A stretch of 64,000 nucleotides of DNA from Octopus vulgaris (lineage: Eukaryota). Each line of letters begins with the position of its first letter. The first letter of the stretch is position 1. Positions 1-64,000 of this stretch are shown here, in pieces. The position numbers and the translations under genes were made by a program. The stretch is from positions 41,540,001 to 41,604,000 of the forward strand of contig OX597814.1 in NCBI GenBank assembly GCA_951406725.2. Direction: 5' to 3'. The notes below the pieces were generated by a model. It was not told where the DNA came from and searched no databases. It worked only from the letters and a program-made list of their open reading frames with translations.

Positions 1-189
1 CATGGGGTCGAGAATCTGAAACCCAAACCACAGACCGTCTAGGGGACGCAACTCCACCTTTTTTATCCCTCAAAAAAAATTTACCATCATTTTTTTTCCA
101 TTTTTTTGCTATTTTTTGGCTATAACTCTCTAAAAATGCTTTATAGTTATTTCCCTTACAAACCTGAGCAACGCCGGGCGATACTGCTA

Positions 190-190
<1 letters not shown>
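1..190 (+). mobile_element. 3' part of a non-autonomous Helitron-like element (truncated by window edge)
   Basis: Ends with an imperfect GC hairpin (cctgagcaacgccggg, ~163-178) then CTAG|T at 187-191. It is the reverse-complement homologue of the complete copy at 53975-54336. Confidence 0.75.
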
Positions 191-236
<46 letters not shown>

Positions 237-490
237 TATATATATGTATGTATATATGAATATATGTATGTATCTATATATCAATTTATCTATATGTGTG
301 TGTATGTGTGTGGGTATACATGAAAACATACATGCGTACATACAAAATACATGAATATACGTGTAGCAGCTACACAAGGTTTTATGTTTGCGTGTACAGA
401 GTATTGATTGTCGTTTTATCCTACCACATGTAACATTTATCGATCTATTGATTTTTATTTGCTAGCATGTATTAATTTACACCCACACAC

Positions 491-535
<45 letters not shown>

Positions 536-3227
536 CATATATATGTACGTGCATATAGTGTGTATGCATGAGTGTGCTTTCGTGTGTGGACGTTTGTATG
601 TATATAACACACGCTTACTTTTGTATATAAATGTTCGTGTGTATATAAGTGTGCATGTTATTTTGTTTGATATATATTTGTTTAATGTTTGCTTACATGC
701 ACACACTTGCTATAACACATGCATTAATTCATAAGAGAACCATCCCCAACAATATATAGCTTGACCCAAGTACAAACATTGACTCAATATGAATCATATG
801 AGTATATCAATAATTTACAGAATGGCTTTCATCTACATAGATACAAGTAAAAGATATTATAATTATCCATGTTGTCATAATTTGTGTCTTGTTGTCTTCC
901 TATTCATTCATGATTATTGAGTTCATAAATTATGATAGACATAAATGAACCAGCCCAAGTGATATATTGAATATACGTATTCCATTTAAATGTCCCTGTC
1001 ATCGGTATTATACTTTATTAATATTCTTCATGAAAAAGCGATAGATAGGCAGACGTTATTGAACATCAGATTATAAGTTGTTCACTGTATGTTTACACAG
1101 TTTAACGTTCAAATCCGATAGGGTTCGATTTTTTTCTTCCCTGATGTCAGATTACAAATATGGGGACATATATTGATATTTTATTCTCTTTTGCTATCAT
1201 TCTGTTTGCATTCAACCGGCAAAAATAGATTAAATACTATCCGAAACCTAAATATATTACAAGAACTGGCCTATGGCTTTGAACTGGTAACAATATTTCT
1301 GTAATGCAGAAAATCATTTACATCTATTTATGTATATGCACGTTGTATATGCATATATATGGAGAATTTCGACATGTATCTTTTAAGTACTACTCATTGC
1401 AGCGATATGATATTCGAGAGGGACCCACCCCGATAAATATTTAATATTTACTCTTCGACATTCATATGCATGTTAAATATGTAAATAATTCCGAAAAAAA
1501 TCACATCTAACAAACAAGAATTAAAACAGTAAATGCTGGACTAATCTATGTTTCTTCAAAACAACGTCACGTCGTGCTTTTAAGGTAATTTCTTTGAAGG
1601 AGATACTAGCAAATTATCTTGTTGAAGTCAAATCGGTGTTTGAATGCTCATCATTTCTAAGAAGTTAAGATACAAAACTGACGTGTTGAATGAAAAGGTC
1701 TTTAAAAGTTATAAATTTCTCTTGAAAATTTAAAGAATTCTTGAAAATTAAGGAAATGGATATATGATAGACTTACATGCTGAAAATATTATTTTTGTTA
1801 AATGCTTTTAATCATAACTAAACTGATTCCAAAATTCACGATATGCTGAAAAAGTTATAAATAATATATTTGTAAAGTGTGTGTTATGAATTAATGTGCA
1901 CAATGAATATGGATAACAATTGAACAAAACAGAAATATCACGTCAAATCTTCTATGGAATTATAATTCGGTACTTAGATATGTCCATTTGGTCGTAACGC
2001 AAATTATGATTCGCTTCATTCTTCAGTTGTTGCATTGGAGTCCGTTGCATTAGGAATTCCTTGAAGTTACACCTATTTTTCATCTCATCACCCTATCCAG
2101 AACGCCGGTAGGTCTATTATGTTTCCTCTCAGAATCGAAATTAATAGTGCTAGATTAATTCAGTTACTTGGGTTATAAGACATTGTGTTGTATAAGATAT
2201 GAATATTACCGATTAGGTTATAATATTTTTCCCACTGTAGATAAAGATTTTTTTTTTTAATGAGGACTCTTCCGTATGTCACTGATTATAACACCATTTA
2301 ATAAATTTATATGATATAACTGATATCGTCCTAATATTAAAATTTACCCCTAAAACTGAATTTTTTCTATACTCAATAGATGCATGTATCACGTTCATAA
2401 TAATCAATGTTACTTCATTGTTGTTTAATGACATCTGATGCTGACGGTATGTGCTGTATAAGTGAAAAAAAAGAGAGAAAAAACTATCAAAGGAGATTTC
2501 AATCTATAGTCGGGTTTCATTATATTCTGTCGAATAGAAATATACTCCGCGTTACCACTGAGATAATAGCCATCATACACATAGAAAAGCACGCACCCAC
2601 AAAACAATAATGGCATGTACACATGCATTAGAATACACATACCCGGTAGCACATACACTTACTTCCCGGCGACACACCTACATGCGCACGCACACACAAA
2701 CACAAACATAGACTCGCCCATGAACACACTCACACACACACACAAACACACACACATACACATACGTGAAAATGCAAATTTTCCTAGTAATATCTTGGGT
2801 ATTTAAGTGAAATATGTATTTCAACCCTATCCCTCTCATTCACTTCACAGTCTACAGTTTACAACTTCTTTCATTGTCATTGAACTACACGTTAGTTGTC
2901 TACTTTCATATTTAGCCCCATAATAGTGCAAGGAGAAGAAACATTTGATTGGTGAGGCATATATTGCAGGTCACCCTAAATATTGTGTGATATTTAATTT
3001 AATTCCGTAACAATCTCAAATGAAATCGACGTAATATCAACGTAAATTGTATTATGTATTTCTTAAAAAAGTACGGTGTACAATTCTATCGATTATAAAA
3101 ATTTACATATTAAAATTTTGCTTTTAATGGATTTCGGAAAACGTGAAAAATACATGAGCATGCGTCAATAATAATTCACGCAATAAAATGAGTATGTTGT
3201 CGTTGTTGTTAACATAACTATTATCAT

Positions 3228-3233
3228 TATTGA

Positions 3234-3297
<64 letters not shown>

Positions 3298-3303
3298 ATC
3301 ATC

Positions 3304-3363
<60 letters not shown>
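3228..3363. repeat. (ATT)n microsatellite
   Basis: Directly visible. Confidence 0.97.
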
Positions 3364-3917
3364 GAGTGAGAGAGCAGTTCATGCCATCAAAGTGACACTG
3401 GGGTAAAATATACGAAGCCCAATATACCTATCATGACTACCCGTCTGATAAAGGTACACCAGGCACATGCATCACAAACATATATGCGCGACATGGTGAT
3501 CTCATATCAAGATAAACAGCACATGACCTTGCAGGTGGGGCCCAGTTAGAATTTTCTTCAGGTTGAGTAGCCCATCCCGCTCAAACGGTCCCTGAATAAG
3601 GGTTGTTTAAGGATGTTGAAAGAACCACTCGTGTTTCCAGAGGTGAACTATTCAAACCCCAAAGAATCCCTCTCAACACATGGCTATGATGCTCCCCCAC
3701 TACTTCTGCTCGTGATCAGAGATGCACATATCGTCAGCCACTAAGGGACATGCTCAACTGGTTAAGGTCAAACAACTGACAAGCAAATCTGTGGTATTGA
3801 GCAGAATATTTGCTGTAGCCCATCTTTTATACCAAGACAAAACAATGTACATGATAACACTTCCAATCAGTTAAGATCAGAAGCCATGAGAGCCACTGCC
3901 TGGTACTGCATCAGGGC

Positions 3918-3920
<3 letters not shown>
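3364..3920. mobile_element. Unclassified ~555-bp non-coding interspersed element inserted in an (ATT)n array
   Basis: Block of complex sequence with sharp boundaries, flanked by (ATT)n on both sides. No long ORF and no clear TIR or A/B box seen. Confidence 0.6.
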
Positions 3921-4117
<197 letters not shown>

Positions 4118-4370
4118 TTTTAAAATTAAATATGGCTCGTTGTTTTCTGCTGAACCGGTGTCATCCCTTGACCTTAGGGTCACAGCAGGTCCTCATCTTA
4201 TGGAGAATACACGTTGAAAAATGTGTGCGAAACCTAGCAACACTATTTTCTGAAGTTATCCCACGTAAACACTGCAAGGGAGTTTGTTGCGCTGCTTATC
4301 AAGGCGCTTTTTAACTATCCCTAACGATCCAATCATCACTGGTGCTGTGCTGCTTTTCATTCCAACATCT
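4118..4370 (-). pseudogene. 3' end of an R4/Dong-type non-LTR retrotransposon (RLE C-terminus + 3' UTR) ending in (TAA)n
   Basis: Minus frame reads MKSSTAPVMIGSLGIVKKRLDKQRNKLPCSVYVG*LQKIVLLGFAHIFQRVFSIR*, matching the PVVIGALG...LQKxxLLGTAHILR signature. The 3' end abuts (TAA)n, the known Dong target. Confidence 0.75.
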
Positions 4371-5085
4371 GTAGAGGCAAATCTACAGGCACGGATGTGC
4401 TATCATAAGGGCTTGTCTGATGCGCGTGCATCGTAACAAAACAGTACTGCACGCCCACGTTCAGTGTCAGGGCATTGCTGACTTGTGGGGTTATGTCGAA
4501 AAGCTGTTGCCAGGTGTAGGACGGATCCGTCTGTCGGTCGAAATTGTGGGATGATCGCACTGCCGACCTGCTTCCAATCGGGCAGGCAAGTCAGCTTTCT
4601 TTTGCTTGGTGACTGTGATGAAAGAGGTTGTTTAGTGGATAAGGCTGTAATGTATGAGGAATGATTCATTCCGCTTTGGTAGAGCATTCATTGACTTCTT
4701 CAAGTTTCATTTAAAATTAAGAGTGGAGAAGAAAGGGCTTTCCACGATGAGTATATTGAAAGGTGGATGAATTTTGCGAAAATTGCGAGAGTGTATGTTA
4801 CCTTTCTAAGGGTAGACCTGTGAGTCGATAACAAGTAATTGGAGAAGGCACTTGCTTCTGAGGTTTCAGGGAATTATCAGACAGTGGGGTTCCTCGATTA
4901 TCTCAGAAGACCTCCTGCATTAGGAGAGCCACAGTTCTATCATTCTCTCAGAACTTTTTGTTTTCGTAAAACTTTTTCAGTGTATACTTACAATTCTTAT
5001 GATTATTTCATTATATGTGAACAGGCCCACTATATGTCTGTCTTTGTATTGTCACCCTCATCCTTAATCCTAGTGGAAAATAAAG
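4370..5085 (+). pseudogene. 3' fragment of an L1/Tx1-clade LINE (CCHC knuckle region, C-terminus, 3' UTR)
   Basis: Degenerate ...KTVLHAHVQCQGIADLWGYVEKLL...FIDFFKFHLK...ERWMNFAKIARV with stops and frameshifts; ends near AATAAA at ~5079. Confidence 0.6.
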
Positions 5086-5127
5086 GAAATCATCATCATC
5101 ATCATCGTCATCATTATTATTATTAGA

Positions 5128-5315
5128 AAGGCAGCGAAATGATTCGCGGTATTACCACTGTCACTACGTTCTAAGTTCAAATTCCGCCGAGATCGACTTT
5201 ACCTTACATTATATCGGGGTCTATGATCTTAGTAGCAATGAAACACTGGAGTCGATGTAATCAACCAGTCCCCTCGCACCAAATTTCGGACTGTGTGCAT
5301 TTTGTAGAAAATATT
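5128..5315 (+). mobile_element. Degenerate tRNA-derived SINE (family B here)
   Basis: B-box-like gttcaaattccgcc and a body homologous to the younger copy at 10659-10894. Confidence 0.7.
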
Positions 5316-5599
5316 ATTATTAATGTTGCCCTTGTTGTTGTCATTGTTGTTGTTTTTATTTTTATTATTTAAATATTTAGATGTCAGCAAAAGCTAGGAT
5401 TAGACACATGTTAACAAATTTAGGCATGCACAAATATACGTATATATATATATATATACATAGAGATACAAATATACATATATACGTACGATACATGTGG
5501 TGCGAATGGTTTTGTTATACCGAGTTTTATTATGTCATTAAGTATGAAATTTGTAGTAAGTATATAAATATGACTTACGATATATAAATACAAGGAATA

Positions 5600-6700
5600 A
5601 TTATATTCATCAAATTATGCTCCAATATTGTAAATACAAGTTTTCCATTTCAGCGGTAGTTTGTCCAGCCCGGAACGGGCAATCTAGAGTTAATAAACTC
5701 TTGGAAGGCCTGTTTTACAGCATCGTCAGAATTAAATATTTTCCTTTCAAAAAGTAGTAGTCAGTGGGGGCAAGATCAGAAGTGTATGGTGGCAGATGGA
5801 GTACTTCCAATTCATTTAGCTTCGCCAATGTCATTTTTTCGATGTGTGGTCTGGCGTTGTCTTCCAATAAAATAGAGTGGGTCTGTTGAATAGGATTAGG
5901 CTGCTTTTAAGTTTCTGCTTTTAAGTTTCTGCATTGTTTGGTCTAGTTGGCTGCAGTATACTTCGGCCGTAGTTGATGAGCCAGGTTTAATGAAATCATA
6001 ATGGGTCACGCCTCCACTAGACCACAAAACACACATCATTAGCTTCTTTGATGAATTCAGCTTTTGGACTTTGTTTTAGTAGCTCGTCTTTGTCCAACCG
6101 TTGTGCTGAACGTTTACGGTTGTTGTATTGGGTCCATTTTTCATCACATGTTACAATTCGATTAACAAATGATTCAATTTTGTGGCGAGAAAGTAGCATA
6201 ATGCAGGCTTCCAAATGTTGCTGTTTCTGATTTTCATTGAGCTCATGTGGAACCTACTTATACAAATATTTAACTTTACCGATTTCAATTACGTAAATAA
6301 TCCACGTCATTATCCACCTTTGTTTCTGGTCGACTGTATTTCTCATTTGTGAGGTCAATGTTACCAGAACGAAATTTTGCAAACCAATTTGATACTGTCT
6401 GCTGTGTAATAATATTAGAATGAAATTCTTCATTAATATTACGAGCTGTCTGTGATGCTGTATTTCCAAGAAAGAACTAATACTTCAAAACTACGAATTT
6501 CCGACTTATCCATCACTAAGCACAATTAGCAAAAGACGATTTTTAAATAATTTATAAAGCGCAAAATGAGTTAGAATAAAGAAAGAGATGTGTCAGCTTT
6601 CTAGTAAGAAATACTTTCAAAGTATCATAATGGCGCAGAATGAGCAGCTGCCAAAATTTATCATATAACTTACTAAAAGTTCATACTTGAGGCCCTAATA
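5600..6700 (-). pseudogene. Mariner (Tc1/mariner) transposon relic
   Basis: Minus-strand fragments IVTCDEKWTQYNNRKRSAQ, LLEDNARPHI and a degenerate YSPDLAP-DY region; multiple stops and frameshifts. Confidence 0.85.
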
Positions 6701-7505
6701 CAATCCTGTAAATAATAATGCTGTTATTTATATGCGCCTGAGACTCGAGCCTACATCCCTTTCTCAAAGCAGCTAAGTGCGTTACCCTTACCAGCCAATT
6801 GGATTGCCTGCTTCTGTCAAATTTATGGACTATAGTAATTCGTAGTTGTTTTTTATAAACAAACTTCTATGTACTTTCCGACGCGAATGGTTGTATTTTT
6901 TATACTGCGTGGAATTTCACAATCCTGTAAATAACAATAATGGTATTTATATACGCTTAAACCTTATGGCGGTCACCGTGCAATGCCTAATATAGATAGT
7001 CATATAAGACCACGGCAGAAAAAATTAGCTTGTGTAATGGTAAAAAAACTTAGTCGCGTTAAAAATTGATGTGGCAAGTGGATGGAAAAAACGACTAGTT
7101 TTACTGTTGAGAGCCTGTATGCCCCATTATTAGATTATTTTTGTTAGTCATTGCATTTTGATTGCAATAAGCTTTAAGCTTATATAAATATCATTGTTAT
7201 TATTTACAGGATTGTAAAAGTCGGCACCGTATAGCAAAATCAATTCCACCGAAATCACATCAAAGTTTGTTTACTCACTACTCACTAACATAGTTATTAA
7301 ATTTGAGAGAAGCTGGGCGGTTGATTGGCTGGTGTAATAGTAACACACTCTATCTCGTTAACAAAAGCATGTGGTTTCGAGTACCAGGCGGATAGGAAAG
7401 CTTACTTTTTTCTGTCGAGGTCTTATATGTCACATTATTAGTCTATTTTCTTTTTTATTGCACGGTGTTCGCTGTAAATTTTAAGCTAATATAAATAACA
7501 TTATA
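6700..7505. repeat. Old permuted, inverted repeat cluster with tRNA-like (A/B box) segments
   Basis: 6735-6975 is homologous to the reverse complement of 7160-7390, and 6945-7030 to the reverse complement of 7395-7500. The motif caatcctgtaaataa occurs at 6701 and 6920, and inverted at ~7200. Confidence 0.55.
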
Positions 7506-8461
7506 CATGCATATGTTGTCATTCGTACTCAGTGTGAGATCACTGGTTTAATCCTTGTCGCTCTGTGAGTGTGTAGAATTTTAATTACTTGACTGCCTGT
7601 GTAAGTGTGTGATATAACAAACTTGGTTACAGTGAACAAGTAATTCATTTCGCATAATATGAAGCAGATACACTGTAGTAATAAAATGAATGTTTTTTTA
7701 ATGAATAAATATATCAATAAAAACCTCTCATTAAGAGAATATAGCTCGTAAGACACCTAACCATTATATCATATTAAGTGTATTTTATTAAAAAAATCAG
7801 AGTAAAATTTCTCTTCTTAAACACGCTCAACAGACTGAAAGTTCCAACACACAGAAAATTTCATCATGTACATATGTTATTTGTCAATTTCATGTAAACA
7901 CTTGTAAACGTCATGCCTCCACATTTTACATTTGAAATAGAAGCATCACTATGTTTGCCGTCGACGGAGATATATCTAGGAGTGATTCCATTGCGAATAG
8001 TTGACAATCAGAGTAGAAATCTCTGACACTAACACTCGATAATTAAGCAAATCCACTACGATGTTGTGTAAAGAAAATATGTCATTATTAGTATTAACAC
8101 CATACACACTTAATTATATAGACAGACGGTACGAATAGTTCAGATGAAGTCCTATATAATAATATAAGCAACATAGATTATTTCATCACAGGTAGCCTCT
8201 ATTCCTTTAAAAACATTTGTTATTTGCCGCAGAACACGCTGAAAGCAGGTAACTGTATCAGTTTAAATTTAGAAATGAGTCTCGAAAATCCATGAATTTA
8301 AAGAGAAAATATCTCTGTGATTATTAATTTCTTCAGCAGTACATGAAACAGTAGGTAGGAAATATAAAAAAAATCTCGTTCACTAAAGAAGATCAAACTT
8401 TAAAACAATCGGGTATTTTGAATATTGTCAAGGAAGTCACAACTTACCGTTGCTTATACTG

Positions 8462-8512
<51 letters not shown>

Positions 8513-8644
8513 GGGGGATATGCTCCCAAGGAATATCTGTGATGATACAATCAACGATTTCCACCGACTTTCCAGTTATATTTTACATAATACTTTACAT
8601 ACACGCATACATAAAATTATACAGATGTTTTTTATGAAAAGTAT

Positions 8645-8690
<46 letters not shown>

Positions 8691-8695
<5 letters not shown>

Positions 8696-10163
8696 TAACG
8701 ATAAACTGCCCAGGGCGCTAAAAGAAGGCACCATATGCCCTATCCACAAAGGAGGGAGTAGAGCAGAGGCCAAAAACTACAGACCAGTCTCCCTGACGTC
8801 ACACATAAGTAAGGTCATGGAACGAATCATCAGAAAAAAACTGATCACGTTCCTCGAAGAAACTAACCGTCTCACTGACACGCAGCATGGCTTTCGCCCA
8901 GGAAGAAGCTGCCTTACGCAGCTGTTACAACACTACGACTGGGTACTGAAACAACTACTGGATCGCTCACAGGTGGATGTGGTATATCTCGACTTTGCGA
9001 AGGCCTTTGACAAAGTCGACCACGGAGTGATATGTCACAAATTACTCAGACTCGGCATAACAGGAAAAGTAGGTGAGTGGATACATGACTTCCTGAAGGA
9101 CAGAAGCCAGATGGTTGCAGCCAATGGAGCCCCCTCGGGAAAGACACCAATAGCAAGCGGGGTGCCACAGGGCACAGTCTTGGGACCCTTGCTGTTTTTG
9201 GTGGCGCTCTCTGACATGCCCCTGGTTGCACAAACAACATCCCTCACTAGCTATGCTGATGACACAAAGGTAGCACAGGCAATCAAAAACCCAGCTGATG
9301 CTGACCTTTTGCAACAAGATCTGGATGCCATATACAAATGGGCTGAAGACAACAACATGCAATTTAATGCTGGTAAATTTCAAGCCTTACAATATCAAGC
9401 TGTAAACACATATACATTACAACACAACTATACTGGTTCAGGAGGGATCGAAATCCCAGTATCGAAATCAATACGGGACCTGGGGATAGACATGAGTGAC
9501 GATGCATCTTTTTCTTCACACATCGCGAAGGTGGCGACAATGTGCAGACGACTCACTGGCTGGATCCTGAGGACATTCCGGACAAGAGACTGCGAGACCA
9601 TGTTGACACTATGGAGGACATTTGTCCTAAGCCGCCTGGACTACTGCTCCCAACTGTGGTCACCGCATAGTGTCAAACTAACCACAGAGCTTGAGACAAT
9701 CCAAAGACATTTCACCAAGAGGATTTCCACCATGAAAGAAAAGAACTATTGGGAGAGGCTTAGGGAACTCAATTTGTACTCCTTGGAACGAAGACGAGAG
9801 AGATATGCAGTGATATACATATGGAAAATCCTGGAGGGACTAGCACCAAATTTTGGAATTGAGAGCTCTTCCAATCCCCGTATAGGACGTCACTGTGTGG
9901 TGCCAAAGGTCCCGTCTTCCACATCCAGGGTAAGGAGCAGATACTGTAATAGCCTGGGGTTCAGGGGCCCTCAGCTGTTCAACAAACTGCCAAGAAAACT
10001 AAGAGATCTACATGATGCGGATGTGTACATTTTCAAAAAACATCTAGACAAGCTGCTTTCCGGCATCCCAGATGAACCCACTGCAAGGTACGAAGGTAAC
10101 CTGAGGGCAGCAGCTACAAACTCTCTCTTAGATCAGTGGCCAGCCACGGCAAACTGGACTTAG
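8691..10163 (+). CDS. Reverse transcriptase (LINE ORF2 RT domain + C-terminus, no endonuclease; 490 aa from ATG 8691)
   Basis: NYRPVSLTS, QHGFRPGRSC, YLDFAKAFDKVDH, SGVPQGTVLGPLLF, YADDTK, RDLG, SLERRR. The N-terminal part of the 8418 ORF is microsatellite-derived. Confidence 0.88.
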
Positions 10164-10236
10164 AGAGGGTAGCAACAAGGGCGGTGCCCCACCATGGGCT
10201 CACCCGGATGGCTCAAACAAGTAAAAGAGTAAAAGA

Positions 10237-10238
<2 letters not shown>
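8691..10238 (+). mobile_element. Young 5'-truncated CR1/L2-group LINE inserted in (TA)n
   Basis: Uninterrupted RT ORF, short 3' UTR and (GTAAAAGA)-type tail repeat; (TA)n on both sides. Confidence 0.93.
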
Positions 10239-10272
<34 letters not shown>

Positions 10273-10290
10273 TCTTTTACTCTTTTACTT

Positions 10291-10944
<654 letters not shown>

Positions 10945-10945
<1 letters not shown>

Positions 10946-11945
10946 TAGAAGAACTGAGGTACAATTAAGTGGTATAAAAGTCATTATTATAAATTGTTAA
11001 AGAAGATTCGGAGTCATAGCGGTATCGTCATCAGCTGTTCACTGACTTTGAACGAGCACCGATTTTCAAACAGTGTCGCGTTTAATAGCCCCTGAGTGAA
11101 AAGATTATATGCAAGGTAGGTAATTAGTTCTGTAAGTGGTTTAATTAGGGTAGATATAAATACTGTAATATGAATGGTCTATGGGATGTATGGAAATTGG
11201 TAGTATTATTGGTTAATTAGTAGAGTCCTGTATTATGTCGTGTGTTCATGCTGAGTTGTAGATGAACTTTATTAATGACAGTTGTCTATCTATTTATTCG
11301 TTGCTCTACTGGGGTGTTCTGTGAGCACTGATAGAAAGTAAAAATTAGGAAGTTCGGTTTAAGGTTCTCAGCACAACTTTCTATGTGTTCATTGAACTAT
11401 ATCTGTCTGTATTGGGGGCAGCAGATTTTTCTTTGTGAATAGTAGTTCTTCATCGGCGAGACATTCCTCTTTGGCCTATATAGTGATTTTCGCAGCCTAA
11501 ACAGGTAATAGCATAGATTAGGTTTTCCGAGGGACAGGTGAAATGTGATTTTTCTTAAACAGTTCACCTTGTTTAAAGTGGAACTTTGTACCTTGCAAAA
11601 TGTGGGAGCATATACTACATTTAGCTCGCACTCATTTTTTAACTTTTGGTTCCGTTGTTAATGGATATATAGTCTCGTGCTGGTTAATGTTTTTCAATGA
11701 TTTCAGTTGCATATTACGCTTGATAATTTTGTGTGAGCCTAAAAGTGTGTTCATTGTTTTATCTCCTGTGAGAATGGGTAGATTGTTTATGATGATATTA
11801 GAGGCCTCATTATTTCTAGGTTGTGTGTGGCGATGTATGGGAGTATTTTTAAGTCTGGTGTAGTATTTCAGTTGACATTCCTTAATGTTTGTATATGAAA
11901 CTCCTTTGCTCGTCTAATTCCATCATTTATTAATGGTGTTGGAGA
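10945..11945 (-). pseudogene. Degenerate Penelope-like element 3' part (GIY-YIG endonuclease + 3' UTR)
   Basis: Minus strand FTCPSENLIYAITCLGCENHYIGQ...PQYRQI*FNEHIESCAENLKPNFLIFTFYQC, clearly homologous to the 19901-20965 protein. Confidence 0.85.
11012..11047 (-). ncRNA. Minimal hammerhead-like motif with G3-C8 core variant (degenerate)
   Basis: Minus strand agtca-GTGAACA-gctgatgac-GATA-ccgc-TA-tgact: 5-bp stem I; lies in the PLE 3' UTR. Confidence 0.4.
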
Positions 11946-12276
11946 CTTTCTCTTCATTTGTATTGATCTATCTGCATCTCTCTATTCATCTTTCTATAAC
12001 ATTCCCTTCATTTATTTCTATCTCTCCATCTATATCCCTCCATTCATCTCTATCTCTATATCTATCTATCTCTCTGTATCTACCTGTCTATATCTTATCT
12101 ATATATCTACAAATATTTTATTTGTCTACATGGCTAGCTTTTTTTCCTTTCTCCCTCTCTCTATATCCCACACCCTTTTTTTCACTTTCATTTTATGCAG
12201 ATATTTTTACCCTTTAATTTCAATCGATATTGTTTTCACTCTAAATTTTCAATACCTATTTACAAACATAAACGAC

Positions 12277-12490
12277 AAATTACTGACAGAAAGAAGTTCA
12301 CAGTTACTGATGAAAGTAATTTCATATATAATTTACTGACAGGAGTAACTTCATAAATTTCACTTAAAACAGTACACTTTGTTAAATTTTAGTACAAATT
12401 TCTTATTTACTTTCGCAACTTTTTTCTTTTATTTTTGACAGAATTACTGAAAAATGTAACTTAATAATTTACTGACAGAAGTAACTTCAA
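12277..12490 (+). repeat. Degenerate ~24-29 bp minisatellite (aatttactgacagaagtaacttca), 3+2 copies
   Basis: Units at ~12277, 12301, 12330, 12441, 12465. Confidence 0.6.
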
Positions 12491-12799
12491 AAATTAACTT
12501 ATTTAATTTCCCTAAAAAAATATTTTTAACTTTTGCAACGGTTTAGAGGTTTTCTGATGGTAACATATTTTTCCGGTTCCTTCAATGCTGGCTCTTTGGT
12601 TCTCTCACAAATTTCGCTTCAAACCGTACACTTCTTTAGTTTCCGTAAAAATGTCCTGTTTACTTTCTGCCCGTCGTATTAAGAAATATAATTTCCGTTA
12701 CGCAGTTATTTTCATCGTATTCTATCTTCCCCACCAGTGTACTTCTGTATACGTATAAAACTACGCCTAGAAGCCAAGTGAGGAAGGTGAGCGAAAATA

Positions 12800-13622
12800 A
12801 TGTCTCTGTCCAAGGAAAGTGAGACAGCTGTAGAAATGGAAGCATGTCAAGAAACCAACAGGCTGCGCACTACAAAAGCCAGAGCTTATCAAAATAATGA
12901 ATAGAGGTATGCAAGGCTGACAAAAAAATAGGACCTAAACAGCAGAACGAAAAGTAGTTAAAATAGCTCGGAGAAGCAACCTCTATGAAGGAGCATTTCA
13001 TTATGCAGATGTCACTAGAATTTCCATTGCTGCAATAGCAACTGTGTACATACATTGTAAAGCAAGGACGTGGCCTTGGGCGATACTAGCACTAGTGGAA
13101 GTGTTGAACTCCCATCAATCCCCCAACAAGCAGATACATGAAAGGAACTGCTGTCATCAACTGCGCAAGATTCCAAACATATCCAAGGTCAAATTAGACA
13201 ACAAAAGCTGCGCAACAGATGACAACATTTGGAGCTACATGCGATCTACATGAGCAAGGATTCATGCACACTTTCAAGATCTCAGGTAAGATTTATCATT
13301 ACCTCTCTACAACATCTTCAAATGGATCACCAAAATCGGCCTTTCATCGTTTATAATCTGGACCTGTTTTTTGGTTACGAAATATGTTACACCGATAGTG
13401 TTTTTTAATAACGCGTATTTACTTTATATTCTTACAGGAGTTGGAAACTTACTTTTAACATTTCACTTAACGTCTATATTCCAATCTAGCATGTGTTGGA
13501 GAGTTATTAATATAGAAAAATGTTGTCTTACCTACTAGGAGTGGAGACGTGCGTAATCTAGACGCAGATTTTAAATTTCATTAATCTCTGTAACCCGAAG
13601 AATGCCGGGTAATTCAGAGCGT
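12800..13622 (+). pseudogene. Internally deleted Helitron: RepHel N-terminal relic joined to a Helitron-like 3' end
   Basis: LYEGAFHY...TVYIHCKARTWP...SGSVELPSIP...KELLS...SKHIQGQIRQ...QMTTFGATCDLHEQGFMHTFKISGKIYH, across frameshifts, matches the Helitron motif CxHCxA.KW...F..NIR.YN..FQMTSFGA...TFKVQGQIYH. A hairpin cccgaagaatgccggg sits at ~13594-13609. Confidence 0.7.
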
Positions 13623-14070
13623 ATTTATATATATACTTTACTGGAAGGCGATACTTTGTATTGCATTACTAATATATATATATATATATATATACAGGGA
13701 GAAACATAGAGTGAGAGACATATCTAATATATGTGTGTGCGTGTGAATATAAATGAGAATAAGTCACATATAGATTTACATATATACATGTATACGGAGG
13801 TGTATAAGATATATATGTATATATGTGTGTGTATGTGTGTGTATGTATATATATGTATATATATGTATACATGTAAATATGTTTTATTGTACTTAATTTT
13901 CAAACACACACAGATAAAGTCACACACACATGTATATTTATAAATGAATGTATGTATTTATGTATCCAGAAGTAAAATAATGCGGGAGATTCGATGACAA
14001 ATATTTATCATATCATCATAAATTATATATTCTTTCTATGTCTATATATAAGTGATTGTACGAATGTATA

Positions 14071-14105
<35 letters not shown>

Positions 14106-14546
14106 ATGTATGTGTGCGTGTGCGTGTGTAGAAGGTTTTGAAAAGTAGCACACATGTTGATATATATAAGGAAACTAGGACAAGGTAGAACATGCTAAAA
14201 GAACTGAGATTTGAGTAAAGCATAAAAAATAATTAAAATGTAGACAAATTAAATGAAATGGGTCTTTAAGAATTTACACAATTTTGAAGTATGTGGCACA
14301 TTTTCTTCTCTTTCTCCCTCTCTCTTATTTTTTGGCAAGCATCGGAATGTATGTAGTAGCAGATCTTAAAAAATATTTAATATAGGAAAAAGGAAAATGT
14401 CCCACACATTTCAAAACTATGGAATTATTTTTGCAATACCTTAAGTTTTCCACGATTTAATATGTTTCATGCAAGGAATGGAACATGTACTAAAATGTCA
14501 TCCAGCACTTTCAACCTTGTCCTATGTTTCGTTATCTCTCTCTGCC

Positions 14547-14708
<162 letters not shown>

Positions 14709-14742
14709 CAATAATATATGAATATATGCATATATGTACTTA

Positions 14743-14797
<55 letters not shown>

Positions 14798-14805
14798 GCA
14801 TATAT

Positions 14806-15180
14806 GGTTAGAGGACAACAAAAAAACGTTGAACACAACGAGACACGAAAACATAAAGACTAAAACTAAGGAACCGAACTTTTTTCCGAATAGCGAAAAT
14901 AAGAAACAGAGAAACAAGACATGAAACATAAAGAACAATCCCCTTCATCCTTTGAAGGTAAGGACAATATGCGACTTCCTTGAAACACTCCCTCCCGCAA
15001 AGAAAATCAAATAATCTTTGGGATTTTTGTGGAGGGTGAAAGTGGTAAGAATAACAGGACAGTGAAAAAAAAGACATTAAAAACAAACGAGGAGGGCTGT
15101 TAAGCCAAGAGTATAGAAAACTTATTAGAAACACTTAGAGGACGATCTATAAGAAGAGACAGTTATAAGCACGTCTTGTC
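14806..15180. repeat. Unclassified purine-rich interspersed repeat fragment next to (TA)n
   Basis: Abrupt compositional block after a microsatellite; no coding signal. Confidence 0.3.
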
Positions 15181-15444
15181 TTGAGGAAGGAAACGGACAG
15201 AAATATAGATTATCTTAGCGGAATTATGATATAAATTGTGAAGATAGTCTTTGCAAAATTTAAGTATATGCGATCTGTTGTACCATTCATATGAATATCC
15301 TTCTCTTCTCTCAATTACTAGATCAAATAACGCTTCAAAGAAGAAATAAATCGTTTTTAACATATCTGGTTATCAGTACCAGCCCTGTTTTAGAAATAAG
15401 GGCTTTCTTCATGCTTGTCAAACTTATAATTTCAATATGATAAT

Positions 15445-15579
15445 TGGGAATAAGTTTGATTCTCAACCACATGCTCCCGGGTCCAGCCTCACTGGGCGGG
15501 TCCTTGGACAAGTCAATTCTACTAGAGCCTCGGGCCGACCATAGACTTCTGAGTGTAGATGGAAATTGGAAGAAGCCCG

Positions 15580-15655
<76 letters not shown>

Positions 15656-15905
15656 ATGTATGTAGATAATGTGTGTGTATGTTTGCGTGTGGGTTTGGGA
15701 TTGTACTGCCGCCATCGCTAGAGAACCGATTCTGGTGAGTTTATGTCTCCATAGATTAGCTTTTCGGCAAAAGGTAGATATAGAATAAATACTAGGATTA
15801 AAAAGAATAAGTCCTGGGGGCGATTCCATCTAATAACACCTTTTAAGGCAGTGCTCCAGCATGGCCACAGTTAAATTACTGAAACAAACAAAAGAAAAAA
15901 AGAAT
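15445..15905 (+). mobile_element. tRNA-derived SINE (family A) with internal (TA)n/(TG)n
   Basis: Head ccacatgctcccgggtccagc...gcctcgggccgacc...gaagcccgt; tail ggcagtgctccagcatggccacagttaaattactgaaacaa. Confidence 0.85.
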
Positions 15906-15974
15906 GTGACATATAATGCGTAGTATAATATCTGTTTTATTTCAAATAAGCGATTCTCTAATTTCAATGGCATA

Positions 15975-17866
<1,892 letters not shown>

Positions 17867-18084
17867 ATATATATATATACAATTTAAATATAGAATAAAA
17901 TCTTTATAAGAATTTATCAAGTAGTTAGCGTGAAAAACCTAAGGGAAAAAATTATTTATTATTCCCTATAAATATATTTATTTATATTAAGGGCATTACT
18001 CTACGTAAATGCCTCACGCTAGGAAGGACTCTGAAATTCAAAACTACCATAATGACCACATTGTACCGAACGCGAGGGCAAATG

Positions 18085-18153
<69 letters not shown>

Positions 18154-18399
18154 TATACATATATATACATTTATATATATATATTTGTGTGTGTGTGTTT
18201 GTGTTTCGAAATTACTGAATACGAAAAATGATTAGATTTGAGAGCGAAAAATGCAGATTCATTAAGTTATTCTCGGGAATGGAAAAGCTATTGACGTTTC
18301 TAGGTCACGCTCATCGATAGAAAGTGATGGAAGGGAAAGAGGGAAAATGGTGAGAGACAGTAAAACTGAGATAGATAGAATATGTGCCGAGATTATAAA

Positions 18400-18515
<116 letters not shown>

Positions 18516-18886
18516 TTAGCTAAGCTGGTCTTTTGTATTTTGCTGTTTGTTTCAAGCTTCATTTTCCTATGAGCCGACAGTAATCCGTGCTCTACCTGTT
18601 CTACTCCTTACCTATTTGATTTTTATCCCCCATTCGTTACGTTTTAAGCCATGAGTTGTTTGGTTACCGCCAGCATATCGATATTCCTTTTGAATTTAGA
18701 TATGGGAAGACATATGTTATTTACTATGTTAATAGACAAGTCTTATCATAAATTGTCCATTTCTTGTCAACTCTATTAGACGCGTAAATGTTTGAAGCAT
18801 ATTAACTGCCAACACTCTGTTCCCTGGATCGTAATTTTCTATTGTTACACACGTACGCATTCACACTCATATATACATACACACAC

Positions 18887-19022
18887 AGGTGTCGCTGTGT
18901 AATAAGTAGCTTGCTTAGCAACGTTATTGCTCCCGGTTCATTCCCACTGCATAGCCACTATAGCCTCGGTCTTACCAAATCCTTGTGAGTGGATTTGGTG
19001 GACAGAAACTGAAAAAGGACGT

Positions 19023-19025
<3 letters not shown>
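18887..19025 (+). mobile_element. SINE family A 5' head fragment
   Basis: taagtagcttgcttagcaac...ccggttcattcccactgc...gtgagtggatttggtggacagaaactgaa. Confidence 0.75.
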
Positions 19026-19086
<61 letters not shown>

Positions 19087-19225
19087 TCAATAAATGGTGG
19101 GGTTGTGTTGACCGCACGTGGAGAAATGATAAGTAAGGAAAAAATTTTTTAAAAATGCAGAATGCTCAAATGAAAGAAAATTTTAATAAAATGAGAAAAT
19201 GATAAAATATATAAATATATATATT

Positions 19226-19266
19226 TATTCAACCGGTTTTCGTCAATGTATGACTTGTCAAGAATA
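19226..19266 (-). ncRNA. Minimal hammerhead motif, U3-A8 core variant (left arm)
   Basis: Reverse complement of the 21826-21866 motif, identical. Confidence 0.6.
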
Positions 19267-19900
19267 TTTATGTTTTAAGAATTTTTTTTAAAAATTAGAA
19301 AGGGGAAAAAAAGAAAATTGCAATGTTTTTTGTAAAAGAATAATGATAAAAATGTACAAAAATTAAAAAATAAGTTCTCCGATACATTGTGAGTTCGTTG
19401 TGTATCTTGAGTTTTATGGTTGTTTACCAAAAAATTACCTTGAGGTGTTAAGATCCAAAGGGATTAAGAGCATGTGATGTGTTGTGTTGTTAAATTCAGC
19501 ATGTTGCAGGACAGGAAGTAGTAGTAATTGTGGTCCTGGTTCTTCAGTTCCTGTGTTGTGAGTAAGGGAGACAACTCTTTTGAGTTCTTCAATAAAACCC
19601 AAATTATAAAACTATCATTTTAGCTTCATTTGCATTATCTTTTTTATATAATTGCTTGTTAACTTAACTTTCCGATTTTAACACTTTATTTATATTATTT
19701 TCTAATAATATAAAACTGCATAGACAATTGCATTTCAAATTGTCATATCATTTATAATAAAAATGATAGTAGTAACAACAACAATAGTGAAAATGATATT
19801 TAAAGAATATAAGTTTTAGCTTGAAGTGGTGAATGCATGGTATCTTTATATATTTGTGTTAGTCCATCCATGAAGAGTGAGGTAGAGAAAGGAAGTTTGA

Positions 19901-21000
19901 TCAACGAGGAGTTTGCATATTAAGTTGTGTTTGGAATTTTTCAATAAAGAGATTCTCCTTGTTAATTCTCTCCTGTGTGGTGATCCCGTCTTTACATTGG
20001 TAGAAGGGGAATATATAGAATTTGGGGTTTAAGTCTTTAGCACATGAGTCTAAGTGGTCACTCAGTGGAATTTGTCGGTATTCCGGGAGATTTATTTGTT
20101 CTTTATGCACCGTTACTCGTTTACGTAACGGGAGACTCGTTTGTCCCACATAATTATGTTGGCAACCAGCGCATGTGAGAACGTAGATAAGGTTCTCGGA
20201 GGAACAGGAGAAGTTAGTCTTGATTTTAAACTTCGTACCTTGTTTGAAGGTAAATTCAGAGCCTTCAAGTAGAAAGGGGCAGGTACCACAGTTTGAGCGT
20301 GCACATTTTTTTACTGTTGGGGGTGGATGTGGTGTGTGAAGTTTGGCATTTGTCAAGAGTTTTTTTAAAGATTTGTGTTGCCTTTTGCATTTGAGGATTT
20401 TGTGTGTATTTATAATGTTTTTCATTTTTGGGTCTGTTGACAGTAGACTGAGGTTTTGTATGATTGTGGTGTATGCTTCGATATTTTTGGGGTTGTGGGT
20501 GGAAATGTATGGAAGTATTTTGAGGTTGTGTGTGGTGTTAGGTTGGGTGGTTATCAGTGTAGTGTCGTCTAGTTCTTTGGCGCGTTTTATTCCATACTCT
20601 ATAAGGGTGGAGGGATATTGACGTTGTAATAGTGTTTTTTTGAGGTCTTGAAGGCGTATTTCTCGTGTTTTTGGATCCGAGACAATGGTGCATACCCTTT
20701 TAGCTAAATTGAAAGGGATATTTGTCTTGGTGTGTTTTGGGTGGCATGAACTAAAGAGGAGGTATTGTTGTGAGTCTGTAGGTTTGTGGTAGATGTCTGT
20801 TATGATTTGGTTCTTAGGTGTTTTTATAATTAGGAGATCAAGGAATGGGAGATGATGTTTGCTAAATTCCATAGTGAATTGGATGTTGGGATGTATGTTG
20901 TTTAGTAATGGTTTTGAATTCCAGGAGTTTTTCATAAGGTTCTTTCCATATGATGAAACAATCATCTAAATACCTTTTCCAGTTTTCCATTAGGTAGGTG
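19901..21000 (-). pseudogene. Penelope RT C-terminal half + GIY-YIG endonuclease (one frameshift near 20910)
   Basis: WKRYLDDCFIIW in an alternate frame at ~20950-20983; HPNIQFTME, LPFLDLLI, YHKPT, CxxxxCxxC linker, NLIYVLTCAGCQHNYVGQT...R...H; stop at 19901. Confidence 0.92.
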
Positions 21001-21825
21001 TGAAAAAAGTGTCTAAGTGAGTCTAAGTGAGTGACCACTTAGACTCATGTGCTAAAGACTTAAACCCCAAATTCTATATATTCCCCTTCTACCAATGTAA
21101 AGACGGGATCACCACACAGGAGAGAATTAACAAGGAGAATCTCTTTATTGAAAAATTCCAAACACAACTTAATATGCAAACTCCTCGTTGATCAAACTTC
21201 CTTTCTCTACCTCACTCTTCATGGATGGACTAACACAAATATATAAAGATACCATGCATTCACCACTTCAAGCTAAAACTTATATTCTTTAAATATCATT
21301 TTCACTATTGTTGTTGTTACTACTATCATTTTTATTATAAATGATATGACAATTTGAAATGCAATTGTCTATGCAGTTTTATATTATTAGAAAATAATAT
21401 AAATAAAGTGTTAAAATCGGAAAGTTAAGTTAACAAGCAATTATATAAAAAGATAATGCAAATGAAGCTAAAATGATAGTTTTATAATTTGGGTTTTATT
21501 GAAGAACTCAAAAGAGTTGTCTCCCCTTACTCACAACACAGGAACTGAAGAACCAGGACCACAATTACTACTACTTCCTGTCCTGCAACATGCTGAATTT
21601 AACAACACAACACATCACATGCTCTTAATCCCTTTGGATCTTAACACCTCAAGGTAATTTTTTGGTAAACAACCATAAAACTCAAGATACACAACGAACT
21701 CACAATGTATCGGAGAACTTATTTTTTAATTTTTGTACATTTTTATCATTATTCTTTTACAAAAAACATTGCAATTTTCTTTTTTTCCCCTTTCTAATTT
21801 TAAAAAAAAATTCTTAAAACATAAA

Positions 21826-21866
21826 TATTCTTGACAAGTCATACATTGACGAAAACCGGTTGAATA
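21826..21866 (+). ncRNA. Minimal hammerhead motif, U3-A8 core variant (right arm)
   Basis: tattc-TTGACAA-gtca/tacat/tgac-GAAA-accggt-t-gaata: stem I 5 bp, stem II 4 bp, palindromic stem III. Confidence 0.6.
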
Positions 21867-21961
21867 AATATATATATTTATATATTTTATCATTTTCTCA
21901 TTTTATTAAAATTTTCTTTCATTTGAGCATTCTGCATTTAAAAAAAAATTTTTTCCTTACT

Positions 21962-21996
<35 letters not shown>

Positions 21997-22029
21997 GGGT
22001 GTGTGTGTATGTGTGTGTGTGTGTTTGTG

Positions 22030-22195
22030 TAACCGATACTAAAACGAATGGTTTACTCCTGGTAGCTAACTGGATACTCCTGAACCAGTTGTTGAGTGTC
22101 CAACCCAAGAGGAATCAATGCTAGATATGTCGAAACAATTGTCGTGATTAATACTAAGTTCTTGTATATTCCATCTTCTGTCTTTCATTTGCTAT
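22030..22195 (+). repeat. Short dispersed repeat (likely PLE 3' end with decayed HHR), homologous to 42040-42185
   Basis: Shared ctggat..ctgaa..gagtgtcc..gaggaatc.atgcta...tgtcGAAACaa.tGTCgt.att...tatatt.catctt. Confidence 0.5.
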
Positions 22196-22815
22196 ATATA
22201 TGTATGAGAATTCATAATCAAAGTGTATAAATGCATAGTATAGTGGGAAATTTCTCCTATGTCTATGAATGCTTTTGTTACTTGTGGAACATGGATAAAT
22301 TTATTTTATATTCGTATTAATTTAATTAATTCTCGTACGTTTTCGCTTTAATTTTGTTTGGTAGGTAAGAGTATATTATGTAATTTCATAAGTATATATA
22401 TATCATTTATATTGCGATAAAATTGGCTTAGAGCATAAGAGAAGATAGACTGTATACACCTCTGACATTGTTGTGAAGAATAATATGCTGATGGATATAT
22501 GACGGAAAATTAAATTTTCAAATACAGCACGACAGGTTAAAATTCGTTGAGTATAAAAGCGAGATTAACCTGGAATTAAACGATACTTGATGTGTTTCCA
22601 TATGGGTTATATAATAACAGCTCAATGGGAGAATGAGATGCTTCTGAATTCTGTAACAAGGGCTTTTGTAAGCGTCAGATAATGTAATTATTTCTCAAAT
22701 GATTTTTCAATATTGTCGTATTTTTATACACGAAGGCACGAAAACACAGACGCACGCACACACACACACACTATTTCCCCCTCCTCTCTCTCACATGTAC
22801 ACACATACGCTTGTA

Positions 22816-22878
<63 letters not shown>

Positions 22879-24292
22879 AAACAAGCGCGAATGTAGCTTG
22901 TCTGAAAAAATAAACTAAAATATAAAGAGTATCGGGACAGGATTTCATTATTTTTAGGAAGTATAACACTGGACTAATCTGTTATGTAAAACGAGATTTA
23001 GAATCAAATCATGGTACTGAAGGTGAAAACAATCTGAACCTATTCTAACAGTATGGCTGCTTATCCCTGTGATGCAACCTTGGAGTGTTCGAGTTATTGC
23101 GATGCTCATACAGATTCATTTCTACTTATATATACCGAAACAACACGAAGTTTTGTGAAACTATGATAAATCTCAGTTTTATAACTCGCTAATAAAATAC
23201 TGTTTTGCTCCATGTTTTGCCTTTTACTACTTATCATTTCCATGTTATTATTTTTGGCTGCTTTCAATTAATCAGTATATTCAAAAATCCACACTCAATG
23301 TCAAATGTACACAACCCGGATTCGTAGGTGTTCCCTCTTCCTTATAGCAAATTAATTCAGAATTTCAAATATTAAGAAACGGATTACCCAGTTTAGTATG
23401 TTTCATAGCAAATAATGCTGATTGCTTCAGTGTTTATTTCTCATTATAATTGATAAAATGTATTCACTATTTAAATATTTACTACATTCTCTTAAAATTT
23501 TGAAAGTGTCCAGTAAGCTCTAAGGAGAGATACACACATCATGTTTATAAAGTAAATTTGTAATATATTTCATTGATCATGTCATTGTCGTAGGAAATAT
23601 ATAACGTACAACACATAGAAAGTCAGAGCTGACAATTTAAATATCTACAGATATCTACTTAAACAATTTCCTTTCCAATACTCTTCCTATTTGCAATATC
23701 CGGTGAAACATAACCAACTGAATAACCTGTTGTTGGGTGCATTAAACACTCAATGCTGCTGAATGACTACATCGAAACATTCAATTACGATCATGCACCC
23801 AGTTAATGGAAACAGGACATTTTGTTTTACAATTGTATAGTCATGTTCAAGCGTTTATAGCAGTCATCGTCACCGTGATGCAATTTCTCTTCCTATGAAA
23901 CTTTTTCATTGATCTTTTGCTTCCATCATCATATAATAATAATTGTATTTTTATATGTATATATTTTATGAAAATCAGTCATCTGTAAAGATTTGACCTC
24001 GTGAATAATAATAACCAATAAACATGAATTTCAGTCCATTTCAGATACAAATTGAAGTTTCGTTGTATTACGTAGAGTAAGTGCTTGAACATCGAAATAT
24101 TAACCACATTATAATACGTTGTCAAACATAAATAGCTATTCCTCGCTCATTGACACATATATATGGTAGTGCAAAGCAATAAAGTTTCGCTTGTGTATGC
24201 ATATAGAAAAACATGCTCCCAAAGGAACACGCTGAAATACACGGCACAGATATACTCGCAATTATTAAATACGTATAACTGACATACAAACA

Positions 24293-24366
24293 CGCCCACA
24301 AACATACAAAGATTTTCACGCGTAGACACCGCCCACAAACATACAAAGATTTTCACGCGTAGACAC
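24293..24366. repeat. Perfect 37-bp tandem duplication
   Basis: cgcccacaaacatacaaagattttcacgcgtagacac x2. Confidence 0.9.
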
Positions 24367-24569
24367 ACAAACATACACACACATTTATACACACAAACAT
24401 ATAAGTGTGTTCGTTTGAGTTTGTGTGCATGTGTTTGTATGCGTTAGTGCGTGTATGTGTACATGTGTGTGTGTATGTGTGCGTGTGTGTTTGTACACGT
24501 AGGAATATTATTGTACATATTTACGTCTAATGATTGTGTGTATGTGTGTGTGTGCGTTTGTCCCTCTCA

Positions 24570-25345
24570 CCACCGTCTAACGGTGAATGGATACAATGTC
24601 TTAAATACATATATCCAGTACTATATGTTACGAATACATCGTTCTGGATACACACAGTGCAATAGAATCTGAGTGTACAAAGGAGCTAAAGCAAGATTCG
24701 AACGCATTCTAAGAGATGACGTAACGGTATATGCCCCCTGTGCCGCAGCAAGTTCTGGAATAGATTGGAGAGGGACTCCCCCTCCCCAAAAAAACATTAA
24801 AAACAGTACTTTTTAGGATAACAAGAAGGTTCACAGTGTAATGTTTGTTGACGCTACACCGAAGAACGAATTAGGTAAGGCATTTAAGAAAATCTTGCGC
24901 ACAACTGATCTTAAGTTCAAATTTATAGAAAAGAAAGTTAAGGCTATCAAATCTGTATTAATAATATCATACCCATTTGATAGAATCACGTGTCTGAATA
25001 ATTGTGCAGTATGTTGTACAAACCCACATGTGAACTGCAAAACGCAGAGCACTGTATATCAGGTTAAGTGCCAAGAAGGAGCTTGCGTGACTATCACAGA
25101 GTCATACATTGATGAGACTTCTAGGAGTATCAATGATAGGTTCAAAGAATACTTGTACAACTACACTGCAAAAGAAAAGCAGAAAAAACTCCATCTTCTA
25201 AAAGTATGCTGTAGACTGCCACAAGTGCTCCTTGAGGAAACTTAAGTTAAACATCTTATCTACACATTCCACTGATGCAATACTGAGGCTGTCTGTGTAA
25301 AAGAATACAAACCCACTCTCAACAGTAAATCCAAATTAGGTAACA
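24570..25345 (+). pseudogene. Penelope-like element relic of a different lineage (RT thumb/linker + GIY-YIG)
   Basis: RSGYT...MFVDATPKNELGK...CLNNCAVCC...CKTQSTVYQVKC...YIDETSRSINDRFKEY. Confidence 0.75.
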
Positions 25346-25726
25346 CCCAGTTTCCACTCGGGACTACCACCCCTTTCTTTCATTTACATCTAGAAATCCA
25401 TGCATACATGATGAGATGCATGATATTGAAATACATATGTAGTTATATAGAACCGTATAAGCGTACATAGATTCCCACATATGTACGTATGTGTAAATGT
25501 ATATGTGTTTACGTGTGAATATGTGTTGTGTGTTGTGTATATGAGTGTAGGAGTATGTACATGCATGCACATATAAGCATGCTTGTAGATATACGTATGT
25601 ATTGTATATGTAGATGTGTGCAACAAACAGATTAAAAAAATTAAAAAAGCAAATTTGAATTTTAACCGTTATCCGCGAAAATAGTGATATGGGTATGAAT
25701 AAGTATTTCATTTATATCTCGCTATG

Positions 25727-25785
25727 TGCCGCTGAAGAGGAGAAATTTTCAAGTGAATTAACCCCGAAATTGGACCAATACGGTA
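25727..25785 (+). ncRNA. Type I hammerhead ribozyme motif downstream of the PLE relic
   Basis: tgccg-CTGAAGA(25732-38)-gg...cc-GAAA-ttggaccaaT-A-cggta: stem III ATTG/CAAT, AUA triplet, stem I tgccg/cggta. Confidence 0.65.
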
Positions 25786-25947
25786 ATAACGAATTTTTTA
25801 CAGATTTCTATCGGTTTGTTTCGAGAGGCATAAATTTAATGGTTATCGACAGTTTTTTTTGTTTCGGCATATCTGGCATTAGAATTTTTCTTATGCCCTT
25901 ATCTTGTAAGTTATGTATAAATTTTACCTTTAAAGGCATTTTTTGAT

Positions 25948-26909
<962 letters not shown>

Positions 26910-28739
26910 TCACTGTACACAAATACAAGCAGAAAAATAAACGTAGAATTCATGCAAATTCCATCACAGTTTGAATAACTTCTCTATTGTTGTCAAAGTG
27001 ATAATTATGTTTTATTAATGTGACAAAACTAATGTACAAAGCCCAAAATATTCAAGTTTCGAAACCTTAGTTTTATTTAGGAACTAATATCTTATTTGAA
27101 CTGTAATAAGAATACACGTATCGAGTAATTGGCTATATAAACCTTGCTTGATTGGTGGGGTATTTAAATTCAAGTAAGCGAAATATGCCTACCTAATATT
27201 GCAGAAAGAAATTAATGTGAAAATTTAGACTGTATGTTAAAACGTAAAGATTGAATGAGCTGTATCATAAACCTTGGTTCCACTGTATTTCAAGTTAACT
27301 AAAATGTAGCATAGTGGTAAGTAACCCTAAATGATTGAATCTCCATTTGAAACAAAAACATGTTACCGTTTAATATAATAAGCAAAGAGCTCTTGTAATC
27401 AGAATCGGTTCCGCCAAAAAGCATATAGTGTCTTTAACATTCGTGAAGAAAAATACAAACAGGATAGGATAATAAACTGGCATGACATTATATATTTTAT
27501 AAGGAAATTCCACCAGTCAAGTGGGCATGCTCTGTGTCTTTATTGAACGTGAAAGTAAAAACAAAAATTGATTATGTCGCAGCAATAACATTCTCACAAG
27601 AAACTGAATTAGCGATAAAACATCTGCAGTACATATTCTCAACTTCAGAAACCTTATGCCACATGAGTCAAGTGTTCTAGATAACCAAAAGGCTTAATGC
27701 AATTGCAAGACCTAATGTTCGAAGATCCACAGTAAAGAATTTAACCTCTATTGAGTAACAAAAGTAACGATATCCGTATTACCTTAACGGTATCTCTATA
27801 TGCGATACTGATAAAAGGGGTATCTGTTGATGATAATAGTTCTGAAAAAATATGTACAAAAACGAACATATTAACTATATATATATAGCAAAAGCAAATG
27901 CATAACGGTTACTGATTTATAAAGTATTGCGGTCGATAACATTTCTTCTAACCATGAACAACTTATCGCCCTAGAACATATTTATGTTTTTTTCCCAAAC
28001 CAGAGGTAATTGCTATGTGGATTGACCTTTTGCAAAAGATGATAAAATATCGCTAAATTAATAAGATGGTTACACAGATATGAAGTTAACTAAACTGCAT
28101 CGGCCGAAAACCTGAGAACAGAAACACATTCAATAACAAGCAGCAGAATTTAAAAGCAAATATATTAGGAAATATGTAACCAGAAATTACTGATATAAAA
28201 CTTGAAACTGCTGTATATGAAGTGAAATTATGATGATCCATCCATGACAAATGCATTTGGGGAATTTGCAAAGAAATATATAACTTTAAACTACATTTTA
28301 AAAGCTAATTCCTAATTACAACAACAGTCAAATCATGTTTAGCTATATTTACAGAGAGGTCCTTTTGAAATGTTGAAAACATTAAGAAACAAAAGATTAT
28401 GCGTTTGCCGTGGTAGAATAAAAGCAAACATGTCTACTTTTCTTCTTTTTTTTTCTTCTTCTCACATTTCCCCAACATAGACTGTCTAATGCTATGATTG
28501 TTGGTAATTTCATACACTGAAAATTTTGCCAGCATTATTGGATACTTTTAGGAAATTTATGGTATAAAATTAGTGTAACAAATAACATAAATTTACATAT
28601 GACCAATGACCTTCATGTAGCGGTGAATGTAATTGTACAAAATTATGTTGCCAAATATTATGCGGTAAAGTTGCACCCTAGTATAATAGCATCAGTTCGA
28701 ATGCAGTATAGAGCATTGGAAAATTGTCTTAAAATTTTA

Positions 28740-28900
28740 CATTTTACTCTTTACAGCAAATGAGGTGCGGCCATCTTGGAGGACTACCTGCAAGGAAGCA
28801 GTCAAACAAATCAACACCGATCCATAATTTTATATTTGGTACTTATTCTGTCGGTACTTTTTCCATAAGTTGTTATGGGGGTGGAGCTAAACAAACAATA
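28740..28900 (-). mobile_element. SINE family A tail fragment (old)
   Basis: gcggccatcttggagga...ggtacttattctgtcggt. Confidence 0.55.
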
Positions 28901-29222
28901 CATACATCTCCGTATATTGTTGTCTGGAGCAGAGGGGGAAAGATATGTACCATCACAGAGGTCTGCTGCACTGCAGATATAAATATATCTTTGAAAATAA
29001 AAGAGAAAAGGATATATATGGACAACTGCTTCCAAATCTCCTGCTTGTATATCCAGATTATGAATTCATATTCATATCAACAATAATCAGAGCTCTAGGT
29101 TTTGTTAGTGAATTATTAAAGGAGAATCTGAATAAACTGGGATTTTCAGAAAGAGAAACCGACCGGGTCATTCGTACATTACAAGTGCAGTCTGTGAGTG
29201 GAATAGAAAAAATATGCAAGGC
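28900..29222 (+). pseudogene. RLE-domain C-terminal fragment of an R4/Dong-like retroelement
   Basis: CTITEVCCTADINI...DIYGQLLPNLLLVYPDYEFIFISTIIRALGFV...LQVQSVSGIEKICK; homologous to 46166-46366. Confidence 0.7.
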
Positions 29223-29231
29223 TCCATCTTG

Positions 29232-29334
29232 TGGGTGGGTGTGTATTTGTATCAATCTATCTATCTATCTATTTATCTATCTATATATATATGTATATAT
29301 ATTTATATATATATATATATATATACATATATAT

Positions 29335-29405
<71 letters not shown>

Positions 29406-29463
29406 TATAGATAGATTCATAGATAGATAGATCGATAGGTTGATACAAATACACACACACCCA
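29232..29463. repeat. Fold-back duplication around (TA)n
   Basis: tgggtgggtgtgtatttgtatcaatctatctatc... is mirrored by ...gatagatcgataggttgatacaaatacacacacaccca. Confidence 0.75.
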
Positions 29464-29834
29464 TATTGCTTTTATATATGTATGTGTAACAGAGTAATTT
29501 CAGTGTTGCATTACGCAATATTACTTTAATGAGATTTGTTGTGTAAGACCAGAACATTCCAGAAGATACAAAGTAAACTATAAAAGGAAAAGAAAACGAA
29601 ATAAAAGTTATAGTGTTACACTATATTTCTATATTTCTATAGTGCGAGAAGATAGAAAGTAAACAACAAATGAAATAGAAATTAAACCAAAGATGGTGTT
29701 TTATCTTATGTTTTTATATTTCGTGACTGTGTCTGTTTCATGAGAACATTGAGATTAGCGAGGGAGAGAAAAGACGTTGCCGAGATGTTCAAAGTAATAA
29801 GGCGGAAAGAGGAAGATGACATGCGCAGAATGGG

Positions 29835-29990
29835 CTTTATTTAATCTCTGTCTACCAAATTCTCTGACAGAGCCTTAGTCGGCCATGCCAGGGATGAAAG
29901 CAGAAAACATTCTCCGAAGATACCGCGCAATGTGAGTAACTGCAAACCACATTAGTAGGAAGGAAGGTTCTAAACGACGGAATCCCATCT
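29835..29990 (-). mobile_element. SINE family A head (old)
   Basis: tctgtctaccaaattctctgacagagccttagtcggcc...aaaccacattag. Confidence 0.5.
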
Positions 29991-30940
29991 ATTTAAGTAT
30001 AAATGTCAAGTTAAACAGGATCTGAAAACTGAAACAGAGGTGATAACTTCGAGGAAAGGTGTTTAAAGTAAAATACAGACGACGTAAAAACAATTTCTTA
30101 GAACTTTGTAGAAAGTTATGTGAACATTGCCATTAGTCATTGAATACAGATTATACAAATGGTGTTGGCGACAACTGCTTATACAAAAAAAATAATAATA
30201 ATAACAGAGCACTGCATATAGTGAATACAAATAGCGCTGTTTGTACCGTGACAACAATCAATAAAAACAAACCAGCTGAAAACAAGGAGAATAATTCTGA
30301 TGAATATTATCTTGTTGGTATAAGTAAGCAATGTGTTGAATATGATATTGATGACAACGTCATTCGAGTTTCTAATTCAGATATTCAGCTATACTTGGTT
30401 GGTTACGTTATCATAATTCACATGACCTCCGGCACTTAGTTCCTATTATTTTTATCAAATTTTGAAAGCGAAGCTGACCCCAGTTGAATTTGAAGTCAAA
30501 ATGTAAACGGATGCGTCTGTTTAATACATGGTATTTTGTCTAACGCTCTACCGAGTTTGTGGACACATTTGCCTGAAGATAAAGAAAACGATACTAATTT
30601 CATGTTTGTGTGTGTGGGGGGGGGGGGGCGAATGTGGGCATAGGGAAACGGAGAGAAGCTGCGACAGAGTTGGGAGGCGGTGATGTTATAGCAAATGTAA
30701 TACTACAAGTAATGGTCGCCACTAAGGTTTTGGATGCACAAGAACAAAACAATGCTCTATCAACATAAATGTATATAAATCTGTTTCTATTCAAATAAAA
30801 GTAACACATTTTGCCCTGAGAGAGTCATGCTATGAACTACATGTCTGAAAATAATAATGATTTATTGAAAAAACACTTTAGTCGTGTATATATCAATGTG
30901 CATGTGTGCATGTATACATGTATATATGCTAGTATAAATG

Positions 30941-30988
<48 letters not shown>

Positions 30989-31035
30989 TATTGATATATA
31001 CATACATATATATGTATATATAATATATATATATA

Positions 31036-31093
<58 letters not shown>

Positions 31094-31629
31094 CGTATAT
31101 ATACATACATATATATAAAGTATGTGTATGTGTACGTTTCATAGACTTACATACGTATATGTCTATTTGTAGGAACTAATAATGAGCAGAAAACATGTGT
31201 ATCATTTGTGGGGGCTAACGCAGCAAGTGCTTCACGTATGATATTCTAACCGTGATGAAGCCACTTACATTCTTTTATAGCGTGGTCACTCAGCCATGAG
31301 ACGATTGATAGTATATCGGGACTTTCATGTACGATCTATATCGCTTTCACCTACTGAATGGATGTCCACATATACGTCTGTTGATACTAACACGTTTCCT
31401 TGTTTTCGAGCGTGTGAAATAGATGGACATTTTCTATAAATCATTTATTCAAATGTTTTTCTTTATGTGTATGAATCTATGTGTATACACACATATACTC
31501 ACACAAAAGCTCCAGCACTCGCACCCACACAAACTGACGCACTGAGGCACGAACTGTGACACGCGCACTTATATCACTATTCAAACATTAATGAATGAAA
31601 CTGTTTATATTCAAGTGAATATTATTAGA

Positions 31630-32342
31630 TACAAAGGAGGGCGGAAAAGTTCAGAGGCTAACTATGAAAATGGAGTGTCACAGCTGTGATATCTTGCGTG
31701 CCTTAATTTCACTAGTCGTATTTATAAGTATATTTTTTATTAATGTTTTCAGTTAAACTGACATCTGACTGTTCAAAGAAGTGCTCACAAGTAGCTAGTA
31801 GCGAATATACTTCGAAATAGACAGGGAAGGTGAAGGTCTCTGTTTGAATGCAAACGGCATTCTTTTTATATATTACGTTCAAAAGGGCTACATTTTGTAT
31901 ATAGATTTCTATATCACCTTGCTGAGACAGTTACAGAAGGCAAACAAGACCAAGCCCCCAGGTAACTGAGGTAATTGTTTGCTTCAGCAAAATAATGCAA
32001 GTTCTTGGTTTCACTGACTGCTGTGTGTGATTGTGTCTTTCAACCGGTTGCTCAGCCTTCCTATTCTCCTGATTTGTTCACATCCGACTATCACCTGTTC
32101 CCTAACATTAAAGAACATTGACTGAGAAACAATAGCGAACAAATGATAAGGTTATATCTGATGTTATTAACATTTTGACAGAAAGGATGACAATTTCTTC
32201 ACCAACAAAACCCAAGCACTGCAATACCGATGCGATGAGTCTGTGAAACTCAACAGGGACTATGTTGAAAAATAATCATCACTTGGTCACATTCCATGTG
32301 ATTATGGCTAAATTCGCCAATGACTTTTCAGCCGAGTTTCGA
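31630..32342 (+). mobile_element. Internally deleted mariner relic with decayed TIRs
   Basis: Ends acaaaggagggcggaaaagttc ... gacttttcagccgagtttcg; peptide remnants LLQQNNA, QPSYSPDLFTSDYHLFPNIK, DYVEK*. Confidence 0.8.
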
Positions 32343-33144
32343 AAGTTTTAATAAAGACAAATACAGCTTAGGTAATCTTCAGGACTTATACTTTGTTTAT
32401 ATTGTGATTTGAGAAGCTGAAATGTGCTATGAAACCGGCCAAAGTAGAAATGGTCAATCGAAAAAATAAAAAGGGAAAACAGAATCAAAGTCAAATGACC
32501 AATGAAGGTATTGATTAGTGGAGAGTTCACCCCAATGGAAGTAAAGTAGGTTTCGTTAAGTAGTTATTGAGTAGGAGGAAAGAGGATGATACATGGAGGA
32601 GAAAAGAGATGGTTGGGATTAGGAATAACAGTCATTAACCTAAGAATATCAAACAGATAGCGGCTACCAGAGAATTGATAGAATGGTTTAGACAACGGAC
32701 TTAGATAAATTATTGAGAAACACTCATAAAGGTCAAAAGCTGACCAGGAGTCATAAGAAACATGAAAGAGCCCTTGCGTGTAAATAAAGAACACTAGTGT
32801 GTACAGTTATACACATACATTTACACACAAATACATAAAAAGAAAAAAGATCAAAAGAAACATTCACACGCTTAGACAAAGACACTCACACATACGCATA
32901 CACATATACGCATACACGAATATACGTACGCACTCACATAAACGCACGCGAACATACACGCACACGCACCCACACACACACTCACACTCAAGTGGGGAAA
33001 CACGTTGAATTTCAGAACATTATAGAAAACCTTTGCAATATATTATATAGTGAGTAATCATGAACGGGGAAACCCTTTTTTTCAAATCATACATACAGAA
33101 AAGGAGCGTATGCGTTCACACATATGTATACATGCCTATATTCA

Positions 33145-34170
33145 TATGAATACATGCTCCAACTTCTTCATACACTTACACATTCTATTGAAGTCCAAAC
33201 CTTTGTTGGGGACACTGAAGAGCTGTGGGCCTTTGAAGACCAAGCTGTTGCAGTATCCGTTTCTGTATCCTGATAGTAATGTTGGGACATTTGGTACTAT
33301 GCAATGGTGCCTATTCTTACTGTTCATGTAACTGACAAGGCCAAAGTTGGAGATAGGTTTTTGTAGGATTATCAACATATATATTATCTCAAATCTTTCC
33401 TGCCAATGCTCCAAGGAGATGAAATATAGCTCTTTCAGTCTCTCCAGATAGCTGATATGCCGCAGTGTATCAATGTTGTTCAAGTATCTCCGCTGGGTAG
33501 CCTCCAGACGGCGTAGAACAAACGTCCTCCAAAGGACCACCCTGATTTTCATTTCTCTTGTTTTGAAAGTTCGCAAGATCTATCCGGCTAAGCGTCTGCA
33601 TTTTATTGCCAACTTGGTAATATTCACCTTGAAATATGCATCATTATTCATGTCGATGTTCAGGTCACTCACTGATTTTGGTTCAGGGATTGGAATCTCT
33701 CCTAGAACATTGTATCCTATCTACATTTCATTGAACGTCCTGTGTTAGTAGAGAAGGGCTTAGAATTTTCCAGCATTGGATAAGTATTATTTTCCTCAGC
33801 CCACTTGTATAATGCGTCCAATTTATGTTGTAGACGTGCAACATCACCAGAGTCCTCTATCCTCTGAAAGACTTTGGTAGCATCAGCATATCTACCAACG
33901 ATAGCTACTCGAACAGCTGGGTGCATGTCACAGAAGGCCACTATAAATAGTATCTGCCCCAGGTCAGTGGTCTGTGGAACACCGCTCATTATTTGTGCTT
34001 TCTCAGATGTGGCGCTGTTGAATACCATTAATTCAGACCATTCATTTATAAACCAATATAGCCATTCTCAAAGTTATCCAATCGTGCCAAGTTTTTGCAG
34101 CTTCCGACACACTATACCACGTTCAAATTTGTCAAAAGATTTTGCAAAGTTTTGGGGACATGGCAAGCCA
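33145..34170 (-). pseudogene. CR1/L2-group LINE RT relic
   Basis: SGVPQTTDLGQILF, YADATKV, LYKWAEENN, RTFKTRE, CNSLVFKGPQLF; same family as 8691-10163. Confidence 0.88.
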
Positions 34171-34471
34171 ACGGTAGTTATGTTTGATCACCATATGATC
34201 CTGACAGATAGTTTTCATATCTGAGGATAACCAAAGCATGTTCGATTCAAGGAGTTCCTAGAATTGTTCAAAAGTTTCGTAGCACGGTCTTTCCTATTGT
34301 CCTTCATAGCTTGTGTTCAAAATGTGTTCATATTTGTGGCGAACGGGGGCAAAGTCGAATACAATGACTTAACTTCATTGTTAGTTTTCCAAAACCGACG
34401 TATAATCGCGACCAACATAAAATTGAAACGAATCAAGATGATGTATGCCTTTGTATTTATTCATTCATATG

Positions 34472-34546
<75 letters not shown>

Positions 34547-34846
34547 TTAAATTTACCAATACGTACATACAATTTGGTGGATTGCATCGGGGATATTGAT
34601 GGTTATGGATTGTCAACATCAACAGCTAACTCTTGGTGTTCTTGTTCGCTGCGCTTAAGGAGGTGGTTCATAGATCCTTAGAGTGTCCCTTCTTTTTTCT
34701 TGAAGAATTACACTTATACGTATACAAAGAAAACAAGGATTGATTAATCGGAGTTTTCTTTCCACAATTGAGTTTTAGATGATTATTTCGGTACTCACAC
34801 ACACACACACGCACGCACACACACACACACACACACACACAGACAG

Positions 34847-34883
<37 letters not shown>

Positions 34884-34911
34884 AACATATATACATACAC
34901 ACTTGTATACG

Positions 34912-34992
<81 letters not shown>

Positions 34993-35772
34993 TTACGCAC
35001 ACATACACTCACATAAATGCACACATGCAAACATACATTTGTATCAGTAGATAGATATTTCAGCAGTAGCAATAGAGGCAATATTATCACTAAATCTTAA
35101 TATTTATCCCCTTACTAAAACTGGAATTTGTGTAAGAAGAAATATTCTAATGTTAATTACCAAGAGAGGATTTCTCATATAAAATTGTTTTGTGTTGAAA
35201 TCATTAAGTGACGATATATACAGTTTCTATATATCGCTGACAGGAGAATGTACTGCCGTGTTCAGCTTCTCATCTGCCGTTGAGAAGCCCATCTAAGGCG
35301 ATATCAAGTAATTAATTTTTTCTCACCGTCATCTGAAATCCGCATATAAAGCCTAGATATTTTTTTTTTTGTTGCTTTTAACCTGAAATCGTTTTGGAGT
35401 TACTCTCACGGTGTAAAAAACACAATACCCTGTGCTGTAACAGCGCATCAACTTTTAGTGGGCCACAAATATTAATTTTTGTTTTGATAATACATTTGCC
35501 ACTATTAATTAGATTTTAGTAAGACCAGTGGCTATTTGCGACACCAATGCTTTAACAGAAACCGAGATTACATATATCGAGTGGTACGTCTAGTGAAATG
35601 TTTGTCATAGGGAAATACGAGAGTGAAAACACGTGATATGTCAGTTCCAACGGTCACAGTGCAAGATTATCACCATTCAGATATATAATAACGAATTCAC
35701 TTATGCACCGCAAGTTCATATGGATTATACACTCATATGACACACACACATACACTTACACACTTCGCTTGC

Positions 35773-35794
35773 ATATATATATATATATATATAT

Positions 35795-35869
<75 letters not shown>

Positions 35870-35960
35870 TATAGATAGATAGATAGATAGATAGATAAAT
35901 AGATATATAGATTGATAGATAGATAGATAGATAGGTATAGATATAGACATAGATATATAG
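35773..35960. repeat. (TA)n-(GATA)n compound microsatellite
   Basis: Directly visible. Confidence 0.95.
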
Positions 35961-36721
35961 GGATAAATATGTGTGCGTGTGCGTGTGTACAGATACAATA
36001 TTTGTGTGTGTTTATGCGTGTATAGTGATACTATAACACATACATGTATAGATATATAAATGCGCACACACATGCACATGTGTCTGCGCATATTTTTGTC
36101 TGCACCTTGTTTTGTGTGAATCACATGAAAGAACAAGGGCGTATAATTCAGATAGTTCTGGCTGAGTAGTGGGAAAGTAATATATGCATGCATGTTAATA
36201 AATAGATAATGTCTATATCGAAGAGTAACTAGGCTTTTATCAGTGACCTTGTTTCTCCACTCTTCATTATTGACTGTGCGCTATTCATGAAGGGAATCTT
36301 ATTATTTATGATTCAATGGCAATATTTTTCCTTCCTTTCTAACAACATGTGTATTCTCATAGACGGTTCTACGTTATGTCACTGCCTTAACACAGCTGAC
36401 TAACTCCTTTGTCTGTATATACGTACACTTACACACATATACATACATTCACACAATCTATTGTATATTGTTTAGAGGCACACACGCCCACCCAAAAGCA
36501 TGTATAACGGATAAATAAAGGAGAAGAAACCTATAGTTTGATAATCGATATTTTACATTACCCGGTTTAACACCTTATGAATTAACGTAGATAAAATCTC
36601 ACTCTGAACATGCACGACATCTAAGGTATTATTTCATTATATACCTCTCTCTATCAATATATTGAACTGTCTGTGTGTATGTTTGTGTGTGTGAATATTT
36701 GTGTGTGTGTCTCTCTGTCTC

Positions 36722-36789
36722 TGTCTCTTTCTATATATCTATATATCTATATATATATACATATATGTATATTTGTATGTGTATATATA

Positions 36790-36826
<37 letters not shown>

Positions 36827-36862
36827 TATATATATACATGTATATATGTATGCATATATATG

Positions 36863-36915
<53 letters not shown>

Positions 36916-36950
36916 GCATATATATATGTATATATATATATGTATACATA

Positions 36951-36991
<41 letters not shown>

Positions 36992-37067
36992 ACATATATA
37001 TGTATATATATATATATATATATATACATATATATGTATACATATATATATACATATATATATATGC

Positions 37068-37118
<51 letters not shown>

Positions 37119-37249
37119 CATATATATGCATACATATATACATGTATATATATATGCATATATATATGTATATATATATATATATATTATTTATATATAT
37201 ATACATATATATATATGCATATATATATATGTATATATATATGTATACA

Positions 37250-37294
<45 letters not shown>

Positions 37295-37305
37295 TATGTA
37301 TACAC

Positions 37306-37380
<75 letters not shown>

Positions 37381-37567
37381 CATATATATGCATACATATA
37401 TACATGTATATATATATGCATATATATATGTATATATATATATATTATTTATATATACACATACAAATATACATATATATATATATATATAGATATATAG
37501 ATATATAGAAAGAGACATATATATATGCATATATATATATACATGTATATATGTATGCATATATATG

Positions 37568-37646
<79 letters not shown>

Positions 37647-37660
37647 GTATACATATATAA

Positions 37661-37757
<97 letters not shown>

Positions 37758-37760
37758 TAT
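36722..37760. repeat. ~1-kb interrupted (TA)n array with higher-order direct and inverted units
   Basis: Flank tgtctctttctatatatctatatatc at 36722 is mirrored at 37490-37517; the interruption pattern recurs at ~37111 and ~37373. Confidence 0.85.
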
Positions 37761-37774
37761 ATTGAAAATAAGCA

Positions 37775-38012
37775 ACATGATATCAAGAAGTGCTGCAGTA
37801 CGACCGTTTCAAGCGGGTCCATTTCATTGAACAATGCAATTATTTCATCACCTTAAATGCAGGGCTATCATCATCTGCAAAAATAAATAGAATTTTAATC
37901 TGCTAGACACATTAATAAACTCTTTTTCTCAAATATTTTAACAGAACAAAAGGATGGAGAAATAATTCATGTTGTCGCTGTTGTAGCTAAGAATATACTA
38001 CATTTCCAAGAA
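37775..38012 (-). pseudogene. Decayed retroelement fragment, probably Penelope-type RT, homologous to 53450-53680
   Basis: Two diverged copies in the window; minus-strand remnants resemble FxGxYYxQxxGxxMG...PSF...FE...YxDD...AxFLD. Confidence 0.45.
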
Positions 38013-38014
38013 AG

Positions 38015-38243
38015 GCGTGTGTGTGTTTGTGTGTCTGTGTTTGTCCCCATAGCATTGCTTGACAACAGATGCTGGTGTGTTTGTGTCCCCGTCACTTAGC
38101 GGTCCGGCAAAAGGGACCGATAGAATAAGTACTGGGCTTACAATAGAATAAGTTCCGGGGTCGAGTTGCTCGATTAAAGGCGGTGCTCCAGCATTGCCGC
38201 AGTCAAATGACTGAAACAAGTAAAAGAGTAAAAAGAGTAAAGA

Positions 38244-38246
<3 letters not shown>
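38015..38246 (+). mobile_element. SINE family A 3' half (young)
   Basis: ttgtccccatagcattgcttgacaac...ggcggtgctccagcattgccgcagtcaaatgactgaaacaagtaaaagagt. Confidence 0.9.
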
Positions 38247-38318
<72 letters not shown>

Positions 38319-39199
38319 TGCTGTGTGTGTGTGTGTGTTTGTCTGTGCATTTCAAATTATCACTATTAAGTTGTAATGGAAATAATTTTCGGTTATGTGA
38401 AGATTCTCCCTAAGTCATCAAAGAGAAAATATGGTTACTTGTCAGTGAATTTGATTTTATGGTCGCGTGACTGTAGAAAAGAAATATGGGCAAATAGTGA
38501 AGTGGGTGTTGTTACACTGAATATGTCATATATCAGATTCGATAATAATTTCAAATTATATACGTTTATTATATCACCTGACATTTCGGACATTGCTTAC
38601 GTGATACGCCAAAGATCTGGAAATCTAGTGTAATGTTATAGTATGATTATCATATTAATATGGCTAAAAAATAGAGTTTCAAATGACTTTCTTGTATGCG
38701 AGTGACAAGTGTATTACGTTTATGTACAAATATGTATATACGGTTTTTGATGTCACAGGTCGTTATTTATTTGTTTAGTTCTGGTAGAGTTCAGCTGGAT
38801 AGGGTTTGTATTTTTTAATATGTTTACTTAATTCGTTCTAATTTTTTTGTGTTTTTTTTAGAATAAACACTATAGTGAGAATACTCTTTCCCTTGTTATT
38901 GTTTTAATGCAATGTGAAGTGACCTATTTCCGTTGAAGTATGTGTTCATTTAAATTTATTAGACATATCTTTCCTAAGGTTAATGAAGGTTACGCGATTT
39001 GGGAAAAAATAATGTTTAGTTATTGATGCTGTATTTTCAGTGTTTAATTTGAAACTAAAATATATTTTAGTGGTTTTTAGCCAGTTTTCAGATATTTTAG
39101 ATCTTTTAATTATTATGTTTATTTCGAGTGCTTATTTTTCATTTTTGGTTTCCAATATATGGATAATGAAAACTTCATTATAGCAGTAGTTTCCATAAA

Positions 39200-40500
39200 T
39201 ACTTAATTAATAAAAGTTTAAGCGGTATTGTTTCATCTTTTGATGCTGGGTGGTAGGCAAAGCAGCCTGCAAAATAGAAACATAATATGACCTGAAGCAC
39301 GAATTTCAGATACTCTGAAATTGCAGTGAATTTATCCCTATTATAAGAGGCAATTTTAGAGACAGCTTGAAGCATTGGAATATGTGTTTAAGAATGTTGG
39401 ATTTCGAAATGAATTCCATGAGTCCAGAGTGAATCTGTTTTGTTGGTAGTGTAAAGTAATCTATGTGTCTAGGGTCAAAACCGGATAAGTATTATCACTC
39501 CACTTGAACCCGTTTAAGAACTTACCTGCTAGGAAGGCACCCATTTCAGATAGTGTTCAAAGATTCCGGGATAAAACTATAAAGATTGATCTAGATATGC
39601 TAGAAGAAATTTTGGACAAATGCTTACAACAGGGACTTCTTTCCAGTTGGTTAACTAAAGAGAGAACGGTGCTTATTGGGAACGACGAAAAGAAAAAGCA
39701 GCTGCTGCAAACTAGCTTCCAATTACCTATTTTCGAAAGCTCCGGAAAATAGTTATCTTAATACTCTCTGAAGAGAGAAGAGCCTCCAACCTATGGAACA
39801 AAAAAGTTGCAGAAAGCAATCCAGACGCATCAAAGTTAATCTTCTGATAGATAAGGTGTGTTTATTAAAAGCTACAAAAAGAGAGAGGTGGTGCCGGGTA
39901 GAGTGCGGATCAACAACAAGAAAGCCTCATACATGCTCTTCCGTTCATGGGTTATGAACTATCTACTTCCCTCCAAAGCCAATCCAAAGATAAAAAATGA
40001 GATTGAAAACCAAATGAACTTCTGGGCAGCTGAGATAACATCTTTCGGAATATCTTTAGGGAGAGTTGAATTAAAATGTGGTGCCCTTCAATTGAATAGC
40101 ATATCGTGTATTCTATTCATATTATCGCTGATACCCATATCTCCTGTTCAAAGTAAAAAAAAAAACAGCACATGTTTTAAAGTTGGAAAAGGGAATTTGC
40201 TATTTACCAATAAGCACAAGCTCTCTATAAAAACAAATCAAATAATTAGAAACACAAATGAATTCTTAACATTCCGCAGAATACTTTGTGAGGGTTTTGA
40301 AATAGAGTTTTGCTATAAGCAAATATAGTGTTTTAGTGAGAAAGACAGATAAAGAATACCACACTGATGGAATCTACATTCCAAAGAGAGAAGCAATGAA
40401 AAAGATATTCCTTGAATGATGATGCAAATATAGTTATATACTAAAATCCGTTGATAATATTAGCGGCCCGTCAGAAAGATTTTTAAAATCGAAGTTCAAT
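39200..40500 (+). pseudogene. R4/Dong-type retroelement relics (RLE C-terminal piece ~39200-39440 followed by RT piece ~39520-40500)
   Basis: LKHEFQIL*NCSEFIPII; KAPISDSV...WLTKERTVLI...EQKSCRK...LLIDK...KKASY...GALQLNSISCILFILSLIPIS. Confidence 0.6.
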
Positions 40501-42039
40501 ATTTTGAATGCGATCAGTAAAAACCAGGCCGTTATCAGCCATTCCTTTTCCTATTGCTTCACGTTTTTAAGTACCACTTTTTCAGGGTAATTGCAGATAT
40601 TCACGTCTAATTTCATTAGATATAGCTTGTAATTGTTCAAATGCAGTAGTTGTGTTCCACTGGTTACCTAACTTTCATTCTCCTGATGCTGAGAAACGTT
40701 TCCAGCAACCATAAGTCTGATCTGTTTGTGCTTGTAAATACATATTTAATCATACTTTGTTCAATGATGCATTTATTTTTGACACTTATCTACTCAGCAA
40801 GCTTTAGCAAAACAAAGCCTATATATTCAAATATAAATGCCTTCACAATCTATTGTGAATACACAAAACATTGGCCCACTTTCGAAATAACATTCCATGG
40901 CTATCGCGTCGATTTAGCTTATTTGCTCGAACAACACTAGTAAAAAGAATACCTCGTTTATACTGTCACATGCGGAAAAGATATTCACCTGATGCTCCAG
41001 GTTCGTACATACAGTTATCGTTTAAATTTTAAGCTTGGTATATTAAGCTCGTTATAGTACGCTTGCATTGACACTAAAACAACATTTCTAGGGAAATTGG
41101 TGACAGATCTCAATTAAGGCAGTTTATGTTGCGCTTATGCCTCAGGAGTTTCTCGCTTCTCATCTAATAGTAACAGTAGTAATAGTAATTATATCACTCT
41201 GTATTGGAAATGATCCTGGCTTGCCATATTCAGTAATATGTACGGTCATATGTGGATTTAATTCGGTTGGGCTTTGGTACTCAGTATCGTCGCCTTTTGA
41301 TATATTTTGTTTTCGTTCACTATTATAACTTACATGTTTATCAGCATATTTCAGGAGAATGATATTATTTTGTTTTCTTTTTATTTGTCTCTTGCATTAT
41401 CGCCTACTCTCAGATAATAAGCTTATTTGAATTAGTTGGAGGCGTAGGTGTATCCAAACAAAAGAAAGCCAGTCACGTCTCCGGTGATCGGTCTTAAGTT
41501 TACAGAAACCAATTTGATCTCTTCACCTTTGCTTAGGAAGAAATTACGATCAAAATAAAAACAAATGGAATTTAGGTTTCTCTGCATTGTTCAGAGGCAT
41601 TTTACGTGGAAAATTATATGATAAAAAGGTAATATTAATACTATAGTATACAGACCATAGCACATATTTGTCATACACTCAGCCAAATAGAAAAATCACT
41701 CAGGTACAATAACACCACGAAATCCAAGGGCATTGACTCTCTAAAATGTATTGTTTTAACTACAGAGATGTGTACAGAAGGCACCATTCATTTCTTTCAT
41801 TTTGGCAACTCTCAATATTTCAGTAAGTTCATTTGATCGAAACATAATTTGTTCAGCCCATCATTATCATGTTTTTTTTTATATTTCTTTTTTTTGTGAC
41901 GTATGAAACATGTTTGAGGAGCGGTGATGCAGATATAAATCGTCGGGGAAAAATAAATACAACTGACTGCTTTTCTTTCAAGAAAACTGGGAGTTACGTT
42001 GCGGAACTGTTATTTTAATGAGTTGTATTTATTTATTCC

Positions 42040-42182
42040 CTGGAAGATACATCTGCACCACTGGATGTTCTTGAAGGATTTGTGGAGTGTCCCAACCATG
42101 AGGAATCTATGCTACAAGTGTCGAAACAACTGTCGTTATTCATAATAAATTCTCGTATATTTCATCTTCCATCATTTAATTG

Positions 42183-42185
<3 letters not shown>
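42040..42185 (+). repeat. Second copy of the 22030-22195 repeat
   Basis: Homology described under 22030; ends at (TA)n. Confidence 0.5.
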
Positions 42186-42216
<31 letters not shown>

Positions 42217-43111
42217 GAAAAATATATATATGATGTAATAGCGGGGATATATGCAAGGTATTATATAGTATTTGGGAGTGAAGATATATCTTTCGCTACT
42301 AGCTGGTGATTGTGTAAAACGGAAGATGTATGACATTCACAAACTTAGGTCTCTGAGGGGAAGGTTATGGTGATATTGAGAACAATGACTCATACACAAA
42401 CACCCACACTCAAACATACAGACATATACACAGACACAGAATCAGGGACGCAAATGCATGATGACATAATGATACACATCGTAGAAGAACATAATGAAAT
42501 AAGCGGAGCAAGATCACACACAGAGACGGAAACTGTCATTGAAGAGGTCACAGATGTGCGACACAAACCTTCCGGATAATGGATATGAATTAGCATAAGA
42601 ATAGTAATTAACGAGTGAAGAACATAGTGCCTATGTTTTATATGGGAAATAATGACCCTCCCGAAATACAACAATATATGTACATGTATTTGTATACATC
42701 AATGAAAACGTACGTATTAATATATGTATGCATGCATATACATATTTCATGCACTTAAACATGCTGATTCATTATCCAATGCAATTTACAGATCCAACGT
42801 AGAGAAGGTAACAGGTATTGTATTTGCATAAAATAAGAACATAAATGGGTTAAAATTGTATTACAACTGTTTGAAACGCGTATTTTGTTGCTGAAATTTT
42901 CGATTAACTCACGAAAATCCATTGCCGTCCGATGAATTAAATCTGTAGCCTAAATCTTTTGACAGTTATTCCTGCAAACGAAGTTTTAAATGTTTAAACC
43001 CCCCCTGAAGAAAGCAGGTTTTTCATGACATAATCGAAATATTCAGCAGTACAAGATGCCTCTGAAAACTGGTGTAGTAAATATTTTACTCATTCGTGTT
43101 CTTAAATATGC

Positions 43112-43159
<48 letters not shown>

Positions 43160-43169
<10 letters not shown>

Positions 43170-43340
43170 ATTTAGGAATGGTCATTTTGCCAGTTTAGCC
43201 AATAAAAACACACGCACTATATATATAGTGCGTGTGTTTTTATTGGCTAAACTGGCAAAATGACCATTCCTAAATACAACAATATCTGTTTCAACACACG
43301 ACTTCACATAAAAAAATCTTGCACAACAAATATTTAAACG
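43160..43340. mobile_element. Short insertion in (TA)n containing a perfect 126-bp palindrome (43160-43285) plus a 55-bp extension of one arm
   Basis: atattgttgtatttaggaatggtc...cacgcac-tatatatata-gtgcgtg...cctaaatacaacaatat. Confidence 0.8.
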
Positions 43341-43371
<31 letters not shown>

Positions 43372-43689
43372 GTATAGGAATAGTACTATACGTCGATAGA
43401 ATGCGAAGATAGAATAGTAAAATTCGCGGATTATTGACCTAACTTCGGACAGTGACTTGTTTTTCTCACCAAAATGTAGGTTGTTTTTATTAACACTAAC
43501 ATAGCGTGTGTGAACAATTTTGGTTGGACTAGAAGTCCTCTCACATGGTATCTGAAATGCAGTTAAATTTTATCCTGATGATAAAGATATGTAGGTTTGA
43601 CCTGGTTAGATGTGATTAACTGAATAATAAAAACCGGATATGTAAATCCTTGTTCACCTAATTCTTAAAGCTCAAGTTTGACTCCTAAC

Positions 43690-43855
43690 TCCAAAGGTTT
43701 TCTGTTCTGTCTCTTTTTTTCTCGGCTTCCTTCCTGTTGCAGAGCGTAGGCTGGAAACATAAAAGACTTCCTCACTTTCCCGAACGTCAAACTAATATAC
43801 CTGCTTGTTGTTTGTACACCTGAATTTGTCTTTTGTTTTTCTGGAATTTTCAATT
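43690..43855 (+). mobile_element. PLE-like 3' fragment with CUGUYGA-type HHR-like motif (family copy 1, decayed)
   Basis: ttc-CTGTTGC-agagcgtaggctg-GAAACATA-aaagac...; homologous to 48955-49090 and 58921-59095. Confidence 0.55.
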
Positions 43856-44799
43856 ATATACATACACACACATGCTAACATATGTGTTTGTATATGTGTG
43901 TGTTACACGTGCGCACGTGTTTTTGAGCTTGTGCGTGTGTTTGACTTTGTTTCTTAGTCAATGAGAGATAATTATTTACATTTCAGCATTTGCCTAATGA
44001 AGGCTCTTTTCGAATGAAACTAAATTTCAATTAATATTACTGTTAAGCGTGAACTGTTTAGAATTTCTCATTCTGCTCTTTATATTTTCTTTTTTTCATT
44101 TAGCTCTAAACGTTTATAGAATGGAAATATTGACACATTTTGGATTCAGCCTGTTTTTAAATGCCTCCAGAAAGTAAACCCCTTGAAGAACGATGTATCT
44201 CTATCTGCTTGTGTTAATGTAATGAAATTCTAGCCTGGACATATATACTCTATCACAATACAGACATTCTATGCAGCATATTAGATTTATGTTCTTACAT
44301 CTCATATTTGCATTTGTAAATATTTGTCATCTGGCCATTAAGTTGATAATAATATCCACCATGTATACAATGACATATACTGCAATGTTACTCATGGCAT
44401 TTACTGTTTGCAAATTTATTATTGCTTTTGTTTAACACAAAGTTTGGTTTAGTCAAAAACTGTTTAAAATTTTTCGCTTTACGTTTGTGGCAATAAGTTT
44501 TCGACTCGTAATAAAATATTTTATTTATAACATTCAGTAATAAAAAGCAAATTTGACTTGACAACGTTGAAAAATCATGTTTATGTGGTTTATGAGTTAC
44601 TATAAAACACAGACACAGACACGCACACATACATACAAACACACACATACACACACGTATAGATCTTGCGTTCCTCTTTGATGGGTTGCTCGAATTTTTC
44701 CTATAACATACAACAAACTCGAGCGATAAATAAAAGGTTGCTTCCTTGACAAGGGTAACTCTTATCGAGTATATGGTCACATGCGATATTGCTTAGCAC

Positions 44800-45700
44800 C
44801 AAGATACATTACAAGAAATGTAAAATTTGTCATGAAGTTAGGCGTGCCTTTCTGACACACATGCGGTCTGTACTCATCGAAACTATGGGTCGTGACTAAA
44901 AGTTGCATTAAATCGCTATTGAATAATCAATAGTATAAATATCTAGGACTGCTAGAAGACGATAGGATAGTGGAAGGAGAAATGAGAGAGGTCACTAAAG
45001 AGTACAAGAGGAAAATTGGAAAGATACTCGAAATATCATGGTAACTATAAATATATGGGCTATACCAGTTTTGAGATATTCTGTTCCCTTTCTGAAATTC
45101 ACAATGCTGAAGCTACAGAGCTTCGATACAAGCACTAGAAAACTGCTCACAATGCACAACGAACTTTAGACCGACTCTTCCATCCGAGAAAGTAAGTTGG
45201 CAGAGGATTTCTAAAGGCAGAAGACACGCTTTAATATTGTGACATTGGCCCAGATAATTATGTTGCGCAGACTAAAACCAATATACTAACGGCAGCCAGA
45301 GATATCCAGTAAGTGAACAAAGTAGCAAGATAATCGAAAGAAAAGAGAATGAACAACAGAGTCAACAGATGGCGAGAAATGGAACTACATTACCAATTAA
45401 TGCAGCAAAACACACCTTGATTGCAAATGTAGAATCTGAAAAAAAGGAGAGGAAAGTATCAATCACCTTTTGAGAGTGTGCAGTAGATTAGGCAAAAGAG
45501 ATTATAAACGCAGACAGTGAAGGCTACAGAGCGTATTGGTACGTTAGCCAAGAATATGGCTTCAAATCAAGAGAAAAGTGGTGTCAAGAAGTACCAGAAG
45601 TAATAAAAATGGGAATGAGATCTTGTGGGATTTTCCCCATAAAGAATGGCCATATTATTGAAGTAAAACAAATGGATAAGAGCATAGCGGAAAAAATAAA
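44800..45700 (+). pseudogene. R4/Dong-type retroelement relic (RT thumb to RLE start)
   Basis: YKYLGLLE...EYKRKIGKIL...INIWAIPVLRYS...TRKLLTMH...EKWCQEVPEVI...ILWDF. Confidence 0.75.
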
Positions 45701-45787
45701 CAGGACGTATGTATGTATTAATGTATGTATGCATGCATGTATGTATGTATGTATGTATGTAGGTATTAATGTATGTATGTATCTATG

Positions 45788-45821
<34 letters not shown>

Positions 45822-46139
45822 TGTATGTATGTATGTATATATATATCTATGTATGTACGTACTATGCATGCATGGTTTTTCGTTTCTGCTGTAAGTTCTC
45901 CTTAAAATTAGATCAAGCGGGCCGCTAAAAACGCGATATGGCATTTTGAGTTAAGAGACTGTTCGGCGTTATTGAATATGTAGGTTGTGTGGCTGTAGGG
46001 GTTAAGCTGTCGATGTACACACCTTAAAGTGTAGAGGTATTCACCTGAAAAATCGCAGATAGAAAAATCATGAGACCGTTCTACACATTTTACTACGTCA
46101 CTAATTGTTGGGTTTGGAAACTTCATGTCAATTTCTTTT

Positions 46140-48840
46140 CTCTTTCTTCAAAACACCTAGTATTTCTAGGTTTTGTGTAAATGTGTAAGCATATACCCTA
46201 ATGAAGCTACGATAATAGGTACAAATGAGAAATTGTAACCAGGGTACAAGATCTGTAAGTTCCGCATTAATTCACTATACATATTTTCTTTTTCCTGGTC
46301 ATTTGTTTGTACATTCACAACCGTTCGGAAGCTGACCTCCACAAGTTTATACAACTTTTGTTCCATTGCTATGTTTGCACCGAAACGTTCACTTCATTGG
46401 TGTGTTCCACCAGTATTCTCTGTTTATAAATGTTTGAATACACAATCGTTCTTACGTACCAACCTGTGATGTATATGGGAGGGTAACTGTTCCTGTGGAT
46501 AGTATTGTAAATACTATTTGCAACTATATCACACCCTCAACAGATGGTATGTTTTAGATATCCTGAGGAAGGTGCTGATGATGTGGATGATATCTTCTAC
46601 ACTGTTATCACAAGCAGACATTTTCTATCTCGTCGTGGTGGTTTGGTGATATGTGTGTGTCTTTTATTCATCAGGCATTTCGTAACCACCTACAGTTCCT
46701 GGATAGCGATAGCAATTTCCTTTTGGACAGGATGTAATGCAGCTATCAGGCCATGATATACTGCGGAATATGTACCCATGCGTTCCCTTTTCCCTTAAAT
46801 GAAACAATTATATTCTCAGAGTACATGCACAGTAATTCTTCTCCAAATTGGAAAATGCTGCTGCTCTCACTTTTGAGTACGCATGGAATGCACTTAGTTC
46901 TTTATTTACTGCTCACCAGGTAATGACTGAGTGAAAAAATGCAATATTCGAAGCCTGTTGATATTGATTTTATGCCATTACCGATATCATTTCGTCTCAC
47001 ATATACCCTATCGATGCGGACGTTGCTTATGTCGGTTAGCACTTTTCTAGTTTCGACGTCCAGGCTGCAGATCTTGTTAAATGTCCAGTTCAATATCCCA
47101 AATGTTGGTACTAGCAGTAGCACTACAAATATATAGTGGGATATATTCTTGCTAAATGGAGACAGTTTTGGGTTCCATATTTTCCGGAGTCTACTAAAGT
47201 ACTATTTTGTTATTCTGGCTTTAGTCACAGTACCTGCATATATATTACTTTCTGAGCGATTCATAGATTACGTAGTTTTCTTCATGAGAGAAAAGTATTC
47301 GTATATATGTTCTCTGCTTGGTCAATAATTTTTCCTCAGTTGACTATCTTGTATCAGCATTTATGTTGCTCTGATTCCATTCCTTTGCCTTCTGAGAATG
47401 TTGTGACTTATTCTAATTGTCTTTTGGTGTAGATTGCATTACCATAATATAACTTTAGATCACCAACAACAGACTAGTGGTTGACATGATTACCTTAATT
47501 TTATTCTTTTCTGCATATCGCAGCATGAAGTCTTTCCATTTTGTTAATAGCGCTGGCAAATGTTCACTGCAAGTATATTACAGATAAACCCTAGGATACA
47601 GCATTTTTCCTACGCTTCTGGTTACAGGTGATGCCTTATGGGAAGATTATATCTGGAAGGTATTCTCAAGCAATAATATGGTGTATTATATGTATGTATG
47701 TAGGGACGGTTGGATGTATATATTTATACGCATATGCATATATAGATAAACACACACACGCTCACACACAAACTCACACACATTTATGCAAATATATCTA
47801 CATGTGTACGTGAGTATGTGTCTGTGTGTAAGTATGCATGTATGTATGCATGCGTGTGTATGTTTGTCTATGTATAGATATATGCATTCTAGGCAAGATA
47901 CGATAGCGAACTGATGATTTGGTAACGCCTATTGAGGCTGTTTTCTTTTTGAAATAGTTGACAATATGATAACCTCTTCTACTATTCCTTACATACAACC
48001 GTTCTATGGAACACGTAATTTTCATATATTTGATAGCTGTCATAACCTTCGAAAAGGGTAATTATTGAGATTAGTGGTCAACCGGAAATATGATCCCTAC
48101 TTAATTCTTCAGTTTCCCAAAGAACCAAGGAAATTCAAATTCAATCAGTATCACGCTAAATCCGCTAAACGATTCTTTCTCTTCATGGTGCACATTCTTG
48201 CTTTTACGAGAACTTCTGCATTTGCTGTTTTTACGTCATCTCTGCAATATACACAATGAACAGGAACACCCTTAGTTTTCAATTTATCGCTATCATGGAC
48301 GTCAATACTTAATTGTTAATGTTTCTTTGCAAATTACCTTTCTTGAAAATATCTAGTAAGCTCAAAGTTTTCACTCCTTGGCAATTATCTTTCTAGAAGG
48401 ATATATTCCAATCATTGTATCTCCTATTCTCAGAAGTCGTTATCAAGCTCAGCTCTCTAGTATATAGTGAGCGGTTGATAACTTCAACCATGAATAACTG
48501 TCAGTACTCCCTTTGGCCCAAGTAGATTTTAGCGGTATTTTGTTCTACTATGCCAGTCACCATAGGTTTTGCATTTGGGATGTTGACTGATTAATGTTTT
48601 ACTAGTCCTTGATATCTGTATATCATTATATAAATCTACAGTAAGAATATTCTATCTAAGGTATATGTTAACGGTTTCATCCAGCTCTCATTTGCTGATT
48701 TAAATATATCCATGAAATAGTCGCAAAGTAAGACTGCGCCGATCCACTCTCAAGCTCATATGCTTTCTATCGGGATTTCTCCTATGTTATGTACGTCAGT
48801 TTTTGTCTTGTACATTCCAAAATGCTATGCTGCCATCCCT
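46140..48840 (-). pseudogene. Heavily decayed R4/Dong-like retroelement, interrupted by a microsatellite at ~47690-47890
   Basis: KYMKITC (YRPITC-like) ~48030; DLKLY ~47455; LVPTFGILNW...IDRVYVRR; CDNSVEDIIHIIS knuckle; YSELMRNLQILYPGYNFSFVPIIVASLG. Confidence 0.7.
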
Positions 48841-48920
48841 TTCCTCTTTCATACGTAGAAATTGTATGTTTAAACCAAGGAATATTATTTTAAGGAAAAG
48901 TATAGAGTATTAGCTAATTG

Positions 48921-48954
<34 letters not shown>

Positions 48955-48956
<2 letters not shown>

Positions 48957-49090
48957 CGGGAAGGTTAACGAAAATAAACAAAAGACGAAGGCAGGTGGAG
49001 TACAAATAAACAAATGTATTAGTATAGCGCTCAGGAATAGAAATAGAACACGTCTTTTACGTTTCGAGCCTACGCTCTTCGACAGAAAAA
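48955..49090 (-). mobile_element. PLE-like 3' fragment with CUGUCGA HHR-like motif (family copy 2)
   Basis: Minus strand ttt-CTGTCGA-a-gagc/gtag/gctc-GAAACGTA-aaagac. Confidence 0.6.
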
Positions 49091-50220
49091 TATATGTGTG
49101 TGTGCGTGTGTGTGTGTGTGTGTTCGTTAAAAATCATGCCAGTTATATATATATATATATATATATATATGGTGCTCTCAGTACTGGACATACTTTTCAG
49201 GCTATATAAACTGATCATTCTGTATTATATGTATAAAGAGCTATTCAAGATTTTCCTATTAGCTCTGTTCCAAAATGTAGACAAATACACTTTCGGTATG
49301 AGAAACAGACTTTTACAAATGCATAGGAAGTTTTAAATATTTAGGCAACCAGCCGCATCTCCAGAGCATGTTTAGTTCCATTAAAGAAGACTTCCGCACT
49401 GCAATCTCTGCTACTCTGCAATCCGTTAACTATTCGAAGAGTATGTGTGCTGATATTAGTTAATTTTCTCAGTGATTAGTTTTGCAGCAGCCAATGTCAT
49501 GCTGCTCGTGATAAACTTAGTAAGGCATCTGTCTCATAATTTAATTAGATATATTAGAACAAAAGTATCCGAACGTATACATCTTTAGACCATAAACAAC
49601 AGACGGTTATCTCTAATTAGAAATACACGTTAATACTGAAAATGATGCGCATATGTGTCAACTGAGATTAACTTCTGCTGGTCCATTCGATTGTCTTTTT
49701 CACAATATGCACTAATCGCAATTTTCAAGAACTCTCTATGCTTTATTAGTGTAGACTTTCATATTGAAGAAATGAGTTCTATTACACATTATCTCTTATT
49801 GGAATTGCATTGCATTTGATGAGACTTGAAAATCGTGGATTCTTTTAAGACACATGAAATTGCTTGCATCCCACTTCTGACAAGTTCATCGACTGATTTT
49901 TCGCATGTGGAAGTTAAAGTAACGGATCACGTCGCATGATATTAACTTGCTGTAAAGTTTTGTGAACTGAACTACTTACATATTGTTTAACTTTACATAA
50001 TCTGAATTGCAAAAAAGAAATAAAGAACGTTTGATATATTTCTAATATAAATGGTAGCATACCATACGTCCATGTTATACAGTTGTCAATGTATTCAATC
50101 TATTTCTAGAAAATACGTACATGCATATGCATGTATGGGTATATATTATATATCTGTATATATAATATATGTGTATACATATGAATACAATTTATATATA
50201 TATATACATACATATGTATA

Positions 50221-50266
<46 letters not shown>

Positions 50267-50350
50267 GGTCCCGGGTTGAGTCGGGGTTAACCACAGTAAA
50301 TAAAGGTACTCAATACATAGCAGAGTAAATTAATTTATTTTATAGAAGGG

Positions 50351-50399
50351 GCTTCTACAGGACTAGAACTGTTTCATTCAAATGAAATCATCAGGAAGC
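50351..50399 (-). ncRNA. Type I hammerhead ribozyme motif (opposite arm)
   Basis: Minus strand gcttc-CTGATGA-tttcatttgaat-GAAACag-ttctagtc-ctGTA-gaagc. Confidence 0.72.
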
Positions 50400-50446
50400 T
50401 TCCTGATGATTTCATTTGAATGAAACAGCTCTGGTCCTGTAGAAGC
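50398..50446 (+). ncRNA. Type I hammerhead ribozyme motif
   Basis: gcttc-CTGATGA(50403-09)-tttcatttgaat-GAAAC(50422-26)ag-ctctggtc-ctGTA(50439-41)-gaagc: stem I 5 bp, stem III 4 bp. Confidence 0.72.
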
Positions 50447-50466
50447 CCCTTCTATAAAATAAATAA

Positions 50467-50499
<33 letters not shown>

Positions 50500-50501
<2 letters not shown>

Positions 50502-52065
50502 GTATGTAAATACGTGTGACAATTACTCGGTAGCCATGATAAAATTTCGATCTTCGGATACCGAGTCAGGAACCCACGCCAGCATATCGTCAGTCATCGG
50601 GCCATCGAAAACACTGGATGGGCACACCGAGTGGAGTGACAGAGAAGTAAAAATACCACTATTAAGTCTTAAGGTGACGATCAGGGGCGCAAGATCTATG
50701 GACAGGATGAGATGCAAAAGGTATTCTACCAGCATTTCGCACGGTTGTTAGGGGAGAATGGTCCGCTTGATCACGGGAAAGCCTTCAAGGTCTTTCTACC
50801 GCGGAGGTAAAATAGTTGTTGGCCGTGTGCGCCGGAGAAACGTCACCGGTGCTAGATGGTCTGTCCTCTGAGTTTTATCGTAGCTTGCCTGACTTGTTCT
50901 GCAAGCGTCTATACAAATTGGCAACAGAATGAGAGAATTTCCAGTGCTATGAGCCGGGGGGTGGTGACGCTGCTCCAGAAGGACTCGAGCAAGGGGGATA
51001 GTGTTAGTAACTACAGGCCCATAACTCTACTTAATGCAGAGTAAAAGATTTTGTCCAAGACGGCTGTCGTGGAGAAACTTGTCGGGAGAGACAGACATGT
51101 GCAATACCGGGTAGGTCGATCCAGGACAATCTTCACCTCATCTGCTACACCTTAGAAGGGTTGTGTAAATTAGCCGGCAAATGTGGGGCAATGGTCCATT
51201 TAGACAAAAGTAAAGCATTTGATAGGGTTGACCATCAGTACCTGTCGGCGGTCCTCGAAGCGGGTGTGCTGGGCTCGAACTTCCGCAGGTGGATGTCCGC
51301 TATGTACAGCGGTATCAATTCCATAGTCCAGATAAACGGTTACCTGATGGAGCCGTTTTCGATCAAGCGCTCAGTTTGTCATGGGTGTCCCTTGTCTCTG
51401 CTTGTGTATGTTTTGGCTCTTGAGCCATTGCTGCGGAAGTTGGAGAGGTTGGGAGGTAACACTGATGAAATCGGAGGCAGAAGCCTGTTTCTGCTTAAGC
51501 GGACGACGTCGTGTTCATCGTGTCCAATGAAGCACAGCTACCTCGTGCAGGAAATGCTATCAGAGGATCCGAGGCGGTGACAGGAGCAAAAGTTGACGAA
51601 AACAAATCGATCGGCTTGCGCCTCGGCACCTTGAGGAGCAAGTCGATATCGGCAGCGTCGTGTGGCTCTGGATTGATGGTCCTGTTAAGTTGCTTGGAGT
51701 TTGCTTTGGACCGGACTCCCAGACGTAGAAGAATTGGTGCGAGGTGGGAAAACAAGGTAATATTCCGGACTTGGTCCGGAAAACCTCTGTCCTTCAAAGG
51801 AAGGGCGGAGGTGGTGCAGGTGTTCATTGCATCTATAATCACCTACCACCTGGATAAGCAAGTTGGAACGACTCATTTTACGCTTTTTGCAGGAGGGAGG
51901 AAAGCCACTTGTGAGGCGCTCCGTTTGCTGCCAGGAAGCGTTAAAGGGTGGGTTAGGGATGCCTTTGGTAATGATGCGCAAACACGCGTTGATGTTGAGA
52001 CATCTCTGGTACCATCTGGAAGGTGATAAGGTGTGGTGCCCGCTGGTGGAGGGATTCTTCCTTCT
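50500..52065 (+). pseudogene. L1/Tx1-clade LINE RT relic
   Basis: SPVLDGLSSEFY, NYRPITLLNAE*KIL, LDKSKAFDRVDHQYL, RSVCHGCPLSLLVYVLALEPL, A*ADDV, GGLGMP. Confidence 0.88.
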
Positions 52066-53050
52066 ACCGACTACTAAACATTTAGTGGCGGGAAAAACTC
52101 TAGATATATTAGGAGACTTTAACACTATTCTCTACGAACGAGTGGTAGTGTTGGCGCGGCTTATAGAACGGTAAATTCTGACTTTAAAAGGACATGGCCT
52201 AATAACGACGGTTCATACAAATCTTATTTAGACATGATAATTCTTAGAGATAGCGATAAAGGTAGTTGTCCACGCTTTTTTTGTGTCCCTACACGGACCA
52301 CAATTTTGTGACGAATATGGTGTACCTCGTAAAGTATGATAGACAGGGACCTCGATATAAGACGAACAAGTCTATTTTATTGGTAAAAACCTTCCGTGCT
52401 CGGGTTAATCAGTTAGTCCGAAGGGCATTAACAGGCGCCATTTTCAATGATAGTTGGTGTACCCTCAAACGAGCCATTCGTTTTGAGTGTATTAGATTTA
52501 TTAAGCAGTTAAATCTAGACAAGACTAGATAACAAGGGACGTTAAACTAAGGCATTAGATAAAGTCATGAAGTCTGACTCTGCATCCAGACTGATGGCGG
52601 CGAGAGAGATTTTGTACCGTAATCTCAAAGCCAAGCACGAAGGGTGTAGGGTCAGAGCTAAACTTCGTGCGGTGGGAAGAGGATGTATTAATGTTGACGG
52701 ATGAGCACATCGTGTGGAGAATCAGAGAAGCCTCTATTAAGTGTATAACAGACTAACAGGGTTGTTTGATGGAGGGACAAGGGGAGATGTGAAAGGCTTT
52801 TTACTAGTATTTCGCCCGGTTGTTCTGGAAGAACGGCGGACTGGATCGTGGGGAACCTGCAAAGGAGTTCCTTGCCGGTAGGCCACGACTCTCAGCTTGG
52901 AAGGCGGAATGCTGTGAAATGTCGATTACGGCTACGGGGGTTGAAGAGGCTGAGTACGCCAGGGACAAATGGCTGGGGCTGGGTGGTCTTCTTACGAATT
53001 TTGTTTTAGTATGCCAGACTTCTTTGGACACTTGCTGGCCTGCGTCTTCA
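52065..53050 (+). pseudogene. L1/Tx1-clade LINE APE endonuclease C-half + linker relic (second, diverged copy)
   Basis: ILGDFNTIL, TWPN..SYKSYLD, YTDHNFV, GPRYKTNKSIL, FARLF...EMSITATGV. Confidence 0.75.
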
Positions 53051-53068
53051 CAAGTAAGTATTCGTAAG

Positions 53069-53176
<108 letters not shown>

Positions 53177-53449
53177 TTATGTTACTATTTCTGTATATTC
53201 CACAGATGAAGCAAAGCACTTCTTATCTGAGATCTGGAATTATCCATTAATTTTTTGCTAGTTAATTTTGTCCATTTGTCTTCTCTCCTGATGTTGTATG
53301 AACATTTTATGTGGTTTTCGTGTAAAGATTTGGCTGCTATATCTAGCGCGGAAATATCTTTTAGATACCCTAAATTGAAGCATCAAAGCAGTCTGGTATT
53401 ATATCCGCACAGTTCGAAGTAACTTGAATAAAATCAGAATAACCAACAG

Positions 53450-53680
53450 TGTGTCAAGAAATGATGCAGTACTACTGTCTGAAGCGGTTCCATTCAAGTG
53501 AACCATGCAATCATTACATCAATTTAAATGCAACGCTATCATCAGCTACAGAAATATATAGAATTTTAATCTGTCGTACACAGTAATATAATTTTATTCA
53601 AATACTTTAACAGGGCAAAAAGATGGAAGAAATCCATGTTGTCCCTATTGTAGCTAGAGATATTCTACACTTCCGAGAAA
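53450..53680 (-). pseudogene. Second copy of the 37775-38012 decayed (probably PLE RT) fragment
   Basis: Colinear similarity over ~230 bp. Confidence 0.45.
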
Positions 53681-53722
53681 AGTAAGAAGATTTCTGGGGT
53701 AATAACACACACACACACATAT

Positions 53723-53940
53723 CTCTTTCACTCTTTCACTCTTTTACTTGTTTCAGTCATTTGACTGCGGCCATGCTGGAGCACCGCCTTTAGTCGAGCA
53801 AATCGACCCCGGGACTTATTCTTTGTAAGCCCAGTACTTATTCTATCGGTCTCTTTTGCCGAACCGCTAAGTGACGGGGACGTAAACACACCAGCATCGG
53901 TTGTCAAGCAATGCTAGGGGGACAAACACAAACACACAAA
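53723..53940 (-). mobile_element. SINE family A 3' half (young)
   Basis: Reverse complement of the 38015-38246 type; tail gactgaaacaagtaaaagagtgaaagagtgaaagag. Confidence 0.9.
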
Positions 53941-53974
53941 CATATACACACACACTTATATATATATATATATA

Positions 53975-54439
<465 letters not shown>

Positions 54440-55442
54440 CTTTTCGAATGTAAAAAATGAAAGATTACGTAGAAACTGCTATATCTCTTTGGTCTTACGT
54501 CCAATATGGTCTCAAGTCTTGTCTTCCAATATGGGAATCGATATTCCTTAGAAAATAACGCTTTATGCCGTCAGATTATCAGAAAACGTTAAATTCTATA
54601 TATATTTGAATTGGATCATTGAAATGAAGCCTGAGACAAATTTACATCAATCCTTTACGTGTTTCATTTTCTAAGAGCTTTAAACAAGCTTTAACATCTT
54701 TACACCCAGAAATATTTACTCTACCGTGACCTTTGCTTCATAACTTTCTAACGAACTCAGAAAACCCCAAAGTAAATATGCTGACATTTCACTTATATTA
54801 AATATTATATACATATGTTGAATACGTGTTTTATCGCTTTCTCTCAATATCTATGGATTTGGTGAGCATTTGAACTTCAGTCTCTGTCTATCATCTTCAT
54901 ATTTTCCTTGACACTTTCACTCTCTTCCAACACAGACCATTCCACACACAGCGTAATATGCAAGTTTACATAGAGAGAGCTATATTCCCTGCAGTCTTAA
55001 GCTACAACGTAATTTTCGTATATTACTTGAAGCTATTTTAATTCTCATCGGTTTTCATAAATTCCCTCTAAACATTACGGAAGTCCTAACATTGAATAGT
55101 CTCGTATTAATAAAGTGGAGAATTTATTTTCCATGAAATAAAACTATTTTGATCATGATGAAAAAATATTTATAACTAATATAGTCGTACTATTTTTACA
55201 CACATTATATTATAATGCCCATCAAAGGATAGGATAAATCCATACAAAAGACGCATTTCTATGGCTTTATTTAATTTGTAACATACCAGGTACAACAACT
55301 GTTAAACTCAGTGACTATACGCACAGACATGGCTGCTTCGTTAAGAGGCTCACTTTGCAACTTGGTTGTTTTGGATTCAGTTCCACGGCACGTCATCTGG
55401 TCAAGTAATTTGTAATATAGCTCACAGCAGAGTAATGCCTTA

Positions 55443-55527
<85 letters not shown>

Positions 55528-55859
55528 GTATATGCATATATAGTATATATATATGTATAAAATTGTAAATAAGAACTTTATGAAATAATATAATGTGTGT
55601 AAAAATAGCATGACTATATTAGTAATAAATACTTATATTAGTAATTAATAATAATAAATTAATAATAGAAGGGTAAAATGCATTAATTTAATTAATTAAT
55701 TAACAATTTTACCAAGTAGATCAGTACGTTAAAATAACCTTTATAGGTAAAATTATCCACATAATTATAATTAGCTATAATTGTAATTATAATCAGGTAA
55801 CTGCTTCAACACATACCAAAATTAGAAATACGAGTTAAAAGTTCCTTTTCTGCTACTAT

Positions 55860-56210
55860 AAGAATCTCCATGACGGTAAACTGCGACCATGTCATAGAGA
55901 ATATGAAGCTTGACGAAGTCTTAATTGACAAAGATACAAACTATGCTGGATCATAGATATAGCATGCCCAGCTGACAACAAGGAATACGATAAGGAAGAG
56001 AGAAAAGTCGAAAGATATTACAGGTTAGATTTGGAGGTTAAGTCGTTTTGTTCGCTGAAAAGGGTGGTAGTAGTACCAATAATTGACGGAGCCCTGGGAA
56101 CAGTGAATAAACATCTTGAGAAGTTCGGGGAAAAAAATAATGGTTGCAATAAGGGTGGAGCACTTGCAGAAAACAGCACTGCTTGGGACCGCTCGAATAC
56201 TCTTTGAGGC
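55860..56210 (+). pseudogene. R4/Dong-type RLE endonuclease relic
   Basis: CWIIDIACPADNKEYDKEERKVERY..LEVK...VVVPIIDGALGTV...LQKTALLGTARIL. Confidence 0.85.
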
Positions 56211-56583
56211 TATGTTTGTCCTCCACCGGCGATTGGTAACTGGTGTTGGTGTGTTTATCTCTAAGTATATTAGCGTTTCGACAAAAGTTTTCGACTGAGT
56301 AAATTTCAGGTTTAACAAAAATAATTATTGGCGTGAATTTGTATAGAAATTCTAGGAGGTGCCGTATTATTCACTGTTATTTCCAGCAGGTAGACATACT
56401 CAGTATGCTCTTGGATTAATTTTAATCATCTAGCTATTTAATGCTCTCTGGGGCCTAAAATCCCCTATTTTATTGATTCTGTTATTATCATTTTTAAATT
56501 GATACACTTGATAGCAATAGAGTCAATGGTATTTTCGCAAATTATTTTTTCCTGAATTATTTTTCTCGTGAATTATTTGCCCC

Positions 56584-56647
<64 letters not shown>

Positions 56648-56689
56648 CAAGCTTTATGCTATCAGCATGCAAAACTAAATGCAATACCC

Positions 56690-57487
56690 AATAAATACAC
56701 TGGACCTGGAGGGATTGCAATCCCAGAGGCACAATCAGTGCGAGACCTGGGTATTTACATGAGTAATGATGCAACCTTTCATGTGCATGTTAGTAAATTG
56801 GCAATGAAATGTAGGCGGCTGACCGGATGGATACTGAAAGCTTTCAGAACATGATACCAGGAGACCATGATGGTCCTCTGGTGGACACTTGTCCTAATCC
56901 ACTTTGACTATTGCTCTCAGCTATTGTCACCAACCAGTGTCAAATTAATCACAGAACTTGAAGCAATCCAACGAAGCTACACAAAGAAGATAGCTTCTAT
57001 GCAGCATGTAAGATATTGGGAAAGACTCAAGAGATTAAGACAATATTTCTTAGGGCGTAGGCGAGAAAGATATGCCATAATATACATCTGGAAGATCCTG
57101 GAAGGAAGTGTCCCAAACTTTGGCATCGAGAGTTACACATATACTAGAACTGGGCGTCACGGCATAGTGCCAAAAACTCCAAATTTGCCATCAAGATGTT
57201 GGACAAGATACTGCAATAGTCAGGGCTTCAGAGGTCCACAGCTCTTGAATATCCTTCCGAAGGACCTGAGAGACCTGCACGGGGTGGATACGGATGTCTT
57301 TAAAATAAAGCTGAACCTCTTTCAGTCAGTTGTCCCAGATGAGGGCAGCTCCATCAAACTCTCTCATGCACCAAATGTCAATTGCTGAATAACATTCGTG
57401 AAGTAAAATTATGTAGCAACACCGAATGACAGTGCACCAGCATGGCCACAGCTCGTGAGCTGAAACTAGATGTAAATGAGAAAAAGA
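56690..57487 (+). pseudogene. 3' fragment of a CR1/L2-group LINE
   Basis: VRDLGIYMSND...DYCSQLLSP...RRRERYAIIYIWKILEG...GFRGPQL; 3' tail gacagtgcaccagcatggccacagctcgtgagctgaaac. Confidence 0.88.
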
Positions 57488-57553
57488 TGATATATATAGA
57501 GAGAGACAGAGAGTGAAATAGAAACATATGCACACAGTCAGATACATAGATAT

Positions 57554-57646
<93 letters not shown>

Positions 57647-57821
57647 TTGTACTTGTTTCAGTCATTTGACACTGGAGCACCGCCTTTAGAGTGGTGAAAG
57701 AGTACAGCAGGGATCACCACCTCCTGCCGGATAGCTTTTATATCAATAAACACACACAACGCCCGGTCTATATCCTCCGACCGCAAGTCCGCTGCCCTAC
57801 TAGGCCATTATATATATATAT

Positions 57822-57857
<36 letters not shown>

Positions 57858-57873
57858 ACAGATAGATAGATAT

Positions 57874-57920
<47 letters not shown>

Positions 57921-57921
57921 T

Positions 57922-57964
<43 letters not shown>

Positions 57965-58649
57965 CGCTGAGACACACACATGTACTTGTATGTTATGTAT
58001 GTCTATGCTGCAGTGAACCTCCCTCTACTCCCCCTCTTTCTGTAAGTCACTGGAAAGAATTTTAATTCTATATATTTCCTTTTTTTTTACTCTCTACATC
58101 CTCTTGTCTATATTTGATGTTTGGTATATTCAACCTTCCCTCGCTCTGCCTGTTTTATTCAATTTCAATGGCTTTCTTTCTCGATAGATACCTAAGTGAT
58201 CTTGTAAATATTCTTGCTTCATCTAATTATGGCACTTACATATTCTAGCCACTCCAATCAATCTTTGACTTTCCTCTAACATTTCCTCCTGAACAGCTCC
58301 TGAATTCCTGTACAGAAACACAAACACGCACAAAACACATACACACACAACACACACACGTAGACACGCGCACATGCACACAAATACATTATACCACTAT
58401 AACATATATCTGTACGCTGGTAACAGCCCAAAAATACAAACTCATACACAAGCATCACAGCAACAAAATTACATGCATATTAATACTATTTAATCATAGA
58501 ACAGGTTTATTGATCGTTCGTTGAATCGTAGCATTTTCACTGTTTACGAGTATATGAAAACATATAGAGATGCGTATATCATTTGATTATGTATGTATGT
58601 ACATTATGTAATAATATGTATATAATTATATTATTTTATGCTTATACAT

Positions 58650-58874
58650 ATTTCAGTCATTTGACTGCGGTCATACTGGAGCACCGCATTTGGTCAAAGC
58701 TAGGCCCCAGGAGTTATTCTTTCTATTTCTTTTACAGAAACACTAAGTTAGGGTGATTTAAACACATCAACATCGGTTGCCAAGCGTTGGTGGATTGACA
58801 GGCACAGACACATAAATTGATATAAATATACATATATATATATATATATACATACATACACACACACACGCACG

Positions 58875-58924
<50 letters not shown>

Positions 58925-59128
58925 TATAGCGCTTAGGAATAGAAAAAGGATTGTACGTTTCGAGCCTACGCTCTTCGACAGAAAGATACACAGAAAAACA
59001 CAAGGGGAGAGAAAAAAGGAGAGAAAAAAAGGAGAGAAAAAAAGAGAGAAACAAGGGGAGAAAAAAAGAAGAGAAAAAAGGAGAGAAAACTACATGCACA
59101 CCTATATATATATATATATGTATTTATG

Positions 59129-59162
<34 letters not shown>

Positions 59163-59365
59163 TGTATGTATGTATGTATGTATGTTCGTATGTATGTGTG
59201 TATAGATACAAAGGCCTTCTTTCAGTTTCCATCTACCAAATGCACTCACGAAGCTTTGGTCGGCCGGGAATTTAATAGAAGACACTTGCCCAAGCTACCG
59301 TGCAATGTGACTGTACCTGGAACCATTTGCTTGAGAAGCAAGTTTCTTGCCACTCAGCCACATCT
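58650..59365 (-). mobile_element. SINE family A (head 59212-59365, tail 58650-58810) interrupted by a nested insertion
   Basis: Head and tail in consistent orientation, flanking the internal microsatellite. Confidence 0.75.
58921..59095 (-). mobile_element. PLE-like fragment with CUGUCGA HHR-like motif (family copy 3) nested in the SINE
   Basis: Minus strand tcttt-CTGTCGA-a-gagcgtaggctc-GAAACGTA; shares ttagtatagcgct.aggaataga with 49019-49041. Confidence 0.6.
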
Positions 59366-59584
59366 ATGAATGTACACATACATATACATACACAAATTTA
59401 TATACATATGTGTGTATATGCATATGTATATGGTGTGTTTGTCTGTGTATGACTGTATTTGTGTATGAATGTAAACATATGGGTACACAGACATAATGCA
59501 TGTGAGAGCATTCGTAAATATACTAAGACTCGTGTATATAAATGCTTATACACAGCACTAACATGCACACGTATATATGTATAC

Positions 59585-59649
<65 letters not shown>

Positions 59650-59650
59650 A

Positions 59651-59683
<33 letters not shown>

Positions 59684-60001
59684 CGTGTACATATTTATAT
59701 ACAAACATACATATATATATATGCATCTATGTGTATACACATACGTATACATATATAGAATACATACACATATATGTACATATCGCATATATATATACAT
59801 ATACAAGCGTGTGCGTTCATGCGTGTGTGTGTCATCTTTCTGTGAGTCCATGTGCAAAGGAAAGGTGAAGGAAGAACGGGAGAATGGGTCGAAGTTATGT
59901 ATGCGTTAATATGAAGGATATGAGCGTATTTCTGTCTTCATATAGATGTATATTTAAGAGTGCGTTATTATACATATACGCACATACACACGTATTTATA
60001 C

Positions 60002-60068
<67 letters not shown>

Positions 60069-60080
60069 TATATATATGAG

Positions 60081-60145
<65 letters not shown>

Positions 60146-60897
60146 TAAATATATAAATGTATGTGTGTTTATGTGCTTGTGTGTGAATGTGTGTGGTGTT
60201 ATGTTTGTGCATGTGTACGCGTCTGTGTTTGTGCATGTGTCTGTGTGGGTATCTCTGTGTGCGTGTGTCTGTGTGCGTGGAAATTCTTTACTGTTGCTGT
60301 TTCACTATATCTGCCTGATAGATGTTATAATCACCAAAGCCGTAATATAAATAGGTAGAATACATCAAAAGAGGAAATTTGTAACAGCTTCATTATAGGT
60401 TTCGGTTCGTGTAATCACTTTGTAGGTTGATAATACTTTAAATGTCATACTACCTATGGAATCTAAACGTTTTATCAGTTTCAGTATGAAGAATTGTTTG
60501 AACTGGAAAACTCTAGTGAACGGAAGCATGCAAGCCGTAATCCGGATATCCGGCAACTGTTTCATATACACGTTATATTAATGTTTGTGCTTAACTTAAA
60601 GGGGATTCGATTAAAAAAATGTATATCAACGGAAATGTATAACAAGTGGGAAGCGTGCTAGAAAGATGTAATGCCTTGTGTGAATAGGTCACATTCATGA
60701 GTAGATGTCAATATTAGATATGAAGCAGAAGTTGGATATATATATATTTGCAAGTAATATAACGTATTAAAGAATGCCATAGAAAAACCGTGTCTTATAA
60801 TCTATGGAGAAAATGCAACTACAAAATTGCAGCACTTTGAGAACTTCAAAAGTGACACGGATTTGGCAGTAAATACCTAACGTAGTTTTAATGTTTG

Positions 60898-61062
60898 AGG
60901 CGTAGGGATGGCTGTGTGCTAAGAAGTTAGCTTCCCAACAATATTGCTTCTGGTTCCGTCCCCATGAGAGATACTTTCGGAAAACATTTATTGCTATTGC
61001 CTTGAGCCGACTAAAACCAGGTGAGTGGATTTCTTAAGCGTAAACTGAACTATGGCCGTCGC
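60898..61062 (+). mobile_element. SINE family A head
   Basis: ggcgtagggatggctgtgtgctaagaagttagcttcccaac...ggttccgtccc. Confidence 0.7.
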
Positions 61063-61088
61063 ACACACAGGCACACACATATGCACAC

Positions 61089-61157
<69 letters not shown>

Positions 61158-61159
61158 AG

Positions 61160-61191
<32 letters not shown>

Positions 61192-61254
61192 GAGAGAGCG
61201 AGAGAGAGAGAGAGAGCTCAAGCCTTTTATGCGTAAGAAGAAATTAGACACATC

Positions 61255-61408
61255 ATGTGTGGCTTTATGGTAAGCAGCTTGCTTCCCAATCACATGCTGC
61301 CGGTTCATTCCCACTTCGTTGCATCTTGGTCAAGTGTCTTCTACTTTAGCCTCGGACCAACCAAAGCCGTCTGAGTGGATTTGGGGGAGAGAAACTGATA
61401 AAATCCCG

Positions 61409-61442
<34 letters not shown>

Positions 61443-61610
61443 GTCCAGATTCAATTCCCAAACCTTCCTCTCATTTTCTCTACCAATTAGCAAAAGAAAA
61501 TGATGGAATAAGTATTAGACTTAAAAATAATAAGTCCTGGGCTCGATTTCTGCGACTAAAGTTGGTGGTCCAGCTTGGCCGCTGTCAAATGACAAGAAGA
61601 AAAGAATATA
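61255..61610 (+). mobile_element. SINE family A, internally deleted
   Basis: gtggctttatggtaagcagcttgcttcccaatc...ggttcattcccac...; tail aagtcctgggctcgattt...cagcttggccgctgtcaaatgac. Confidence 0.75.
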
Positions 61611-61760
61611 TAATTGTCTGTATACCTACACAATTTGATTCCTACTATAGACTTTCTTTACCTTGTGGAACGAGTCCCTTTAAAGACATCAAAGTTTACG
61701 AATATTTTGAGCACTAGTAAGTTTTTCAAATTCAGGTGCATTTTCACAAACAAATTTGCC

Positions 61761-61822
<62 letters not shown>

Positions 61823-62770
61823 CTACCAAGTGTATTTCACTTTGCGCAATCCACATAGCCCCTTATAATTTGTTTTATTTCTGGGCATATTAGGAAAAGA
61901 TTTGCAAATTTGTATTCTACTCACAGGAATTCAAACAGCTATGAAAAATTGTCTTTTGAATTTTTCGAATCTTAGCTAATATTGCTTTCGTTAATTTATT
62001 GAATCTTTCCAAAAATGTGGACTGTCCTTATTTTTAACTGTAATTGAAATAAATTACAGTTAAAAATAAGGACAGACCGCATTTTTGGCTTAAAACCCAA
62101 CAATAGAACATTTAATATGTTTATAGTGAGTAATATATTGAAAAATATTGATAAATCAGATAAATAAGAGGGTATTAGGTGGTCATGTGGTGTGCTAAAT
62201 AGAAGAGCTAAACATGCATTAAATAATGCACCAAGATTTTTTTTCTGTTTTTGTTTTCTTTTGTGCGCAATTGTATGAATTCCCATGTGTATAATATTAA
62301 TCTGAAACATTTTATGAAAATCCACCAAAATAAACATGTTATGAGTTGTTTAATGGCGTGCATAAATCACAAATGCGCCCAAAAATCCTGGGTAGGACTT
62401 TAAACTACACCTGGTTATGGGGTTCTGAGTCAAGATTTCCGAGGTTTTGGGGAATGTGGACCACCTCTTAGCCAATGATGTTTTTAGGTTTTCTCTGATC
62501 TATAGTATTTGGACCTGTCAGTGTCCCAGTTATGTATTTACTAGAATATGTTCGATGGGACGTAGATATATTCAGCTTGGTATCCGAGGGCGCATTAATC
62601 CAATTCTGAGTGGGGGCTCTCGATATTTCTTAAGGCTTCTCTCTAGAAGAAGGCTAACTCGCATATAAAATCTTCTGCTCTATTGAGCAGGATACCTTGC
62701 ACTTTCGTGATCCGGAAAGTGACAGTCAATATAAGAAAGGTAGAGAGTAGTGTTTGGAGGTAATAAGAAC

Positions 62771-63788
62771 TACGTGCGTCGGTTGAACACTTCATTGGAT
62801 CTGATGGAATATGATTAAAGTAGGTTTACTTTTCAAAATAATCCCATCAGGGGTCCACACATGTCTTCTATCGTTGTTGCAGTGATTGGATTATGTTGTT
62901 AAAAAACCCACCAAGAACAGATTTGATGTGATCCTCCTTACTATGCTGGTTTCCTCCCAATACTGCTTAATGTTGAGGAACAAATGATACTCAGATAGGG
63001 ACAATCACGCGCAAAAACCATTGAAAACAAGAATTTGTGTAAAACAGCATTTCCTTGATGAAGTAAGTCTCTTTCCGCCAGTTTTTCCGAGTTTTTGTTC
63101 TTGGTAGCCTTTTGTAACTGCCTCAGCATGTTGACAAAATACTTTCCAGTGATGATGTAGTCTTATTGGAACATAGTCAATAAATACACTAAAGATTTCA
63201 TTCTAAAAACTGAGTCCATCACCTTTTCTTCAGATAGAACGAGATTGACATTTTGGAGCAGGGGGTGGAATGTCTCTAATGCTTGGATCGTCTTTCGGTA
63301 TCTCTGGCAAATAGTGATGAACCCAATACTCATCCCGGGTTAGGAAACGTTGAAGGAAAACATTTGAATAGGCGTTAAACAATGCCTTATTTACCTGTGA
63401 TGTGATCAACCTGGTGTATATTTGATCAGGTGTCAGATACATAGCACCCAAGAAGAAGAAACATTTATGAGGCCAAATTCATTGTGCATCATATTCTCAA
63501 CTATCACGGGATACGCTAAAAGTTTTGACTAATTGATTTATAGTCAATCGCCTGCTATTCATTACCATATAGTGAACAAAAGTGTTCCTTTGAGGTGGCT
63601 GTCCATTTTCAAGAGAAATAACTACGGATTACTTTTGAAGTCTTCTTTGAACAGTTGTCTGGCACATCATCTGCAGAGAAACGATGCAGTTACTAATAAC
63701 AAGCATTGAAATTAATGCATGTAAGATTATATAGCTATAGCATCACACGTTTATTGTCAGCTTATGCATTTTTAAACCCCCCTTCATA
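62771..63788 (-). mobile_element. Mariner relic with decayed TIRs
   Basis: FLTRDEYWVHHYLPE (TGDETWVHHY motif), TGKYF..LRQLQKA, LLHQGNA; ends tacgtgcgtcggttgaacacttc / ttttaaacccccttcata. Confidence 0.8.
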
Positions 63789-64000
63789 CTTTTAAACTGA
63801 GACCTAAGTTAAACGCGTGGAAAAACGAGAAAAGAAATCTGGACAGAAGAAACCGTATGAATTGTTTGCAGACACTTTTGTTTATCACTACGTTTACTTA
63901 TCTCGCTTTCTACGCATGTGAATTACTTCATGTAGCCAGCGGACTCTCTTTGAAGTGTTGAAAAGGCACTAATATTGGTTTAAAATGAGCACGAGATTAG

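Follow-up and report, generated by a model that had tools for sequence, protein, structure and literature searches.

The octopus DNA analyzed in the present study, a stretch of 64,000 nucleotides referred to hereafter as the window, contains a small palindrome within (TA)n in which each strand encodes a hammerhead ribozyme motif, and the question raised by this locus is whether such an arrangement represents an element in its own right or a by-product of a known retrotransposon. A first-pass annotation of the window suggested the former, namely, a distinct inverted-dimer class mobilized by the reverse transcriptase of a Penelope-like element (PLE). The insert is real and ordinary in kind. We consider it likely that two-arm (TA)n palindromes of this type are the shortest insertion class of a Hydra-clade PLE, the mirror half of which is rebuilt at each insertion.

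The description of the first insert (copy A, 50265-50464) as a (TA)n insertion of approximately 200 bp with 66-bp arms and 2 mismatches was borne out, and its center falls between 50398 and 50399 (Table 1). The targeting of (TA)n was also upheld because copy A lies between two (TA)n tracts, both copies in the window (2/2) sit in such tracts, where a target-site duplication is unreadable, and loose ends in (TA)n were detected in public sequencing runs. The end of the short arm mirrors position 50333, at which termini joined to (TA)n recur in three of the four runs that were mapped. By folding, the tail is predicted to contain a hairpin of 5 bp (50307-50327) and, at its end, a GC-rich stem that closes an AC-rich loop. 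No ORF was found within copy A or the second insert (copy B), and neither showed direct tandem repeats of hammerhead units. A MITE or fold-back DNA transposon was rejected because the two outer ends lack symmetric terminal inverted repeats; the symmetry is central and the outer ends differ by 68 nt.

Table 1. Positions of the features of copies A and B, numbered from the first nucleotide of the window.
Feature	Position	Strand	Description
(TA)n target tract, left of copy A	50140..50263		
Copy A long arm	50265..50398	-	Probable 5'-truncated PLE 3' end with hammerhead, AT-rich stretch, and tail; sense is the minus strand
Copy A tail, ~68 nt	50265..50332	-	Long arm only; depth below that of the shared part in 4/4 runs
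Type I hammerhead motif, Hydra-clade layout	50351..50399	-	Predicted cleavage after 50356; layout checked against the accessible part of PMC8557442 (File S2)
AGCT palindromic 4-mer	50397..50400		Inversion center of copy A, 5' edge of helix I
Type I hammerhead motif	50398..50446	+	Predicted cleavage after 50441; two changes in loop III
Copy A short arm	50399..50464	+	Inverted copy of this PLE 3' end without the tail; 66 bp, 2 mismatches
(TA)n target tract, right of copy A	50459..50497		
Inverted duplicate of copy B left flank, 20 nt	10272..10291		Mirrors 10218-10237; centered on (TA)17
Copy B short arm	10292..10316	-	~25 nt, incomplete hammerhead
Copy B long arm	10320..10451	+	Core at 10322, GUA at 10358-10360, helix I broken; 3' end as in copy A
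(TA)n tract, 3' end of copy B	10450..10659		

Regarding the ribozyme motif, each strand of copy A has a CUGAUGA/GAAAC/GUA core, forms helices I and III of 5 and 4 bp, respectively, and fits the type I core (C3-A9, G12-A14, A15.1-U16.1, an NUH site, and helices I and III), which confirms the reported presence of the motif on both strands. A strict hammerhead descriptor matched two sites in the window, both in copy A, versus none in 100 resampled windows. The further statement that each motif is a complete type I hammerhead was correct for the core and helices I and III and failed for a stable helix II and for a match to Rfam. The G10.1-C11.1 pair and a stable helix II are absent, the stem being 3 bp with U.U (copy A) or U.C (copy B) at its base. 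The Rfam hammerhead models, the use of which had been proposed as a check, returned no hammerhead in the window at the gathering score (only a partial match at 12.3 bits, E 2.3), nor in eight metagenome loci that will be described below. Matches to miRNA families in Rfam were discarded as a generic hairpin resemblance far below the threshold.

This weak and unusual helix II appears to be a trait of the Hydra clade because the same departure is present in the Hydra-clade motifs accessible in PMC8557442. According to File S2 of Craig et al. (2021; PMC8557442), this clade targets (TA)n, and 100-170 nt separate its hammerhead from the 3' end. The motif has an extra U after CUGAnGA; helix II is 3-4 bp long and capped by a 4-nt loop, GAA is preceded by U or C, and helix III is ACAG/CUGU in several elements (PMC8557442). 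Compared with the accessible part of that data set, the insert shares the (TA)n target, the extra U, the short helix II and its 4-nt loop, the U or C before GAA, a 4-bp ACAG/CUGU helix III, and the distance to the 3' end, and the 3' end of Hydra-2_Amil has a tail hairpin motif like that in the tail of copy A. It is unlike the clade, as far as the same source extends, in its lack of an ORF, its loop III of 8 nt versus 1-3 nt, its A-U rich helix II, and its tail of ~68 nt. On the basis of these sequence features, the insert is probably a stub of a hammerhead-bearing, Hydra-clade PLE, an assignment made by eye from RNA motif likeness rather than from an ORF. The only octopus Hydra element in the accessible part of PMC8557442, Hydra-1_Obim, was rejected as the parent because it has a different hammerhead. 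Two short family motifs were absent from the accessible part of the supplement of Craig et al. (2021), and no autonomous parent element was found. The literature available to us did not describe the octopus family or junctions in helix I, and subscription papers, Repbase/Dfam, and bioRxiv supplements may contain them. Apparently, this is a Hydra-type PLE family of an octopus-like genome that has so far gone undescribed.

The layout of copy A is best read as a 5'-truncated tailed copy joined head to head with a tail-less copy, a structure already known for PLEs. In PLE insertions, the 5' end commonly bears a 5'-truncated copy in inverted orientation, and one of the ends has a tail of 30-40 bp; Penelope-13_HM is a known case of such an inverted truncated copy (PMC8557442, accessible parts). 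Palindromic head-to-head junctions have been ascribed to self-priming (Arkhipova et al., 2013; PMC3846280), and, in the work of Frangieh et al. (2024), the tail corresponds to the distance between two internal start sites of reverse transcription and the target is AT-rich (PMC11167929). According to the accessible parts of these two papers, the PLE unit with inverted pLTRs and the insert both have head-to-head arms, a palindromic junction, one tailed arm, an AT-rich target, and a hammerhead ~60-130 nt from the ends. The insert is unlike the described units in being only 200 bp long and without a part of the ORF, and its junction lies inside helix I of the hammerhead, which is unmentioned for the units in the portions of PMC3846280 and PMC11167929 that were accessible. 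The PLE origin suggested in the first-pass annotation is, thus, supported by both the inverted-copy-plus-tail plan and the Hydra-type hammerhead layout. Against the reading of the insert as a PLE stub, the tail of ~68 nt exceeds the usual 30-40 nt.

Opposite-strand hammerhead pairs are not new either. PLE remnants in Schistosoma contain such pairs 100-700 bp apart (Cervera and De la Pena, 2014; PMC4209133), which, in the accessible text, similarly derive from truncated PLEs and are expected to have low activity; the spacing in copy A is 8 bp, and the Schistosoma ribozymes are minimal hammerheads, whereas the present motif, with a full helix III and no G10.1-C11.1 pair, is not of the minimal type. 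Non-LTR retrozymes resemble the insert in being small, non-coding, and kin to PLE pLTRs with a type I hammerhead, and also occur as dispersed monomers; however, they are characterized by direct tandem repeats and circular RNA, whereas the insert is inverted and has no tandem unit (Cervera and De la Pena, 2020; PMC7229834; bioRxiv 10.64898/2026.07.22.740005, both in part). The proposal of a distinct inverted-dimer class was not sustained because its layout is that of the known PLE inverted pLTR plus tail, and opposite-strand hammerhead pairs have already been reported, as described in the accessible parts of the papers cited above.

Copy B (10292-10451) is 90.9% identical to copy A over 164 nt and lies in the opposite orientation. 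It had been presented as a second double hammerhead, and the shared long-arm 3' end, the position of the center within 1 nt, and the opposite orientation were all confirmed, whereas the doubling of the ribozyme was not. The short arm of ~25 nt ends before helix III, and a 1-nt gap breaks helix I in the long arm, in which 2 bp are contiguous. Between the left flank and the short arm lies an inverted duplicate of the flank, a feature absent from the first-pass annotation; a 5-nt AAACA microhomology with one substitution links this duplicate to the short arm. Since this junction holds DNA copied from its own flank, copy B is not the faithful copy of a master; the junction could also be a later rearrangement.

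Public sequencing runs place these two inserts in a larger family. Among the runs listed, 23/24 contain part of the element and one contains half or more of its words. Four runs were mapped on the 134-nt long arm at 80% likeness using contigs only, and, as the mapping query ended at 50398, the results cover the arm up to the center and list no joints. The numbers of mapped contigs (302, 623, 4233, and 77) indicate many variant copies of the family in two organisms, with the summed depth over the arm not being equivalent to the copy number. Among the loose ends listed (24 of 70 rows), those in (TA)n recurred at 50329, 50333, or 50336 in all four runs, which places a second (TA)n-joined end of the family ~64-71 nt inside the first, and the summed depth of the shared part exceeded that of the tail by 3.3-, 1.9-, 4.3-, and 5.9-fold. 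The recurrent loose ends and depth ratio together point to a family with two 3' termini ~68 nt apart.

The likeness between arms provides insights into how the mirror arises. In all four runs, 99.5-100% of the depth at position 50350 is A, whereas copy A has a private G that is mirrored by a complementary C at 50447. The arms of copy A are 97% alike to each other and 82-85% alike to the long arm of copy B, and the arms of copy B have three substitutions in common that are lacking in copy A and occupy tolerant hammerhead positions (N7 and loop II). An ADAR origin was considered for the private changes in copy A, which are all from A:T to G:C, and was rejected because the strands are mixed and the changes too few. 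Since the arms are closer to their own partner than to other copies, the mirror was probably rebuilt at insertion. Apart from such rebuilding, gene conversion acting between the two arms would also account for the shared private variants.

These data also bear on the possibility that a palindromic master gives rise to a hairpin transcript, the full length of which is copied by the reverse transcriptase of a PLE, which would make the insert a distinct non-autonomous inverted-dimer element. The short-arm end is fixed and the center is nearly so, the shared part is deeper than the tail, and PLE ends are known to have given rise to non-autonomous hammerhead elements (PMC7229834; bioRxiv 10.64898/2026.07.22.740005, accessible parts), all of which are compatible with a master. 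A palindromic master would be expected to transmit differences specific to one side. However, the arms are closer within than between copies, three alternative short-arm ends and other centers were observed, copy B joins a 25-nt short arm to its own flank, and the retrozymes described are direct tandem repeats. We regard this explanation as unlikely. The fold-back point had been attributed to either the mechanism or a master copy, and the private variants shared by arms favor the mechanism and disfavor the master.

Palindromes may also form after insertion or during assembly, and the window contains others centered on (TA)n: 25948-26909 (481-bp arms centered on 26428, 96%), 43160-43285 (63-bp arms centered on 43222, perfect), and 10218-10291 (20 bp) in the left flank of copy B. 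These are either fold-back duplications of flanking DNA at TA tracts or assembly artifacts. The extension of this explanation to copy A, in which self-complementary DNA folds back as in its neighbors, is very improbable because the center of copy A is outside (TA)n, the short-arm end is a family-wide terminus in independent runs, 2 mismatches separate the arms, copy B has the same center, and other organisms show this layout as well.

The rebuilding of the mirror half of a Hydra-clade PLE may proceed as follows. Judging from PLE biochemistry, a GIY-YIG endonuclease would nick both strands within (TA)n, and reverse transcription would start at two internal sites in the RNA, the spacing of which gives the tail. 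cDNA synthesis may then terminate prematurely, shortly beyond the hammerhead. The head-to-head junction would arise when the resulting cDNA end or ends pair, or fold back, at the AGCT of helix I, which is self-complementary; the junction of copy B may have followed the AGCT route with the later loss of 1 nt or may reflect a 4-nt AGGA/TCCT overlap. The inversion center would then be a microhomology hot spot rather than an obligatory site, and the hammerhead a passenger, with a read-through transcript zipping antisense-first into a 66-bp hairpin. A fixed site or a master copy would equally explain why 2/2 window copies have one center in common and why 12 distinct metagenome loci share a center octamer. 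Among these 12 loci, a locus's own partner arm was the closest in eight, in line with rebuilding, and the arm of another locus was closer in four, which speaks against it.

In order to place this layout in a wider context, metagenomes were scanned with a pattern of two opposite hammerhead cores and a gap fixed at 8 nt, which yielded 86 loci. In 70 of these, the likeness between arms exceeded 70% over 60 nt, and alignable arms were centered in helix I in 47 of 60 hand-picked distinct insertions that represent many unrelated families, while none of the 34 matches to a related variable-gap pattern in a prokaryotic control had arms. The variable-gap motif had no matches in viral contigs, and the exact 22-nt family motif had none in metagenome contigs. 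Automatic grouping gave 55 groups, 42 of which had alignable arms of 43-148 nt, apart from one arm of 404 nt that is a probable assembly artifact; two of the 42 were marginal. Centers were perfect in 21 of the 42, and a conserved tail on one arm was present in many pairs. Helix I paired one base past the center in 7 of 11 perfect center types and two bases past in none of seven (~0.01, as calculated by hand with p 0.25 for families that are not independent). This overrun of one base and never two suggests that junctions use a native palindromic dinucleotide.

Several individual loci merit description. Head-to-head doublets with Hydra-clade-like hammerheads and a center in helix I are present in L029 (480-660) and L076 (940-1130). 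As far as the accessible motifs allow, the hammerhead of L029 is close to those of Penelope-1_NV/1A_NV, and that of L076 to Hydra-1_aMil in helix III. The short arm of L029 stops just ahead of a tail hairpin like that of copy A, and the resemblance between the two tails (scores of 30.5 and 32.5 versus shuffle maxima of 32 and 35) is not significant alone. In L016, L046, L067, and L049, the two arms derive from different or markedly diverged hammerhead families, which suggests that the cDNAs of two templates were joined. Tandem arrays of inverted hammerhead units and nested partial duplications around the center occur among L053 (950-1330, period of 126 nt), L066, and L078. L048 and L058 are mismatch-free palindromes of more than 1 kb per arm, the same loci in other assemblies (L052 and L001) have arms of ~100 nt, and the long forms are likely assembler artifacts at hairpin centers.

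A stronger proposal, which is compatible with the PLE-stub explanation, is that the edge of helix I is a preferred junction or template end. The center lies within 1 nt in both window copies (2/2, 91% alike), and the 47/60 proportion of metagenome arms centered there against 0/34 in the prokaryotic control is in its favor, as is an AGCT-type center octamer common to 12 distinct loci of one superfamily. Moreover, L016 and L067 join two different families at this site, and the intron of D. virilis Penelope ends at the 5' end of helix I (PMC4209133, accessible text). In the runs, five single contigs leave for unrelated sequence, without inversion, at 50380, 50383, 50391, 50392, and 50393, a cluster of 5' ends near this edge. 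On the other hand, a near-palindrome of helix II at ~50379/80 is the fold-back point of four contigs from a single run. The head-to-head layout is widespread, but an enrichment at helix I is not demonstrated because the scan itself fixed the 8-nt gap. The flanks of the loci contain 10 further hammerhead elements, which escape this bias (14 motif matches minus three inside the selected loci, with one pair counted once). Of these, none had an opposite core at helix I and two had partner cores 52 and 134 nt away; several run more than 60 nt upstream, and three had less than 30 nt of upstream room. The strictly fixed center envisaged at first was not supported in view of the contigs folding at ~50379/80, the five uninverted ends, and the gaps of 52 and 134 nt, and a preference for the helix I edge, while possible, is doubtful.

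The window contains another PLE with which this proposal may be compared. The relic at ~19087-21963 on the minus strand has a 5'-truncated ORF with a C-terminal GIY-YIG domain at 19901-20965 (Pfam E 5e-4, below the cut-off), a CX4CX2C linker and CCHH, and an inverted copy of ~930 bp; one of its ends bears a tail of ~40 nt. It belongs to a family other than that of copies A and B, shows the same inverted-copy-plus-tail plan, and is presumably Neptune-like, judging from its motifs. A hammerhead-like motif in its 3' region, at 19261, shows the U3-A8 variant of the core, and helix III of this motif is palindromic. The junction of the relic lies ~800 nt from this motif, which argues against the edge of helix I as a general site. 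The protein of the window PLE had no match in the 86 metagenome loci (tblastn, E 1e-3).

A further suggestion was that the transcript of the insert alternates between two states, a long hairpin and the active hammerhead fold. Both folds may be drawn, and the isolated minimal motif is predicted to form helices I and III. However, the full palindrome folds at approximately -116 kcal/mol versus -45 for the hammerhead fold, placing the hairpin ahead by ~70 kcal/mol and the predicted probability of the hammerhead fold at ~1e-49, and, since read-through from either side transcribes the antisense arm first, no switch is expected. A lone arm is also predicted to lose the fold to an 8-bp local hairpin after ~10 further bases, with its probability falling from 7e-3 to 2e-4 in a model that leaves tertiary contacts outside; in the same model, the minimal forms of the comparable motifs in L029 and L076 have probabilities of 2e-3 and 4e-3. 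This 8-bp hairpin covers the cleavage site and the 3' strand of helix I in both copies (50344-50360 on the minus strand and 10357-10377 on the plus strand). A regulated switch is, therefore, scarcely credible, and the claim was not supported. Based on these models, the hairpin would hold the ribozyme in an inactive state, and such copies would fail to self-cleave. Dimerization via helix III is familiar from metazoan hammerheads, and helix III with its palindromic loop is predicted to dimerize at -13.4 kcal/mol versus -1.7 for the monomer hairpin.

To our knowledge, hammerheads are absent from Naiads. They are also dispensable for PLE insertion in vitro, where the hammerhead cleaves only with protein (Frangieh et al., 2024; PMC11167929, accessible parts). 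The stubs described in the present study provide a clean, small example of how a PLE insertion is built and make it possible to examine whether junctions cluster at helix I beyond the expectation from microhomology. A broader idea, which we regard as unlikely, is that, across animals, the shortest products of hammerhead-bearing PLEs end at the 5' edge of helix I, where the fold of the ribozyme or a linked start site might mark the template boundary; the resulting doublets would be self-silenced on both strands and tolerated in transcribed DNA, seeding genomes with thousands of perfect hairpins of 45-130 bp. If true, such hairpins would be ready substrates for ADAR and Dicer in the octopus, and the PLE hammerhead would gain a role independent of cleavage.

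The remaining repeats of the window include LINE reverse-transcriptase relics at 8355-10237, 16148-17642, 51035-52026, and 56855-57388, the first of which has a short tandem tail immediately followed by the (TA)n in which copy B lies. A SINE at 10662-10860 is presumably of the octopus type and, together with the density of (TA)n, is the basis for describing the genome as octopus-like. The frame at 24817-25245 on the plus strand had no Pfam match and shows, by eye, the likeness of a decayed PLE GIY-YIG domain.
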